From Trueperaceae bacterium (GTDB lineage Bacteria > Deinococcota > Deinococci > Deinococcales > Trueperaceae): a stretch of DNA of 64,000 bases. The stretch spans positions 96,001-160,000 of the forward strand of contig OZ243927.1 of the NCBI GenBank assembly GCA_965213925.1. The letters run 5' to 3'. Every line of letters starts with the position of its first letter. Position 1 is the first letter of the stretch. A program made the translations under genes and the position numbers. Below the pieces are notes generated by a model. The model was not told the origin of the DNA and did not search any database. It worked only from the letters and a program-made list of their open reading frames with translations. Positions 1 to 64,000 of this stretch are shown here, one piece after another.

Positions 1-1736
1 AGTCCAAAGTTCCTGGTATCGCCCTAGATTCCTCCGATTCGGGCGCGACGGTCTTCATGGAACCCCAAAGCGTCGTGCCGATGAACAACGAGTTGGCGCT
101 TTTAGAGTTCGAAGAGCGCGACGAGGTGCGGCGGATTCTGCTCTCCTTGGGTCAGCGCCTAGCGTATGAGCCCGGCTTAGAGGAGAGCCTGGAGATTTTA
201 GGCGAACTCGACCTCGTCGCGGCGAGCGCGCGGCTGGCGAAAGATTGGCGTCTGGCGCAGCCTTCGTTCAGCGAGGACGGCGCGATCAGTTTAGAAGATG
301 CGCGCCATCCGCTCATCGAAAACTGCGTGCCGAATTCCATCGCTTTGGACGCCGAACGCCGTTTACTCATCGTCACCGGACCGAACGCAGGCGGCAAGAC
401 GGTGCTCCTCAAGACATTAGGGCTCGCCGCTGTCATGGCGCATAGCGGGCTCTTCGTCGCCGCAAAAAATACGGTGAAACCGAGCCTACCCCCTTTCGAG
501 GCGCTTTTAACCGACATCGGCGACGAGCAGAGCATCGAAGCGAGCTTGTCCACGTACGCGGGGCACCTCAAAAACTTGAAAGCGATTGTGGAGCGTGCTG
601 ACGACGGTATTCTCGTGCTGATCGACGAACTCGGTTCAGGTACGGACCCCGACGAGGGCGCGGCGCTGTCGCAAGCGGTGCTGGAAAAGGTCTTAGCGAG
701 CGGCGCGCGCGGGCTCATCAACACGCACCTCGCGCCCCTCAAAGTCTTCGCGTCGGAGACCAAAGGCGTGCAGAACGCCGCCATGAGCTTCGACGTGGAC
801 GCGCTCCGCCCCAAGTTCGAACTCGTCATCGGACAGCCGGGGCGCTCTTACGCGCTCTCCATCGCCGAGCGGTTGGGCTTGCCGAACGAGATTTTAGGGC
901 GCGCAAGCGAGATTTTAGGACCGGAGGGGGCGGCGCTGGAGTCCCTATTGCAAACGTTAGAGAATCAGCGGGAGAGGCTCGAGCTAGACCAGTTAGAACT
1001 CCAAGAGGTCCGCGAAAGAGCCGTGCGTGAAGCGGAGGTGCTGCGCTCGCACATCGACAATTTACGCGCCAAAGAGGACCGGGTCTTAGCCGCCGCCGCC
1101 GAACGCGCCGACGAAATGTTGCAAAATACGCTGCAGCAGGCCAAAGAACTCAAGCGCACCGCTACGACGGACAAAGAGGCGCGTTCACAAGCGTTGGATG
1201 AGCTGCAAAAACTCCGCCGCAACGCGCAGAAAACGGTTCAGAAGAGCCCGCAGCCTGGGACGCGCACTCAGTCTAAGCCGCAACCCAAACGCCCTAGCTT
1301 AGAACCCGGCGCAGTCGTCCACGTCGAGGAATATGGCGCGAAGGGTCCCATCGCCGAAGTGCGCGGCGACGAGGTGGTGGTGCAACTCGGGCTTCTCAAG
1401 GTGACGGTGCCCAAGCGCGGCGTCAAACTCGCGGAGCAGCCTAAGCCGAAAGTCAAAGGGGCGTCCGGCGCGTTCGCCGCTCCCGCCCGCTTCGAAGAGG
1501 AACTCAACATTCGCGGGGAGCGGGTGGAGCCGGGGTTGGAGAAGGTGCGCGACTTCGTCCTAGAGGCGCACTCGCTCAAGGTGCCCTCGGTGCGGATTTT
1601 GCACGGCAAAGGGACGGGCACGCTCCGCGACGCGGTCCGCAGTTACCTCAAGGATGAGAAGAAGGTCGAGCGTTACGAGGACGCCGTGCCATACGAGGGT
1701 GGTCACGGGGTGACGGTAGCGTATTTGCGGCGGTGA
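1..1736 (+). CDS. mutS2: MutS2 family endonuclease/ATPase with C-terminal Smr domain (5' end outside window)
   Basis: Walker A TGPNAGGKT, DIGDEQSIEASLSTY, IDELGSGTDP, coiled coil, Smr motif ILHGKGTGTLR; frame open from window start (SKVPGIALDSSDSGATVFMEP). Confidence 0.95.
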   Translation, partial: SKVPGIALDSSDSGATVFMEPQSVVPMNNELALLEFEERDEVRRILLSLGQRLAYEPGLEESLEILGELDLVAASARLAKDWRLAQPSFSEDGAISLEDARHPLIENCVPNSIALDAERRLLIVTGPNAGGKTVLLKTLGLAAVMAHSGLFVAAKNTVKPSLPPFEALLTDIGDEQSIEASLSTYAGHLKNLKAIVERADDGILVLIDELGSGTDPDEGAALSQAVLEKVLASGARGLINTHLAPLKVFASETKGVQNAAMSFDVDALRPKFELVIGQPGRSYALSIAERLGLPNEILGRASEILGPEGAALESLLQTLENQRERLELDQLELQEVRERAVREAEVLRSHIDNLRAKEDRVLAAAAERADEMLQNTLQQAKELKRTATTDKEARSQALDELQKLRRNAQKTVQKSPQPGTRTQSKPQPKRPSLEPGAVVHVEEYGAKGPIAEVRGDEVVVQLGLLKVTVPKRGVKLAEQPKPKVKGASGAFAAPARFEEELNIRGERVEPGLEKVRDFVLEAHSLKVPSVRILHGKGTGTLRDAVRSYLKDEKKVERYEDAVPYEGGHGVTVAYLRR

Positions 1737-1746
1737 GGTGGAGAGT

Positions 1747-1769
1747 TAGCAAGGGGTTGTAACCCCTTG
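1747..1769. repeat. REP-like palindrome TAGCAAGGGGTT-GT-AACCCCTTG
   Basis: 9-bp inverted repeat just after the mutS2 stop; related copy TAGCAAAGGGTTGCAACCCTT at 43354-43374. Confidence 0.5.
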
Positions 1770-1915
1770 TTCTCAGTAGGCTGTCAACAGGGATAGAGAT
1801 TGAGCAACGAGGGGTGGGTAATCCCTACGGGGCTTTAGGTAGCGACTGAGATAATCGATAAACGTGACTTTAGGGGAAGCTCGAGCCAACCCCTCATTCG
1901 CGCTATGATGAACAC

Positions 1916-2530
1916 GTGACGACCAAAGCGACCTCTCGCCGTACCCAAATCCTCAGCGCCGCCCGCAGTATCCTCGCCGAAAAGGGCTTTGAAGCCACCA
2001 CCGTCTCTGAGATCGTAGCGAGCGCGGGCGTCGCGCAAGGCACCTTTTACCTCTACTTCCCCTCGAAAGTTTCGCTCGTCGAAGCCCTCTGCGAAGAGAT
2101 GTTCGCGCAGATTTTGGAGGCGGTTCACGCTGCGATCACCTCGGCGGAGAGTTTCGCGGCGGGGTTGGGGGCGGGCGTCCAGGCTGTTTTCGAGGAGAGT
2201 CAGAACTACCAGGACGTGCTCGAAATCATCAACGCGCGGCTCGGCTTTTTGAGCACACCGAGCGAGTTAGCGAAGCTAGACGAGCCCTATTACCAACTCG
2301 TCAAAGCGTTTATTGAGCAAGGGCAAACCTCCGGTGAGGTCCGCGTAGACGCCGACCCCGACCTCTCGGCGCGGCTTGTAGTCGGCATGATCGAACGCGC
2401 CACCGAAGACTGCTTTCTCTACCGGCCGGAGTTACCAAGTGAACCTTACATCAAAGAGGTAACGCGCTTTATTCTGCGGGCGCTGGAGCCGCCAAGAAGT
2501 GAGGAGCAAGAAGTGAGGAGCAAGAAGTAA
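1916..2530 (+). CDS. TetR/AcrR family transcriptional regulator
   Basis: N-terminal HTH GFEATTVSEIVASAGVAQGTFYLYFPSK; leaderless TATGAT-N6-GTG start. Confidence 0.93.
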   Translation: MTTKATSRRTQILSAARSILAEKGFEATTVSEIVASAGVAQGTFYLYFPSKVSLVEALCEEMFAQILEAVHAAITSAESFAAGLGAGVQAVFEESQNYQDVLEIINARLGFLSTPSELAKLDEPYYQLVKAFIEQGQTSGEVRVDADPDLSARLVVGMIERATEDCFLYRPELPSEPYIKEVTRFILRALEPPRSEEQEVRSKK

Positions 2531-2534
2531 GGAG
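2493..2534 (+). repeat. 14-bp tandem repeat (CAAGAAGTGAGGAG)x3 across the tetR stop
   Basis: Two perfect copies and one copy with a single mismatch. Confidence 0.8.
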
Positions 2535-2632
2535 GCTCAACCGAAACGCACGGGCGCTCTACAGGTGCTTTCCCGAATCAGCGTTTGTACGTTCTCAAGC
2601 TCACATTACTGACCTCGGCAGCCCAACCATAC

Positions 2633-2689
2633 TTGACAAAAAGTGTACGAACGTCTATCTTATCCTTATACATGACTGACAGTCAGTCA
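2633..2689 (+). promoter_or_regulatory. Sigma70-type promoter and palindromic (probable TetR) operator upstream of P450
   Basis: TTGACA(2633)-17bp-TATCTT(2656); perfect palindrome TGACTGAC-A-GTCAGTCA at 2673-2689. Confidence 0.75.
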
Positions 2690-2714
2690 GTTCTTCTACT
2701 ACAACAAAGGAGAG

Positions 2715-4121
2715 ATGATGACGACGCGCCAACATCCGCCCGTCCCTAGAGGAACCCCTTTCGTCGGCTTCCTCAACGAGTACCGTAAGGATACGCTCGG
2801 CTTTTTGGAGAGCATGGTGCAAGCGCACGGCGACGTGGTGCACCTGCGCGTCTTGGACTACGACTTCTACCTCGTAGCGCACCCCAAGCTCATCGAAGAG
2901 GTCTTGGTCACGAAGTCAACATCGTTCATCAAGAGCAAGGACTACCGTAGCGAGTTGGGGTTTCTGGGCAACGGGCTCATCAATAGCGAGGGCAGCTTCT
3001 GGCTGCGGCAGCGGCGGCTCGCGCAGCCCGCCTTTCACCGCAAGCGCATTTCGTCGTACGGCGAGACGATGGTGGACTACGCCGAGCGGCTCCTGAGCGC
3101 TTGGCAGGTGTCCGCGGAGCGCGGCGCGGTGCGCGACGTGAACGAGGACATGGTGAAGCTCACGCTGGAAATCGTCGCCAAAACCCTCTTTCACGTGGAC
3201 ATCGCGGACGGCGCGCACGAGATAAGTGACGCGCTCGACGTTTTTATGCACAACACCCGCACCGACAAACCGCTCTGGCAGATGCTCATCCCCAAAGGCG
3301 TCCCGACGCCCGCCAACATGCGCTTTAAGCGGGCGAACGAGGAGATGGATAGGCTCGTCTACGACCTTATTGGAGAGCGGCGGCGCGAGTACGAGGCGGG
3401 CGGGCCGGAGGGCAGTGGCGACAAGGGCGACTTGATGTCGATGCTGCTGGAAACCGAGGACGCGGACACGGGCGAAAGGATGACCGACAAGCAGCTCCGC
3501 GACGAACTCCTGACCATCCTCATGGCGGGTCACGAAACGACGGCGAACGCGCTCTCTTGGACGTGGGTTTTGTTAGCGCAACATAGTCAAGTAGAGGCGA
3601 AGCTGCACGCGGAGCTTGACGAAGTCTTAGGTGGACGCGCGCCGACCCTTCAAGACTTGCCGCGCCTGCGCTACACCGAACAGGTCATCAAAGAGTCCAT
3701 GCGCGTCTATCCGCCTGTATGGGGCGTCGGGCGTGAGGCGACAGAGAACTGCGACATCGGCGGCTACGCGGTACCTAAAGGAATGCAACTCTCCCTCCCG
3801 CAGTGGCTCGTTCACCGCGACGAACGCTTCTTCGAGGACGCCAAGACGTTTAGGCCCGAACGCTGGGTAGAGAGCTTCGAGAAAAGCTTGCCCAAATACG
3901 CCTATTTTCCGTTCGGCGGCGGACCTAGGCTCTGCATCGGCAACAACTTCGCCATGATGGAAGCCGTTTTGCTGCTCGCTACCTTGGCGCAGGGGTACAG
4001 CCTCCAACTGACCCACCCCGAAGAGGTCATCCCCCAACCCGCCATCACGCTGAGACCTAAAAACGGCGTCAAGGTGAGGCTCAAAGCGAGGGTTCCTGCA
4101 AAAGTAGAGGTGCCCGCGTGA
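2715..4121 (+). CDS. Cytochrome P450
   Basis: I-helix AGHETT, ExxR (ESMR), PERW, heme motif FPFGGGPRLCIG; AAGGAG RBS. Confidence 0.97.
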   Translation: MMTTRQHPPVPRGTPFVGFLNEYRKDTLGFLESMVQAHGDVVHLRVLDYDFYLVAHPKLIEEVLVTKSTSFIKSKDYRSELGFLGNGLINSEGSFWLRQRRLAQPAFHRKRISSYGETMVDYAERLLSAWQVSAERGAVRDVNEDMVKLTLEIVAKTLFHVDIADGAHEISDALDVFMHNTRTDKPLWQMLIPKGVPTPANMRFKRANEEMDRLVYDLIGERRREYEAGGPEGSGDKGDLMSMLLETEDADTGERMTDKQLRDELLTILMAGHETTANALSWTWVLLAQHSQVEAKLHAELDEVLGGRAPTLQDLPRLRYTEQVIKESMRVYPPVWGVGREATENCDIGGYAVPKGMQLSLPQWLVHRDERFFEDAKTFRPERWVESFEKSLPKYAYFPFGGGPRLCIGNNFAMMEAVLLLATLAQGYSLQLTHPEEVIPQPAITLRPKNGVKVRLKARVPAKVEVPA

Positions 4122-4443
4122 ACCCCTGGCTTATCCTCACGCTCGCTATCGTAGGCGAACTCGTCGGCACCACGGCGCTCAAGCTCTCGGCGGGCTTTAC
4201 CCGCTTTTTGCCGAGCTTGTTTGTTGTCGCGGGATACGGCGCGGCTATCTGGCTGTTGTCACAGAGTATTCAGCGTATCCCGATAGGCGTCTCTTACGCA
4301 GTTTGGTCGGGCGCAGGCGTGGCAGCGGCGGCGCTTATCGGCGTCTTCTTCTTCCGCGAATCTTTGGGTTGGTTTCAAGGGGTATCTATTGGGCTCATTA
4401 TCGTAGGCGTGGTGGGGTCAACCTCTCGAGCCAACCTCACTAA
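4118..4443 (+). pseudogene. SMR/DMT small multidrug efflux protein (YvaE/EmrE-like), apparent 1-bp deletion near 4417
   Basis: AIVGELVGTTALK, YAVWSG SMR motifs; adding one base after GGG(4415-4417) restores ...GVVGLNLSSQPH* ending at TAA 4441-4443. As written it reads through in-frame into the next gene. Confidence 0.75.
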
Positions 4444-4444
4444 A

Positions 4445-4870
4445 ATGCTTCTCACTGAAGTCAACCTCGTCCGCTCACTCAAGCCCTTCTTCTTGGTTGT
4501 TGACTTAGGCTTCATCCTCTACTGGACGGTGACGCTGCTACACCTCATTCCCGAAGCGTATCTTTTCAAGGACTATGACGATCCCATCTTAGCGGCGTGG
4601 AACTGGTCGTTTTTACCCTTGGATTTGCTGATTTCTGCGACAGGACTAACGAGCTTAGCTCTTCTGAGGAGGGAGAACCGCATGTGGCGGAGCCTCGCGC
4701 TCATCTCGCTCGTCCTGACCTCTTGCTCCGGTTTGCAAGCCCTCGCCTTTTGGACACTCCGCGCGGACTTTGACCTTGTATGGTGGCTGCCAAACGCTTT
4801 TCTACTACTCTACCCGCTCTTCTTCATCCCTGCGCTGCTCAGACCGACCCCTCCAGCCACTTCTCCTTGA
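4445..4870 (+). CDS. YvaD-like (DUF5360) membrane protein
   Basis: DLGFILYW, AWNWSFLPLD, SGLQALAFW, WWLPN motifs; four hydrophobic segments. Confidence 0.75.
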   Translation: MLLTEVNLVRSLKPFFLVVDLGFILYWTVTLLHLIPEAYLFKDYDDPILAAWNWSFLPLDLLISATGLTSLALLRRENRMWRSLALISLVLTSCSGLQALAFWTLRADFDLVWWLPNAFLLLYPLFFIPALLRPTPPATSP

Positions 4871-6185
4871 GCACCCTAAAGTCGTCCCAGCGCATCAGCA
4901 AGGAGGGCGCGGGCACACCCAAAAAGAGCGGAAACGACGCCAGCGCGAACGCGAGGCGCAGCACCGCGCTCATCAGGAGTGCGACGCCCGCGCCGCTGAG
5001 CCCAAGGAGCGGCACGAGAAGAAGCAAAAGCGGCACGCTCGCGGCGACGCCGACACTCTGTAGCAAGGTGGCGACGCCCGGTCTATCGGTCGCCATCAGC
5101 GCTTGAATCAGCACGACGATGACGCCGTTGATGACCGTCTCGGCGATGAGGAGGCGCATTAGGGTTGCGCCTTCGCTGAATTCGGCGCTGTAGAGCAGCG
5201 TGAGGGCGAAGGGTCCCAACGCACCTAGCGTCAACGCTGCCACACACGTTACGGCGGTGCTCACGCGCACCGCTCGCCCTGTCATCTCCATGACCGTCCC
5301 CAAGGGTTGCCCCGACGCCCTCGGAAAGAGCACCGTGACGACCGCAAACTGAAAGACGTTGAGCATCCGCGCCAGGCTAAGCGACACGACGAAGAGCCCC
5401 ATGTTGCTGGGTGTGAGCATCCCGACCACCAAAGCGCGTCCGAGATTTTCGGACAGCGCCGCCGTGAGTTCGTTGCCGTAAGAGCGCAGCCCGTAGGAGA
5501 AGAGCTGCGCGAAGGGGCGGCGCAGTGAGCGCCAACTCGGGAAGCGCGCGGGGCGGTAGGCGCGCCAGAGGAAGCTCGAGAGAAACGCCGTAATGGGCAG
5601 CGTGGGCGCGATGTACGCGAGCACGGCTAAAGCGGGTGTTAAGGTGCCGAGCAGCGCTAAGGTAACGAGCAACATCAGCGCTGCGACCGGTCGGATGATT
5701 CTCACCTTGTTAAAGAGCCTGAATTCATCCCTAGCCAGAAGTGCGGCGACGCACAACTCTTCGGTCAAGATAATCGGGGTGAAGAGCATAAAGACCTGTG
5801 CGAGCCGGACGATGTCGACGTCATATTCTGTAAGCCAATAAGGGAGAAAGCTAATCCCTGCGAGCGTCGCCAAAAGACCCGCGGCAGGCGCGGCTAAAAA
5901 ACCCGCGCTGACGAGCGAGCGAGCCGCACCGGGGTCGCGCCGCAGATGAAACACGAACGCCGAGGGCAGCCCAAGCGTAAACGCGCGCGCTAAAAATACG
6001 GGCCACAGCATGAGCGCCTCCTGCTCACCCCGACCTACTGGGCCCAACACCCTAGCGGTGATAACACCCGTCAACACGTTGATGAACAAAACGGCCAGAT
6101 TGACGCCGAACGTCTGCACGGAGACCGAAAACCCACTTGAATCAGCGCGGCTTAAGCGACCTACAAACCTCTTCAAGCTGGTCAT
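4839..6185 (-). CDS. Polysaccharide flippase (Wzx/MOP superfamily)
   Basis: About 12 TM segments, TGVITARVLGPVGRG N-terminal motif; start uncertain (6185 or 6257). Confidence 0.8.
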   Translation of the reverse strand: MTSLKRFVGRLSRADSSGFSVSVQTFGVNLAVLFINVLTGVITARVLGPVGRGEQEALMLWPVFLARAFTLGLPSAFVFHLRRDPGAARSLVSAGFLAAPAAGLLATLAGISFLPYWLTEYDVDIVRLAQVFMLFTPIILTEELCVAALLARDEFRLFNKVRIIRPVAALMLLVTLALLGTLTPALAVLAYIAPTLPITAFLSSFLWRAYRPARFPSWRSLRRPFAQLFSYGLRSYGNELTAALSENLGRALVVGMLTPSNMGLFVVSLSLARMLNVFQFAVVTVLFPRASGQPLGTVMEMTGRAVRVSTAVTCVAALTLGALGPFALTLLYSAEFSEGATLMRLLIAETVINGVIVVLIQALMATDRPGVATLLQSVGVAASVPLLLLLVPLLGLSGAGVALLMSAVLRLAFALASFPLFLGVPAPSLLMRWDDFRVLKEKWLEGSV

Positions 6186-6425
6186 GAATAGCCTGCTAGC
6201 GTGGCGCGCATAAAGCCCTCTTCTCAACCGGCTCGGTTGCCGTGGTGCTGAACTCATACCACAAAGCTGAGTTCACAGCATCTAAGCCGACGCTATTCAA
6301 GGGCGAACGGAGACGATGAGGTCGCAACCAAGCGCTCTACCCTTTGTGCGTAAGGATAACAAAATCATAGGGCAACCTATTTGCAGGGATAGTTGAAAGG
6401 GAACTGCGGCAGTTTTAGCGCGACG

Positions 6426-6788
6426 CTACAGCAGTTCTGGGCGCTCTGACCTCTTGAGACCCTTCACAACCAAGCTGTAAGAGAAGTCGATGAGCTCCAA
6501 CACTTTGTGCTCGGGTACGCTGCCGTTTAGCACGACCGTATTCCAATGACGCTTGTTCATGTGATAGCCAGGGGTAATGGCGTCGTACTTTTCGCGCAGC
6601 AGCTCGGCAAGCTCCGGCTCGCACTTTAAGTTGACGGACAAGGGGTCATCGTCCACCCTACTTTTCGCTGGGCAGAGGGCGAACATCTTACCCGCGACCT
6701 TGAAAACGAGCGTATCGGGACCGAAGGGGAAGTCTTCATATGCGCCCGGTTTGGAGAGACAAACGGCGCGCAAGTCTTTTAGGGTCAT
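6426..6788 (-). CDS. MmcQ/YjbR family DNA-binding protein
   Basis: FPFG, FKVAGKMFA, PGYHMNKRHWNTV motifs. Confidence 0.92.
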   Translation of the reverse strand: MTLKDLRAVCLSKPGAYEDFPFGPDTLVFKVAGKMFALCPAKSRVDDDPLSVNLKCEPELAELLREKYDAITPGYHMNKRHWNTVVLNGSVPEHKVLELIDFSYSLVVKGLKRSERPELL

Positions 6789-7165
6789 GGTTCGAGCGGG
6801 GTGTTTAGCTCGAGCAAGTTTCCCTCCGGGTCCCTAAGATGCGCCGTGCGAATCCCCCACGAGGGTCGGTCTTGAATCTCGGTGACAAAGGTTGCACCTC
6901 TCTCTTTCAAGCCTCGAACAGCGCTTTCTAAATCGTCAACGTGGAAGATGAGCACAGCGCTGTCCGAATGAGAGGTCAAAGGAGCGATAATACCAGTCAT
7001 GACTTCGTGGGCGCTAATGGCGATGAGCAACCCGTCTCCCGCTCGAAAGTCGGCGTAGCTGCCCGATTCTCCACCCCAGACGACCTCGAGCATCATCACG
7101 TCACGGTAAAAGTGGAAGCAAGCCTTATAGTTGTCAACAAGCAAGCGGGTGTGGGTGAGTTTCAC
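6785..7165 (-). CDS. VOC/glyoxalase family protein
   Basis: FYRDV, WGIRTAHLRDPEGNLLEL; overlaps next gene by 4 bp. Confidence 0.88.
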   Translation of the reverse strand: MKLTHTRLLVDNYKACFHFYRDVMMLEVVWGGESGSYADFRAGDGLLIAISAHEVMTGIIAPLTSHSDSAVLIFHVDDLESAVRGLKERGATFVTEIQDRPSWGIRTAHLRDPEGNLLELNTPLEP

Positions 7166-7250
7166 AGCGTGACCTCTTCTATTTTCATAATCATCAACCT
7201 AACGAACGCGAAAGACAACGTTGTGTCAGTAGCACGTAGAGGGTCAGTGT

Positions 7251-8435
7251 TCAACTCGAGATAATAAGGTCATCCAAACCTCTTGGGTATTCCGTCAAAA
7301 ATTCAGGCTCACCTTCTGTCACCAAAATCGTGTCCGAGTGGCGGAAGCCTCCTAAGTCCGGCACGTAGAGCCCAGGCTCGACGGTGAAGAGCATTCCGGG
7401 CTCCATCACGGTGTCGTCGCCGATGTCTAAAAACGGACCTTCGTGATAGCGGATGCCGATGTTATGCCCGGTGTGGTGCCGCCAGTTGTCCATGAGGTCG
7501 TGGCGCTTAAAGTAGGCACGCACCGCTTTATCTACGCTGCTGCACGGCTCCCCCGCGCGGCAGAGGTCAATGGCGAGGTCTTGTAAGGCGAGCATGTGCC
7601 CGAAGTAGCGCCGCTGCACCTCACTCGGCTCGCCGACGAACATGGTGCGCTCGAGTTCAGAGTAATACCCGAACATCGGACAACTCGCCCCGGTCACGAG
7701 CGTGTCCCCCTCCTTAAAGACCGCGTTAATATCTAAGCTGTGCGGCAGGGCGCTGTGCTCGCCGACTTGTCCTCGGTAGGTCGCAAAGGGACCGCTCCGT
7801 CCCCAAGCGAGGGCGCGGTATTCGCCTCCGTACTCGGCAAGAAGCTCACGGTTCGCTTCCGCGCTCGCCCTTTCCGAAACCTCGCTCTCGTTCGCGCCGA
7901 CTTCCGTGTAATCCTGCAGCAGCCGGTGCGCCCGCGCCGCCCACCGCGCCGACTCGCGAATGAGCGCGACCTCTCCTTCGCTTTTAACGTACATCGCCGT
8001 GTCTATATCAAAAGGCTCGACTTCAATGTCCAACAACTCGGTGAGTTTCGGTCCCCTATAGCCCATCACCTTGCCGTAGCCGTCTCCGTCTCCGAGGAGT
8101 CGCCCCTGTCCCATCTTCAATTCTCGCAAGAGGTCGCTCAGATAATTCATGGGATGCCGCGCGTCCGGGTACTCGGGGTACGCCTCGACGCGGTCCACGA
8201 GGGCGTAGGCTCGGGCGTGTTCAAGCTCGAGGCGCGGCGCGAGCAAGACCGCCTCTCCTGCGCGGGAGAGCACGAGGGCGATGGGGCGCTCGGTCGGCAC
8301 GAAGGAGAAGCCCGAGAGGTAGAAAATGGGGGCGCTCCCCCACCAGACGAAGCCCTTTGCATCCTCCTCGAGGTGACCCAGCAGCGTCTCTCTTCTCTGC
8401 GCGTACTCAGCGGCGTGAATTGGAGTAGCAGTCAT
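7251..8435 (-). CDS. M24 family (Xaa-Pro peptidase/creatinase-like) hydrolase
   Basis: VKSEGE, GYYSELERT, HHTGHNIG..HE, TVEPG, GFRHSD. Confidence 0.88.
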   Translation of the reverse strand: MTATPIHAAEYAQRRETLLGHLEEDAKGFVWWGSAPIFYLSGFSFVPTERPIALVLSRAGEAVLLAPRLELEHARAYALVDRVEAYPEYPDARHPMNYLSDLLRELKMGQGRLLGDGDGYGKVMGYRGPKLTELLDIEVEPFDIDTAMYVKSEGEVALIRESARWAARAHRLLQDYTEVGANESEVSERASAEANRELLAEYGGEYRALAWGRSGPFATYRGQVGEHSALPHSLDINAVFKEGDTLVTGASCPMFGYYSELERTMFVGEPSEVQRRYFGHMLALQDLAIDLCRAGEPCSSVDKAVRAYFKRHDLMDNWRHHTGHNIGIRYHEGPFLDIGDDTVMEPGMLFTVEPGLYVPDLGGFRHSDTILVTEGEPEFLTEYPRGLDDLIISS

Positions 8436-8588
8436 AGCTTTAGCTTACCCGGCGAAGTGTCTCGAGAGGGCGGTTTGTAGCGTGGGAAGCTCGAGGAGGC
8501 GTTGTGAGGTCTTTTTGCTCGAGCGGTGATGCTGCTTAACCCTTTGAATTTCACACAATCATCTTTTTTAGAGAGAGTGCGCGGCGTA

Positions 8589-8616
8589 GTAGGGGGGATT
8601 CATGAATCCCCCCTAC
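8589..8616. repeat. GTAG-type REP palindrome
   Basis: Perfect 28-bp palindrome GTAGGGGGGATTCATGAATCCCCCCTAC. Confidence 0.7.
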
Positions 8617-8688
8617 ATTTGCCTCCTTCTGTGATTTTTCCAGCGTGGTCTACCAATACCTACGAGACCGCAACCCGTACAATGACCC

Positions 8689-9696
8689 ATGCATTTTCGC
8701 CGCACCTACACCACCATCGACACGCACACCGCAGGCGAGCCGCTGCGCATCGTCACAGCGGGCATTCCGCGCATCCCCGGCGAGACGATTTTGGAAAAGC
8801 GGCGCTGGGTCAGCACCCACATAGACGACGTACGTAAAAGCCTCATGTGGGAGCCGCGCGGACACGCCGACATGTACGGGGCGTACCTCACGGAGCCCGT
8901 CACATCCGAGGCGGATTTCGGCGTCATCTTTATGCATAACGAAGGCTACAGCGATATGTGCGGGCACGGCGTCATCGCGCTAGCGACGGTGGCAGTAGCG
9001 CAGGGCTTGGTGGAGGTGACGACGCCAGAGACGCGAGTCGGGATGGATACGCCGGCGGGATTCATCGAGGCATTTGTAGCGTGGGATGGACACAAAGTTG
9101 GGACGGTCAGATTCAGAAACGTGCCGTCCTTTCTCTACGCTCGAGACCTCCGCGTGAACACGCCTAGCTTCGGCGAAGTCACAGTGGATATCGCCTTCGG
9201 CGGCGCGTTTTACGCCTATTTAGACGGAGCACAAGCGGGGCTAGAGGTTAGACCAGAGCGTTACAGCGAACTTATCCAACTAGGCGACGAGGTGAAAAAA
9301 GTGGTGATGGCAACCGCGGCGGTGCAGCACCCCCTCATCCCCGAACTGAACACGCTTTACGGCGCGATTATTGGCGGCGAGCCGCAGCATGAGGGCTCGA
9401 CGCAAGCCAACGTCTGCGTGTTCGCCGACCGAGAGGTGGACCGCTCGCCGACGGGCACGGGTACGGCGGGGCGGGCGGCGCAGCTTTACGCGAGAGGTAA
9501 GCTGAGTAAAGATGACGTGCTTGTAAACGAAAGCATTATCGGCACGGTGTTCGAGGGGCGGGTGCTTGAAGAGGTCACGGTGGGCGAATTCGCTGCCGTT
9601 ATTCCCGAGGTGAGCGGACGCGCCTTCATCACAGGATTTAATCAGTGGGTGGTGGACCCTGATGACCCAGTAGCGAAGGGGTTTTTTCTCCGGTAG
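8689..9696 (+). CDS. Proline racemase family, Cys/Thr type (probable trans-3-hydroxy-L-proline dehydratase)
   Basis: HTAGEPLR, EPRGHADM, MCGHG and DRSPTGTG (Thr in place of the second catalytic Cys). Confidence 0.88.
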   Translation: MHFRRTYTTIDTHTAGEPLRIVTAGIPRIPGETILEKRRWVSTHIDDVRKSLMWEPRGHADMYGAYLTEPVTSEADFGVIFMHNEGYSDMCGHGVIALATVAVAQGLVEVTTPETRVGMDTPAGFIEAFVAWDGHKVGTVRFRNVPSFLYARDLRVNTPSFGEVTVDIAFGGAFYAYLDGAQAGLEVRPERYSELIQLGDEVKKVVMATAAVQHPLIPELNTLYGAIIGGEPQHEGSTQANVCVFADREVDRSPTGTGTAGRAAQLYARGKLSKDDVLVNESIIGTVFEGRVLEEVTVGEFAAVIPEVSGRAFITGFNQWVVDPDDPVAKGFFLR

Positions 9697-9820
9697 ACTT
9701 GCGTCAAGCTGTTAGCGCTTAGCTGTTAGCAAAACCCGAAAGTCGGTGCCTACAGGCTAAAGGTCGAGCGCTGCAAAAAACAACACTACATCCTCTTCAC
9801 TGCCAACGATAGGAGACTCC

Positions 9821-10771
9821 GTGCTCGCCTTTTTAACCCGCCGCGTTTTACTCTCTCTACCTGCACTCTTCGGCGTCGCGCTGGTCGTCTTTTTGCTGAT
9901 GCGAGCCGTGCCGGGGGACGTGGTGACGAGCCTCGTGGGGCTAGAGGGCAACATCACCCCGGAGCGGCGCGCCGAGATAGAACGCATGTTCGGGCTGGAT
10001 TTGCCCGTTCATGTGCAGTTCGGACAGTGGCTCGCGGCGGCGGTGCAGGGCGACCTCGGCAGTTCGCTGCGGACGGGGCGACCTGTCGGGGTTGACTTAG
10101 CGTTGCGCTTTCCTGTGACCTTGCAACTCACCTTATTCAGCCTGCTCGTCGCGCTCCTCATCGCGGTGCCTGCGGGCATTGCCGCCGCGCTTAAACGCGG
10201 GCGCGTGCTGGACTATGCAGTCTCAGTCTTCGCGCTGCTCGGGCTGTCGCTGCCGAGCTTTTTTCTGGGTATTCTGCTCATCTTGCTCTTCTCGCTCCAG
10301 TTAGGCTGGCTGCCCCCTGCGGGCTACGTGCCTTTCACCGAAGCGCCTTTAGAGAATCTGCGGCACATGCTCCTCCCGTCCGTCTCGCTCGGGCTGGTGC
10401 TCGCCGCCGCGACCACGCGCATCGTTCGCTCCACCATGTTAGAGGTCTTAAACCGAGACTTTGTGCGCACAGCGCGGGCGAAAGGGTTGGGGGAGCCGCG
10501 CGTGGTCTACCGTCACGCGCTGCGCAACGCACTCATCCCGGTGGTGACGGTGGTGGGGCTTCAGTTCGGGACGCTCTTAGGCGGCGTGGTCATCATCGAG
10601 CAGGTTTTTAGCTTGCCAGGGGTAGGGCGCTTCGCTTTGGAAGGGATTAATCTCCGCGACTACCCGGTGGTACAAGGGGCGGTGCTCCTGATTGCGTCCG
10701 CGTTTATCGTCGTGAACCTCTTCGTGGATGTGCTCTATTCGCTCATCGACCCGCGTATTCGCTATGGTTAG
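9821..10771 (+). CDS. Peptide/nickel ABC transporter permease (DppB/OppB-like)
   Basis: PGD N-terminal motif, GDLGSS, EAA loop TARAKGL, DPRI C-terminus. Confidence 0.95.
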   Translation: MLAFLTRRVLLSLPALFGVALVVFLLMRAVPGDVVTSLVGLEGNITPERRAEIERMFGLDLPVHVQFGQWLAAAVQGDLGSSLRTGRPVGVDLALRFPVTLQLTLFSLLVALLIAVPAGIAAALKRGRVLDYAVSVFALLGLSLPSFFLGILLILLFSLQLGWLPPAGYVPFTEAPLENLRHMLLPSVSLGLVLAAATTRIVRSTMLEVLNRDFVRTARAKGLGEPRVVYRHALRNALIPVVTVVGLQFGTLLGGVVIIEQVFSLPGVGRFALEGINLRDYPVVQGAVLLIASAFIVVNLFVDVLYSLIDPRIRYG

Positions 10772-11639
10772 GGGAGGCTCGAGCACGACGAAATCCAGCC
10801 GATTAAACACTTTGGGAAACTCCCTGGGCAACAACCTCGCGGGCGTTACAGGTGGACTACTCGTCCTCACCGTAACCTTCGCAGCCCTCTTCGCGCCGCT
10901 CGTCGCGCCTTACGACCCCATCGCCCTAAACCCGTCGGCGCGGCTGCAAGGACCCACGGTAGAGCACTTCGTCGGCACCGACCAGTACGGACGCGACACC
11001 TTCTCGCGCATCCTCTACGGCGGGCGTGTGTCGCTCTTCGTGGCGTTCGCGTCGGTGGCGTTCGCTGCGGTTGTCGGCGGCTTACTGGGACTTCTGAGCG
11101 GCTTTTATAGGGGCTGGCTCGACGCGCTTTTGATGCGCGTGACCGACGTGCTCCTCTCCTTCCCTGCCATCCTCTTAGCGATTGCACTCCTAGCTTTCTT
11201 CGGCAGCGGCACGACCAACCTAGTTCTCGCCATCGGCATCATCTATACGGGACCCTTCGTGCGGGTGGCGCGGGCGGCGGTCTTCACCGTGCGCGAGGAG
11301 CTTTACGTCGAAGCGGGGCGAGCGTTAGGCGCAAACGACGGACGCATCCTCTTCGCCGCTGTGCTCCCCAACGCCGCCGGACCCCTCATCATCGAAGTGA
11401 CCCTGCGACTCGCCTACGCGATTCTCGCCGAAGCCTCGCTCTCCTTTTTAGGGCTCGGCGTGCAGCCGCCCGCGCCGAGTTGGGGGCAGATGATCGCGGA
11501 CGGGCGCTCCTTTTTAGCGCTGAGCCCTTGGGCAACCGTCGCGCCAGGGCTCGCCATCATGGTCACGGTACTCGGCTTCAACCTCTTGGGCGACGCGCTG
11601 AGAGACGCGCTCGACCCTAGATTGAACAAAAGCAGTTGA
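10764..11639 (+). CDS. Peptide/nickel ABC transporter permease (DppC/OppC-like)
   Basis: GTDQYGRD, EAGRALGA, SFLGLG, LRDALDP. Confidence 0.95.
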   Translation: MVRGGSSTTKSSRLNTLGNSLGNNLAGVTGGLLVLTVTFAALFAPLVAPYDPIALNPSARLQGPTVEHFVGTDQYGRDTFSRILYGGRVSLFVAFASVAFAAVVGGLLGLLSGFYRGWLDALLMRVTDVLLSFPAILLAIALLAFFGSGTTNLVLAIGIIYTGPFVRVARAAVFTVREELYVEAGRALGANDGRILFAAVLPNAAGPLIIEVTLRLAYAILAEASLSFLGLGVQPPAPSWGQMIADGRSFLALSPWATVAPGLAIMVTVLGFNLLGDALRDALDPRLNKSS

Positions 11640-11693
11640 AAGCAATGAGCAATGAGTCTAAAGCCTTTCACTCATTGCTCGGCACTCATTGCT
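11634..11693. repeat. GCAATGAG/CTCATTGC intergenic repeat, copy A
   Basis: About 60 bp, internally palindromic; near-perfect reverse complement of copy B. Confidence 0.85.
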
Positions 11694-11759
11694 GTCCTTC
11701 TCCATTAGAATTGCGTTAGAATCATCTTGAGGCTACGTTACAACTCACGGAGGTTTCGC

Positions 11760-13295
11760 ATGAAGAGGTTTTTCGTCGTCTTTCTCGCCCTTTTACCCTT
11801 TGCCTTAATGTCACTCGTTGGGGCGCAGCAGCCCGGCGGCACGCTCCGCGTAGGGATGCAGACCGACCCCGTCGGGCTCGACCCGCACACTACCAACGCC
11901 ACAGCGACGCGCAACATGCTCGAGAACGTCTACGACACCTTAGTCATGTTCGACAGCACCTTACAGATCGTCCCCGGCTTAGCCGAGTCGTGGGAAGCGT
12001 CCGAGGACGGGCTCACCTGGACCTTCACCCTACGCCCTGACGTGACCTTTCACAACGGCGACCCGCTCACCGCTCCCGACGTGGTCTTTTCGCTGAACCG
12101 CATCACCGACCCAAGCGTCGCCTCGCCCCGCTCGGGTGACTTTGCGGTGATCGAGTCGGTTGAAGCGCCGGACGACGCCACCGTCGTCATCAACCTCTCC
12201 GAGCCCTTCAGCCCGCTCTTGTCCAAGCTCGCGCAGAGCCTCAACGTTATTGTCTCAGAAGAGGTGGCGACGGAGAACGACAACGACCTAAATAGCGTCG
12301 TTATCGGTACAGGTCCATTCACGTTTGTGGAATACCTGCCGCAGACGCGGCTCGTCTTGGAAAAGTACGAGGACTTTTGGGGCACGGACGACGCGGGTAA
12401 CGCGCTGCCCTACTTGGACGGCATCACCTTTCAGTTCTACCCGGAGCCTGCCGCTCGCACCACCGCCGTGCAGACGGGCAACGTAGACTGGATCGAGTAC
12501 GTGCCAGCGGCGGACGTGGCGATCCTCGAGGCGGACCCCAACATCGAAGTCGTCGGCGGGCTCTCGGCGAACTTCAGGAGCATCTACCTCAACGTGACGC
12601 GCGAGCCTTTGGGCGACCCGCTCGTGCGCCGCGCCCTCGCTTATGCGATTGACGAACAAGCCGTGGTAGACATCGCGCTCTTCGGGGCGGGCGGCGTGGC
12701 GGCGGCAGGCACGACGATTCCGACGGGCAACTTTTACGCGGTGGAAGAGAGCCCCTATACCGGGCGAGACGCGGAGCGAGCCAGAGAACTCTTAGAGGAG
12801 GCGGGCTACGGCGACGGCTTCTCCTTCGACCTCTACGTGACGAGCACCTACGACTTTCTGCGCACGCCCGCCGAAATCATCCAAGCCAACCTCGCCGAAA
12901 TCGGCGTCACCGCCAACATCGTCGCAGAGGATTGGAGCATCTATTTGCCTACCGTGCAAGAATTCGACTTCGACGCGACCATCCTGGGCGAGTCCGGTCA
13001 GAGCGACCCCGACGACTTTTTGTACGATGTGTTTCATTCGGAGGGCGGCGGCAACTTCGGCGAGTACAGCAACCCGGAACTCGACGCACTTTTAGAGGAG
13101 GGACGCCGCGTGAGCGGTCAAGAGGAGCGTAAAGCAGTCTACGAAGAGGTGCAAGCGCTCATCTTAGAAGAGTCTCCGCATGTATTCCTCTTTCACTCCG
13201 CGCAGTATGAGGCGTTGCAGTCTTATGTGCAGGGGTTCGAACACTTTCCGAATACGAGTTATTTAGGATTGCGGACGACGTGGTTGGAGAGGTGA
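11760..13295 (+). CDS. ABC transporter substrate-binding protein, family 5 (DppA-like)
   Basis: Signal peptide, LAESW, FTLRPDVTFHNG, IGTGPF; GGAGG RBS. Confidence 0.95.
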   Translation: MKRFFVVFLALLPFALMSLVGAQQPGGTLRVGMQTDPVGLDPHTTNATATRNMLENVYDTLVMFDSTLQIVPGLAESWEASEDGLTWTFTLRPDVTFHNGDPLTAPDVVFSLNRITDPSVASPRSGDFAVIESVEAPDDATVVINLSEPFSPLLSKLAQSLNVIVSEEVATENDNDLNSVVIGTGPFTFVEYLPQTRLVLEKYEDFWGTDDAGNALPYLDGITFQFYPEPAARTTAVQTGNVDWIEYVPAADVAILEADPNIEVVGGLSANFRSIYLNVTREPLGDPLVRRALAYAIDEQAVVDIALFGAGGVAAAGTTIPTGNFYAVEESPYTGRDAERARELLEEAGYGDGFSFDLYVTSTYDFLRTPAEIIQANLAEIGVTANIVAEDWSIYLPTVQEFDFDATILGESGQSDPDDFLYDVFHSEGGGNFGEYSNPELDALLEEGRRVSGQEERKAVYEEVQALILEESPHVFLFHSAQYEALQSYVQGFEHFPNTSYLGLRTTWLER

Positions 13296-13301
13296 GGAAG
13301 G

Positions 13302-13368
13302 AGCAATGAGTTCCGAGCAATGAGTAAAAGTCTTTCAACTCATTGCTCATTGCTTTCAACTCATTGCT
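13302..13368. repeat. GCAATGAG/CTCATTGC intergenic repeat, copy B
   Basis: AGCAATGAGTTCCGAGCAATGAGT...ACTCATTGCTCATTGCTTTCAACT. Confidence 0.85.
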
Positions 13369-13393
13369 TCTTACCTTTTCGCTACACTGCGCT

Positions 13394-14505
13394 ATGCTTC
13401 TCACCCCTCGGCGCATCCTCCACATCGACGCGGACGCCTTTTACGCCAGCGTGGAGCAGCGCGATAAGCCCGAATTAAGAGGTCAACCTGTCGCGGTGGG
13501 GTGGTCCGAGCAGGGCGGGGTGGTCTTGACTGCGAGCTACGAGGCGCGGCGCTACGGCGTCCATAGTGCGATGCCGTCTATTCAAGCAAAACGTCTTTGT
13601 CCCGAACTCATCTTCGTGCCCGCTCGTATGGCGCTTTACAAAGAACTCAGCCTCGCCATCCGTGAGATTTTTGGACGCTATACCGATGTGCTCGAGCTTG
13701 TCTCCATCGACGAGGCGAGGCGTATTTGGACGTGACCCAACCTAAACAGGGTCCGGCGTCGGGCACGCTCGTTGGCAGAGCGATCAAGCAAGAGGTCAAA
13801 GAGGAGACGGGGCTCACCGTCTCGGTAGGCGTGGCGGCGGGCAAGTTCTTAGCGAAGCTCGCCAGCGGGATGAACAAGCCCGACGGTCTCACCGTGATTA
13901 CACCAGAGGACGCCGCCGCGATTTTGATCTCTTTGCCTGTTGCCAAGATTCACGGCGTCGGTCCGGTGACAGCCCAGAGACTGCATGAACGTCATATCTT
14001 TACAGGGGGTGACTTGCTGGAATGCTCGTTGGGAGAACTCGAGGCTCACTTCGGCAAGTTCGGCGGTTTTCTCTACCAGATTGTGAGAGGTCAAGACGAG
14101 CGTCCGGTTAAAGCGAGAGAGCGCAAGTCGTACGGGGCAGAACGCACCTTTGTAACGCCTTTGCAACGTGAGGAAGAGGTGCTGGGGGTGCTGGGGCCAC
14201 TTACTGAACACGTTGCGCTTTACCTCGAGAACGCCAACCTCTGCGCCCGCACGCTAACGCTTAAACTTAAAGACAAGCACTATCAGGGCGTCACCCGCTC
14301 CGTGACGCCTGCGCAGCCGCTCCAAAACGTCGAGACGATGACCTTGTTTGTTCGGCAACTCCTACGCGCCAACCTTGACCAGCTACCCGTTCGGCTCGCT
14401 GGGGTGAGCGTGAGCAATTTGCAAGGACCGAGTAAGGTGGTGCAGCCTGGGCTTTTTCCTGACTTAGATTCTAATTCAGCGTGCGCACAAGCTGAGCGTC
14501 AATAA
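13394..14505 (+). pseudogene. dinB: DNA polymerase IV (Y-family), frameshifted by a 5-bp duplication
   Basis: HIDADAFYASVE, SYEARRYGV, SIDEA|YLDV split by GAGGC duplication at 13712-13721, KFLAKLAS..KPDG. Confidence 0.9.
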
Positions 14506-14872
14506 TTTTCTGGTCTTGTGTGAGCAGAGTTGCGCCTAAAACCCGCGCTGTTGCAACGATGACGCGGTCCCCAGGATCACGGTGAAAACTGTCGGGGAGG
14601 GCAGCGACCTCAGCGGCGATGGCGGGCGTGATGTTGACCTGTCTTACATGCGGAGGCGTAACGGCTCGTTCCAAAAAATCTCTTAGGGGTATCTCGAGTT
14701 CGATGCGGTTCAAGCTGTAGAGCGTCGCGATTTCCCAAAGCGTCATATCAGACACGAGGAGAGGTATTCCTGTTTCAAAAGCCGTCTTTATAGCTTCTCG
14801 GTGACTCGGCGCGAGTCGAGGGTCTTTGAAAACCCAGTGCAAAAGCACATGAGTGTCGAGTAGCACATTCAA
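14471..14872 (-). CDS. vapC: PIN-domain toxin (VapC family)
   Basis: LLDTHVLLHW, WEIA, HRDPGDRVIVA, LLTQD. Confidence 0.92.
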   Translation of the reverse strand: MNVLLDTHVLLHWVFKDPRLAPSHREAIKTAFETGIPLLVSDMTLWEIATLYSLNRIELEIPLRDFLERAVTPPHVRQVNITPAIAAEVAALPDSFHRDPGDRVIVATARVLGATLLTQDQKIIDAQLVRTLN

Positions 14873-15111
14873 AACTCACCGCGCTCGGCGTCCCAGGCTT
14901 CGGGCGGCAGGGGCGGTTCGATAACATCGCCGATAATTCTCCCTGTTCCAGCGAGTGTATCTTGTGGATAGGTCTCTCTCGGTACAGGCGGCACGAGTTG
15001 AGCCACAGGTTTACCGCGTTTGAGAATCGTCACCGTCTCACCTGTTTGACCGACTTCATCTAAAATCGCTAGGCACTTCGCTTTGAATTCAGAAGCGTTG
15101 ATAGTTTTCAT
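14869..15111 (-). CDS. Phd/YefM family antitoxin
   Basis: ASEFKAKCLAILDEV, ILKRGKPVAQLVP; 4-bp overlap with toxin. Confidence 0.92.
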   Translation of the reverse strand: MKTINASEFKAKCLAILDEVGQTGETVTILKRGKPVAQLVPPVPRETYPQDTLAGTGRIIGDVIEPPLPPEAWDAERGEF

Positions 15112-15161
15112 ATGACCAGTTTAACTGACTAGATCAAAACTTACAACCAACTTGTCAACCT

Positions 15162-16085
15162 CTAGCGGTTGCCCCAGTAATACGTCTTCACATAATGCGC
15201 CCACAGCCCCTGATACCAGCCGTAGCGCTCGGCAAGTTCTCTGGCGCTGCCCTGGCTAATCTCGAGCCCGCTCGTATACACCCCAGAAATAGCAGGCAAC
15301 AACCCCGTATCCGTCCAGGGCGTCCGCTCATAGCGCCCCAACCCGCGCAGCATAATGAAGTCAATCGACCACGCGCCGATGCCTTTAATTCCCGTGAGCC
15401 ACTTCGATACCTCGGCGTAAGGTGCAGTGCGCAAGAAGTCTTCATCCGCAGTGGCAAAAACGCGGATGAGGTCTAAAAACCGCTCCGTCTTACGGGTGTT
15501 GTTCGTCGCCTCTAAAACTCTTTTTTCGGGATTGTCCAACATCTGCGAGGCTTCGGGAAAGGCGCGGAGCGTCACGCCATTAATTTCTAAACTTTTACCG
15601 AACAACTCGGTGAGCCGCTTCATTGTGAGGTGCGCGAAGGAGTTGGGCGTGCGCTGCTGAATGAGCGCCCAGCACGCCGCCTCAAAGGGTGTCAAGACCT
15701 TAAACGCATGGTAGCCGTAGAGGTTGCGCACAAGCTCTGAAAAGATGGGGTCACTCTGAGCAAGGGTGTGAAAGGGCGTGAGATCATCGTCCAATGAGAG
15801 GAAGAAGCGGATGCGGTCTTGGGTAGCGTTTACAAATTCATCCGATAAAGATTCGGCGTGGAGGGTGCACTCGAGCCCCGGCTCCTCCACCGTCCCCACA
15901 TCTTTAACGCGAAAAAACACGGGCTCACCACCCACACTCACGACTCTTCGCAGTACACTTCCCTCTATTTGCTCATGCGCGGGGTTGCGTTCGTAGTCTC
16001 GAGCGCGAAAGCGGCGCACGAAGTTCAAAGTCTGCTCGAAGTCGAAAGGTGGCGTCGGCGTCAGCGTGAGGGTATGGCACTCCAT
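15162..16085 (-). CDS. AlkA-like DNA-3-methyladenine glycosylase (HhH-GPD)
   Basis: HhH motif IKGIGAWS, downstream P..D, PFEAACWALIQQ. Confidence 0.85.
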   Translation of the reverse strand: MECHTLTLTPTPPFDFEQTLNFVRRFRARDYERNPAHEQIEGSVLRRVVSVGGEPVFFRVKDVGTVEEPGLECTLHAESLSDEFVNATQDRIRFFLSLDDDLTPFHTLAQSDPIFSELVRNLYGYHAFKVLTPFEAACWALIQQRTPNSFAHLTMKRLTELFGKSLEINGVTLRAFPEASQMLDNPEKRVLEATNNTRKTERFLDLIRVFATADEDFLRTAPYAEVSKWLTGIKGIGAWSIDFIMLRGLGRYERTPWTDTGLLPAISGVYTSGLEISQGSARELAERYGWYQGLWAHYVKTYYWGNR

Positions 16086-16143
16086 GCCTTATGAGACAGC
16101 GTTCGCGTGTAAAAGACAGGGCGCTGGCTTGCAGGATAAAAGC

Positions 16144-16268
16144 AGCAACGAGTTCCGAGCAATGCTCCGACCGCAGGGAGACCGCCCGCAATGAGTCAAA
16201 AGCAACGAGTCTAAAGCCTTTCACTCACCGTTCGTCCAGCTCGACTGGATTGCTCACCGCTTTTAACT
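16144..16268. repeat. GCAATGAG/CTCATTGC intergenic repeat, copy C (two internal insertions)
   Basis: Shares GAGTTCCGAGCAAT and GAGTCTAAAGCCTTTCACTCA with copies A/B. Confidence 0.8.
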
Positions 16269-18116
16269 TCTTCCTAACGACCTATCCAAATTATACGCCG
16301 CGCTAATCAGCGCCAAGTGCGTAAACGCCTGCGGAAAGTTCCCTAGCGCTTCGCCGTGATGCCCGGTCTCCTCGGCGTAGAGCCCTAAGTGGTTGGCGTA
16401 GCCAAGCATCTGTTCGAACATGAGCCTCGCGTCTTCTAGGCGGCTGGTCTCGAGCTGCCCCGCCCGAGTCAGCGCCTCGACGAGCCAAAAGGTGCAGATA
16501 TTGAAAGTTCCCTCTTCACCGGAAAGCCCGTCTTCACTCTCGCTGATGTTGTAACGGTACACCAAGCTGTTCGAGACGAGCCCGCCCTCTTCGGGCGTCT
16601 TGAGCGTCGCGTCTAAGGTGCTGAGCATACGCGGGTCTACGGGCGAGATGAAAAAGACTAAAGGCATGATGAGGTTGGCGGCGTCCAAAGCGGTGCTCTC
16701 GTAGTGTTGCACGAACACCTCGCGCTCTTCGCTCCAGCCCTTCGTCATGATCTCCTCGTAAATCTCGTCGCGCACGCTAAGCCAGCGGGCGCGGTCGGCG
16801 GGAAACGAGCGCTTGTCCGCTAGGCGCAACCCTCTATCCACCGCCACCCAGCACATCACGTTCGAGTAGACGAACTGCTGCTTGCCGCCGCGCATCTCCC
16901 AGACGCCCTCGTCTTTGAGACGCCAGTTGTCGCAGACCCAATTCACGAACTCGCGCACCGAGCACCAGAGGTCGTAGGAAATCGGCGCGCCGTACTTGTT
17001 GTATAGGTAGATCGCGTCCATGATTTCGCCGTAGATGTCGAGCTGAAGCTGGTCGTGCGCGGCGTTACCGATGCGCACGGGCTTGGAGTGGCAGTAGCCT
17101 TCTAAATGGTCTAAGGTCTCCTCGGTGAGCGTCTTTTCCCCGCCTATGCCGTACATGATCTGCAAGGGGTAGCCGTTGGGGTTGTCCTCTTCGCAGAGCT
17201 TTTCCAGATACTTCATGAACGCGCCCGCCTCCTCCGTAAAACCGATGCGCAAAAAGGCGTAGAGCGTAAAGGCGGCGTCGCGAATCCAGGTGTAGCGGTA
17301 GTCCCAGTTGCGCTCGCCGCCGATGCCTTCGGGCAGGCTCGTCGTGGGCGCGGCGACGATGGCTCCGGTGGGCTTATAGGTCAGGAGCTTGAGCGCCAGC
17401 GCCGAGCGGTGGACGTTCTCGCGCCAGCGTCCGGTGTAGGTGCATTGCGAGAGCCAGCGCCGCCAGTAGTTCACCGTTTCGCGGAAGACCTTGACCGCGC
17501 CCTGCTCAGAAAGGACGTCACCGCAGCCCCTAAACTCACCGATTTCGCGCAGCACGAAGGTGGTCGTGTGACCCTCAGAGAGCGCGAATTCGGCGGTGAC
17601 GGCGCTGCCGTCGTTCTCCAAGGGGACTTCGGCGGAGAGCCCTAAGCTGAGGTGTTCGCTCGAGAAGCAAACCCCGTCCTCGTACACTTCAACCTCATGT
17701 GTATCTCTCGCGTAATTAAAGGCGGGCGCACAGGTCATCTTGAAATGCACCGTGCCGCGCACCGCCTTGACGGTCCTGATAATCTGCCGTTTATCGAGGT
17801 CATAGGTTTCGTCGCTCACGGGCATGTAGTCCGTGACCTCGCCGACGCCCTCTTCGGACAAAAAGCGCGTGACCAAGATGTTCGTCTCAGGCCAGTAAAA
17901 CTGCTTGTGGGTGACGGTCTCGGCGACCATCTCGAGCTTAAACCTGCCCCCCTTCTCGTCGTCCAGAATCGCCCCAAAGACCGAAGGCGAGTCGAAGCGG
18001 GGCAAGCAGCACCAGTCGATGGAGCCGTCCTCTCCAACGAGCGCCACGGTATGCATGTCGCCGATGAGCCCGTAGTCTTCGATGGGTTGATAGCTAGACT
18101 GAGATACGTCGGACAT
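16263..18116 (-). CDS. Glycoside hydrolase family 15 (trehalase/glucoamylase-like)
   Basis: [42 protein letters not shown]. Confidence 0.95.
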
Positions 18117-18257
18117 GGGGGTCTCCTTTTAGCTGTAGGTCGAAACGCTTTCGTCAGCCTAACATAGCCTCTTTGAGCGTCCGAGTCTTGAAAAGAGTTG
18201 CGCTCAGCGATCCGAGAACAACAGCGCTAGCGACGCTTAGCGGACATAGAATGACGT

Positions 18258-19091
18258 ATGAATCATCAACCCTCTCAAACAGATATAGCGCGCGTCTCCG
18301 TCGTCGGCGCGGGCACGATGGGCGGCGGCGTCGCCGCGCTCCTTCTGCTGAACGGGCTCAGCGTTCACCTCTTCGACCCCTCCGAAGGCGCTTTAGAAAG
18401 AGCACGGAAACGCATCGCCAAACGCAACGACGAGGCGGCGTTAGAACGTCTTTCCGTCACATCGAACTTAGAAGAGGTGGCGAGGGCGGACTATGTGATT
18501 GAAGCGGTGCCGGAGAAGTTGGACCTCAAACGCACCCTCTTCGCGCAGTTGGACGAGGCTGCGCCCGCACACACAATCTTAGCCACCAACACGAGCGAAC
18601 TCTCCGTTACCGCCATCGCCGCCGCGACGAAACGCCCCGACAAGGTCATCGGGATGCACTGGTTCAACCCGCCCGAGCGCATGAGCCTCATCGAAATTGT
18701 GCGGGCGGTGCAGACCTCAGACGAGACGCTAGAGGTGACGCAAGCTTTGTCGGAGAGGTGCGGTAAGACGACGGTTGTCGTACAAGATAGACAGGGATTC
18801 GTGACCACGCGGGCGCTAGCCGCCCTTTTAACCGAAGCCATGCGCATGTTAGAAGAGGGCGTGGCGTCGCCCGAGGATATCGACACCGCGATTAAGCTCG
18901 GGCTGAATCACCCGATGGGACCCTTGGAGCTTGCCGATTACGTCGGCTTAGACACCATGCTCTTCATCTCCGAGTCGATGACCGAAGGGGTGGGCGAGCG
19001 CTTTCGTCCGACGCAGGGGCTTAGAAAGTTGGTAGAGGCGGGACGGTTGGGGCGGAAGAGCGGACACGGATTCTATGAGTATGAAGACTGA
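18258..19091 (+). CDS. 3-hydroxyacyl/3-hydroxybutyryl-CoA dehydrogenase
   Basis: GAGTMG, IEAVPE, ATNTS, GMHWFNP, HPMGPL, LGRKSGHGFY. Confidence 0.93.
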   Translation: MNHQPSQTDIARVSVVGAGTMGGGVAALLLLNGLSVHLFDPSEGALERARKRIAKRNDEAALERLSVTSNLEEVARADYVIEAVPEKLDLKRTLFAQLDEAAPAHTILATNTSELSVTAIAAATKRPDKVIGMHWFNPPERMSLIEIVRAVQTSDETLEVTQALSERCGKTTVVVQDRQGFVTTRALAALLTEAMRMLEEGVASPEDIDTAIKLGLNHPMGPLELADYVGLDTMLFISESMTEGVGERFRPTQGLRKLVEAGRLGRKSGHGFYEYED

Positions 19092-19171
19092 ACGAAGAGG
19101 TTACCAACAGCAGTTCCAAAACATACTGAGACGGATGAGCACAGGTCTCAGTTCGAAGAACTAGCGGGATT

Positions 19172-19423
19172 TCATCCCTCAAAATGCGTGCTAGACATCG
19201 TTTTACAAGGTAAGAGTGTTGCTTCGCATCGCTTCGCGCACTCTGAGCGGATGATACCTGCTACAAGTATAGCGTTCGGTAAATAATAAAACATGTCATT
19301 CTGTTCACGAAGTCGGGCGGAGCCTTGCGTCAGCGGAGAGAAAGAATCTCGTTTTTCATTCTCAACTAATAGAGTTTGCAAGACGAGACCCCTCGACTAC
19401 GCAAAGCTACACTCGAGGTGACA
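19172..19423. repeat. Two adjacent degenerate inverted-repeat (REP-doublet-like) elements
   Basis: TCATCCCTCAAAATGCG ... CGCACTCTGAGCGGATGA (19172-19254); TGTCATTCTG..AGAATCTCG ... CGAGACCCCTCG..CTCGAGGTGACA (19294-19423). Confidence 0.5.
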
Positions 19424-19519
19424 TAGTAAGAGGTTGTGTTGCAAAACTCAACTAGCAGTTTGCTAAGAGGTTGAGAAGAGGTCAAAGGTGAAGAGGACAG
19501 AAATCAAAAGGTCAATGGT

Positions 19520-20476
19520 ATGAGGCTCGAGTTTCCCAACCTCGTCGGCGCACACTGCTCCTCATCCGCGCTGAGAAGCGTACTCGCCTATGATGGTATA
19601 GAGATGTCCGAAGCGCTGACCTTTGGCTTGGGGAGTGGTTTGGGTTTTTTCTATCTGGAAGAACCCAACGGAAGCCCAACCCGCCGCTTCAACGGACGTG
19701 CGCCCGACTTGGAGGGCAACTTTTACCGCTTGGTAGGGAATCCTATTCGGTGGGCAGAGGCTTGGCAACCGGACCTTATCACCGAATCGCTAGCAGCAAA
19801 CCGTCCTGTTTTGGCGCAGACCGATATTCACCCGATTCCCTACTACGACGACGCGCACTTTACGGGGCACGGACTTGTCGTCGTCGGTTTAGAAGGTAAA
19901 GAGGTCTTGACGGCAGATATTGCGGCGGAGGGGTTCTCGAGCATGACCCTCAAAAACTTTCGCGCCGCCGTCGCAGAGAGCCGTCCACCTCTGCTCGAGC
20001 CCTACCACTACGCCCCTGCGCCTAAAATTCAAGAGGTTGATGTGGCTACACTTGCACCTCTAGCGATTCAAAAGACTGTTGAGTACATGTTGGAGCCTCC
20101 CTCGGACCATGAAGGGCTCGCCGGGCTCCGCCGCTTCGCCGCCGACTTGCCCAACTGGACTGAGTTGCCCGACCTTGCCTGGGCAGCGCGGTACGGCTAT
20201 CAAGGTATTGAAAAACGCGGCACGGGCGGCGGGGGCTTTCGGCTTTTGTACCGCGACTTTTTGGGAGAGGTCTCCCCTGTTTTAGAACTTGGTAAGGACC
20301 TCATCACGGGTTTTGAACGTTCGGGAAACCTCTGGACTAGCTTAGCGCAAGAACTCAAGGCCGTTTCGTTCGCTCAAGCGGATGAGCAAGCTGCGCACCT
20401 CATTAGGGCGAGTCAGGTCGCAAGGGAGATTGTGGGGCTCGAGAAAGGCCTCTTCACCTCTTTGGGTCGTTTTTGA
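19520..20476 (+). CDS. BtrH N-terminal/DUF4872 domain protein
   Basis: HC..SALR, SEA..FGLGSGLGF, HF.GH..VVVG, EKRGTGGGGFR.LY..FL. Confidence 0.8.
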   Translation: MRLEFPNLVGAHCSSSALRSVLAYDGIEMSEALTFGLGSGLGFFYLEEPNGSPTRRFNGRAPDLEGNFYRLVGNPIRWAEAWQPDLITESLAANRPVLAQTDIHPIPYYDDAHFTGHGLVVVGLEGKEVLTADIAAEGFSSMTLKNFRAAVAESRPPLLEPYHYAPAPKIQEVDVATLAPLAIQKTVEYMLEPPSDHEGLAGLRRFAADLPNWTELPDLAWAARYGYQGIEKRGTGGGGFRLLYRDFLGEVSPVLELGKDLITGFERSGNLWTSLAQELKAVSFAQADEQAAHLIRASQVAREIVGLEKGLFTSLGRF

Positions 20477-20635
20477 GTCGTTCTCTAACCCTGTAGAGGT
20501 CACGCTCGAGCCTCCTCCCGCTAGTTCCTGAGGACCAGAAAGATACCCTTACGCCAGTACCTATCAGCAGAGAACATCTGCCCTTGTCCCTCACGCTCTT
20601 GTGTACGCGCACAAAGGTAGGTATGCTAGGGCTTC

Positions 20636-21547
20636 ATGAGCGTAAGTGTCATCCTCGTCACGAATGTGGGTCAGGGCTTCGGCAGAGCCGTCGCGCTCGC
20701 CTACGGGCAAGCCGACTACGACGTGGTTTGCGCCGACAGGGACGTAGACTTAGCCTCTAAAACGGCGGCTGAAATCGAGGAGTTGGGCGGTCAAGCCATC
20801 CCCATCCAAGCCGACATGACCAGCCAGATGGACGTCAAAGCCGCCTTCGACAAGGTATTTGAAATCTTTGGGGACCTAACGGGCGTGGTGCATGTGGCGA
20901 GTTTCGAGAGCAACACGCGCTTTCGTGACCTGGGCGAAGGGGAGTTCGGCGAGCTGTTGGACGAAAACTTCAAGAGCACTTTTTTAGTCCTTAAAACCGC
21001 CGCGCGCATCCTCAATGAGAGTTGGCTCGTCTTGGTTGCGCCGCCCCGCAACGCCGTCGAGCCGCACATGGTGGCGGTGCGCGGCGCGATCACGCGCATG
21101 GCGGCGGGCTTCGAGTCGCGCTACGACAACTTGAATGTCAATGTCGTGGTGCCGTCGCGCTCGGCGTCGGACCCCAAACACGACGCGCCCCTGGTGCAAA
21201 ACGTGCTGTATTTGGGCTCGAGGCAAACGGGCCTCTCCGGTCACAGGCTCTACGTCGAGCTGCCCCCGCCCCCCAAGGTCATCGAATCGCTCCTGCCCGA
21301 AGTGCGCGCCGCACTCGACGAAAACGTGCGCCAAGATGACTTAGAGGCGAGTCTGTTCGAAGAGGACGACGATATAGAGGATGATTTGGGAGATGAAACG
21401 GGCTACGGCGAAGACGACTTCCAAGACGAGGATTTAGAGGACACTGACGATTTGGAAGAAGATTTAGAGGACACCGACGACATCGAGGACGAAGACCCCG
21501 AGATGGAGCGCTACTACTTCTCGCTAGGTACGGAAGAGATATCGTGA
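20636..21547 (+). CDS. Atypical SDR-fold protein with long acidic C-terminal tail
   Basis: Rossmann start VTNVGQGFGRAVA, IQADMT; lacks YxxxK; final ~60 aa D/E-rich. Confidence 0.75.
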   Translation: MSVSVILVTNVGQGFGRAVALAYGQADYDVVCADRDVDLASKTAAEIEELGGQAIPIQADMTSQMDVKAAFDKVFEIFGDLTGVVHVASFESNTRFRDLGEGEFGELLDENFKSTFLVLKTAARILNESWLVLVAPPRNAVEPHMVAVRGAITRMAAGFESRYDNLNVNVVVPSRSASDPKHDAPLVQNVLYLGSRQTGLSGHRLYVELPPPPKVIESLLPEVRAALDENVRQDDLEASLFEEDDDIEDDLGDETGYGEDDFQDEDLEDTDDLEEDLEDTDDIEDEDPEMERYYFSLGTEEIS

Positions 21548-21571
21548 GGGACGTGCGATGAGAGAAACCCT

Positions 21572-22030
21572 GTGAAGTGCCCCTACTGCTCGTCCTTGGA
21601 GACGCGCGTCGTCAACTCGCGCCCCTCCGACGAGGGCAACGCCATCCGGCGGCGGCGCGAATGCACAGTCTGTAGCCGCCGCTTCACCACCTACGAACGC
21701 GCCCAGTTCGAAGCCCTGATGGTCACCAAGCGCTCCGGGCGGCGTGAGGCGTTTAACCCCGACAAGCTCCTGGACAAACTCCGCATCGCCTGCAACAAGC
21801 GCCCCGCCACCGAAAAGCAGCTTAGAGAGTTCGCCTACACCTTCGAAGACACCGTGCAAAGCCCCGAAATCGGCGCGGAAGAGATCGGCGTTCGCGCCCT
21901 CAAGTTTCTAAAGAGCTTAGACGACGTCGCTTATATCCGCTTCCTGAGCGTCTACCGCGACTTCGACTCGGTGGATAGGTTTATCGAAGAAATTAAGCAG
22001 CTGGAGGGGTTGTCTGTAGAATCTAGCTAA
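21572..22030 (+). CDS. nrdR: Transcriptional repressor NrdR
   Basis: KCPYC..RRRRECTVC..RFTTYE zinc ribbon, ATP cone, VAYIRF.SVYRDF. Confidence 0.97.
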   Translation: MKCPYCSSLETRVVNSRPSDEGNAIRRRRECTVCSRRFTTYERAQFEALMVTKRSGRREAFNPDKLLDKLRIACNKRPATEKQLREFAYTFEDTVQSPEIGAEEIGVRALKFLKSLDDVAYIRFLSVYRDFDSVDRFIEEIKQLEGLSVESS

Positions 22031-22530
22031 TCTGCAACCTCCAACTGCTTGCGGTGATGCGCCATGTGCAAGCTCGCCGCCTGCACCCACTGTAGGGCGT
22101 CTAAGTCACCAAAAACAGGATGAAATATCGTGCGCTCATGCCATGTGGACGTTTTGTCCACCTCTTGCAGATGGCGCGCTCTCACCTCTTTCCATTTAGG
22201 CAACAGCGCTTCTAAGGGTCGCGGCTCGCCAGGTAAGGCGAACTCGGGCGATTGAATTTTCCCGTTCTCGATGTTGGCGGGTTTTTTGGGCATCTCGGGC
22301 AGCGGCGCGTCGCGGCGCAAGAGGTAGAGCACCTTGCTCATCGAGACGTTCGTCTTCAAGACGTGCTCGAAAATCTGCGCGGGGCTCCACGCCTCGGGGC
22401 GTAGCGGCACCGTCCAGCGCTCCTGTAAAGAGGTCTGAACCCCTTCAAAGGCGTCGAATTCGTGCACGAGAACCGCCTTCGCCTCTTCGGGGTCCAAACC
22501 GAAATGGGATAATGCGTCTTTATTGGGCAT
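22027..22530 (-). CDS. DinB/YfiT-like four-helix bundle protein
   Basis: WSPAQIFEH, HPVFG, H..HH..Q metal motif. Confidence 0.85.
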   Translation of the reverse strand: MPNKDALSHFGLDPEEAKAVLVHEFDAFEGVQTSLQERWTVPLRPEAWSPAQIFEHVLKTNVSMSKVLYLLRRDAPLPEMPKKPANIENGKIQSPEFALPGEPRPLEALLPKWKEVRARHLQEVDKTSTWHERTIFHPVFGDLDALQWVQAASLHMAHHRKQLEVAD

Positions 22531-22578
22531 GGGGGAGTTTACCGTGAAAAGAGATGAGGTAGCGGCGTTGTTCCAATA

Positions 22579-22693
22579 AGCAATGAGTGAAAATCTTTAG
22601 ACTCACCGTTCGTTCCTTCGGCTAGTGGGAGCGTATGCGACTGTACTGCGTAACCAGCTCGACTGGATTGCTTTCAACTCGTTGCTCATTGCT
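22579..22693. repeat. GCAATGAG/CTCATTGC intergenic repeat, copy D (with insertion)
   Basis: AGCAATGAGTGAAAATCTTTAGACTCA[insert]TTGCTTTCAACTCGTTGCTCATTGCT. Confidence 0.8.
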
Positions 22694-22750
22694 TCATTTT
22701 GGGTTAAGCGGTTGACGGTAAAGAGGTCGAAACGCCGCTAAGCTAACGCT

Positions 22751-24016
22751 ATGAGACAGCTCGTTTGTATGATGATTTTCCTTTTAGGAAGCACCTTGGC
22801 GCAGAGCACGCTCGAGAGCGCGTTTAGACGCCTCAGTACGAATACAGAACGCGCCAACATCCCCTTAGAAGAGGTCTTGAGCGGTGGTCCTCCCCCGCAG
22901 GGCATCCCCGCGCTCGGCTTTGGCGGAGATTGGCAAGAGGTCGCGTCCGCGTCCGAAGCGCCTGCGTTCGTCTCGCAGGACGAGGCGGCGGGGTGGTTGG
23001 AGCCCCAAGAGCCCGTCGCCCTACTCTCGTTACGAGACAACGCCAAGATCTACCCGCTACAAATTTTGACCTGGCACGAGATCGTCAACGACACCTTAGG
23101 TGATGTGCCCGTCGCCGTGACCTTCTGCCCGCTTTGCAACAGCGCTCTAGCCTTCGACCGCCGCGTTCCGCTGAGTGAAGAGGCGTTAGAGAGGGTTCAG
23201 AATCTCAACCCCGAAGCTGAAGTTGCCTCGCTCGAGCCCACCTTCATAGACGCCTACGCCGCGCAAGTCGGTGAAGAGGTCGGAGTCAGTCAGGGTTTGG
23301 AAGTCACCTTTGGCGTCTCAGGGCTTTTGTACAACTCCAACTTGCTCATGTTCGATAGCGAGACGAGCACCTTGTGGTCGCAGATTTTAGGCGAGGGCAA
23401 CGTCGGCACGCTGACCGGCACCGAACTCTTGCGCCTGCCCGCGCAAATCGTCTCGTTCGAGCAGGCACGCGAGGCGTTTCCGGACGCGAGCGTGCTCTCC
23501 CAGGACACGGGTTACCGCCGGAACTACGGACAAAACCCCTATGTCGGTTACGACGCGGTGGGCAGCCCCGCCTTTCTCTTTCGGGGCGTGACGGACGGCA
23601 GGCTCACGCCCAAAGCGCGCGTGGTGAGCGTGATTCAGGACGAGGAAACAGCGGCGTATCCCTTCGAGATTTTGTCGCAGGAGCACGTGATTAACGACGA
23701 ACTTAACGGAACACCTCTTGTGGTCTTTTGGCAAGAGGGCACGGCGAGCGCGCTGGACACCCAGAGCATCGCCCAGGGTCAGGATGTTGGCGCAGTCGGC
23801 GTTTTCGACAGGCGTTTAGGAGACCGAGACCTCACGTTCGCATGGCGAGAGGGCGCGTTCGTAGACACAGAAACAAACAGCACCTGGAACCTCTTGGGCG
23901 AAGCGGTAGCGGGAGAACTCTCCGGTGAACGCCTCTCCCCCATCGTCCACGACAACACGCTCTGGTTTGCGTGGGCAGCGTTTAAGCCGGAAACGCGCAT
24001 CTATTTGGGCGAGTGA
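22751..24016 (+). CDS. Secreted DUF3179 domain protein
   Basis: Signal peptide; YP..IL.WHEIVND, TFCPLCNS, GVSGLLYNSNLLMFD, WFAWAAF.P. Confidence 0.88.
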   Translation: MRQLVCMMIFLLGSTLAQSTLESAFRRLSTNTERANIPLEEVLSGGPPPQGIPALGFGGDWQEVASASEAPAFVSQDEAAGWLEPQEPVALLSLRDNAKIYPLQILTWHEIVNDTLGDVPVAVTFCPLCNSALAFDRRVPLSEEALERVQNLNPEAEVASLEPTFIDAYAAQVGEEVGVSQGLEVTFGVSGLLYNSNLLMFDSETSTLWSQILGEGNVGTLTGTELLRLPAQIVSFEQAREAFPDASVLSQDTGYRRNYGQNPYVGYDAVGSPAFLFRGVTDGRLTPKARVVSVIQDEETAAYPFEILSQEHVINDELNGTPLVVFWQEGTASALDTQSIAQGQDVGAVGVFDRRLGDRDLTFAWREGAFVDTETNSTWNLLGEAVAGELSGERLSPIVHDNTLWFAWAAFKPETRIYLGE

Positions 24017-24840
24017 GCTTCCAACAGTCCTACCGCCCTCGTGATGTGGATGGAGCCTTCGTCAGCAATTCGTTTCTCGAGATAGCTCCTAAACGCCTCG
24101 AGCCTTTTCGCGACCTCTTCTTTTAGTTGCTCCTTGAAGGCTTCCGACGAATTCATGGAGAGGATAAAAGCGATAAGAGGTTCTGCCTCGGTCACGAAGA
24201 GGTCATTGCTTTTCAAAAGATGGAGCGTGACCTCTCCAAAGTGCGTTTTGAACAACCTTTCCCCCTCTTCAAGCTTGAATGGTTGCGAGCCGAAGGTTTC
24301 TCTAAAGGCTCGTAAAGACACCTCATCCATGAAATGTGCAGCCAACTCGCTTAGCTCCTGCAGGTGCGCTCTGCTACTCGCCCCGATGTAGACGCGCCCG
24401 CCAGGTTTAAGCACACAGCGTATCTCTTGAAGGGCTCGGTTCGCGTCCGGAATGTGGTGGAACACTTGATTCGCCATAACCATGTCGAAGCGGTTATCTT
24501 CGAAAGGAATCTCCTGCGCGTCTATCTCTGCAAATTCGAAATGATGAGGAACGCTCTTTAGGCGCTCTTTCGCCTCTTTCAGCATCCCCGCCGAGAGGTC
24601 AGAAAGCGTGACGTCCCATCCTTCGGGGATGCGCCCTTCGTTCTCGAGCCAAAATGTACCGGGACCACAGCCTAGCTCTAACACGCGGCTCTTTTCCGGC
24701 ACGTCGTACCGGTCAAAAAGCCAGCGATGCCAATTCACTGCTCGCTCACCAAAACGCCTGTGCAGCGTGATACGGGCGTCTAAGTTCGAGGCGTCCTTGT
24801 ACTGCATCTCTCTGAGATAAGTTTGGTCTGTATAGTGCAT
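24001..24840 (-). CDS. Class I SAM-dependent methyltransferase
   Basis: VLELGCGPG, DLSAGML, IRCVLKPGG. Confidence 0.92.
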   Translation of the reverse strand: MHYTDQTYLREMQYKDASNLDARITLHRRFGERAVNWHRWLFDRYDVPEKSRVLELGCGPGTFWLENEGRIPEGWDVTLSDLSAGMLKEAKERLKSVPHHFEFAEIDAQEIPFEDNRFDMVMANQVFHHIPDANRALQEIRCVLKPGGRVYIGASSRAHLQELSELAAHFMDEVSLRAFRETFGSQPFKLEEGERLFKTHFGEVTLHLLKSNDLFVTEAEPLIAFILSMNSSEAFKEQLKEEVAKRLEAFRSYLEKRIADEGSIHITRAVGLLEAHSPK

Positions 24841-24949
24841 GAGTCATCATAAACCTCTTTAGGAAATTTCGAACTTTGCAGCGCTCGGACCTCTTCGCCG
24901 TGCAAAGCCGAACAGTCAGAGAAAATGCTTTGCTTTATACTGTTGCTTT

Positions 24950-25825
24950 ATGTCCGACGTTGCGACCAAACACCTCCCCGTACTCATCTCCACCCCGCAC
25001 TCCTCCGGCTTCGTCCCCGACGACATCTTGAGCGAGATGTTGGGCGACAGAGCGAGCGATGAAGGTTTGCGCGAGCGGTTCTTAAAGCGGCTTTTCTTCG
25101 AGGGCGACCCCTACACCGACCAGATTTTCCGGGCGGAGGGGGCGCTGCACTTCAACGCGGCGGCGTCGCGCTTTGTGGTGGACTATAACCGGCGGCGCGA
25201 CGAGAGCGGCGCGAACGGCGTCATCAAGCTCACTGACTTCAGCGCCGAACCGCTTTATCCCGAGGATTATAGGCTCAGTCACGAAGCCGCCGAAGCCCGC
25301 TTAGAAACCTATTGGGACCCTTTCCACAAAGCCATCGAACACGCCCTAGAGCGCGAAGACATCCTCTTTTTCGTGGATGGTCACGCGATGGCACCTGTAG
25401 GACCCGCCATCGGACCCGACAGCGGCAAGTTGCGCCCGGCGCTCACGCTGATTACGGGTGGCGACAAGGAGGGCAAACCCGCAACACCGGGAGCCTACAC
25501 CAGCGTAGACGCCGAGACCGCGCACGCGCTCATTGAGAGGCTCGAGCATCGCTTCAAAGGCATTATGAACGTCTGTCCCAACGTGCCGCCGCGCGCCCTT
25601 CTCAATTCGCCCTTTATGATGGCGGACATCCAGCGCCGCTACAGCAACCCCGTCTTCGCGCACCATAAACCGGGCTTTTCGCTAGAGGTCAACCGCGCCC
25701 TCTACTTGCAAGGTTGTGAGAACGGCTTCGACGAGGCGATACCGGAGCACATCGAGATGCTCAATGCGGCATTCAATAACTTTTTAGAGGACATTATTCC
25801 GCTGTTTGAGAAGCGCGGGGGGTAG
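24950..25825 (+). CDS. N-formylglutamate amidohydrolase family protein
   Basis: STPHS, D.YTD, SRFVVDYNR, YWDPFH, DGHAM, LEVNRALY. Confidence 0.85.
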   Translation: MSDVATKHLPVLISTPHSSGFVPDDILSEMLGDRASDEGLRERFLKRLFFEGDPYTDQIFRAEGALHFNAAASRFVVDYNRRRDESGANGVIKLTDFSAEPLYPEDYRLSHEAAEARLETYWDPFHKAIEHALEREDILFFVDGHAMAPVGPAIGPDSGKLRPALTLITGGDKEGKPATPGAYTSVDAETAHALIERLEHRFKGIMNVCPNVPPRALLNSPFMMADIQRRYSNPVFAHHKPGFSLEVNRALYLQGCENGFDEAIPEHIEMLNAAFNNFLEDIIPLFEKRGG

Positions 25826-25849
25826 GCTCGAGGGTTGAATAGTACGTCG

Positions 25850-25883
25850 AAAGCGGTGCAAAGGTGATTTTGCACCGCTTTTT
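25850..25883. terminator. Probable bidirectional intrinsic terminator
   Basis: AAAGCGGTGCAAA-N6-TTTGCACCGCTTT(TT) between convergent ORFs. Confidence 0.75.
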
Positions 25884-25919
25884 GTTGATGGGACTTTCAG
25901 GTCGGTGTGAGCTGTCGGC

Positions 25920-26105
25920 TCAATCTCTCTTATTGATGCCGTCCCTTTTATTGATCCCATCTCGTTTGTTGATGCCGTCCCTTTTGTTAATCCCGTCTTG
26001 GTCTTTTCCCTCCCCGCCCTTCGAGGGTTCACCCGAGTCTTTTTTCTCTTGCTTGAGAAAATCATTCTTATTTGTGGAATCAGCTTCTCTACTTTGGTCG
26101 CTCAT
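25920..26105 (-). CDS. 61-aa hydrophilic peptide with four tandem DGINKR repeats
   Basis: AAGGAG RBS 8 nt before ATG; repeats differ only at synonymous positions; terminator downstream. Confidence 0.75.
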   Translation of the reverse strand: MSDQSREADSTNKNDFLKQEKKDSGEPSKGGEGKDQDGINKRDGINKRDGINKRDGINKRD

Positions 26106-26177
26106 GCCCGGTCTCCTTAGTCTGAATTTAGAGCAAAGCTCTTTGGGTCGTGCGAAGGTCTTTCCTTCAGAAGCAGT

Positions 26178-28577
26178 CTAAACACTTACCTCTGACTGCA
26201 CCCTGAACGGGTGACTTTTAGGAAGCTGATTCTGATGCTGCTTGATGTTGTCGGGATGTCCGGTGACTTCGAAGAGATACATCGCCTCTTGCCACGCCTC
26301 GAAATCTTCGTTTAGCTCTGCAAGGTTAGCGAGTGTCGTCGCAATAACGTAGGAGTCTCCCGCTTTCTGCGCATGTTCGTACGCCTGTAAATACGCCCCT
26401 TCCGCCTCACGTAAGTCGTTCATCTTATGGCAGTCGCCCAAATTGTTCCAAGCCACAGCCATCGTCGCAGGGTCACTGACTTCCTCAGCCAAAGCGATAA
26501 CGCCTCGGTATATCTCTATCGCCCTTTCAAATTCTTTGAGGTTCTCGTACACGCACCCGAGATTGATAAGCACCATCGTACGCAACTCCGGGTTTGTTCC
26601 TGCCGCCGCCAACGCCTCCCGGTACGCTTCTTCCGCATCCTCACCTGCACTGCTCTGCGCTACCGCTGCGTTGTTGAGCGCCCCCACCCACCGCGTCTTC
26701 TTCCCGACTGCCAGCCACAACGCCGCCGCCCGCCTGAACTGCTTCGCCGCCTCTTCGTACTTACCTTTTGAGAACGCCACGTTCCCCAACACATTCTGCC
26801 CCTCCGCCCGCGCCTCGATACTCCCTTTAAGTGCGATTTCCGCCGACCTCTTCGCCTCTTGCGGATGACCCAAGCGGTAGTGAAGCGTCGCTCTAAGCGC
26901 CAGCACTTCAGGTGTTTCGGCGAGGTTTTGGATGCAGGCGAACGCTTCTTGATAGCGACCTGAGCGCTCTAAGGCGCGACCTTTCAAAAAGGTCACGGGG
27001 CGCGTGTCGGGGGCGTCTTGGAGGGTTTCAAAAGCGCGTTGCGGAAAGCCGCGACGCAAGAGTTCTTCCGCCCAGGCGAGGTACGCACTAACAACATCGG
27101 CTTCGTCCTCTTGCGCCCAAAGAGGTCTCGAGCGTTTATAGAGCGGAAACGCCTCGACGCCCGATAAGCAGCGGGCGAGTTGCAGCGACAGGGGACCTAA
27201 GCGGGTGGGGTGCGCTTCTAAGAGTTCTAGCGCGACGCGGCGCACGCGCACCTTGCCCGAAGGCTCGACGAGACCGGCGGCGAGCAAGGACTCGAGCGCT
27301 TCAGCCATCGCTTTGGCATTGAGGGACAGTGCGCGGCGCACGAGCGCGGTGTCCGGGTCGGCGTCGTCTAAAAGGGCGAGCGTCAAGTAGACCTCTTTGG
27401 CGGTGGCGGGCAGGGCGGCGAGTTGGGCTTCCAACGCTTTTTCAGGCGGTTCGCCGCGCAAGAAGGCTTCGACCAAGGCGGGAACGCCTTGGGTGTGTTC
27501 CCACGCGCCGGTGTGCTTTTCCAAAGCGCGTTCGGACAAGGGGGACAGCTCGAGCCGCATATCCACCCCGAACGGCGGGTTCTCGCGTGAGGCGATGACG
27601 AGGCGGGCTTTCGGGCGGAGGTCATGAAGCTTGCGCAGGAGCGCTTGACTGGCGGTGTCCACGTTCTCCCAGTTGTCGACCAGCCAAAAGCCCTCCAGCT
27701 TAGCCAGCGTCTGCAGCACCGCACCCTCGCCCTCTTGGAGTGTCGCGCCTACGAGGGGTTCCAGCGTCGCGTAGGGCAACCCGGAACGTCCGGGCAGGTA
27801 GGTTCCTTGCGCACTCTTGAGGAGCGCCGTCTTGCCTATGCCCGCGCCGCCGCAGACCCAGGCGCATTCGCCCCTAGCCAAGGTCAGGAGCCGCGCCGCT
27901 TCGCTCTCGCGCCCGACGAGCACGCGCTGGAGCCGCGCCCTCGCGTCGCGCGGAGAGAACACGAGCGTGACGCCGTACCCCTGCGCCTCCGCTTTAAGGT
28001 GCGCCGCTAGCGGGTGGTCGCCCGCTTGTAGAAGGAGGTAGAAGCGGCTCAGGTCTTCGGGCTCGCTCTCCGGTGCGCCGGGCAGCGTGAAGGCACGTTC
28101 AGCGCGCGCCGCCGCCCCGGTAAAACGTCCTTGGGCGGCGCCATTTTCGGCTAGGCGCAGTGCGGCATGTTGAACCCGCGCCGCGAGGTCCTCTCTCGAG
28201 GCGTAGACCCATTCCTCTAGCTCGGGGCTCCAGTCGGAGAGGTAGACGCCCTCTAGGAACGCGCCCGTGTAGAGCGTCAACGCCCGCTCTGCGTCGCCAC
28301 GCTCTAACGCTCCTAAGAGGTCCGCTACATCCGAGGAGAAGGCGGGCCATACGCGCAATTCGTCCGCTTCCAAGGTGCCCGGCGCACCCTTGCGGAGCCG
28401 ACTGAGCGCCGCCGAAAGGCTGTTCAGGTGACTGCTCGCGCTAGGCCAGAAGAGTTCGGCTAAGTAGCGCCGCTCCTTTGGACCCTCCAGGGCAAGATAC
28501 GCCAGCAACAAGAGCGGTTTGACCCGCGAAAAGTCGCCGTCCTCAAAGCGAAGCCCCCCCAAGGTCAAGAGCTTCAT
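26178..28577 (-). CDS. SARP/BTAD-like N-terminus, P-loop NTPase, TPR-repeat regulator
   Basis: KPLLLLAYLALEG..R..LAELFWP, LYTGAFL, Walker A GGAGIGKT, Walker B-like WLVDNW, TPR motifs NVLGNV/INLGCVY/NNLGD. Confidence 0.85.
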   Translation of the reverse strand: MKLLTLGGLRFEDGDFSRVKPLLLLAYLALEGPKERRYLAELFWPSASSHLNSLSAALSRLRKGAPGTLEADELRVWPAFSSDVADLLGALERGDAERALTLYTGAFLEGVYLSDWSPELEEWVYASREDLAARVQHAALRLAENGAAQGRFTGAAARAERAFTLPGAPESEPEDLSRFYLLLQAGDHPLAAHLKAEAQGYGVTLVFSPRDARARLQRVLVGRESEAARLLTLARGECAWVCGGAGIGKTALLKSAQGTYLPGRSGLPYATLEPLVGATLQEGEGAVLQTLAKLEGFWLVDNWENVDTASQALLRKLHDLRPKARLVIASRENPPFGVDMRLELSPLSERALEKHTGAWEHTQGVPALVEAFLRGEPPEKALEAQLAALPATAKEVYLTLALLDDADPDTALVRRALSLNAKAMAEALESLLAAGLVEPSGKVRVRRVALELLEAHPTRLGPLSLQLARCLSGVEAFPLYKRSRPLWAQEDEADVVSAYLAWAEELLRRGFPQRAFETLQDAPDTRPVTFLKGRALERSGRYQEAFACIQNLAETPEVLALRATLHYRLGHPQEAKRSAEIALKGSIEARAEGQNVLGNVAFSKGKYEEAAKQFRRAAALWLAVGKKTRWVGALNNAAVAQSSAGEDAEEAYREALAAAGTNPELRTMVLINLGCVYENLKEFERAIEIYRGVIALAEEVSDPATMAVAWNNLGDCHKMNDLREAEGAYLQAYEHAQKAGDSYVIATTLANLAELNEDFEAWQEAMYLFEVTGHPDNIKQHQNQLPKSHPFRVQSEVSV

Positions 28578-28740
28578 GCGCTCACTATAGCGGATTCACG
28601 TCCTTTTTTCACGTTTCAAAGGGTGAGCTAAGGCGTTTATCATCCGCTCGAGCCTCTAGCTTGACGAGAGCGAAATGCGTGCCAGCTTTTCTCCCACTTG
28701 GTGCACCGTCAAATAAAGCGGAATCCGTGTGAAATCCTCG

Positions 28741-28774
28741 AGACTCACCGTTCGTCCCCGAAAGGGGATTGCTC
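28741..28774. repeat. GCAATGAG/CTCATTGC repeat remnant, copy E (with hairpin insertion)
   Basis: AGACTCA[CCGTTCGTCCCCGAAAGGGGA]TTGCTC. Confidence 0.65.
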
Positions 28775-28829
28775 GTTCCTCATCGCTCTTCGTTCATCAC
28801 AACACTATTCGACTTCGCGAACCCGAGTT

Positions 28830-29438
28830 TTATTTTTTATACGCCCACACCGCGTAGAGCGGGTCGCCCTGCTCGGGCTGGTGGTGTTGGCTATACGTCG
28901 AGCCGAACGCGGGCGTTTGCCCGAAGTAGCTCCGCACGAGCCGCACGTGCGAGGCGTCGTCGCCTGCGCGCCACGCGAGCACGGCTTTGGTCGGGAACAT
29001 GCGGTTGGAGAAGGTCACGATAAAGGGCGCGCCGGGCTTTAAGCTGTGGGCGACCTCAGCGAAGGTGTCGTCGGGGCGGGTCATGTACTGCACGCTCACC
29101 GTGCACACCGCGCCGTCAAAACGCTCGCTCTCAAAAGGAAGCGTCTCTGAGCGGTTGAGGTCGAAGACGAGAGGTTCGCTGACTAAAGGGTTGTTCGACA
29201 ACTCTTCTATGTTGAGACCTAAGCCCGTCACCGCCGCGAATTTGTCCGGCAGGTGCGAGACGTGGCTCGCCATGAGGTCTAAGACGCGACCGCCGGCGGG
29301 CAAAAGCTCATCATAGAGGTTATAAGCCGCACCTCTCGCCGCCTCGTCGATGTGCGTGACAAAGCGCGGATGCTGGTAGAAGTAACTGTCGGGACGCTCG
29401 TCCTGACGGCGAAAAAATTCAGGAAGAAGCTTGCTCAT
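28830..29438 (-). CDS. SAM-dependent methyltransferase (type 11-like)
   Basis: D..FY..PRFVTHID, VLDLM.S..SHLP, VSVQY..RP, FSNRMFPTKAV. Confidence 0.9.
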   Translation of the reverse strand: MSKLLPEFFRRQDERPDSYFYQHPRFVTHIDEAARGAAYNLYDELLPAGGRVLDLMASHVSHLPDKFAAVTGLGLNIEELSNNPLVSEPLVFDLNRSETLPFESERFDGAVCTVSVQYMTRPDDTFAEVAHSLKPGAPFIVTFSNRMFPTKAVLAWRAGDDASHVRLVRSYFGQTPAFGSTYSQHHQPEQGDPLYAVWAYKK

Positions 29439-29703
29439 GACCCTAGCCTGACCCTTTACGAGGCGATTAGCAGCAAGCCACCTCACGATTCTAAAGGTTG
29501 AACGTTAAGGTAAAGGAAGAGTGAGAAAATGCATAGGAGATGCCGTCGCTGCTGAATCTCGCACTAGTCCTCGCGCTGAGCACCGCCCTGAGTTGAGACG
29601 TCAGCCGCTGAGGTTTAGCTGACGAGCGCTCGAGGTGGGTGGTGCGAATAAAGCGCCGCGAAATACCCCTTAGGAATGGAGACCGGCACCGCAAAAATAC
29701 CGC

Positions 29704-30597
29704 TCAGCTTGCCTCGCTTAGTCCCGGCGCCGCGCCCCACGCGAGCTTAGTGCGCAAGATATCGAAGTAGTTGTGCTTGCCCGACGACACGAGAAAGAAG
29801 TCGGTGGGCGCGGCCGCCACGGTGAAGCGGTCGCCCTCTTGCAGCTCTAAGCGCTCCTGACCGTCCACCACGAGCGCCACCTCGTTGAGGGGACCTTGCA
29901 CGCAAAAGGAGACGCGCGAAGACCCCTCTAAAACCATCGGGCGGTTCGTGAGCGAGTGCGGCGCAATCGGCGTGATGACAAAGGCGCGCAGACCCTGCGC
30001 CAAGATGGGACCGCCCAGCGAGAGCGAGTACGCAGTCGAACCTACAGGCGTCGAGATGACGAGCCCGTCGGCTCGGTACTGCGAGGCGTGAAAGTTGTCG
30101 ACTGCCATGTCGATGCTGACAAGGCGCGTCATCACACCCTGCGAGATGATAACGTCATTGAGGGCGTAGCGCGTCGCCTCTTCCGACCTGCCGTTGAGTT
30201 GGAGGGCGACCTCGAGCATCATCTTGGGGTCTAAGCGCCAGCCCTCTTCGGAGGTGTCGCCGCTCAGGTACGCCCACAAATCCTCGGCGCTATGCTCCGC
30301 CAAAAAGCCCAGCTTGCCCAAGTTCACGCCCATCGTCGGCACAGCCGCGCCGACGAGACGCCGCGCTGTCGAGAGGAGCGTGCCGTCGCCACCGATGGAG
30401 ATGATGAGGTCGGCGTGGGCGGCGTCTTCGGCTAAGTGGAGCGTACCCTCGGTATCTTCGGTGACCTCCGCGCCCAGCGAGCGCAGTTTTCTCGCCGCCT
30501 CTGCAACGAGCTCGTGCGCCTGCGGTTTGTACTTCGAACTCGTGATGACCACGCGCTCTAGCGCGGCGGCAGGCGTGGCGAACGACTCCGAGTTCAC
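29704..30597 (-). CDS. nadK: NAD+ kinase
   Basis: GGDGT, GVNLGKLGFL, ALND, DGLVISTPVGSTAYSLS.GG. Confidence 0.96.
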   Translation of the reverse strand: MNSESFATPAAALERVVITSSKYKPQAHELVAEAARKLRSLGAEVTEDTEGTLHLAEDAAHADLIISIGGDGTLLSTARRLVGAAVPTMGVNLGKLGFLAEHSAEDLWAYLSGDTSEEGWRLDPKMMLEVALQLNGRSEEATRYALNDVIISQGVMTRLVSIDMAVDNFHASQYRADGLVISTPVGSTAYSLSLGGPILAQGLRAFVITPIAPHSLTNRPMVLEGSSRVSFCVQGPLNEVALVVDGQERLELQEGDRFTVAAAPTDFFLVSSGKHNYFDILRTKLAWGAAPGLSEAS

Positions 30598-31277
30598 GCA
30601 CGCACCTTGCTTAGAACGGTCTCGACGACGCCCTCGAGCGTCAAATCCTGCGTCTCGATGTGAATAGCGCCGGGCGCGGGCGCAAGTTGCTTCGCGTCGC
30701 GCTCGTCGCGCAGCTTCAACGCTCGGGCAACCTCTTGCAAGCTCATATCGCGCTCGCCCACGCGCCGCGCCGCCCGCACCTCAGCCGGGGCGCTCAGGTA
30801 GAACTTATGCGCCGCATTCGGAAACACGACCCTGCCCATGTCGCGCCCTTCGATCACGAACGAGCCGCGAATCTCCCTGAGCCGCGCGTTGACCCACGCG
30901 CGCACGCCAGGGTGACGAGCGACGGCGGAGACGTTCGCATCTACCGACGTGGTGTGAAGCCGCGCGGAGACGTCCTCGCCGTCGAATAGAACACGGTCGG
31001 GCGCACCTCGGCGGGCGATAAGTTCGACGTCGTGTCGGCCTAAAAAGGCGAGCACGGCGGCTTCGTCTTCTGGGTTGACGTTATGCTCCAGGACTATATA
31101 GGTTGCGGCGCGGTAAAGGAGACCGCTCGAGACAAAGGGCACGTCCAGCGCCTGCGCCACGCGCCGCGCCACGCTCGACTTGCCCGAGGCAGCAGGACCG
31201 TCTAAGGTCACAATCAACCTGCTGCTCTTTTGGTCATCCTCACCGTCCACGCGCCTCACTTCACCAAGTACGTCCAT
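30594..31277 (-). CDS. cmk: Cytidylate kinase
   Basis: DGPAASGKS, SG.LYRA, EGRDMG.VVFP; leaderless TATAAT-N7-ATG at 31277. Confidence 0.95.
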   Translation of the reverse strand: MDVLGEVRRVDGEDDQKSSRLIVTLDGPAASGKSSVARRVAQALDVPFVSSGLLYRAATYIVLEHNVNPEDEAAVLAFLGRHDVELIARRGAPDRVLFDGEDVSARLHTTSVDANVSAVARHPGVRAWVNARLREIRGSFVIEGRDMGRVVFPNAAHKFYLSAPAEVRAARRVGERDMSLQEVARALKLRDERDAKQLAPAPGAIHIETQDLTLEGVVETVLSKVRA

Positions 31278-31365
31278 AAAGTGCATTATAACCCGTCACT
31301 CCGCGCGCGCTAAGCGCGTCACCTCTTGCATAGGGACGATTTTTAGGATAGCTGCGACGTCGGCT

Positions 31366-32649
31366 TCATAGTGCCGCGAGCACCTCGAAAAACTCAGGGA
31401 ACGTTTTGCGCACGCAGCTCGGGTCTCGAATGACGATGCCCGGCACCTTCAAGCCGATCAGCGCAAACGCCATCGCCATGCGGTGGTCGTCGTAGGTGTC
31501 GATCTCTACGCGCGAAGAGGGAAAGGTCTCGAGTGGATGGACGACGATGTAATCTTCGCCCTCTTCCACCTCCGCGCCCAGCTTGCTCAGCTCGGTATAG
31601 AGCGCTCGCAGCCGGTCAGTTTCCTTGATGCGCAAGTTCCAGATGTTCGTGATGCGCACCGGGCTGTTCGCGAAAAGCGCGACGACGGCGAGCGTCTGCG
31701 CCTGGTCGCTCATGTCGTTGAGGTCGAAGGTGCCACCCTTCAACGTTCCTTCGGGCGCGGCGACTTCGCAACGCTCATCGGTCCAGGTCACAGCGCAGCC
31801 CATCTCGCCCAAAACGTCAGCCAAGCGCTTATCGCCTTGCGACGAGCGCTTGCCTACATTCTCAACCCGCACGCGCCCTCCAGTGATCGCCGCCGCCGCC
31901 CAAAAGTACCCTGCCGCCATCGCGTCCCCTTCGACGCGGTAGGTCTGCGGCTGGTATGTCTGTGGCATGACGGTGAAGCGCTCGTAGCCCTCGCGCTCGA
32001 CCTCCACGCCGAACTCTTTCATGAGGTCCAAAGTCATGTCGATAAAGGGTTTAGAAGTCAGCTCGCCCTCGACATGTAACGTCACGGCGTCCTCTGCGCA
32101 AGGCGCAGCCATGAGGAGCGCGGAGAGGTACTGGGACGAACTGCTCCCCGCAATCCGCGTCTCGCCGCCTGAGAGCCCCGCCGCCTCGACGATGACAGGC
32201 GGACACCCCGTCTCGAACTGCGTGCCCACGGTTGCGCCAAGCGGCTCTAGCGCGTTGAGCAAATCCTGAATCGGACGCTGCCGCATCCGCGCGTTGCCGT
32301 CTAAGCGGTAGTGACCTCTTCCAAGCGCGACTAAAGCGGTGAGAAAGCGAATCGACGTACCGGAAAGCTTCAAATCTAGCTCTGCCGAGGCGTTAGGTAT
32401 TTCGCCGCCGCGCCCATGCACCGTGAAGGTCGCGCCGTCCACCTCGACGCCGAAGCCGAGCGCGCGGAGCGCCCTGAGCATCACCTCGGCGTCCTCCGCG
32501 ACGAGCCCGCCTTCTAAAACAGAGGTGCCGTCCGCTAGCGCCGCGACGACCAAAGCGCGGTTGGTGAGACTTTTGGAACCGGGGACGGAAAGCGTAGCGT
32601 CAATGCCGAGTGTAGGAGAAATCTCGAGCACGTCAGGGTAGCGCATCAC
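31366..32649 (-). CDS. aroA: 3-phosphoshikimate 1-carboxyvinyltransferase (EPSP synthase)
   Basis: PGSKSLTNR, SSQYLSALL, RIKETDRL, YDDHRMAM, KTFPEF. Confidence 0.97.
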   Translation of the reverse strand: MMRYPDVLEISPTLGIDATLSVPGSKSLTNRALVVAALADGTSVLEGGLVAEDAEVMLRALRALGFGVEVDGATFTVHGRGGEIPNASAELDLKLSGTSIRFLTALVALGRGHYRLDGNARMRQRPIQDLLNALEPLGATVGTQFETGCPPVIVEAAGLSGGETRIAGSSSSQYLSALLMAAPCAEDAVTLHVEGELTSKPFIDMTLDLMKEFGVEVEREGYERFTVMPQTYQPQTYRVEGDAMAAGYFWAAAAITGGRVRVENVGKRSSQGDKRLADVLGEMGCAVTWTDERCEVAAPEGTLKGGTFDLNDMSDQAQTLAVVALFANSPVRITNIWNLRIKETDRLRALYTELSKLGAEVEEGEDYIVVHPLETFPSSRVEIDTYDDHRMAMAFALIGLKVPGIVIRDPSCVRKTFPEFFEVLAAL

Positions 32650-33042
32650 GCGCCAAGATACCACGAACGTTAGTGTTACAAGCTAAGCCGTGAAACCTCG
32701 TATAGAGCAGCTATACGCTCTAAGCTGCACCGACCACTTTCATGAGAAGAAGGTGTTCACACAGCCTTAATTCTGCCGTTTAGCGCTTTTTTTCGTACCT
32801 CAGCACACAAAGTTACGAGGGGAGTTACGCTCTTATGGTGAGGACAAAAGCGAGCATATAGCTAATGAGAAACAACCTCGCGCAGGGCTGGTCAGAGCGA
32901 CGCTCACCACGCTTTTGAGCCGTATGCGTTGAGCAAGGGGGGATAAGAACAGGCCGACTCAACAACACACCGAACTTCACTATGAACTGCATAGCGTACT
33001 GTCACGCGGCGCACAGCGCCACAATCCAGAAAGGAAGGCTCC

Positions 33043-36000
33043 ATGTCACCCCAGCCACGACCCAACTTGCAACGTTTCCACCTCATACCCCTTCTCCTTA
33101 CCCTGCTCCTCTTTACCGCCTGTGGCGACTTGGAGGGCTCCGCCATCACCCAGCCCGACGACAACGTCAGCGAGGACTCGGCTGTTCCAACCGGTGACTT
33201 CGGCGTGAGCGAGACCTTCGGCGGTCCCTACCTCAGCGACGCGGACGGCGCGATTACCGACGCCAGCGACGCGCGTGTTGTTTCTGTTGCGCCTGGGGGC
33301 TCGTTCTTCGTCCAGGTGGACTACGAAGACCCTAGTGGGATTACTACTATCGCGGTGAATTTGGTCAACAGCAGCCCCGAAGGTTTAGCGGGAACTTTAG
33401 ACCCGACGCAGAGCTTCTTTACCTTAGGCGAGCCCACAGGTATTAGTGAGCCCAGCGGCTGCGACCTCTCGGCTAATCCCACGAGCGTCACCTGTATCTA
33501 TGAAGTCCGGGTAGCTGAGGATGCGGTGAACATCTCTGAGCTTGAAGGTGCAGGCGACGAGTTTGCCTATGTGTTCCGTACGCAAGTCACGGATGCTGCT
33601 GGCAACACCTCAGATGAGGCGGAGCGGGGCTATGTGGTGGTTACGGGTGGTGATGGGGAGCCTGAACCTACACCCGAGCCGGAGACCTGCACGAACCCGG
33701 TAGAGATTCCTGACGAGTTACTGAGAAAAGTCCTTCGTGAAAACCTTCGACTCGGAGAAGATGCCACCATCACCTGCGAAGACTTGGCAAACCTAATTGA
33801 TTTCAGTTTCGAAGCGAACGACGGCGAGAACCGAGTTATGAGCTTTGAAGGCTTGCAGTACGCAGTCAACCTGAGAACGTTCACCGTTCCTACCCTGTTC
33901 GTTGAACCCGAACAACTCGAGCCACTTCGAAACCTTACTCGTCTCGAAGTGCTCACCACAGCGTTTGTTTTTAGGGAAGGCGATAACACGCCCACTTTCT
34001 TAGAAAATCTAACGAACTTAAAAGAGCTTTCGGTAAGATCAATAGCGGTCCTTGATCCCGAACCGGCTGTTAAACCCGAATTAAATATAAGCCCGCTGCA
34101 AAACCTTACGAAGCTTACCAATCTCCGCCTTTCCTTCTTTGATATCAACGACCTTAGTCCGCTGCAAAACCTCACAAGCCTTACTAGGCTAAACCTCACC
34201 TTTGATGATATTAGTGATATTACTCCTTTAGTCAACAACGAGGGGCTAAGCGAAGGGGACACGGTCAACCTCCGCGGCAATTCCCTCGAGACTTGTCCCG
34301 ACACTGAAGACCGCGCAGATATCAACGCGCTTATCGCTCGCGGTGTTGATGTTCTCTTCGACGAACCCGAGAACTGCGACGCGGATGGCGGAGATGGAGG
34401 CGACGGCTTCATCAGAGTCACCACCACCTCGGGCGCAGCCTCTTTAGAGGACGAATGTACCCTGCGAGCGGCGATTACGGCTGCGAATGCCGACGAAGCC
34501 GTGGGCGGTTGCCCGGCAGGAAGTGGCGCAGATGCGATTGTTTTGAGCGAAGGCGACCCCTACCTCCTCACCGAAGTCGACAACGAGACCGAGGGTGAAA
34601 ACGGTCTGCCCGCGATCACTAGCGAGATTGAACTGCTCGGCACCACGGGCGCTGAAATTATAAGAGCTGAAGGCACACCCGGCTTCCGTATCCTCTACGT
34701 TGCCGAGGGGGGCAACTTGAGCGTCGTCGAGGTTGTTATCTCGGGCGGCTCGAACTCGGCTAACTCTCCGTTCGGCGGCGGCATCTTCAACGCGGGCACG
34801 CTGACGTTAGAGAACGACACTGCCCTTAGAAACAATACAGGCATCGTAGGCGTTGGTCTCTACAACCGAGGTGAAGCCACCGTCCGCAACAGCCTCATCA
34901 CCGAGAATGAGGGGTCCAACGGCGCTGGCTTCTACAACGCGGGCACGCTCACGATGATCTCCAGTGAAGTGACCTCGAACAGCGACGGTGACGCCACAGG
35001 GTTTTACAATGAGGGCACGCTTACTATAGAGGCGAGCCGCATCGAGAATAACGAGACTTCAGCCACGGCAGGCGCGTTCATCAACGCGCCAGAGGGCGTC
35101 ATCGAGATGACCAGAGTGGACATCATCGGCAACTCGGACGACGGCAGCACTGTTATCAATAGAGGCGAGATGACCCTCACCGAGGTCGTTTACGATGGCA
35201 ACAGCGACGGCGTCAACAACTTCGAGGGGGGCACCCTAAACCTCATAGACAGCACTGTGAGCAACACAGGTCTGTCCTACGGACCAGGTCTTACGAACTC
35301 CGGTACGCTGCGCGTCGAGAACAGCACCTTTACGGGGAACCCCTTGGGCGGCATCGCGAATGCGGATAGCGGCACGGCGGAGATTACTAATAGCGTAGTG
35401 CAGGGTAATGGCACCGACGACGATAAAGGCGTCGGTATCAGCAACACCGGCACACTTACCTTGAGCGAGAGCACCGTGAGTAACCACACTGGCGGTGGCA
35501 TCTTGAACGTCGGTTTAATGGAGATTGACGCGAGCACAATTGAGGACAACGGTCCTTTCGTTGACGGTATTGTCAACACGGAGGAAGGTACTCTCACACT
35601 GACGCGGAGCCTCATCGACGGCAACGGCTCATATGGTGTCAGAAACGGCGGCGGGATGACCTTTACCAATAACACCGTGCTCAACAACTTCACGGGCGGC
35701 GTCAAAAACTTGGCAACGGGCGAACTCGAGGTCGCGTTTAGCAGCATCTTCGGCTTTGGGTCAGGTTTCATTACGAGCATCAGCAACGAGGCGGACGCAG
35801 CGTCGGTCACGGTCTTAGGCACTTTTCTTGACACCGAATTTGATTTCGGTTGTGGACCCAACGACGCGCTCACCTCTAGGGGCTATAACTACTACAATAG
35901 TGATGAGGTTTGTAGCTTCACGCAAGAAACCGATATCGTCGGCGAGGCGTTCCCGTTCGGTCTTTTGCAAGATAATGGCGGTCCTACCCTTACGCGGGCG

Positions 36001-36129
36001 TTGGAAGCGGACAGCGTTGCGGTCGATTACATCCCCGCTGATGTCTGTAACGTTGACACCGACCAGCGCGGCGTCTCGCGTCCGCAAGGCGAAGCGTGCG
36101 ACATCGGGGCGTTTGAGTTAGAGCAGTGA
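33043..36129 (+). CDS. Large lipoprotein: LRR region, CSLREA-like motif, beta-helix repeats, choice-of-anchor-Q-like C-terminus
   Basis: Lipobox LFTAC; ISPLQNLTKLTNLRL LRRs; CTLRAAI; repeated GG.I.N.GTL; LQDNGGPT..DQRG..RP.G..CDIGAFE. Confidence 0.85.
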   Translation: MSPQPRPNLQRFHLIPLLLTLLLFTACGDLEGSAITQPDDNVSEDSAVPTGDFGVSETFGGPYLSDADGAITDASDARVVSVAPGGSFFVQVDYEDPSGITTIAVNLVNSSPEGLAGTLDPTQSFFTLGEPTGISEPSGCDLSANPTSVTCIYEVRVAEDAVNISELEGAGDEFAYVFRTQVTDAAGNTSDEAERGYVVVTGGDGEPEPTPEPETCTNPVEIPDELLRKVLRENLRLGEDATITCEDLANLIDFSFEANDGENRVMSFEGLQYAVNLRTFTVPTLFVEPEQLEPLRNLTRLEVLTTAFVFREGDNTPTFLENLTNLKELSVRSIAVLDPEPAVKPELNISPLQNLTKLTNLRLSFFDINDLSPLQNLTSLTRLNLTFDDISDITPLVNNEGLSEGDTVNLRGNSLETCPDTEDRADINALIARGVDVLFDEPENCDADGGDGGDGFIRVTTTSGAASLEDECTLRAAITAANADEAVGGCPAGSGADAIVLSEGDPYLLTEVDNETEGENGLPAITSEIELLGTTGAEIIRAEGTPGFRILYVAEGGNLSVVEVVISGGSNSANSPFGGGIFNAGTLTLENDTALRNNTGIVGVGLYNRGEATVRNSLITENEGSNGAGFYNAGTLTMISSEVTSNSDGDATGFYNEGTLTIEASRIENNETSATAGAFINAPEGVIEMTRVDIIGNSDDGSTVINRGEMTLTEVVYDGNSDGVNNFEGGTLNLIDSTVSNTGLSYGPGLTNSGTLRVENSTFTGNPLGGIANADSGTAEITNSVVQGNGTDDDKGVGISNTGTLTLSESTVSNHTGGGILNVGLMEIDASTIEDNGPFVDGIVNTEEGTLTLTRSLIDGNGSYGVRNGGGMTFTNNTVLNNFTGGVKNLATGELEVAFSSIFGFGSGFITSISNEADAASVTVLGTFLDTEFDFGCGPNDALTSRGYNYYNSDEVCSFTQETDIVGEAFPFGLLQDNGGPTLTRALEADSVAVDYIPADVCNVDTDQRGVSRPQGEACDIGAFELEQ

Positions 36130-36159
36130 CGCTTTAGGCTAAATCTTCAACCGTCAGTT

Positions 36160-36187
36160 AGGAGGCTGCCCCGAGAGGCAGCCTCCT
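36160..36187. terminator. Stem-loop after lipoprotein gene
   Basis: AGGAGGCTGCC-N6-GGCAGCCTCCT perfect 11-bp stem. Confidence 0.65.
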
Positions 36188-36239
36188 TAATGCACTCCCC
36201 TTGACGCCCCCTTGAACCGTACCGCTTTATAGTAGAGAC

Positions 36240-36674
36240 ATGAGCGTACCCGACCCACTCCAGACCATCGTCAGTAACTTCAGCAGCGCCCCCAAACAAC
36301 TCCGGCTCCAGATGCTCTTGGAGTATTCCAAAAAAGTCCCGCCCCTCCCGGCTGAGCTAGAAGACAGCCGCGACCAGATGGAAAAGGTCCACGAGTGCCA
36401 AACCCCCTTTTTCATCGCCACCGAGTTCCCGGACGATGAGCGCGTCGTCTTCCACTTCGACGCGCCGCCCGAAGCGCCCACCACAAGAGGCTTCGCGGGC
36501 ATCTTGTCCGAAGGGCTGAGCGGCTTAGCGCCCGAGCAGATTTTAGAGACGCCCGACGACTTCTATCTGCAGATGAAACTCGGCGAGGTTATTTCGCCCT
36601 TGAGATTGCGCGGTATGAGCGCAATTATGGGGAGACTCAAAAGGCAAGTCAGCGAGCACGTCCAGGCGGCGTAG
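36240..36674 (+). CDS. sufE: SufE family Fe-S sulfur transfer protein
   Basis: VHECQTP, PEAPTTRGFA, ISPLRLRG. Confidence 0.9.
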   Translation: MSVPDPLQTIVSNFSSAPKQLRLQMLLEYSKKVPPLPAELEDSRDQMEKVHECQTPFFIATEFPDDERVVFHFDAPPEAPTTRGFAGILSEGLSGLAPEQILETPDDFYLQMKLGEVISPLRLRGMSAIMGRLKRQVSEHVQAA

Positions 36675-36683
36675 AGTCCCAAC

Positions 36684-37415
36684 CTAATTTGTGGGTGCTA
36701 GAGATTTCTCGAGCCTACCCGCAAACCCCGCCACCTTCTCTTCGGCGTCCCCGACGAGCGGCGCACCGTGCCCCAGACCTAGCGTTTGGGGCTTTAACAT
36801 GGCGACCTTCTGAACCGAACGCTTCGCCTCGTCCATATCGGGTGTATAGGCTCCTAAGGGAAGATGCAGCCAGGGCAAGAGGTGCATCATCACGTCACCA
36901 CCGAGTAGAACGCGCTCTTCGGGGAGCCAGTAGCCGACCTGTCCGGGGCTGTGACCGGGCAGATGAATGGCAAGCAGATTTTTACGCACCGCGCTCAAGA
37001 TGTCGCCCTCTTCGAGTTCGTTGTGAACGGGAGCAGGCGGTTGCCTCGAGCCTACAAACGCGCCGATAAGTCCGCCTATAGTTTTGTCGAATAGGCTGAG
37101 TTTTGACCTATCCGGATAGGGCGGCAGCTCACCTCTTAGGATGTGCGGCGTGTCTAGGCGGTGCGCCCACACCTCCGCGTTCGTCGCGGTTTGCAGCTCT
37201 TTAAGCCCGCCGACGTGGTCGACATGCGCGTGCGTCACGAGGATGTGTTTAATGTCTTTAAGTGCAAAACCGCTTTTTAGCAACACTTTTTTGAGCTTGT
37301 CTTTGACGCCGTAAACACCAGCGTCCACGAGCGCGAGACCCTCTTTGCCCTCGAGCAAAAACACGTTCGCCTTGCCTGTGTCGATTTGGTAAATGCCTTT
37401 CGCCAGCCTTTTCAC
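36684..37415 (-). CDS. Metallo-beta-lactamase fold hydrolase
   Basis: THAHVDH, PGHSPG, GGD, GHG. Confidence 0.92.
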   Translation of the reverse strand: MKRLAKGIYQIDTGKANVFLLEGKEGLALVDAGVYGVKDKLKKVLLKSGFALKDIKHILVTHAHVDHVGGLKELQTATNAEVWAHRLDTPHILRGELPPYPDRSKLSLFDKTIGGLIGAFVGSRQPPAPVHNELEEGDILSAVRKNLLAIHLPGHSPGQVGYWLPEERVLLGGDVMMHLLPWLHLPLGAYTPDMDEAKRSVQKVAMLKPQTLGLGHGAPLVGDAEEKVAGFAGRLEKSLAPTN

Positions 37416-37447
37416 GGCGCAGATGCCTTCATAAATGCACTTTACTC

Positions 37448-37849
37448 CTAAGTCTCTGCGAGTTCGCGTAAATTTACCATCACCTCGGGTAAGACCTTCT
37501 GAAAGCGTCGCCCTAAAAGAAAGCCGAACAGCGGCGCAAGCGTTCCTGTAAAACTGACCTCATGGGTGAAGGCTGTTCTGGTCTTTGAAAAATAACGGCG
37601 CACGTGAAGTTTAGCAAGCGGTAAATTCGTTGTAAAAGTATAGTCTTGCTCAGGGATGAGTTCGGTGACGGTGAAGCTCGTTTTTGGTCCGGTCCTAGGC
37701 GTCAGCGTTCCCTTTGCGCCGAGCTTGAATTCGCTGTTTAGAGTTGCGCTTTCAATCTCTGTGTCCCATTCGTGCCACGTTTCGACCTCGAGCCAACGCC
37801 GCCACACCTCTTCGGGCGCGTTCGTTTCTAGCGTATGAGAAAAGGTCAT
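37448..37849 (-). CDS. SRPBCC/polyketide cyclase-like protein
   Basis: PEEVW..W..VETWHEWD pattern, 133 aa. Confidence 0.75.
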   Translation of the reverse strand: MTFSHTLETNAPEEVWRRWLEVETWHEWDTEIESATLNSEFKLGAKGTLTPRTGPKTSFTVTELIPEQDYTFTTNLPLAKLHVRRYFSKTRTAFTHEVSFTGTLAPLFGFLLGRRFQKVLPEVMVNLRELAET

Positions 37850-37871
37850 CTCGACGCCCTCCGCCAACCTT

Positions 37872-38294
37872 TCATAGTGTGCCGAATAGGTAGCGAAAAG
37901 GCAGGGCAAAGAGCAGAGCAATAACCCAAACTATGAACAAAATGGTCAGGAAGATAAGCCCTACCTCTCTATTTCCACTCGCTAGAGCGGGTAGAGCCGC
38001 TGCCGCCAACCACGCTGTCTTATAAAACAGTTGAATCAGCAGGATCACGCTGAATTTTAGGGGTTGGGAGAGCCCGAGTGTCGAAGCGAGACCGAGCGCC
38101 AGCCACAACGCGCCGAGGATGCGGAGGTAGACGTCGACCTCGGTTCCGCCCGCGAAGATGTACTGCGACGCCAAACGGGGCGCGAAGAGGGTTGTTAAGC
38201 CAACTGCGCCAGCGCCTAAAATAGCGACGGCGTACATGACGCGCATCAGGGAGAGCGAAGAGGTAGAGAGGCTAAGATCAGCAGCGTTTAACAT
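37872..38294 (-). CDS. Hypothetical 4-TM membrane protein
   Basis: Four hydrophobic segments, QLFYK..W motif; AAAGGA RBS. Confidence 0.7.
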   Translation of the reverse strand: MLNAADLSLSTSSLSLMRVMYAVAILGAGAVGLTTLFAPRLASQYIFAGGTEVDVYLRILGALWLALGLASTLGLSQPLKFSVILLIQLFYKTAWLAAAALPALASGNREVGLIFLTILFIVWVIALLFALPFRYLFGTL

Positions 38295-38371
38295 GGTTTA
38301 TCCTTTCGTTCGTCTTTCAAGTGCGTCAACACGGATTTCGATTGGACGTTTAGGTAAGAGGTTGGCTCGAG

Positions 38372-39304
38372 CTACTTATTGTCAGCGAAACCGTCAGTTA
38401 GAAACTCGAGTATTACCCTATTGACCTCTTCGGGCTTTTCTTGGTGAACGAAGTGACCTGCGTCTAGCATCACCGTCTTGGGTTCCGTCTCCGTCCACTC
38501 GTGGTTACGCGCGTGCCCCGAGGCGAGCAAAAACTGGTCTTGTGCACCGTGAATCACGAGCGTGGGCGCTTGCACTTTAGGTAGCGCAGGGTTGACCTCA
38601 TAAGGCTCGCGCGGATAGTTCACCTCATAGAACGACGACACGGCGCGGTGGTCGGTGCGGGCATCGGCAACGGTGTAGAGGAGCCAGCCGGGTGGGTCGC
38701 GCAAGACGCCTAGAGGCCCGACGCGGAAGAGGGCGCGAATATCGGCGTCGCCGCGCTGCATCTTGCGGGCGTACTCGCTCGCTTCGTGCTGCGCGGGGTT
38801 CGCGGTGAGTTCTTCGGCAAACGCATTGGGGTGGGGCACGCTCAAGATGGTGAGTTTGTCCGTCATTTCGGGATGCAAGGTGGCGAAGAGCCACGCGACA
38901 AGTGCACCGGAGTCGTGTCCAACGATATGTCCACGTTCGTACCCCTCTTGCCGGATGACCGCCGCGACATCTTCAACCACGTGCTGCGTTGCGTAAGCCT
39001 CTCGTTCTTCGGGTTTGTCTGAACGGTTGAAGCCGCGCTGGTCAACTGCGACGACGCGAAAGCCCGCAGCCGCGAGAGGTTCAATCTGTTGCCGCCATGA
39101 GTACCAGAACTCGGGAATACCGTGAACGAGCACCACCAGCGGACCTCTTCCCAAGCTGACGTAGTGCGTTTTCACGTCGTTATGCTCAGCGAAGTTGTGT
39201 TCGATACGTCCTGATATGCCGCCGAATATACGAACTGCGCCACTTGCCACGGCGACCGAAGCCAAAGTAAGACCTAGAAAAGTAAAGATACGTCTTGAAC
39301 GCAT
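38372..39304 (-). CDS. Alpha/beta hydrolase, epoxide hydrolase-like
   Basis: HGIPE.WYSW, DQRGFNRSDKP, GHDSG (Asp nucleophile), AGHFVH. Confidence 0.88.
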   Translation of the reverse strand: MRSRRIFTFLGLTLASVAVASGAVRIFGGISGRIEHNFAEHNDVKTHYVSLGRGPLVVLVHGIPEFWYSWRQQIEPLAAAGFRVVAVDQRGFNRSDKPEEREAYATQHVVEDVAAVIRQEGYERGHIVGHDSGALVAWLFATLHPEMTDKLTILSVPHPNAFAEELTANPAQHEASEYARKMQRGDADIRALFRVGPLGVLRDPPGWLLYTVADARTDHRAVSSFYEVNYPREPYEVNPALPKVQAPTLVIHGAQDQFLLASGHARNHEWTETEPKTVMLDAGHFVHQEKPEEVNRVILEFLTDGFADNK

Positions 39305-39306
39305 TT

Positions 39307-40293
39307 TTATGCCTCCTGAGGGGCTCGAGCCGAACCTCTTCTGAAAATAATAGCGAGGGCTGACAGAACAACTACGGCGACGATAGACCCAAATACCCCT
39401 ATCGTCAAGGCGTCCGGTTGAATGATGGGCTGCGCCTGGAGCGCTTGCCAGGTGACGAGCAGCACAACACCCAAATAACCCGCTGACCCCGTCCACACGA
39501 GCGCGGTTTGTTGACCTCGACTCAGCTTGCTCAATCTGCGGCGGCGCGTCACGAACCAGCCCAAAAAGGGAATCACTTGGAGCGCGTGCATCCCGATAAA
39601 GTGACCGATGCGCAGGTCGCCCCCTTGGGTGCTCCAGTTGACGAAGGGTAGACCCTCTCCCCCATCCGGCACGCCGACGCTGTGTGCACCGACGATAGTA
39701 ACGGGCTCACCCGTCTCCCACTGCGCCATCTGCAACGCGGTTGGGTTCGTCATCAGATAGCCCAGACCCATGCCGATGATCGTAATGATGAGCCCTAAGC
39801 GGAGCGACCAGGCGAAGGCGGGGTTGTCGAAGCGCTCGAGCAGCAAAAGCCCTGCGATAACGAAGTTGGCAACCCATAAGATCATGATAGAGACCGCCAT
39901 CAGCCCCCAAAGCGCGGCGTCGAACGTCGAGGAGATGTTGAAGTGACTTGTCGTGCCTCTTGCTGCTTGCGTCACGATACCGACCCACTCAGCGGCAAAG
40001 GTCAGCGCCACTGTCCAGCCGAGGATGTTCACGAGCCGTTTGCGCCAGAGTTTCTCCGTGCGGATAAAGCTGAGCAGCCAAAGCAGCGTGAAGGTATAGA
40101 TGCTCACCGAAATGGCAAATTTGGTCGGCTTGAGCCAAGCGGGGAGACCCGTGATGACACGCTCGTCTAAAAAAATGCCCGCAGTGAAGAAGGCGAGGAG
40201 TCCGAGGGTCAGAAAGCCGGAGACGGTCAAGGGGGCGTGGGTGTGCCAGAGGCGGCGGATGAAAGTGGTGGGGTTAGGCGGGTTTAAGGTCAT
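39307..40293 (-). CDS. Hypothetical multi-pass membrane protein
   Basis: About 8 TM segments; WLKP.KF, QAARG..SHFN, GAHSVG..DGG.GLP, GDLR..HF.G.HALQ. Confidence 0.8.
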   Translation of the reverse strand: MTLNPPNPTTFIRRLWHTHAPLTVSGFLTLGLLAFFTAGIFLDERVITGLPAWLKPTKFAISVSIYTFTLLWLLSFIRTEKLWRKRLVNILGWTVALTFAAEWVGIVTQAARGTTSHFNISSTFDAALWGLMAVSIMILWVANFVIAGLLLLERFDNPAFAWSLRLGLIITIIGMGLGYLMTNPTALQMAQWETGEPVTIVGAHSVGVPDGGEGLPFVNWSTQGGDLRIGHFIGMHALQVIPFLGWFVTRRRRLSKLSRGQQTALVWTGSAGYLGVVLLVTWQALQAQPIIQPDALTIGVFGSIVAVVVLSALAIIFRRGSARAPQEA

Positions 40294-40325
40294 CGTCGTA
40301 CTCCTTATCGTTTGGCTCTAGCAAA

Positions 40326-41096
40326 TTAGCTTTGACTCAGTGAAGTTTTAGGCGATACGGCTCGAGGCGACTCGCTCACCTGTCTCAGCCAGAAGTTTCT
40401 CAGCGTGATGATGTGAATGAGGATGCCGAAGGGCGGTCCGAAGAAGAGTGGAATGAGCGTAATGGGGAACATGGGCACATACCCAGCAGTTTCAAAGTTG
40501 AAAATGGCTGCTGACGCGGGCGCAACGATGAGGTCGAGGATGCCGAAGGCAGTCCAGGCGACAAAGAGCCACTTGTAGCGTTCACCACCGCGTAGGACAA
40601 GCCAGGCGACGGGCAGCGCGAAGACGCCCGTGAGGATGTCACCGTAGCCTGCAGGATACGCAAAGCCGCGCGTTACTAGCCCTTCTGTCATATAGGGGAA
40701 GAGAAAGAGAAAGCCGAGCACGCGGTAGAACTGCAAGGTGATGAGCCAATGCGTAGGAATAGCTCTGATGAGGTCTCCAACAACCTTCGTAAACGAGAGC
40801 AGCGTACCCCCAATGATGGGGATAAGCGCGAAGAAAGCGATGTCTCTGAAGTTGAGCGGACCTGCTTGACTGGTCGCTAAAGCAGCACCGAACCAGAGGG
40901 CGATCAAGCCGAGCAGATACCAGTGCGCCTGACTGCGCAGGTGGTTTTTAAGCCCTCCTGTGCGCGGTGCTTGTGAGCGCTGCGCCGAAAGCGCGACAGC
41001 GTAACCGACGAACGCGCCACACGCCATGAGGACGAAGACGCCGCTACCTATAAGCGTAAATGTAACCAAGAAGTTCTGAGTTCCTGAAAGTGTCAT
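40326..41096 (-). CDS. Hypothetical multi-pass membrane protein
   Basis: About 7 TM segments; LQFYRVLG, AGYGDILTG, GILDL motifs. Confidence 0.75.
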   Translation of the reverse strand: MTLSGTQNFLVTFTLIGSGVFVLMACGAFVGYAVALSAQRSQAPRTGGLKNHLRSQAHWYLLGLIALWFGAALATSQAGPLNFRDIAFFALIPIIGGTLLSFTKVVGDLIRAIPTHWLITLQFYRVLGFLFLFPYMTEGLVTRGFAYPAGYGDILTGVFALPVAWLVLRGGERYKWLFVAWTAFGILDLIVAPASAAIFNFETAGYVPMFPITLIPLFFGPPFGILIHIITLRNFWLRQVSESPRAVSPKTSLSQS

Positions 41097-41117
41097 TATT
41101 TGTGTGTCCTTCCTGAA

Positions 41118-42554
41118 TTAACTGCGTAGGGTGGAGGGGCGGGCTTGGAGGCTCTGAATGGCTTCGGTTGAGAGCGCTAAGTCAGCAGGCGTGACCTCGC
41201 GGCGTAACGTGTCTTTCAAAGTTCCCCGTAAAACCCGCACCACCGCGCTCGGCTTCATCAGGGAGGAGGGCGGCTCCATCATGTTGATCATCCGCTGAAA
41301 GGTCGCGCTTAAAAACTCGTCGTGAAGGGCTTGCTTTAAGAAGAGGTCGCCGTAGCGGTGGATGAGGCGTTTGCCCAAACCTGCGTCTGCACCATTGAGT
41401 TGGACCCCTTGCCAGCGCAAATCTTCACCCGTCGCCACCATCCAGGGAGCCGCGACGACTTTAGAAACTGCCTGCTGAACGCGCCGCGCGAAGCGTTCGC
41501 TCGTCGTATCCGAAGAGGTGCGTAAGACTTTTTGTAAAGCGAGCGCTTCCAAAGCCCGCGTCGTGATGCCCTGCCCATAAATTGGATTAAAGGCGCACAC
41601 TGCGTCGCCCATAACGATGAAGCCAGCCGGACGCCTCGAGAGCCTTTCAAAGTGACGCAGCCTGTTCGTCGGCGTGCGGTAGCCGCGAATCGGGGTGAGC
41701 GGCTCCGCGACGCGAATCGCTTCGTAGAGGCTGGGGTCAGGCAAGTCCTTTGCCCAAGCCATAAAACCGTTTTCGTCCGTCGGGGGAAAGTGACCTGCGA
41801 AGCCGCCCACCGTCACGTGCCACACACCGTTCTCAATCGGCAGGATGAGCCCCGCTCTCGGGTTGTGCGGCGGGCGTCCGTTCATCAAAAGACCTGCCCA
41901 CTCGGAGGGGAAGTTCGCGGGTTTTTTGTAGTAGCGCGAGGCGTAGCCCAAACCGGAGTTGATGACCTCTTCGGGGGGCGCGTCGTAGCCTAAAGATTCC
42001 AACCATGTCGGCGCTTTTGAATGCCTACCGCTTACGTCTACAACGAGGTCAGCGTAGAGCGTTTCGACCTCTTGTGAAGCGTCTCGGTAACGCACCTGAG
42101 CGCCCATCACGCGGTGCTTATCAGGCGTGGCGATGAGCCCCGTGACTTCGGCTTGGCTGATGAAGGTGACGTTGCTGGTCTCTTTAAGACGCTCTCTGAC
42201 GTGATGCTCGAGCAAAACCCGACTCGCCCAAACGCCTTCAGTGTCCTCCTCGTAGATAGGCAGCTTGCCCGCTGGCGACACCACCACGATAGGTCCTTGG
42301 GTGGTCGCGCCCGCCTCACGCAAATCCTGCATGATGCCAGGGAAAAGCTCCGCGATAATCTCTTGACCCCGCATCAAGATGCCGTGCGCGTGGCGCGACT
42401 GCGGGACGCCGTTTCTATGCTCGGGCGTCTCGGGAAAGGTGTCGCGGTCTAGGATGGTGATTTTGTCGAAGCGTTCTGCGAGCACTCGCGCCGCGAGCAG
42501 CCCGCCCATGCTTCCGCCGATAATCAGTGCGTGTTTCTGCTGGACTTTTTTCAT
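41118..42554 (-). CDS. FAD-dependent monooxygenase (epoxidase-like)
   Basis: IGGSMGGL, GVPQSRHAH, DLVVDVSGR, GDAVCAFNPIYGQG. Confidence 0.9.
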   Translation of the reverse strand: MKKVQQKHALIIGGSMGGLLAARVLAERFDKITILDRDTFPETPEHRNGVPQSRHAHGILMRGQEIIAELFPGIMQDLREAGATTQGPIVVVSPAGKLPIYEEDTEGVWASRVLLEHHVRERLKETSNVTFISQAEVTGLIATPDKHRVMGAQVRYRDASQEVETLYADLVVDVSGRHSKAPTWLESLGYDAPPEEVINSGLGYASRYYKKPANFPSEWAGLLMNGRPPHNPRAGLILPIENGVWHVTVGGFAGHFPPTDENGFMAWAKDLPDPSLYEAIRVAEPLTPIRGYRTPTNRLRHFERLSRRPAGFIVMGDAVCAFNPIYGQGITTRALEALALQKVLRTSSDTTSERFARRVQQAVSKVVAAPWMVATGEDLRWQGVQLNGADAGLGKRLIHRYGDLFLKQALHDEFLSATFQRMINMMEPPSSLMKPSAVVRVLRGTLKDTLRREVTPADLALSTEAIQSLQARPSTLRS

Positions 42555-42597
42555 TATCTACTCCTTTATTGAACTTGAGCGAGAACGGCTTAAATTT

Positions 42598-42614
42598 ACT
42601 TAACGGTGTAAACT
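42598..42614. promoter_or_regulatory. Probable TetR operator upstream of the monooxygenase operon
   Basis: ACTTAACGGTGTAAACT, 14/17 match to the palindrome at 43307. Confidence 0.7.
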
Positions 42615-42635
42615 AGCAGTCAAAAAATTTTAGTC

Positions 42636-43292
42636 TCACCCCCCTTCGTTCAAAACGCGGTGCATGTTGTTTTTGTAGAGCGCGAAGGACACCTCGGCGT
42701 CCTCGCGGGTGTAGTGCGGGTCGTCCACTAAAGCGAGCGAGACGATGCCGTGAATCCCGCTCCAGATGAAGTTCGCTAAGGTTCTCGTATCACCATGCAG
42801 ATAGCCCGCGTCGATACACTCTTGAACGGTTCTGGCTAGATAACCGAAGCTGTCGTCAGGGGGCATATAGCCCTCGGGCAGTTCCTCCATACGTATGTCG
42901 GTGCGCTGCATGAACATGAGGCGGTAGTTTGCAGGGTTCTCTAAACCGAACTTGAAGTACTGCTCGCCTAATGCCTCGAGCCTCTCCCTCGGGTCGTCGC
43001 TGCTCTCATACCCTGCGCGGAGCATCGCGCCGAAGGTCTGAAAGCCCTCTAAGCAGACGTGCAAAAGCAGTTCGTCTTTGTCTGCGAAGTAGAGGTAAAT
43101 CGTCGTGGGCGAGTAGCCGACCTCTTCGGCGACTTGACGCAGGGAGAAGCCCTCGTAGCCGTGCGCTAAAAAGAGGTCTTGCGCGGCAGTGAGAATCGCG
43201 CGGCGCAGCTCCTCTTTTTGCTTGGCGCGGCGTTTGGCGCTGCGCGTCTGGATGCGCTCATCTCGAGTCTTAGAGTCTTCAGTCTTAGTCAT
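42636..43292 (-). CDS. TetR/AcrR family regulator (WHG-type C-terminal domain)
   Basis: FSLRQVAEEVGYSPTTIYLYF HTH; WSGIHG. Confidence 0.93.
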   Translation of the reverse strand: MTKTEDSKTRDERIQTRSAKRRAKQKEELRRAILTAAQDLFLAHGYEGFSLRQVAEEVGYSPTTIYLYFADKDELLLHVCLEGFQTFGAMLRAGYESSDDPRERLEALGEQYFKFGLENPANYRLMFMQRTDIRMEELPEGYMPPDDSFGYLARTVQECIDAGYLHGDTRTLANFIWSGIHGIVSLALVDDPHYTREDAEVSFALYKNNMHRVLNEGG

Positions 43293-43306
43293 TACGCTTA
43301 TACTTT

Positions 43307-43323
43307 ACTTAACGCCGTTAAGT
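43307..43323. promoter_or_regulatory. Probable TetR autoregulatory operator
   Basis: Perfect palindrome ACTTAACG-C-CGTTAAGT next to minus-strand TTGACA (43325-43330). Confidence 0.75.
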
Positions 43324-43566
43324 TTGTCAAGAGGTCGGAGAAGTGCCTCCCGCTAGCAAAGGGTTGCAACCCTTCATTCATATTCAGTGAGCATTCCAGA
43401 GAAAACTACTTCCGTAAGAGGAGGTGGTAACACTTTCCTCTCTATCTAAATTCAAGCTCTAAAAATGGAAAAGGCTCGGCTAGAACGGTATTTCATAACG
43501 TGAACACCGCGTCAGTTTTTTGTCAGAACCTGAGCGCTACACTAGCGCAGTACTCGGGAGGTACCC

Positions 43567-44088
43567 ATGAACAAAATCGCCCAGAAACTCCTCGCCCTCT
43601 CCTTTATTGCCCTCCTCCTTAGCGCGTGCGGAACTGCAGGAATCTCAGTAAGCCAGCAACGCGCCGAAAGTCTCCTCGGCGAATGGTCGTTTAGCCACCC
43701 CGATGCGTCTCCTAGCAGCCAATCCTACAGCTTCAATATCCTCGAGCAGAACTCAGAGCTTCCCGACAGTTATGCCGTTTACGGCGCGAGTGGTAGTGGC
43801 GCGGACGCTTTCGCTATGTACAATCCAGAAAGCACAATAGCAGAAAAGTACATTGTCGGCGAGCCTGGAACATGGGTAAACCATATCTACGTATTCAAGT
43901 TCGACCTATCTAACCGTGTTTCTGGATTTTATGGACAGTTAGACGCTGTATCAGGAGAGGTCATCAGCTCGGTCAGCTTCACCGGTGTACGCAGCGGCAC
44001 TAACGTGCAAATGACCTCGGTTCAGCCCGCTTCTCCTTACGACGTTGAAAAGGTTCTCGAGGCGTATAAGAGCATTCGCTCGAAGTAA
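43567..44088 (+). CDS. Hypothetical lipoprotein
   Basis: Lipobox LSAC, GGAGG RBS, terminator downstream. Confidence 0.75.
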   Translation: MNKIAQKLLALSFIALLLSACGTAGISVSQQRAESLLGEWSFSHPDASPSSQSYSFNILEQNSELPDSYAVYGASGSGADAFAMYNPESTIAEKYIVGEPGTWVNHIYVFKFDLSNRVSGFYGQLDAVSGEVISSVSFTGVRSGTNVQMTSVQPASPYDVEKVLEAYKSIRSK

Positions 44089-44104
44089 GGTCCAAACACA
44101 TCAC

Positions 44105-44132
44105 AAGCTGGCGCTCAGGCGTCAGCTTTTTT
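44105..44132 (+). terminator. Intrinsic terminator
   Basis: AAGCTGGCGC-TCAG-GCGTCAGCTT followed by a T run. Confidence 0.7.
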
Positions 44133-44188
44133 AATATAGCGACTCATAACGTTACGAATTCGGTGAAGATGCTACGCTCCACCTAGTC

Positions 44189-45358
44189 ATGCTCTTCACC
44201 CGCGCCAAGCTCGAGAAAGACGAAGCCGCCACGCTCGCGCCTTACGCGGCGCATTCGCGCGGCTCCAAAGGTCGCCTCTACCCCGAGGAAGAGGCGGCGT
44301 ACCGCACGGCGTATCAAAAAGACCGCGACCGGGTCATCCACACGAGCGCGTTCCGGCGCTTGGAGTACAAAACGCAGGTGTTCGTCAATTACGAAGGCGA
44401 CTACTACCGCACGCGGCTCACGCATACCTTGGAGGTGGCGCAGGTGGCGAAGAGCATCTCGAGGGCACTGGGGTTGAGCGGCGACCTCACGGAGACGGTG
44501 GCGCTCGCCCACGACTTAGGGCACCCTCCCTTCGGACACGCGGGCGAACGCACCCTGAACCGCCTCGCGAAAGAGGAGGGCGGCTTCGACCACAACAAAC
44601 AGTCCTTGCGCGTCGTGACGGAGTTGGAAAAGCGCTACGCGGACTTTCCAGGGCTCAACCTCACCTGGGAGACCCTGGAGGGCATCATGAAGCACGAAGC
44701 GACGCCGCTGCTCGAGATACTGCCCGACACGCTACCGAAAGCCGACTGGGAGCCCGACAAACAGCCGACTTTGGAGGCGCAAGTCGTCAACGTCGCTGAC
44801 GAACTCGCGTATAACGCGCACGACCTGGACGACGGGCTGCGCTCAGGACACCTTACGGGAGCGCAGATAGAAGAGGTGCCGCTCGTCGGCGAGTTGATGC
44901 ACTCGTTAAAGATTAACCCACACGCGCTCTCGAACGAGACGCGCTACTTGCTCATCCGCAAGCTTTTAGGACGGATGATCGACGATACGATTCACTGCAC
45001 GCACGCGCGTTTGGAAGAGGAGGCGGTAGGGTCTTTAGAGGAGGTGCGCAGAGCGTCCCACACGCTGGTCGGCACCTCGCCCGAGATGAACGAGGAACTG
45101 CGCGTCCTCAAAGACTTCTTGTTCAAAAACCTCTACCGCCACTACCGCCTGATTCGCATGACGAAAAAAGCGGATAGGATTCTCGAGAGCCTCTTCTGCG
45201 CCTATCTGGAAACGCCGACGATGCTGCCCTTTCACCTGCAGGCGAGGGCGGAAGAGAGGGGCGTCGTACGCACGGTCACGGACTATTTGGCAGGGATGAC
45301 AGACCGCTTCGCGGGCGACGAGTACAAGCGGCTTTTTGATCCACACGCTTTGACGTAA
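44189..45358 (+). CDS. dgt: Deoxyguanosinetriphosphate triphosphohydrolase (HD family)
   Basis: DRDRVIH..AFRRL..KTQVF, RTRLTHTLEV, AHDLGHPPFGHAGE, DYLAGMTD. Confidence 0.95.
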   Translation: MLFTRAKLEKDEAATLAPYAAHSRGSKGRLYPEEEAAYRTAYQKDRDRVIHTSAFRRLEYKTQVFVNYEGDYYRTRLTHTLEVAQVAKSISRALGLSGDLTETVALAHDLGHPPFGHAGERTLNRLAKEEGGFDHNKQSLRVVTELEKRYADFPGLNLTWETLEGIMKHEATPLLEILPDTLPKADWEPDKQPTLEAQVVNVADELAYNAHDLDDGLRSGHLTGAQIEEVPLVGELMHSLKINPHALSNETRYLLIRKLLGRMIDDTIHCTHARLEEEAVGSLEEVRRASHTLVGTSPEMNEELRVLKDFLFKNLYRHYRLIRMTKKADRILESLFCAYLETPTMLPFHLQARAEERGVVRTVTDYLAGMTDRFAGDEYKRLFDPHALT

Positions 45359-45472
45359 AAGTTTAGCGATGAGTACTCTGTCAAGTAAGAAATGAGTCAT
45401 GTCATTAGGGCGTACACATGTACGCTAACGGAAGACGCGTTCGGCCCGCCCTCTCTACTCTCGAGAGAGCAG

Positions 45473-45501
45473 TTGACATCATCTATACCGTTCGGTATAA
45501 T
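45473..45501 (+). promoter_or_regulatory. Consensus sigma70 promoter with overlapping palindromic operator
   Basis: TTGACA-17bp-TATAAT; TATACCG-TT-CGGTATA at 45484-45499; GTG start 7 nt downstream. Confidence 0.85.
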
Positions 45502-45508
45502 CTTCGGT

Positions 45509-46096
45509 GTGGCAGTAGAGACGACCTCTTCGGAACCGCGCTCGCGCCTTCTGCGCTGCGCCCTGGACCTCTTCGCGGAGCACGGCTACGACGCGGTCGG
45601 TGTGCAGCGCGTGGTGGCGGCGGCTGGCGTCACCAAGCCGACGCTCTACCATCACTTCGGCAACAAACGCGGGCTTTTAGACGCGCTTTTAAACACGCAT
45701 TTTGCACCGTTCAACGAGAGGTTGCGAAGAGCATCGGCGTATCATCATGATCTGACGCAGACCTTAGAGGACGTTAGCGCCGCGTACATCGCCGCGTCTT
45801 TGGACGAGCCGAACTTCACCAGACTGCGCTTAACCCTTCTGTTCGCGCCACCTGAAAGCGAAGCGTTTCGGGCAGTTGCGCCCTGGTTAGAAGCGCAAGA
45901 GCGCCTCCTTGCTGAGCTTTTCGGGCAGGCATCTGAAGATCACGGCAACATGCGTGGGCGGCAGCTCACGCTCGCCTTGAGCTTTTTGGGCGTCCTCAAT
46001 ACCTACGTCGGACTCTCCCTAAACGGCTCCTTGACCCTAGATGACGCGACCCGAAGCCAGATGCTTCGCGGCTTCATGTACGGCATCTTTTCGTGA
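45509..46096 (+). CDS. TetR/AcrR family regulator (leaderless start)
   Basis: HGYDAVGVQRVVAAAGVTKPTLYHHFGNK; FMYGIFS C-terminus. Confidence 0.92.
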   Translation: MAVETTSSEPRSRLLRCALDLFAEHGYDAVGVQRVVAAAGVTKPTLYHHFGNKRGLLDALLNTHFAPFNERLRRASAYHHDLTQTLEDVSAAYIAASLDEPNFTRLRLTLLFAPPESEAFRAVAPWLEAQERLLAELFGQASEDHGNMRGRQLTLALSFLGVLNTYVGLSLNGSLTLDDATRSQMLRGFMYGIFS

Positions 46097-46117
46097 GCAA
46101 ATTTTTTTACCCGCAAC

Positions 46118-46133
46118 TATACCGAAAGGTATA
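46118..46133. promoter_or_regulatory. Second copy of TetR operator, upstream of the GH13 gene
   Basis: TATACCGAAAGGTATA resembles TATACCGTTCGGTATA. Confidence 0.7.
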
Positions 46134-46147
46134 AAAGGAGAACAAAG

Positions 46148-47494
46148 ATGAAGCAATCCTTCCAAGACACAACCGTCTATCACATCTATCCGCTCGGACA
46201 GCTAGGCGCACCTCAACGCAACGACTTCTCTTCAGAGCCTACGCCGCGCCTAGCGGAGCTTCACGACTGGCTTCCGCATCTGAACGAGTTGGGCGTTAAC
46301 GCGCTCTATTTAGGACCTTTGTTCGAGTCGAGCGCGCACGGCTACGACACGGCGGATTACTACCACGTGGACAGGCGGTTAGGTACAAACGAAACGTTGC
46401 AAACCTTTTCTAAAGACCTCCGCGGACACGGTATCCGTCTCGTGCTGGACGCGGTTTTCAATCACGTCGGGCGGGACTTTTGGGCGTTCAAGGATGTCTT
46501 AAAGCACGGCGAGACCTCTTCCTATAAAGACTGGTTTCACCTCGACTTCGGTGTGACGAGCCCGCAGGGTGACCCCTTCGGTTATGAAGGCTGGAGCGGC
46601 AACTACGACCTCGTCAAACTCAACCTGAAGCATCCCGATGTGAGAGCGCACCTCTTTGACGCGGTGGCGGCGTGGGTGCGTGACTTTGAGATCAGCGGTT
46701 TGCGACTAGACGCGGCGGACGTCATGGATTTCGACTTCTTACATGAGCTTGCCCAGTTCTGCAGAAAGCTCGAGCCGGACTTCTGGCTGATGGGCGAAGT
46801 GGTTCACGGCGACTACAGCAAGTGGGTCAACCCCGACATGTTGGACTCCGCGACGAACTACGAACTCTACAAGGGTCTGTGGTCGAGCCACGCGGACAAA
46901 AACTACTTCGAATTGGCGCACTCCCTGAAGCGTCAGTTCGGCGAGGGCGGCGTCTATGAAGGGCTCAACCTCTACACCTTTGCGGATAACCACGACGTCA
47001 ACCGGGTCGCGAGCAGCTTGGAGGAGCCCGCGCACCTCTACCCGCTCTATACGCTTCTCTTTACCGTACCCGGCGTGCCCTCTATCTACGCGGGCAGCGA
47101 GTGGGGGCTTTCGGGCAAGCGCACGAATACGAGCGACGAAGCGCTAAGGCCGAGGCTCGAGCTACCTGGAGCTAAGGCGCACGCCCCCCACCCCGACCTC
47201 GCCGACCTCATTGCCAAGCTGACCCGCTTACGGCGCGACTCTTCCGCCTTACAGAGGGGCAACTACCAAGAACTTTTGGTAGACCACGAACAGCTAGCCT
47301 TTCTGCGCGAAAGCGCCGAAGAGAAAGTTGTCGTGATGACGAACGCTTCTGAAGAAGAGGTCACGCTAGACCTGAAGTTGCCCGCTTCTCACGCTCACGA
47401 CTTACTAAATAGCGACGAGCACTTTGACATGCGTGAGGGTCAACTCTCGATTCCCGTTTCGCCGAGGTGGGCCAGAGTCTTGCGCCTGTCGTAA
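46148..47494 (+). CDS. GH13 alpha-amylase family hydrolase (neopullulanase/cyclomaltodextrinase-like)
   Basis: HGYDT, DAVFNH, GLRLDAA, GEVVH, FADNHD. Confidence 0.93.
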   Translation: MKQSFQDTTVYHIYPLGQLGAPQRNDFSSEPTPRLAELHDWLPHLNELGVNALYLGPLFESSAHGYDTADYYHVDRRLGTNETLQTFSKDLRGHGIRLVLDAVFNHVGRDFWAFKDVLKHGETSSYKDWFHLDFGVTSPQGDPFGYEGWSGNYDLVKLNLKHPDVRAHLFDAVAAWVRDFEISGLRLDAADVMDFDFLHELAQFCRKLEPDFWLMGEVVHGDYSKWVNPDMLDSATNYELYKGLWSSHADKNYFELAHSLKRQFGEGGVYEGLNLYTFADNHDVNRVASSLEEPAHLYPLYTLLFTVPGVPSIYAGSEWGLSGKRTNTSDEALRPRLELPGAKAHAPHPDLADLIAKLTRLRRDSSALQRGNYQELLVDHEQLAFLRESAEEKVVVMTNASEEEVTLDLKLPASHAHDLLNSDEHFDMREGQLSIPVSPRWARVLRLS

Positions 47495-48384
47495 TTCTTG
47501 TCGCGGCGCGGACCACGTTTTCCGGCGGGGGCGGGACCGACGGACTCGAGGTCCACCCCCTCAGGATAGGTGCGCGTCGGCGGCAGCGTATAGGGCGTGC
47601 GGCGTGGCGGCAAAGCCAACTGCGCGAGGGCGCGGTGACGCAAGCTTTTGAAGATCACCTTTTCTATCCAGGGTCGCGGCGCTGGCAGCCCGAGAGCGCC
47701 TCGCATAGGGGCGTCCATGAGGCTCGCTGCGGCGTCTTTGCCTACCTCGGCAAGAGGTCGGCGCACTGTTTTTGGCAGCCATTTAGGAAGCACCCAGCTC
47801 ACAAAGAGGTCTAGCGTCGCGTCCGCTAAAAGCTGGTTGTTCGGGCTGTACGCAAAGTGCTCACGCTCGTACGCTACGTTATAGGCCTCAAACGCCTCGT
47901 AACTTTCCGGCAGGTCATGGAGTCCCATGCGCCGCCCTACCTCGCGCCAGAAGTAAAAGCCCGCTTGTTTTTCGTGCTCGTGGAGCGGACGCCAGCCGAA
48001 GCGGGCGTTCCACCTGATCGGCTCGTAGATAAAGGTGCTCAGCACGTAGAGAAATTCGTCGTTCGGAATCTTGTAGCGCCCGTGGAGCTGGTTCATCCGC
48101 CGGATCGCCCGCGCGCCTAAGTCGCTGCTGTAGCCGTGTGAACCGATCGTACTGATTAAGATAACCGTGTCGTCATATCGCTTCTGGGTGCGCTCGGTGA
48201 GTTCTCTCGTGGCCACCAGGAGGCGCGAACTGCGCGGCACGCAAAAGGTGCGCACTAGCGCGAGTTCGTAGGCGCGCCTCGTGTCGAAAGGGAAGTCAAA
48301 GGCGCTGCTCAAAAAGGCGATGCGCTCGTCGTCCCTCTCGGGGTGGAGGGTTTTGATTTGCTCGAGGATGCGGTAGCGAGACAT
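47440..48384 (-). CDS. Oxygenase MpaB family (DUF2236) protein
   Basis: KRYDDT, RMNQLH, YVLSTF, VGRRMG. Confidence 0.8.
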   Translation of the reverse strand: MSRYRILEQIKTLHPERDDERIAFLSSAFDFPFDTRRAYELALVRTFCVPRSSRLLVATRELTERTQKRYDDTVILISTIGSHGYSSDLGARAIRRMNQLHGRYKIPNDEFLYVLSTFIYEPIRWNARFGWRPLHEHEKQAGFYFWREVGRRMGLHDLPESYEAFEAYNVAYEREHFAYSPNNQLLADATLDLFVSWVLPKWLPKTVRRPLAEVGKDAAASLMDAPMRGALGLPAPRPWIEKVIFKSLRHRALAQLALPPRRTPYTLPPTRTYPEGVDLESVGPAPAGKRGPRRDKNYDRRKTLAHLGETGIES

Positions 48385-48550
48385 CAGGTTAAGTCTACGG
48401 CGATTTAGCGCGGCCCTAAGTGTCGAAGCTTGAGTAAAGCTCGCGGATAAGGCGTTTTACTGAGGCAAAGAACTCGGACGCAACAGGGTTCACGTTGCCT
48501 CTGCGTTTTGTACCTGCGATGAAAATTCCGACTGATCCTGTTATTGCCCG

Positions 48551-48754
48551 CTACGCGCCGCGCTCCCGCCGCTCCGTCACCGGCTCACCTGCTATACCCC
48601 AGTTGTCCGTCTCGACCTCTTCGATGACAACGATGGTCGTCGCTGGATTCTTGCCGAGTACCTCTTGGAGCAGCTTAGTTGCACCCTCAATCAGCTGGGC
48701 TTTCTGCGCTTTAGTCGCGCCCTCTTCGGTGATTTTTATGTTGACGTAGGGCAT
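48551..48754 (-). CDS. 4-oxalocrotonate tautomerase family protein
   Basis: N-terminal Pro (MPYVNIK), NWGIAG, 67 aa. Confidence 0.92.
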   Translation of the reverse strand: MPYVNIKITEEGATKAQKAQLIEGATKLLQEVLGKNPATTIVVIEEVETDNWGIAGEPVTERRERGA

Positions 48755-48859
48755 GGGCCTCCTCTCAGATGTTCGCGTTTCTAAACGGCGATACGAGAAA
48801 GGGTGAGACTGCTCGCCTCACCCTCATGGTTCATAAGGACGTTCAAACGATTTGGAAGA

Positions 48860-49302
48860 TTATCCCTTTTTCTCCGCCTCTTCGTGCAGGTGCTGTCCTA
48901 AGCCCTCGAGCAAGCTCAAGACCGCGTAGAGCCCGCGCCGCACCTCTTTATCGTAGAGCTTGCCTAGGAGCGCGGTGATGCCGGGCGGGTCGTCTTTGAG
49001 GCTCTCTTGCGCCTTGGCGAGTCCTTTCTGCGTGCCGTCTAAAAAAGCTTGCGCGCCGTCGGGGTTGGTCACGGTGAGCGTCTTAACGAGCACCATCACG
49101 TTATCTACCAAGTTGCGCCCGCCCTGCGAGTCGAGCTGGTCCAGGGCAACCTCCAGAACGCCGTTCTTCTGCGAGATGGCGCTGTTGAGGATGCGGAAGA
49201 CACCTTCTTGGTGTAGCGTTTGCACGAGTCTGTCGAGGTCGTCTTGCGCTGTATCAACGGGTGGCGGGGAGGGTTCGTACTTGTACTGAATGGCTTTTGC
49301 CA

Positions 49303-49303
<1 letters not shown>
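48860..49303 (-). CDS. DUF1641 family protein (YjgD/ForE-like FDH partner)
   Basis: GTG start overlapping the fdh stop; C-terminal LLGKLYDKEVRRGL motif. Confidence 0.8.
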
Positions 49304-52280
<2,977 letters not shown>

Positions 52281-52333
52281 ACTGTGACCCCTCTCTCAAC
52301 ATGTTTTGTTTCTCTAAGTCTAGCACTGCGTCC

Positions 52334-52549
52334 CTAACGGAAGAGCGGCAACGCTTTGATAATCGTAGCGATAAGCCCGTAGGCGAGCGGGATGCCCACC
52401 ACCGCCCAGGCGACCGCAAGCTGTCCCATCGGTCTGCCCTCGTAGGCCTCACTGGGCGGCGAATCCTCTAACGTGACCCGCCCGGTATCATTCTCAGCGC
52501 TACCGCTATCTTTGCCCTTGTCATTACCGTACGCCTCGACTTTAGCCAT
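52334..52549 (-). CDS. Small membrane protein associated with OFA-type MFS
   Basis: C-terminal AWAVVGIPLAYG..TI.KA..LF; GGAG RBS, starts 1 nt after the MFS stop. Confidence 0.75.
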   Translation of the reverse strand: MAKVEAYGNDKGKDSGSAENDTGRVTLEDSPPSEAYEGRPMGQLAVAWAVVGIPLAYGLIATIIKALPLFR

Positions 52550-52550
52550 C

Positions 52551-53963
52551 TCAGTCTCCTGTCGCTTCCGAGGTTTGGGGGGAGGCGGACGCGCCCTCTT
52601 GCGCTTCGACGCTGTACTTCTCGTCCACCGGGGTTACAAAAAAGTTACACACAAAGCCGACGATGAGAAGCCCCGCCATGATGTACATGGTGACGCTGTA
52701 CGCCTGCGCCGCCGGCACGCCGCTGTTGAGCTGCGCGTTTCTCACCCAGTTGATGATAGTCGGTCCGACCACGCCCGCGAGCGACCAGGCGAGCAGCAGC
52801 CGCCCGTGAATCGCGCCGACCTCATAGGTGCCGAAGCGGTCGCGCAAGTACGCCGGAATCGTGGCGAAGCCGCCCCCGTACATCGAGATGATGACGCAAA
52901 AGCCCGCGACGAAAAGCAGCACGCTGCCCATGTTGCCGAAGGTCGGGATGAGAAAGTAGAGCACCGCGCCGAGGGCGAAAAAGACGAAGTAGGTATTTTT
53001 ACGCCCGATGTAGTCCGAGGTAGACGACCAGAAAAAGCGCCCGACCATGTTGAAGATGCTCAGTAGTCCGACGAAGCCGGCGGCGGCGGCGGCGTCCACG
53101 GCGGCCGCTTCGCCCACCGAATCGACCGAGAACATCTCCTGAATCATCAGGGACGCCTGCTGCAACACGCCGATGCCCGCCGTCACGTTCAAAAAGAGCA
53201 CCCCGAAGAGCAGCCAAAACTGCGGCGTGCGAATCGCGGTGTCGGCATCGACGTCGATATTGGCGGCCGCCTCTTTGCCGCCCTCTTCGGGGTTGTAGGC
53301 CGAGGGCTTCCAGCCCTTAGCAGGGATGCGCACGATAAATGCGCCAAACATCATGAGGCAGAGGTAGAGGATACCCAGCGTGACAAAGGTCGGCGCGACC
53401 CCGACGGAATTCTGCGTGCTGTAGATGCCCAGGAGCGTGTTGGAGAGCGGCGAGGCTAGAAGTGCGCCACCGCCGAAGCCCATGATCGCCATGCCCGTCG
53501 CCATGCCGGGGCGGTCGGGGAACCATTTGATAAGGGTCGAGACGGGCGAGATGTAGCCGAGACCTAGCCCGATACCGCCAAGGACCCCGTTGCCTAGGTA
53601 AACGAGCCAGATGCTGTGGATAGAGACGCCTATCGCAGCAACGAAAAACCCGCCGCTAAAGCAGAGCGCCGCGACGAACATCGCCATGCGCGGACCGACG
53701 CGCTCCAACCACTTCCCGAAGATCGCCGCCGCCGCGCCTAAGACGGCAATCGCCACGCTGAAAATCCACTGGATGGTGAACTGGTCCCAGTCGCCAGGTG
53801 CTTGTTCGGAAACGCCAATCAGACGCGACATCGGTCCGTTAAAGACGCTGTAGGCGTAAATTTGACCAATTGAAAGGTGAATGGCTAACGCGGCAGGCGG
53901 CACTAGCCAGCGGCTAAAGCCGGGCTGCGCGACGGTGTTTTCGCGGTCTAAGAATGAGAGCAT
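52551..53963 (-). CDS. MFS transporter, oxalate:formate antiporter (OFA) family
   Basis: HLSIGQ.YAYSVF, KWFPDRPGMATG.AIMGFGGG, YGGGFATIPAY. Confidence 0.92.
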   Translation of the reverse strand: MLSFLDRENTVAQPGFSRWLVPPAALAIHLSIGQIYAYSVFNGPMSRLIGVSEQAPGDWDQFTIQWIFSVAIAVLGAAAAIFGKWLERVGPRMAMFVAALCFSGGFFVAAIGVSIHSIWLVYLGNGVLGGIGLGLGYISPVSTLIKWFPDRPGMATGMAIMGFGGGALLASPLSNTLLGIYSTQNSVGVAPTFVTLGILYLCLMMFGAFIVRIPAKGWKPSAYNPEEGGKEAAANIDVDADTAIRTPQFWLLFGVLFLNVTAGIGVLQQASLMIQEMFSVDSVGEAAAVDAAAAAGFVGLLSIFNMVGRFFWSSTSDYIGRKNTYFVFFALGAVLYFLIPTFGNMGSVLLFVAGFCVIISMYGGGFATIPAYLRDRFGTYEVGAIHGRLLLAWSLAGVVGPTIINWVRNAQLNSGVPAAQAYSVTMYIMAGLLIVGFVCNFFVTPVDEKYSVEAQEGASASPQTSEATGD

Positions 53964-54044
53964 GGGGTGAACCTCCTAAGGGTGGAAGAGGAAAGGTAAG
54001 AGATAGAAGCGATGAGCGGTTACTTTTTGCACGTGAACTAAGGG

Positions 54045-54920
54045 CTAGGCATAACGACCTTCTTGAGACCTGACCAATTCGGGCGTAGATTTGGACTGCT
54101 CGATACGCTCCTCACCCGCGTAGATATTAAAGCGCTCCCCGCGCAAAAAGCCGACGAGCGTCATGTCGAACTCCTTCGCCACCGAAACTGCCAAGCTGCT
54201 CGGCGCAGACACGGCACAGACCACCTGCACGCCCGCCGCGAGCGACTTCTGTAAAAGCTCAAAACTCGCCCGTCCGCTCAATAAAACGATATGCTCTGAC
54301 AGGGGAAGTAGATTCTCCAAAAGTGCCCAGCCGAGAAGCTTGTCGAGCGCATTGTGCCGCCCGACATCCTCGCGGAGCGCCCGCAGCTCTCCCTCTTTCG
54401 AAAAGAGCGCCGCCGCGTGCAAGCCGCCCGTCGCTTCAAAAAGCCCTTGCGCGTCCCTTAGTTTGTCGGGTAGGGCGGTAATTTGCTCGGGTGTTACGCT
54501 GAACGTCTGTGGAGGCGCGGCGCAGCGAACCTCTAACGCCTCTAAACTTGCTTTGCCGCACACACCGCAGGCTGACGAGGTGTAGAAGTGCCGCTCCAAG
54601 CTGCGCAGGTCGGGCAACTCGCCGCGCAACGTTACGTTCACAATGTTGTAACGCTGCTCCGCGTCCGCATCCACGCAGTAGGAGATGCGCTCAATGTCGT
54701 CTCGAGTCTGCAAGACGCCTTCGCAAAACAAAAAGCCCGAAGCAAGCTCGAAATCACTGCCCGGCGTGCGCATGGTCACGGCGACGCTTTGACGCTCTGC
54801 TCTGCTCAGCAGGCGAATCTCTAGGGGCTCTTCCGTCGCCAAAACGTCACGCCGCACCTGCGCTTCGCCCTGCACAACCCTCGCAACAGTAGCTTTCGTC
54901 TTGCTCTTAGGGCGCTTCAC
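54045..54920 (-). CDS. fdhD: Formate dehydrogenase accessory sulfurtransferase
   Basis: EEPLEI, MRTPG, SSACGVCG, TGGLHAA, EDVGRHNALDK. Confidence 0.96.
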   Translation of the reverse strand: MKRPKSKTKATVARVVQGEAQVRRDVLATEEPLEIRLLSRAERQSVAVTMRTPGSDFELASGFLFCEGVLQTRDDIERISYCVDADAEQRYNIVNVTLRGELPDLRSLERHFYTSSACGVCGKASLEALEVRCAAPPQTFSVTPEQITALPDKLRDAQGLFEATGGLHAAALFSKEGELRALREDVGRHNALDKLLGWALLENLLPLSEHIVLLSGRASFELLQKSLAAGVQVVCAVSAPSSLAVSVAKEFDMTLVGFLRGERFNIYAGEERIEQSKSTPELVRSQEGRYA

Positions 54921-54977
54921 GCCCGCTCGTCCTCAGACACCCCTTTGGTCCTTTGCCCGCTCCATGCACCCCACCTC

Positions 54978-55027
54978 TCTCCGGTACTCATTATTCTCCG
55001 GTACTCATTATTTCCAATACTGATTGT
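54978..55027. repeat. 17-bp tandem repeat (TCTCCGGTACTCATTAT)x2 plus a degenerate third copy
   Basis: Seen directly in the fdhD-moaA divergent spacer. Confidence 0.7.
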
Positions 55028-55313
55028 CCGTCATCTCTACAAGTGCTTCGCACTGCGGACTGATGTCACCAAAGTAGCAGATTAAGGTGCGCATAAAGTA
55101 GTGCAAGAACGGTTTTTGGAACACACCTCGCCGAGTGGACGTCAGAATGAGATACTCAAGTTAAGGTGCTACAGATGAAGGGGGCAAATTATGGACGCTC
55201 GAGCCTCCTATGCAAGTTTGTAAGACTCGAGCCCCACATCACGTTACCCTCACCAACTTTTGCGTTAGGATGAAATCAATGATGCACGTTCGTTTCAACT
55301 TTTTAGGGGACGC

Positions 55314-56291
55314 GTGAGGTCGCTCGTCGACCAGCACGGGCGCGTCGTGCGCGACCTGCGCATCAGCGTGACGCCTCGGTGCAACTTCAAGTGCTTTTAC
55401 TGTGACCCGCTCGGGCATGGGCGTAAGGACCCGTTAGGTACGATTAGCGTGACGGACGTGCGCCATGTGCTCTCTGCGGCGGTGAGTTTAGGCGTGGAGT
55501 CGGTGCGCTTCACGGGCGGCGAACCCCTTTTGCGCAAAGAACTCCCTGAGATGATCGCGCTTGCCAGAGAACTCGGCGTCCAAGACGTCGCCTTGACCAC
55601 CAACGCGAGCCTCTTAAAGCGGCGCTTACCCGACCTCTTAGCCGCCGGGCTTGACAGAGTCAACATCTCGCTCGACGCGGTCGACCCCGACGTCTTTCGC
55701 CAAGCGACCAAAGGCGGCAACATAGAGCAGGTGTGGGAGGGCATCGAGGCGGTGATGGCGGCGGGGCTGCACCCTGTCAAGCTCAATACCGTGATGATTC
55801 GTGGCATCAACGACGGCGAACTCTTGGCGCTGGCGGAACTCTCTAAAGACCTCCCCATCCACGTGCGCTACATCGAATACATGCACCTCAACAACGCCAC
55901 TTCAGAGGATTACTATGAGGCGTTTATGCCGGGACGCGAGATTCGTGAGCGGATCGAGACGGCGTTCGGTGCGTTAGCGCCCCTCACGACCGACCCGAGT
56001 GCGCCCGCTAAGCTCTTCAAGGTTTCAGGTTGGCAGGGTGCGTTAGGCTTTATCAACCCTGTCTCCGAGCCCTTCTGCGGCGCGTGCAGCCGCATGAGGC
56101 TCACCAGCGACGCTAAACTGCGCCCTTGTCTGCTGAATGACCGCGAGCTGGATTTGCGCCCCGCTCTAAACGCGGCGGAGCCTGTTGCGGCGATTCAAGA
56201 GACTTTTTTAGTCGCCGCGCACCGCAAAGTCGCTTCGGGCGTCACGACGCCTGTAGATAGACCGAGGACGATGGTGGCCATCGGCGGCTGA
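55314..56291 (+). CDS. moaA: GTP 3',8-cyclase (Moco biosynthesis radical SAM)
   Basis: LRISVT.RCNFKC.YC, FTGGEP, FCGAC.R.RLT..KLRPCL, C-terminal IGG. Confidence 0.96.
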   Translation: MRSLVDQHGRVVRDLRISVTPRCNFKCFYCDPLGHGRKDPLGTISVTDVRHVLSAAVSLGVESVRFTGGEPLLRKELPEMIALARELGVQDVALTTNASLLKRRLPDLLAAGLDRVNISLDAVDPDVFRQATKGGNIEQVWEGIEAVMAAGLHPVKLNTVMIRGINDGELLALAELSKDLPIHVRYIEYMHLNNATSEDYYEAFMPGREIRERIETAFGALAPLTTDPSAPAKLFKVSGWQGALGFINPVSEPFCGACSRMRLTSDAKLRPCLLNDRELDLRPALNAAEPVAAIQETFLVAAHRKVASGVTTPVDRPRTMVAIGG

Positions 56292-56698
56292 CTGTGTTTC
56301 AAATAGTATTCTAGTACTACATTTATAACGTTATACCGTTGACGCCTGCTACGGCCATTTTCTGTCGTCCTCACGAGAGGACCTAGCTTTACCATGTCGT
56401 TCTAAAGAGGGTCAAAGCGTATGATTGACCTTACAATTCGTAGGTTTAAGCATGTAAATATGCGGTTGCGACTCGACATTTTGGCTTTAATGCACGAAAG
56501 CACGACCATGCAGGTTGGACCGCTAAACTGGTCTAAAACCGCAGCCTGCACCTCTTTTCTTTTGTCTTCGCGCCTGGTAGTGTAGTATTCAAATACATCA
56601 TAGAGCAAGGAGGTGGAGCGCCGTTTAAGTTTTAGAGCGAAAAGCTCAAGCTAGAAGCCCCGAGCACCACGCAGCTACCCCCCAAGAAGGAGCACATT

Positions 56699-57520
56699 AT
56701 GGAGTCTGGACTGCCTGTACTGACTGTAGGACAGTATCAACTAGCCTACAACGCCTTGTCATTTGCGATCGCGGCAATGGTCGCGGGCGCGTTTTTCTTT
56801 ATTCTAGCGCGTCCCTATGTCGGCGAGAAGTACCGCTCATCACTACTTATCTCTGCTATCGTCGTAATTATCGCGGCGTACCACTATTTCCGCATCTTTA
56901 ACTCTTGGAGCGACGCCTACGCCTTCGAGGGCGGCGTTTACATGCCGACGGGCGAGCCCTTCAATGACCTCTACCGCTATATCGACTGGCTCCTGACTGT
57001 GCCGCTTCTCTTGACCGAGACCGTAGCTGTGCTGGCGCTGCCGCGCGGAAAGTCCGGCTCGCTCATCGCCCGTTTAGCGTTCGCCGCCGTGCTGATGATC
57101 GCGCTCGGCTACCCCGGCGAGATTCTGGACCCGCAAAATCAGTTCTGGGCGCGCTTCGGTTGGGGTTTCCTCAGCTCGGTGCCCTTCGCTTATATCCTCT
57201 ACGTACTCTGGGTGGAACTCGGCAATCAGCTCGAGCAAGAGTCCGATCAGGTCAGAAAGCTCGTGCGCAATTTGCGGCTTCTGCTCCTCGGTACCTGGGG
57301 CGTTTACCCTATCGCCTATATGATCCCGATGTTTGGTCTTCAGGGCGCTTGGGCGGAGGTCGGGCTGCAACTCGGTTACACGCTCGCTGACGTGCTCGCC
57401 AAGCCCGCCTTCGGTCTGCTCATCTACGCCATCGCGCGCGCTAAAACACGCGAGGACGAGGGCGACGTGGGCGTGGGCTCAGAGGAGGGCTCACAGGCTT
57501 CCGCTGCTGCAACGGATTAA
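56699..57520 (+). CDS. Microbial rhodopsin, xanthorhodopsin/Gloeobacter-rhodopsin type proton pump
   Basis: 7 TM; YHY; YRYIDWLLTVPLLLTE (DTE motif); LGYPGE; WGVYPI; retinal-binding DVLAK. Confidence 0.95.
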   Translation: MESGLPVLTVGQYQLAYNALSFAIAAMVAGAFFFILARPYVGEKYRSSLLISAIVVIIAAYHYFRIFNSWSDAYAFEGGVYMPTGEPFNDLYRYIDWLLTVPLLLTETVAVLALPRGKSGSLIARLAFAAVLMIALGYPGEILDPQNQFWARFGWGFLSSVPFAYILYVLWVELGNQLEQESDQVRKLVRNLRLLLLGTWGVYPIAYMIPMFGLQGAWAEVGLQLGYTLADVLAKPAFGLLIYAIARAKTREDEGDVGVGSEEGSQASAAATD

Positions 57521-57535
57521 GCTAGATCAGAAGTT

Positions 57536-57569
57536 AGGAGAAGCTCTGCGTGACTGAGGAGCTTCTCCT
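57536..57569. terminator. Stem-loop between convergent rhodopsin and response regulator genes
   Basis: AGGAGAAGCTC-N12-GAGCTTCTCCT. Confidence 0.7.
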
Positions 57570-57576
57570 TCTGTGT

Positions 57577-57936
57577 TTAAGGCTGCGTTAGAAGCGCTTC
57601 GACACGCTCACGCAGCCTCTTAATGTCTAAAGGTTTCTCGAAGAAGTCTGCAACACCCAAAGCCTCGAGTCCAAGCGCTTTGTTCTGCGGGCGCTGCGCA
57701 CTCATCACAATCTTAGGGAGGTCGGGGCGGTCTTGTAAGTGACCGAGCAGCTCCAACCCGTCCATCTGCGGCATGTTGATGTCCGTAATCAGCAAGTCGA
57801 TAGGTTGCTGCTCCAGTATGCCTAGCGCCTCTAAGCCGTTCTCGGCAAAGTAGAGGTCGTGACCCGTCCGGCTCAAGATACCTCTTAGAAGAACGCGGAT
57901 AGAGGGTTGGTCGTCGACAATGAGGATGCTCGCCAC
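57577..57936 (-). CDS. Single-domain response regulator (receiver only)
   Basis: ILIVDD, DINMPQMDG, MSA, KP. Confidence 0.92.
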   Translation of the reverse strand: MASILIVDDQPSIRVLLRGILSRTGHDLYFAENGLEALGILEQQPIDLLITDINMPQMDGLELLGHLQDRPDLPKIVMSAQRPQNKALGLEALGVADFFEKPLDIKRLRERVEALLTQP

Positions 57937-57980
57937 AACGCTGAGGGTAGCGCACGGGCTCTTACAAAATTCTTACAAAT

Positions 57981-59063
57981 CTAGTCGAGCACTTCCAAGC
58001 GGTGAACCTCATACTCGTTCTCGCAGGGCGGTCCGTCGCTCACGAACATCGTCAAGCTGTTTAGCTCCATAATGATGGACGTGACGGTCGCATATTGGTC
58101 GTACGCGGCGTCCGTGGTGTCGGGGTGGCGGCAGATGGAGTTAGGGTGACCCTGATGGTCGCGCAGCCGCGCCTTGACCTCTTCGGCCGTGAAGGTCGGC
58201 TGGTCGTGAAGGAGGGCGCTCAGGCGCTTATGACGCTCATAAGACTGCGGGCGGTGCTCGTCTTCGGGTGGCTCGACGACGCCCGCCACGTCCGGATCGA
58301 CGAAGTGGTTCGCGTGAACGACGACGCCTTCGTCGAGCGCCGGCTTGTAGAGAGTATCCGGAGCAGCTTCGATGTTAACGAGTTTATCCGGCGCTTGCGC
58401 GATGACAAAATTCGCTGAGCACGCCCGCTTTTTGCTCGTCACAACCGCCACCGCCGCTTCGAAGGTGCGCTGGCGCAAGATGTTGTAGCAGCGCACGTGA
58501 AAGGGCGTGTGAAAGCTCATCCACTCATCCGCTGTGCTCGTCAAGCCGTTGATGGCGAGCCCGAGCCGCGCGCTGTTCGCGCCGATCTTTCCGCCGACGA
58601 TGCCCGCTTCGGTAAAGCTGAGGGTCTGTAAACCGTCTTCATGTGTCGCGTGAAGTAGCGCGCCTTTGACCTGCGGAATCCAGTCCCAGTTTTGTCCGAT
58701 GAAAAGCTCGCGCGCCTCGGTACGCTCTGGCGCTAAGGCGAACGAAGTGCAACCGTCCGCGACGCCGAACTCATAGTAGAGAAGCTCGTAGCGGATGTTG
58801 AGCGCGGTAATAATGGTGAGGTCCGTGCTGGAGCCCTCCGCGACGCCTCGCATAGCGGCGTAGTAGTCGGGACTGGCGCGCCGGATCACATCTTCGTAAG
58901 CGTGAGCGCGCTCCACGACCTCTGTAGGTGACAGCCCGACCTCTTCTTCGAAGCGCTGAAAGTAAACGTTGACGTTATGCTGAATTTCGCCCCTAAGCGC
59001 TCCTCCGTGCGCGAGCCCTTGCTCAAAAGGTGAACCGTATAATGGGATCATGGGTAGGCTCAA
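57981..59063 (-). CDS. C45 family Ntn hydrolase (AAT/isopenicillin-N acyltransferase-like)
   Basis: Autocleavage site DG|CTS, GQNWDW, TEAG..GKIG.N, HANHF; TTG start after GGAGG. Confidence 0.85.
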   Translation of the reverse strand: MSLPMIPLYGSPFEQGLAHGGALRGEIQHNVNVYFQRFEEEVGLSPTEVVERAHAYEDVIRRASPDYYAAMRGVAEGSSTDLTIITALNIRYELLYYEFGVADGCTSFALAPERTEARELFIGQNWDWIPQVKGALLHATHEDGLQTLSFTEAGIVGGKIGANSARLGLAINGLTSTADEWMSFHTPFHVRCYNILRQRTFEAAVAVVTSKKRACSANFVIAQAPDKLVNIEAAPDTLYKPALDEGVVVHANHFVDPDVAGVVEPPEDEHRPQSYERHKRLSALLHDQPTFTAEEVKARLRDHQGHPNSICRHPDTTDAAYDQYATVTSIIMELNSLTMFVSDGPPCENEYEVHRLEVLD

Positions 59064-59204
59064 CGTGCCACCTCCGACGTTCAAGTGTTGATTAAAAAAC
59101 TTGCTTGCAGTAGAACGTGTATATGGTTCGCTGCTTCGCAGCATCTGAATCTCGTAGGTTCAGACAGAAACTCAGTATGACCCACGTTGGCGTAAATGCA
59201 AGTA

Positions 59205-59232
59205 AGGGCGACACCTACTGCGGTGTCGCCCT
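59205..59232. repeat. REP-like/terminator hairpin
   Basis: AGGGCGACACC-TACTGC-GGTGTCGCCCT. Confidence 0.55.
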
Positions 59233-59303
59233 CTAAGCTCTATCCGGTTTGCTATTTTTACAGGCGTGCTGTTTGTCGCAACGCTCAAGTTTCGCGGGAA
59301 GTC

Positions 59304-60404
59304 TCAGTTTATTTGGGGCTTTACTTTTACGCTTACTGTGCGCGGTAGGTCGAGCATTCCGGTGCGTTTCGCTGAGGCGAGGTAGTTGGCGACGCGCCCG
59401 TAGTCTTTGATACCCGCGCTCACGCCCTGCGTGCGCAAGTAGGAGTCGTAGACCTTCGTCTGCACCTTCTTGACCGGCTTGGGCGGGTGATACTTGAGCC
59501 GCACCGCTTGTCTCTCGGCGAGGTCGTCTAGGGCGATTTGGGGGAGTAGGTCGTACGCTGCCCTGTAAGCGTCGCCGGGAAGCCTCCAGGCGAAACGCGA
59601 GAAGAGGCTTAGCGCCACGCTGTAACGCACGTAGGGGTCGTCCGCCTGCAAACCCGCCATCGCCGCGACGAAGTCCGTCTCGGCCTCGCTGCTGTAGCCC
59701 GCGACGTGCGCGAGTTCGTGCAAGCCTACCGCTAAGAAGGCGTAGTCGGGCAGCGCTCCGTCGACGTGCGCCTCGAGCCAAAAGGGTGAGATCACGCCCG
59801 TCGCTTGTCCGCCCGATATCAGGAGCCCCGGCGGGGTGGCTTTGACTTTTGAAGGCAGCGTCACCTCCTGCCCTTCAAAGCTGTAGACAACCCTTCTAAG
59901 CGACGCTTTTCCGGCTCGGAACGAGGCCGCGAGGTCGGGATTATGCGCGGCGTGAGCATTATCCGCCACGACCTGTGCCAAGCTCAAGGTGAGGTCGGTC
60001 ATCTCTTCGGTGGTGGCGGGGGCAAGCTCGAGCGCGCTGCGCGCTTGGAGGGGGCTACGGCTATAGTTCGCGCCCCACGTCGCTAAAAAGAGCGCGTAGA
60101 CGACCAGCGACGCCGCCGCGCCGCGCCAGCACCACATGAGCGCAAAGCGCCGCAGCCCGCTGCGTTTCTTCCAGGAACGAAAGAGGAGCAGCGGTACGCC
60201 GACGAGCAGGAGGATAAAGCTCAGCCCCGTCAGCGAAAAGGGTACGGCGTCGCTTATCGGCACGAGCACGGCGGCGATGTGTCTGTAGATACGTCCCGAA
60301 TACACGCTGTTGACCCACGCGGCTGACGGGGCGAGCAGCGTCCACGCCGCGATGAGTGCGCCGAGTAAGGCGGCGAAACCGTAGAGAAGACCGTAGCGAA
60401 GCAT
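59304..60404 (-). CDS. DUF3810-like membrane-anchored putative zinc metalloprotein
   Basis: N-terminal TMs, WGANY.R, G..SPF..E, HELAH..G..SE.E..F. Confidence 0.8.
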   Translation of the reverse strand: MLRYGLLYGFAALLGALIAAWTLLAPSAAWVNSVYSGRIYRHIAAVLVPISDAVPFSLTGLSFILLLVGVPLLLFRSWKKRSGLRRFALMWCWRGAAASLVVYALFLATWGANYSRSPLQARSALELAPATTEEMTDLTLSLAQVVADNAHAAHNPDLAASFRAGKASLRRVVYSFEGQEVTLPSKVKATPPGLLISGGQATGVISPFWLEAHVDGALPDYAFLAVGLHELAHVAGYSSEAETDFVAAMAGLQADDPYVRYSVALSLFSRFAWRLPGDAYRAAYDLLPQIALDDLAERQAVRLKYHPPKPVKKVQTKVYDSYLRTQGVSAGIKDYGRVANYLASAKRTGMLDLPRTVSVKVKPQIN

Positions 60405-60595
60405 AGGTCATGTTAGGCGCTTTGAGGGGGACAGCGTGTTAGAAAGTTAAGGTTTACTGAACCTCATGAAGTATCTGTAAAACTTCTGGCAGACTCGTCG
60501 GAGACGGCCGTGAGGGAATTTTAACGCCCTGCGAATAGGGCTTGAATTTCTCACGCAGAAGCGTATTGGCTGATGAGCTAACGCGACTAAACGCT

Positions 60596-62926
60596 TTAGT
60601 TATACTTCGAAAGCTCCTGCGGCGGCTGCGGCTTGCCGAGCAGATACCCTTGCGCCAAGTCGCAGCCTTCGGCTCTCAGCCAGCGCATCTGCGCGTCCGT
60701 CTCGACGCCCTCAGCGAGCACCGTGACGCCCAGGTTGTGCGCGAGCGTGACGATGGTGCGCACGATGGCCTCTTTTGCGCGGCTCTTACCGATACCCCAT
60801 ACGAAGCTCTTGTCGATTTTGAGGATGTCGATGGGGAGTTTTTCCAGGTACGATAGCGACGAATATCCCGTGCCGAAGTCGTCTATAGCGACGCGCAGGC
60901 CCATCGCTCTCAGGTCGTGGAGGATGTCTAAGCTTGCGGCGGGGTCTATAAAGGCGCTCTCGGTAATCTCCAAGACGACCGCTCTATGGTCTATGGGCGT
61001 GGTGCTAAGCAGCTTGATGAGGTACGTAACTAGGGAGCTGTCACGAAACGAGCGGGCTGACACGTTGATCGAGACCCAAGGAGGTACTGGGCTCGCCTCT
61101 ACGCTCGGGCGAGGCTCGAGCCTCGCGTTAGCGGCTATAGTTTTGAACGCTTTAGCGAGCACCCACTCGTCGATCTCGCGGATGAGCCCGAGTTCTTCGG
61201 CGAAGGGGATGAAAGTCGCAGGCGAAGCGACCTCACTGCCCCCATCTTCCCAGCGGAGCAGCGCCTCTGCGCCCACCACGCGGCTCGTCTGCAGGCTCGA
61301 GATGGGCTGATAGCAGAGGTGCAACCCCTCTTTGCGCAAGGCGTATCTGAGGCGCTCCTCCAAAGTGAGCAGGTCGCGCCGCCGCGCCCCTTGCGTGTCG
61401 CTATAAAAGAGCGAGGTCGTCCGCCCCTCCTTGACGCTGTACATCGCGATGTCCGCACACTTCAGAAGGTCGTCCACGCTCCTACCGTTATAGGGATATA
61501 TGGCGATACCGACGCTCGCGTCCACGTGAAGGGTGTGTCCTTGTAACGTGAAAGGGTCGCGCAACTCGGCGAGAAGGCGCTCGGCGACCTCTTGCGCCTC
61601 CGCCTCGCTGAGTCCGGGTGCGATGATCGCGAATTCGTCACCGCCCAAGCGGGCTAGAAGGTCGCCTTCTTGCACCACGCTTTCCAAGCGTTCGGCGGCT
61701 TGAGCGAGCAACTGGTCGCCCGCCGCGTGCCCCAACGTATCGTTGATGTTCTTGAAGCGGTTGAGGTCGAGGTAGAAGAGCACCGCGCGCTGTTCGTTTT
61801 CCTCGGCGCGCCTTAGCAGCGCTTCGCCGCGCTCCAAAAGGCCGCGCCGGTTGGTTAGGCCCGTCAGGGCGTCGCTGTACGCCATTCTTTCAACCATGAG
61901 GTGGCGCGTCCGCTCTTCGGTGATGTCCTGAACGACCAAAACTTGACCCGAAAAGTCGCCGCGCGGCTCGCGGACCGGGGAGACGCGCAGGCGGTAGTAC
62001 TTGGGCGCGTCCTCCTTATGACCTGGAACGCTCACCTCTTTGGGCTCGCTGGGCGCTCCGTCAAGCCACGCCTCTAAGCCTGACCAAGTCGGCAGCGCCT
62101 GCACGACGCTGCGTCCGATGACCTCATCGGCGGATACATCTAGGAGCGACTGGGCGGCGCGGTTGAGGTCCACCACGCGGTGGCGCGCGTCTAAAACGAT
62201 CACGCTGTCCGCCATGTTCTCAATGACGACCGCCCGCGCGTTCGGCAAGGGGTCGGGAATGTGGAAGTAGAAAAACCCCAGGGCGACTGCGAGCATCCCG
62301 ACGCCGAAGCCGTAGGGCGTAAGGTCGATGGGCAAATCCGGGAAAAAGAGGTAGAGGACGTTAAAAGCGAGGGGCATCAATGCGCCCAGGAGGAGGCTCG
62401 AGGACTGCTTGCGGTGCAAGTAGAGCGAGCTTGTAAACATCCACACTAAAAGCCCCATCCCCGCGAGTAAGAGCCCGTAAGAATACGCCGTATGAACCCA
62501 GAACCAGGGACCATACGTAAGCGCTAAAAGCGTCGTTCCGCCCCAGACCTCGAGCTGTGCGCTGCGCCAGAAGAGCCCGTGCGCCTCGTTCGTGTAGATG
62601 AGAAAAAGTGTCGCGGTAGGAACCGCGGCGAGCGCCGCGAGAAGGCGTTTTTTAAGCCAACTCGTCCGGTGGGCGTACTGCAGCATGAGCGCGAACCAAA
62701 CCACGGGAATAGGTGCGATGCCTATGTACTGGAGCCGCGCCCACCACAGTTTCGCCGTGACACCCTCACCAAGGAGTTCCATGCCGTAGCCCGCCGCCCA
62801 CAGCGCGAGCAGGAGCGAGAAAGGAACGAAGATAGACGCGGCGGGCACATCCCTGTTGCGCCAAGCGTAGAGGGCGAGCGCTAAGCATTTGCTCGAGACG
62901 ACAAAGGCAAAAATAATCCAGAACAT
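60596..62926 (-). CDS. 7TM (HisKA_7TM-like)-PAS-GGDEF-EAL c-di-GMP signalling protein
   Basis: N-terminal TMs with TNEAHGLFW, PAS-like segment, RLGGDEF, AEALLRW, DDFGTGYSSL. Confidence 0.93.
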   Translation of the reverse strand: MFWIIFAFVVSSKCLALALYAWRNRDVPAASIFVPFSLLLALWAAGYGMELLGEGVTAKLWWARLQYIGIAPIPVVWFALMLQYAHRTSWLKKRLLAALAAVPTATLFLIYTNEAHGLFWRSAQLEVWGGTTLLALTYGPWFWVHTAYSYGLLLAGMGLLVWMFTSSLYLHRKQSSSLLLGALMPLAFNVLYLFFPDLPIDLTPYGFGVGMLAVALGFFYFHIPDPLPNARAVVIENMADSVIVLDARHRVVDLNRAAQSLLDVSADEVIGRSVVQALPTWSGLEAWLDGAPSEPKEVSVPGHKEDAPKYYRLRVSPVREPRGDFSGQVLVVQDITEERTRHLMVERMAYSDALTGLTNRRGLLERGEALLRRAEENEQRAVLFYLDLNRFKNINDTLGHAAGDQLLAQAAERLESVVQEGDLLARLGGDEFAIIAPGLSEAEAQEVAERLLAELRDPFTLQGHTLHVDASVGIAIYPYNGRSVDDLLKCADIAMYSVKEGRTTSLFYSDTQGARRRDLLTLEERLRYALRKEGLHLCYQPISSLQTSRVVGAEALLRWEDGGSEVASPATFIPFAEELGLIREIDEWVLAKAFKTIAANARLEPRPSVEASPVPPWVSINVSARSFRDSSLVTYLIKLLSTTPIDHRAVVLEITESAFIDPAASLDILHDLRAMGLRVAIDDFGTGYSSLSYLEKLPIDILKIDKSFVWGIGKSRAKEAIVRTIVTLAHNLGVTVLAEGVETDAQMRWLRAEGCDLAQGYLLGKPQPPQELSKYN

Positions 62927-63104
62927 CGCGCTACGCCGCCGTATCTTCTGGAGCAGAGCGTAGAGGTGCTAGATTGGTCCAGCAGGTCAGCATCACGTAA
63001 CAGCTTATGATAGACAGCGCCTCACGTCCAAGACGTCAGGCGTAATTGAGGCGCTTCGCGCGCCATATGTTAGATATTTTACATCCACTTCTCGACCTTG
63101 CGCT

Positions 63105-64000
63105 CTATACGACCTGACCCAAAAAGCGCCTGAGCCGCACCGCGAGTTGCGGAAACTCGATCAAGAAGGCGTCGTGACCGTGCGGCGAGGTGATGCGAAC
63201 GTACTGCGCGTTGGGCAACCCCTCTAACAGCTGCCGCTGCTCCGCTTCGGGGTAGAGCACATCGCTGTTAATGCCCATGACGAGCGCGGGCATCGTCATC
63301 TTGCCGAGCACGTGCGAGAGCCTACCGCGCCCGTCTGTGAGGTCGTAGTCGTCCATCGCTTTGGTGAGGTAGAGGTACGTGTTCGCGTCGAAGCGCTGCA
63401 CCAGCTTGACCCCTTGATAGTCCAGGTACGACTCGATTTCGAAGGATTTACCCAGGAGGTCGCGGGAGTGAGAGACGCGCCCCCGCCCGAACTTCGCGTC
63501 CAAGGAGTCTACTGAGCGGTACGAAAGCATCGCCACCGCCCGCGCTAGACCGAGCCCCGTTTCGGGTTGCTTGTCCAGTGGATAGTCCCCGCCGCACCAC
63601 GCCGCGTCACTCGTAATGGCTCGCCGCGCCACCTCATTTAGACCGATCGCCCACGCCGAATGCCGCGCGGAGGTGCCGATAGGGACGACGCTCCGCACCC
63701 GCTCCGGGTACATCGCCGCCCACTCCAAAACCTGCATCCCACCCATGCTGCCGCCGACCACCGCTTTGATCGAGGAGACGCCCAGCGTGTCCATAAGACG
63801 CCTTTGCACCTCCACTATGTCGCGCACGGTGTAGCGCGGAAAGTCGAGGCGGTAAGGGTGCCCCGTTTCGGGGTCCAAACTGCTCGGACCTGTCGTGCCG
63901 TAGCAGCCGCCCAAAACGTTCGAGCAAATGACGAAATGCTCAGCAGTGTCAACCGGTTTGCCCGGTCCGATGAGCGGGTCCCACCAGCCGGGGACTTGCG
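63105..64000 (-). CDS. metX: Homoserine O-acetyltransferase (5' end outside window)
   Basis: GWWD.LIGPG, SNVLGGCYGTTGP, GGSMGG, RFDAN, HGHDAFL. Confidence 0.95.
   Translation of the reverse strand, partial: QVPGWWDPLIGPGKPVDTAEHFVICSNVLGGCYGTTGPSSLDPETGHPYRLDFPRYTVRDIVEVQRRLMDTLGVSSIKAVVGGSMGGMQVLEWAAMYPERVRSVVPIGTSARHSAWAIGLNEVARRAITSDAAWCGGDYPLDKQPETGLGLARAVAMLSYRSVDSLDAKFGRGRVSHSRDLLGKSFEIESYLDYQGVKLVQRFDANTYLYLTKAMDDYDLTDGRGRLSHVLGKMTMPALVMGINSDVLYPEAEQRQLLEGLPNAQYVRITSPHGHDAFLIEFPQLAVRLRRFLGQVV

Follow-up and report, generated by a model that had tools for sequence, protein, structure and literature searches.

A large SARP-type STAND regulator of Deinococcota and a downstream small ORF with four hexapeptide repeats: a possible AfsR/AfsS-like module

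The window, that is, the whole 64,000-nt stretch of Trueperaceae DNA that was analysed, encodes on its minus strand a 799-aa regulator (26178–28577) and, directly behind it, a small ORF of 61 aa (25920–26105) that reads MSDQ...KDQ(DGINKR)x4D. The two genes lie on the same strand, are separated by 72 nt (26106–26177), and the small ORF is preceded by an AAGGAG ribosome-binding site (26113–26118, minus strand) located 7 nt before its ATG. A first-pass annotation of this DNA had described the regulator, the gap, the small ORF, its ribosome-binding site and its terminal repeats, and each was recovered on the minus strand, a strand that the annotation had not named. The same annotation placed a terminator downstream of the small ORF. 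A hairpin with a 13-bp stem was indeed found there (25850–25881), between the small ORF and a convergent gene that by Pfam is formylglutamate-amidohydrolase-like (24950–25825, on the plus side of the hairpin). The structure is stable (−26.7 kcal/mol; z −5.45 compared to shuffled sequences, with 0 of 200 shuffles equally stable). However, its T-run is found on the plus strand, towards the convergent gene, and in the direction of the small ORF the stem is followed by just UUU; a consensus terminator scan did not list it. The hairpin is probably, at best, a shared bidirectional terminator.

The surroundings of the two genes are of a housekeeping kind, including NAD kinase, cytidylate kinase, EPSP synthase, methyltransferases and NrdR, as assigned by Pfam. 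Among the 30 ORFs scanned between 11.7 and 43.3 kb, four of which have no family match, Pfam identified no maturase, peptidase or exporter family, and no radical-SAM, YcaO, lanthipeptide, ATP-grasp or ABC exporter family. Positions 11727–13295, 13 kb off, encode a solute-binding protein of the oligopeptide type (SBP_bac_5); such genes are common. Rfam gave no match at E ≤ 1 over positions 25000–29500, and neither a paralogue of the regulator nor an AfsK-type kinase partner was seen within the window.

According to structural models and domain searches, the 799-aa protein is a regulator of the large SARP type, in which a SARP module is followed by a STAND NTPase and a TPR sensor. The SARP module, a winged-helix DNA-binding domain plus BTAD, spans residues 1–230 (27888–28577, minus strand) and was modelled by AlphaFold2 with a pLDDT of 92.8. 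The best four Foldseek matches of this model in the PDB were to AfsR (8k60/8hvr; E 1.8e-5 to 6.6e-5, TM 0.57–0.61) and EmbR (2ff4); entry 8hvr is the complex of AfsR with the afsS promoter. Pfam, applied to the whole regulator, reported TPR families alone and nothing at E ≤ 10 for the N-terminal 230 aa, and a PDB sequence search with an N-terminal profile returned nothing meaningful. The Pfam BTAD family matched 10 of 30 N-termini from the regulator family (best E 2.3e-5), the one from the window not among them. Because Pfam is blind to SARP/BTAD in the window protein, the SARP assignment rests on family-level and structural evidence. The middle domain, residues 215–520 (27018–27935, minus strand; pLDDT 93.2), is a STAND/NOD P-loop NTPase, for which Foldseek ranked the STAND-TPR protein 6mfv at the top (1.7e-9) and MalT (8bob) second, with Apaf-1, CED-4 and plant NLRs also matched. 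The Walker A residues G246, G248 and K249, as well as D301, are invariant across 23 sequences; Pfam found weak AAA_16 and nSTAND_NTPase5 matches in this region and nothing else. The TPR sensor region covers about residues 496–780 (26238–27090, minus strand) and matches Pfam TPR_12 (8.9e-15), TPR_2 and TPR_1, with a TPR_MalT match that stays below its cut-off; its PDB sequence matches are TPR proteins only. The domain order that had been proposed at first sight is thereby borne out.

Homologues of the regulator, about 800 aa long, occur across the Deinococcota with 45–85% identity, the three nearest at 81–85%. All the relatives found are from this phylum, plus one contig labelled Chloroflexota. 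In the SARP module, identity to AfsR and EmbR in a structural alignment is 18–22%; the window protein has the architecture of AfsR but is not an AfsR orthologue. A promoter scan placed the regulator's own promoter (GTGAAA, 17 nt, TATAGT) at 28584–28612 on the minus strand. Its −10 element ends 6 nt before the ATG, a spacing shared by most homologous loci, so the regulator mRNA is probably leaderless.

The small ORF is a real coding sequence. Four 18-nt units, each coding for DGINKR, occupy 25926–25997 on the minus strand, as established by unit comparison and by Tandem Repeats Finder (period 18, 3.8 copies, 25930–25997). Any two units differ at 3–5 positions. Of the seven variable columns, six fall at third codon positions and one at the first base of the Arg codon (AGG/CGA), and all are synonymous. 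Each codon of the unit varies among the four copies, with zero amino-acid changes, and in each of the five other reading frames stops or changes break up the repeat. As few as 10 of the 54 single substitutions possible per unit are synonymous, and DGINKR was kept in all copies in 0 of 200,000 random-substitution trials. The repeat peptide is under purifying selection in the frame of the small ORF and is not a product of recent DNA slippage, in agreement with the first-pass annotation, whose four units and synonymous differences were reproduced as quoted.

The encoded product is very hydrophilic (GRAVY −2.0), and its 61 residues include only one Leu, one Phe, one Ala and four Ile; no hydrophobic stretch or signal peptide was detected in it. 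Its N-terminal half is acidic (pI 4.8) and its repeat half basic (pI 10.0). The GC3 of the small ORF is 0.52, against 0.62–0.83 for 25 genes of the window, and its Arg codons are rare ones only. A complex prediction with the full regulator and the 61-aa protein, run without controls, scored 0.01 against a mark of 0.32, a value that carries no weight on either side of the question of binding.

By sequence comparison, the small ORF is unannotated and has no detectable homologue. A word-indexed search scored 238 candidates, none of them at E ≤ 10, and HMMER against 1.84 billion representatives gave four matches (E 1e-4 to 9e-4), all of them low-complexity repeats in unrelated proteins of 240–401 aa. 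No usable match was found in the ESM Atlas, nothing in Pfam or NCBIfam, and no known small stress protein in remote searches. An exact look-up in a collection of 15 billion proteins did not retrieve it, nor did it retrieve a 105-aa antisense ORF or a 93-aa ORF in an alternative frame. With tblastn, the small ORF gave chance matches only against 79 loci and the window; when the downstream region was compared to the loci by blastn and tblastx, the box region described below alone matched. The string DGINKR did not occur in the literature searched.

For the comparison of gene order we used 36 full-length homologous loci, the best at 57% identity; the three regulators with 81–85% identity were left out, as no DNA was at hand for them. 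A small ORF with repeats was found behind the regulator in none of the 36. Most loci instead carry a gene for a secreted S8 protease, a lipoprotein, often behind a different conserved small ORF. In one syntenic locus, L015, the position of the window small ORF is taken by a different, lipoprotein-like ORF of 44 aa; this ORF and the window ORF can be loosely aligned over their ribosome-binding sites and start regions. The downstream gene was replaced both in the window lineage and in L015.

The SARP-STAND regulators are a conserved family in the Deinococcota with a recognisable box. Near the 3′ end of the regulator gene the family consensus is CGTTCA-N5-CGTTCA, followed after 12 nt by a −10 element. 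A box with no more than two mismatches lies within 120 nt of the stop codon in 23 of the 36 loci, and in the 18 loci with the conserved downstream small ORF the order CGTTCA-N5-CGTTCA, 12 nt, −10-like hexamer precedes the first ATG without exception. The regulon of the family is predicted to be headed by the secreted S8 protease. In the window, the corresponding SARP-type box, CGTTCAgggtgCAGTCA, consists of two direct repeats 11 bp apart in the last codons of the regulator (26193–26209, minus strand). It has two mismatches to the consensus, with a degenerate second half-site (CAGTCA), and lies at register −32, as do the boxes of L013, L014, L025 and L030. The predicted −10 element, TAGACT (26175–26180, minus strand), is a TAnnnT hexamer with the spacing seen in homologues; it lies 12 nt after the box and includes the regulator's stop codon. 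Its position would give the small-ORF transcript a 5′ untranslated region at 26106–26168 (minus strand), and the minus strand between the predicted promoter (26175–26209) and the small ORF is free of any other gene.

In six of these 23 loci (L003, L004, L006, L015, L018 and L026) the stop codon comes before the box; conservation of the box is therefore not merely a by-product of the protein C-terminus. The window box overlaps conserved C-terminal codons, where DNA and protein constraint are inseparable. More exact copies of the box exist elsewhere in the homologous loci, each followed by a similar hexamer; the exact box, with 12 specified bases, is expected by chance about 0.04 times in 716,512 positions. 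With two mismatches allowed, 7 copies of the bare box occur in the window against 6.3 expected, which is no enrichment; since it is no rarer than chance, the weight of the window box rests on positional homology. The composite pattern of box, spacing and −10 element occurs once in the window against 0.04 expected, the pattern having been written after the window site was seen. In published SARP sites the repeats are described as 11 bp apart, with 8 bp separating the 3′ one from the −10 element (PMC10936776). Target promoters of large SARPs have direct repeats spaced by 11 or 22 bp, the 3′ one at about 8 bp from the −10 element. The family box, with 12 nt between its end and the −10, agrees with this geometry as a sequence pattern. 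The half-site CGTTCA resembles the afs box repeat, given in a review as CGTT(T/C)ATCGNN (PMC10972967). A GACC-N7-GACC repeat 8 nt before TAAATT in the 72-nt gap was also considered; after the box conserved across the family had come to light further upstream, the repeat was set aside as a coincidence of 4-mers. The conserved, predicted SARP-type promoter at 26175–26209 points at the small ORF, and the earlier suggestion of a link between the regulator and the small product gains support from it.

The closest known system is AfsR/AfsS of Streptomyces. The first-pass annotation overlooked it, although it noted that the locus fits neither the RRNPP nor the RiPP class, whose defining features are missing. 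According to one report, afsS lies directly downstream of afsR and encodes 63–87 aa with two to five repeats, which in S. avermitilis are four copies of the hexapeptide NTHITD; identity of AfsS between species is just 17–38%, afsS is activated by AfsR, and AfsS binds AfsR with a Kd of 4.7 µM in a manner that requires the repeats (PMC10832544). A 2026 preprint describes AfsS proteins as too variable for BLAST and recognises orthologues only by synteny, as an ORF of <200 aa right behind afsR, and by internal repeats (10.64898/2026.09.02.748808). The window small ORF has both properties, being a same-strand downstream ORF below 200 aa with four exact repeats. The likeness extends to the SARP-NOD-TPR architecture of the regulator, to the place and size of the small ORF (61 aa), to its four hexapeptides as in S. 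avermitilis, to a small protein without recognisable domain that is fast-evolving or orphan, and to two 11-bp-spaced direct repeats near the −10 element with a CGTTCA-like half-site. Unlike AfsR/AfsS, the pair comes from another phylum, the regulator has 799 rather than 993 aa, the box lies within the regulator's own 3′ coding end, and the repeat motifs are unrelated (DGINKR versus NTHITD). The small ORF is also not conserved across the regulator family, where the usual downstream gene is the S8 protease. A more general likeness is to MalT and other bacterial STAND regulators, in which a NOD with a helical-repeat sensor governs a DNA-binding output; this output is C-terminal and LuxR-type in MalT, and the N-terminal SARP module in the window regulator. 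MalT responds to a small molecule and to inhibitor proteins, none of which is known to be encoded as a downstream repeat microprotein.

We tentatively read the regulator and the small ORF as an AfsR/AfsS-like two-gene module in the Deinococcota, to which we give a little less than an even chance. Two SARP modules would occupy the two 11-bp-spaced direct repeats, which would replace a −35 element as with other SARPs. With the repeats at the extreme end of its own gene and 12 nt before the −10, the regulator would activate whatever adjoins downstream, i.e. the secreted lipoprotein S8 protease in most relatives and the 61-aa ORF in the window lineage. Translated from its own Shine-Dalgarno, the latter would give a cytoplasmic microprotein that is very hydrophilic and probably disordered, and in which the four DGINKR repeats are strictly conserved. 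By analogy with AfsS, these repeats may bind the regulator and modulate its DNA binding, forming a feedback loop.

The promoter evidence is the same if the regulator has in the small ORF a target and not a partner, namely an output microprotein with a role elsewhere in the cell and without feedback, for instance a hydrophilin-like disordered stress protein or one that binds nucleic acids. Small hydrophilic repeat proteins are known to act as stress proteins, and the extreme hydrophilicity of the product, with its acidic N-terminal and basic repeat halves, would suit such a role, as would the fact that relatives have an effector, the S8 protease, at the same position. On the other hand, no Pfam, NCBIfam or remote match links the product to a known small stress protein, and a strictly conserved short repeated motif suits a multivalent binding ligand better than a protein that is hydrophilic in bulk; TPR sensors are known to bind peptide motifs. 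We hold this reading to be fairly unlikely. The orphan status and atypical codon usage of the small ORF could also indicate a young or non-functional sequence, left over at an orphaned promoter after loss of the ancestral protease, with repeats that have no present function. Replacement of the downstream gene here and in L015, and the loose alignment to the start region of the different L015 ORF, fit this view. Synonymous-only variation in every codon, however, would hardly arise unless the peptide had been under sustained selection, and a strong ribosome-binding site has been kept, which makes such an origin improbable.

The first-pass annotation had favoured a processed hexapeptide ligand of the RRNPP kind, in which a pro-peptide would be cut at its KR pairs to release DGINKR, which would act on the TPR domain as a ligand of quorum or inhibitory type. 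As in Rap/Phr, PlcR/PapR and AimR/AimP, a cytoplasmic TPR protein adjoins a small ORF. The identical cores are separated by dibasic KR, and an oligopeptide-type binding protein is encoded in the window, albeit at a distance and of a common type. RRNPP systems have been described in Firmicutes and in phages of these bacteria. The window system belongs to neither, and its regulator has a STAND NTPase, which RRNPP-type receptors do not, and a SARP output where those receptors have an HTH or a phosphatase. The product bears no signal peptide, hydrophobic segment or other export signal, no peptidase or exporter was found nearby, and the repeat-core small ORFs that were to be sought behind homologous regulators did not appear in any of the 36 loci. 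This idea thus fared poorly, and we consider it very improbable. A further reading, a multicore RiPP precursor with a leader, four cores and modifying enzymes elsewhere in the genome, has in its favour the leader-plus-repeated-core form and the frequent control of actinobacterial natural-product clusters by SARPs (PMC10972967). It is opposed by the housekeeping neighbourhood, by the lack of maturation-enzyme families in the ORFs scanned, and by a core without the Cys, Ser or Thr used by most RiPP chemistries. Kex2-processed fungal repeat precursors likewise have a non-repeat N-terminus and, after it, short cores that are identical and set apart by KR, but the window system has neither nearby maturation enzymes nor a secretion signal. 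Kex2-type processing is eukaryotic. We give a RiPP precursor hardly any credence.

Returning to the AfsR/AfsS-like module, its bolder form would be that an NLR-like switch outside the actinobacteria independently gained an AfsS-type partner. The protease target would have been lost, the orphaned SARP-box promoter would have captured or given birth to a repeat microprotein peculiar to this lineage, and the DGINKR units would bind the TPR region multivalently and close a feedback loop. We regard this full sequence of events as doubtful.

The mechanism of AfsS and what AfsR-type TPR sensors recognise are still largely open questions. The AfsR–AfsS interaction was not reported until 2023 (PMC10832544), and a 2026 preprint calls the natural upstream signal unknown (10.64898/2026.09.02.748808). 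The SARP-STAND family of the Deinococcota stands against a review in which SARPs are described as exclusive to actinobacteria (PMC10972967). None of the literature matches listed connects the term SARP family to Deinococcota, Trueperaceae or Meiothermus; one paper that speaks of a "SARP domain" for Deinococcus (PMC1274311) means a eukaryotic apoptosis-related family and is irrelevant here. As an unannotated microprotein absent from about 15 billion proteins, the product of the small ORF is a further coding sequence missed by gene callers. The family box, the S8 protease regulon and the promoters in the regulator 3′ end are predictions testable in cultivable Meiothermus, Calidithermus and Deinococcus. 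If the proposed module is real, a four-hexapeptide microprotein behind a second, unrelated large SARP would offer an independent and much simpler system in which to ask whether short repeats are multivalent sensor ligands. If its bolder form is true as well, it would provide a tractable case of the de novo birth of a regulatory microprotein, and the combination of a large SARP with a repeat microprotein behind it would be a design that recurs by convergence and is not peculiar to Streptomyces.

The regulator encoded at 26178–28577 on the minus strand (799 aa) had been read as a SARP-NTPase-TPR protein in the first-pass annotation, and structural models bear this out. Apart from TPR families and a weak P-loop, Pfam reported no domain in it, and residues 1–230 gave no match; the Pfam BTAD family was matched by 10 of 30 N-termini from its own family. 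An AlphaFold2 model of residues 1–230 (pLDDT 92.8) gave matches at E ≤ 0.001 only to the AfsR chains of 8k60 and 8hvr and to EmbR, and a model of residues 215–520 (pLDDT 93.2) matched a STAND-TPR protein, MalT, Apaf-1, CED-4 and plant NLRs. Together with the Walker A and B residues, which are invariant across the family, the BTAD and model matches lead us to assign, from the predicted folds, a SARP-NOD-TPR architecture of the 'large SARP' type; AfsR is described as its studied example (PMC10936776, PMC10972967). Identity to AfsR/EmbR in the SARP module is only 18–22%, so the regulator is no AfsR orthologue. The family, of about 800 aa, is well conserved across Deinococcota (45–85% identity), with named matches from Trueperaceae, Meiothermus, Calidithermus and Deinobacterium, and with Deinococcus among the fetched loci. 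We found no paper linking SARP regulators with Deinococcota.

A genome scan yielded 79 homologous loci (L001–L079), the best at 57% identity; the three closest regulators (85%, 83% and 81% identity) are not in this set. Paralogues with the same SARP N-terminus (L062:3001–6837, L064:3001–6645, L070:3001–6636, and L037–L079 generally) have WD40 propellers in place of TPR, and their NTPase is nSTAND1 (E about 1e-110). Several SARP-STAND paralogues occur per Trueperaceae genome, and two chromosomes contribute six loci each. In most of L001–L061 and in the window (28584–28589, minus strand), a -10-like TAnnnT ends 5–8 nt before the regulator ATG, and most of these loci have no Shine-Dalgarno site before that ATG, so the regulator mRNAs are probably leaderless; the downstream small ORF has a canonical AAGGAG. 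A direct repeat of ACGTGAA with a 13-nt period (28595–28601 and 28608–28614, minus strand) stops 5 nt short of the -10 of the regulator gene and may be an operator, either for another factor or for autoregulation.

The small ORF lies 72 nt behind the regulator gene on the same minus strand (25920–26105) and encodes a predicted 6.8-kDa product of 61 aa, namely MSDQSREADSTNKNDFLKQEKKDSGEPSKGGEGKDQ, four copies of DGINKR and a final D. AAGGAG at 26113–26118 is followed 7 nt beyond by the ATG, and the frame has no other start upstream of it. Tandem Repeats Finder reports a period of 18 nt and 3.8 copies. The four units are exactly those quoted in the first-pass annotation, which had argued for selection on the peptide, and the argument holds. 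The units differ pairwise at 3–5 positions, and all seven variable columns (third codon positions in six cases, the first Arg-codon base in the seventh) are synonymous. Only 10 of the 54 possible single substitutions per unit are synonymous, and the peptide stayed intact in 0 of 200,000 random-substitution trials. Since all codons have diverged without a single amino-acid change, the DGINKR peptide is, on this nucleotide evidence, under purifying selection. Unit 1 resembles unit 3 and unit 2 resembles unit 4, a pattern that suggests duplication of a double unit followed by renewed divergence. None of the five other reading frames of the repeat region gives a clean repeated peptide. An antisense 105-aa ORF (25864–26181, plus strand) reads the repeats as SLLLMP/SLLLIP/SRLLMP; because the repeat is imperfect in that frame and its GC3 is 0.51, we regard it, from its sequence, as an antisense-strand artefact, though a gene caller could choose it.

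Codon usage of the small ORF is atypical (GC3 0.52 vs 0.62–0.83 for window genes). No protein search returned a real homologue, leaving it an orphan; it is unannotated in the source record, and the silence of the databases therefore says little about relatives. A downstream terminator had also been claimed for it. The hairpin is present (25850–25881, 13-bp stem, z -5.45 against shuffles). With its T-run on the plus strand, it serves a convergent formylglutamate-amidohydrolase-like gene and can be no more than a shared terminator. Along the path of the predicted transcript, the minus strand bears nothing besides the small ORF as far as the hairpin.

Elsewhere in the window, two overlapping plus-strand ORFs, 13343–13735 and 13726–14505, each encode part of a Y-family DNA polymerase (Pfam IMS). 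The break in the IMS domain falls at profile positions 99 and 102 and suggests a frameshift, whether from true pseudogene decay or from an error in sequencing.

Downstream of homologous regulators, where the first-pass annotation had proposed to look for similar ORFs, a hydrophilic or repeat-bearing small ORF was found within 450–500 nt in none of the 36 loci with a full-length regulator match. When all 79 loci and the window were scanned for 5-residue words repeated at least three times, DGINK occurred in the window only. Half of the examined loci (18 of 36) have a different conserved small ORF (MPRSAYLLEETLWLEVxD...; for example L010:5395–5655, L011:5395–5613 and L003:5449–5709), which starts 3–51 nt past the regulator stop and in nearly all 18 overlaps the 5' end of a gene that encodes a signal-peptide protein or lipoprotein; the three lipoprotein genes scanned all encode S8 subtilases. 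Codon-position entropy over 14 of these MPRS-type ORFs (0.76/0.75/1.41) suggests that they are translated. Their start lies 6–7 nt after the -10, so they are probably leaderless. The overlapping S8 lipoprotein gene has its GGAGG site and its ATG within the 'LEVxD' codons, and the MPRS-type ORF may thereby couple or gate translation of the protease. Of the loci, L015 alone is syntenic with the window, the two sharing a downstream methyltransferase. The position of the DGINKR ORF is taken in L015 by a lipoprotein-like ORF of 44 aa (L015:5467–5601), which has a GAGGAGG site of its own and may be a remnant of the signal peptide of an ancestral protease. Between window and L015 there is a loose alignment over promoter, ribosome-binding site and start codon, which does not extend into the ORF bodies.

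The 18 loci with an MPRS-type ORF all have one arrangement ahead of it: CGTTCA-N5-CGTTCA, a spacer of about 12 nt, a -10-like hexamer, 6–7 nt and ATG. Within 120 nt of the regulator stop, this box was found with no mismatch in 12 of the 36 loci, with one in 6, two in 5 and three to five in 13 (examples at the stop, among L008–L036 and others, are L009:5444–5478, L011:5354–5400 and L026:3157–3191). In six loci it lies past the stop codon and is therefore conserved as DNA. More exact copies occur elsewhere in the loci, each followed by a similar hexamer and often divergent from the regulator start, against about 0.04 expected by chance in the 716,512 positions scanned; further copies include L019:2919–2953(-), L021:1477–1511(-) and one near 2307(-) in L034. 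The geometry is that of published SARP sites, described as direct repeats 11 bp apart with the 3' repeat 8 bp from the -10 (PMC10936776), and the half-site is similar to the repeat of the afs box, CGTT(T/C)ATCGNN (PMC10972967).

The window has a variant of this box, CGTTCAgggtgCAGTCA (26193–26209, minus strand), followed after 12 nt by a predicted -10, TAGACT (26175–26180, minus strand). Its register relative to the regulator stop (-32) is the same as in L013, L014, L025 and L030. Across the 64-kb window the composite pattern is found a single time vs 0.04 expected, but it was written after the window's variant had been seen, and the bare box with two mismatches is no rarer there than chance; it is thus positional homology that carries the promoter argument. 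From this promoter we predict a transcript that begins at about 26168 and comprises a leader of some 60 nt, the AAGGAG site and the small ORF.

The first-pass annotation had envisaged a processed hexapeptide, with RRNPP signalling and multicore RiPP precursors as comparisons. An RRNPP-type peptide fails on export, the product having a GRAVY of -2.0 and no hydrophobic segment, and on the type of receptor. A RiPP precursor fails on context, with housekeeping neighbours and no maturase found among the ORFs scanned between 11.7 and 43.3 kb. The closest known system is AfsR/AfsS. The source describes afsS as lying immediately downstream of afsR and being activated by AfsR, and S. avermitilis AfsS as having four copies of the hexapeptide NTHITD; AfsS binds AfsR in a repeat-dependent manner (Kd 4.7 uM) and raises its promoter occupancy (PMC10832544). 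In a 2026 preprint, AfsS orthologues are reported to have been identified purely by synteny and internal repeats (10.64898/2026.09.02.748808), and the window small ORF shows both. On this precedent we tentatively read the locus as an AfsR/AfsS-like module, a reading to which we give slightly less than an even chance. The regulator would drive the small ORF through the box in the 3' end of its own gene, as the comparison of loci supports, and the repeat microprotein would, by analogy, probably act back on the regulator. The main rival, which we consider unlikely, sees in the microprotein no more than an output that acts on some other target in the cell.

As an AfsR/AfsS-like module, the locus would share architecture and logic with its Streptomyces counterpart. 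It differs in phylum and in its unrelated repeat ('DGINKR' was found in no paper in our literature search), in having the box embedded in the coding end of the regulator, and in belonging to a regulator family whose usual target is a protease. We infer the role of the microprotein. The regulator family and its box are the strongest new facts. Judged by their sequences, SARP-STAND regulators have expanded outside actinobacteria, and the box followed by 12 nt and TAnnnT looks like the regulon signature of these regulators in Deinococcota.
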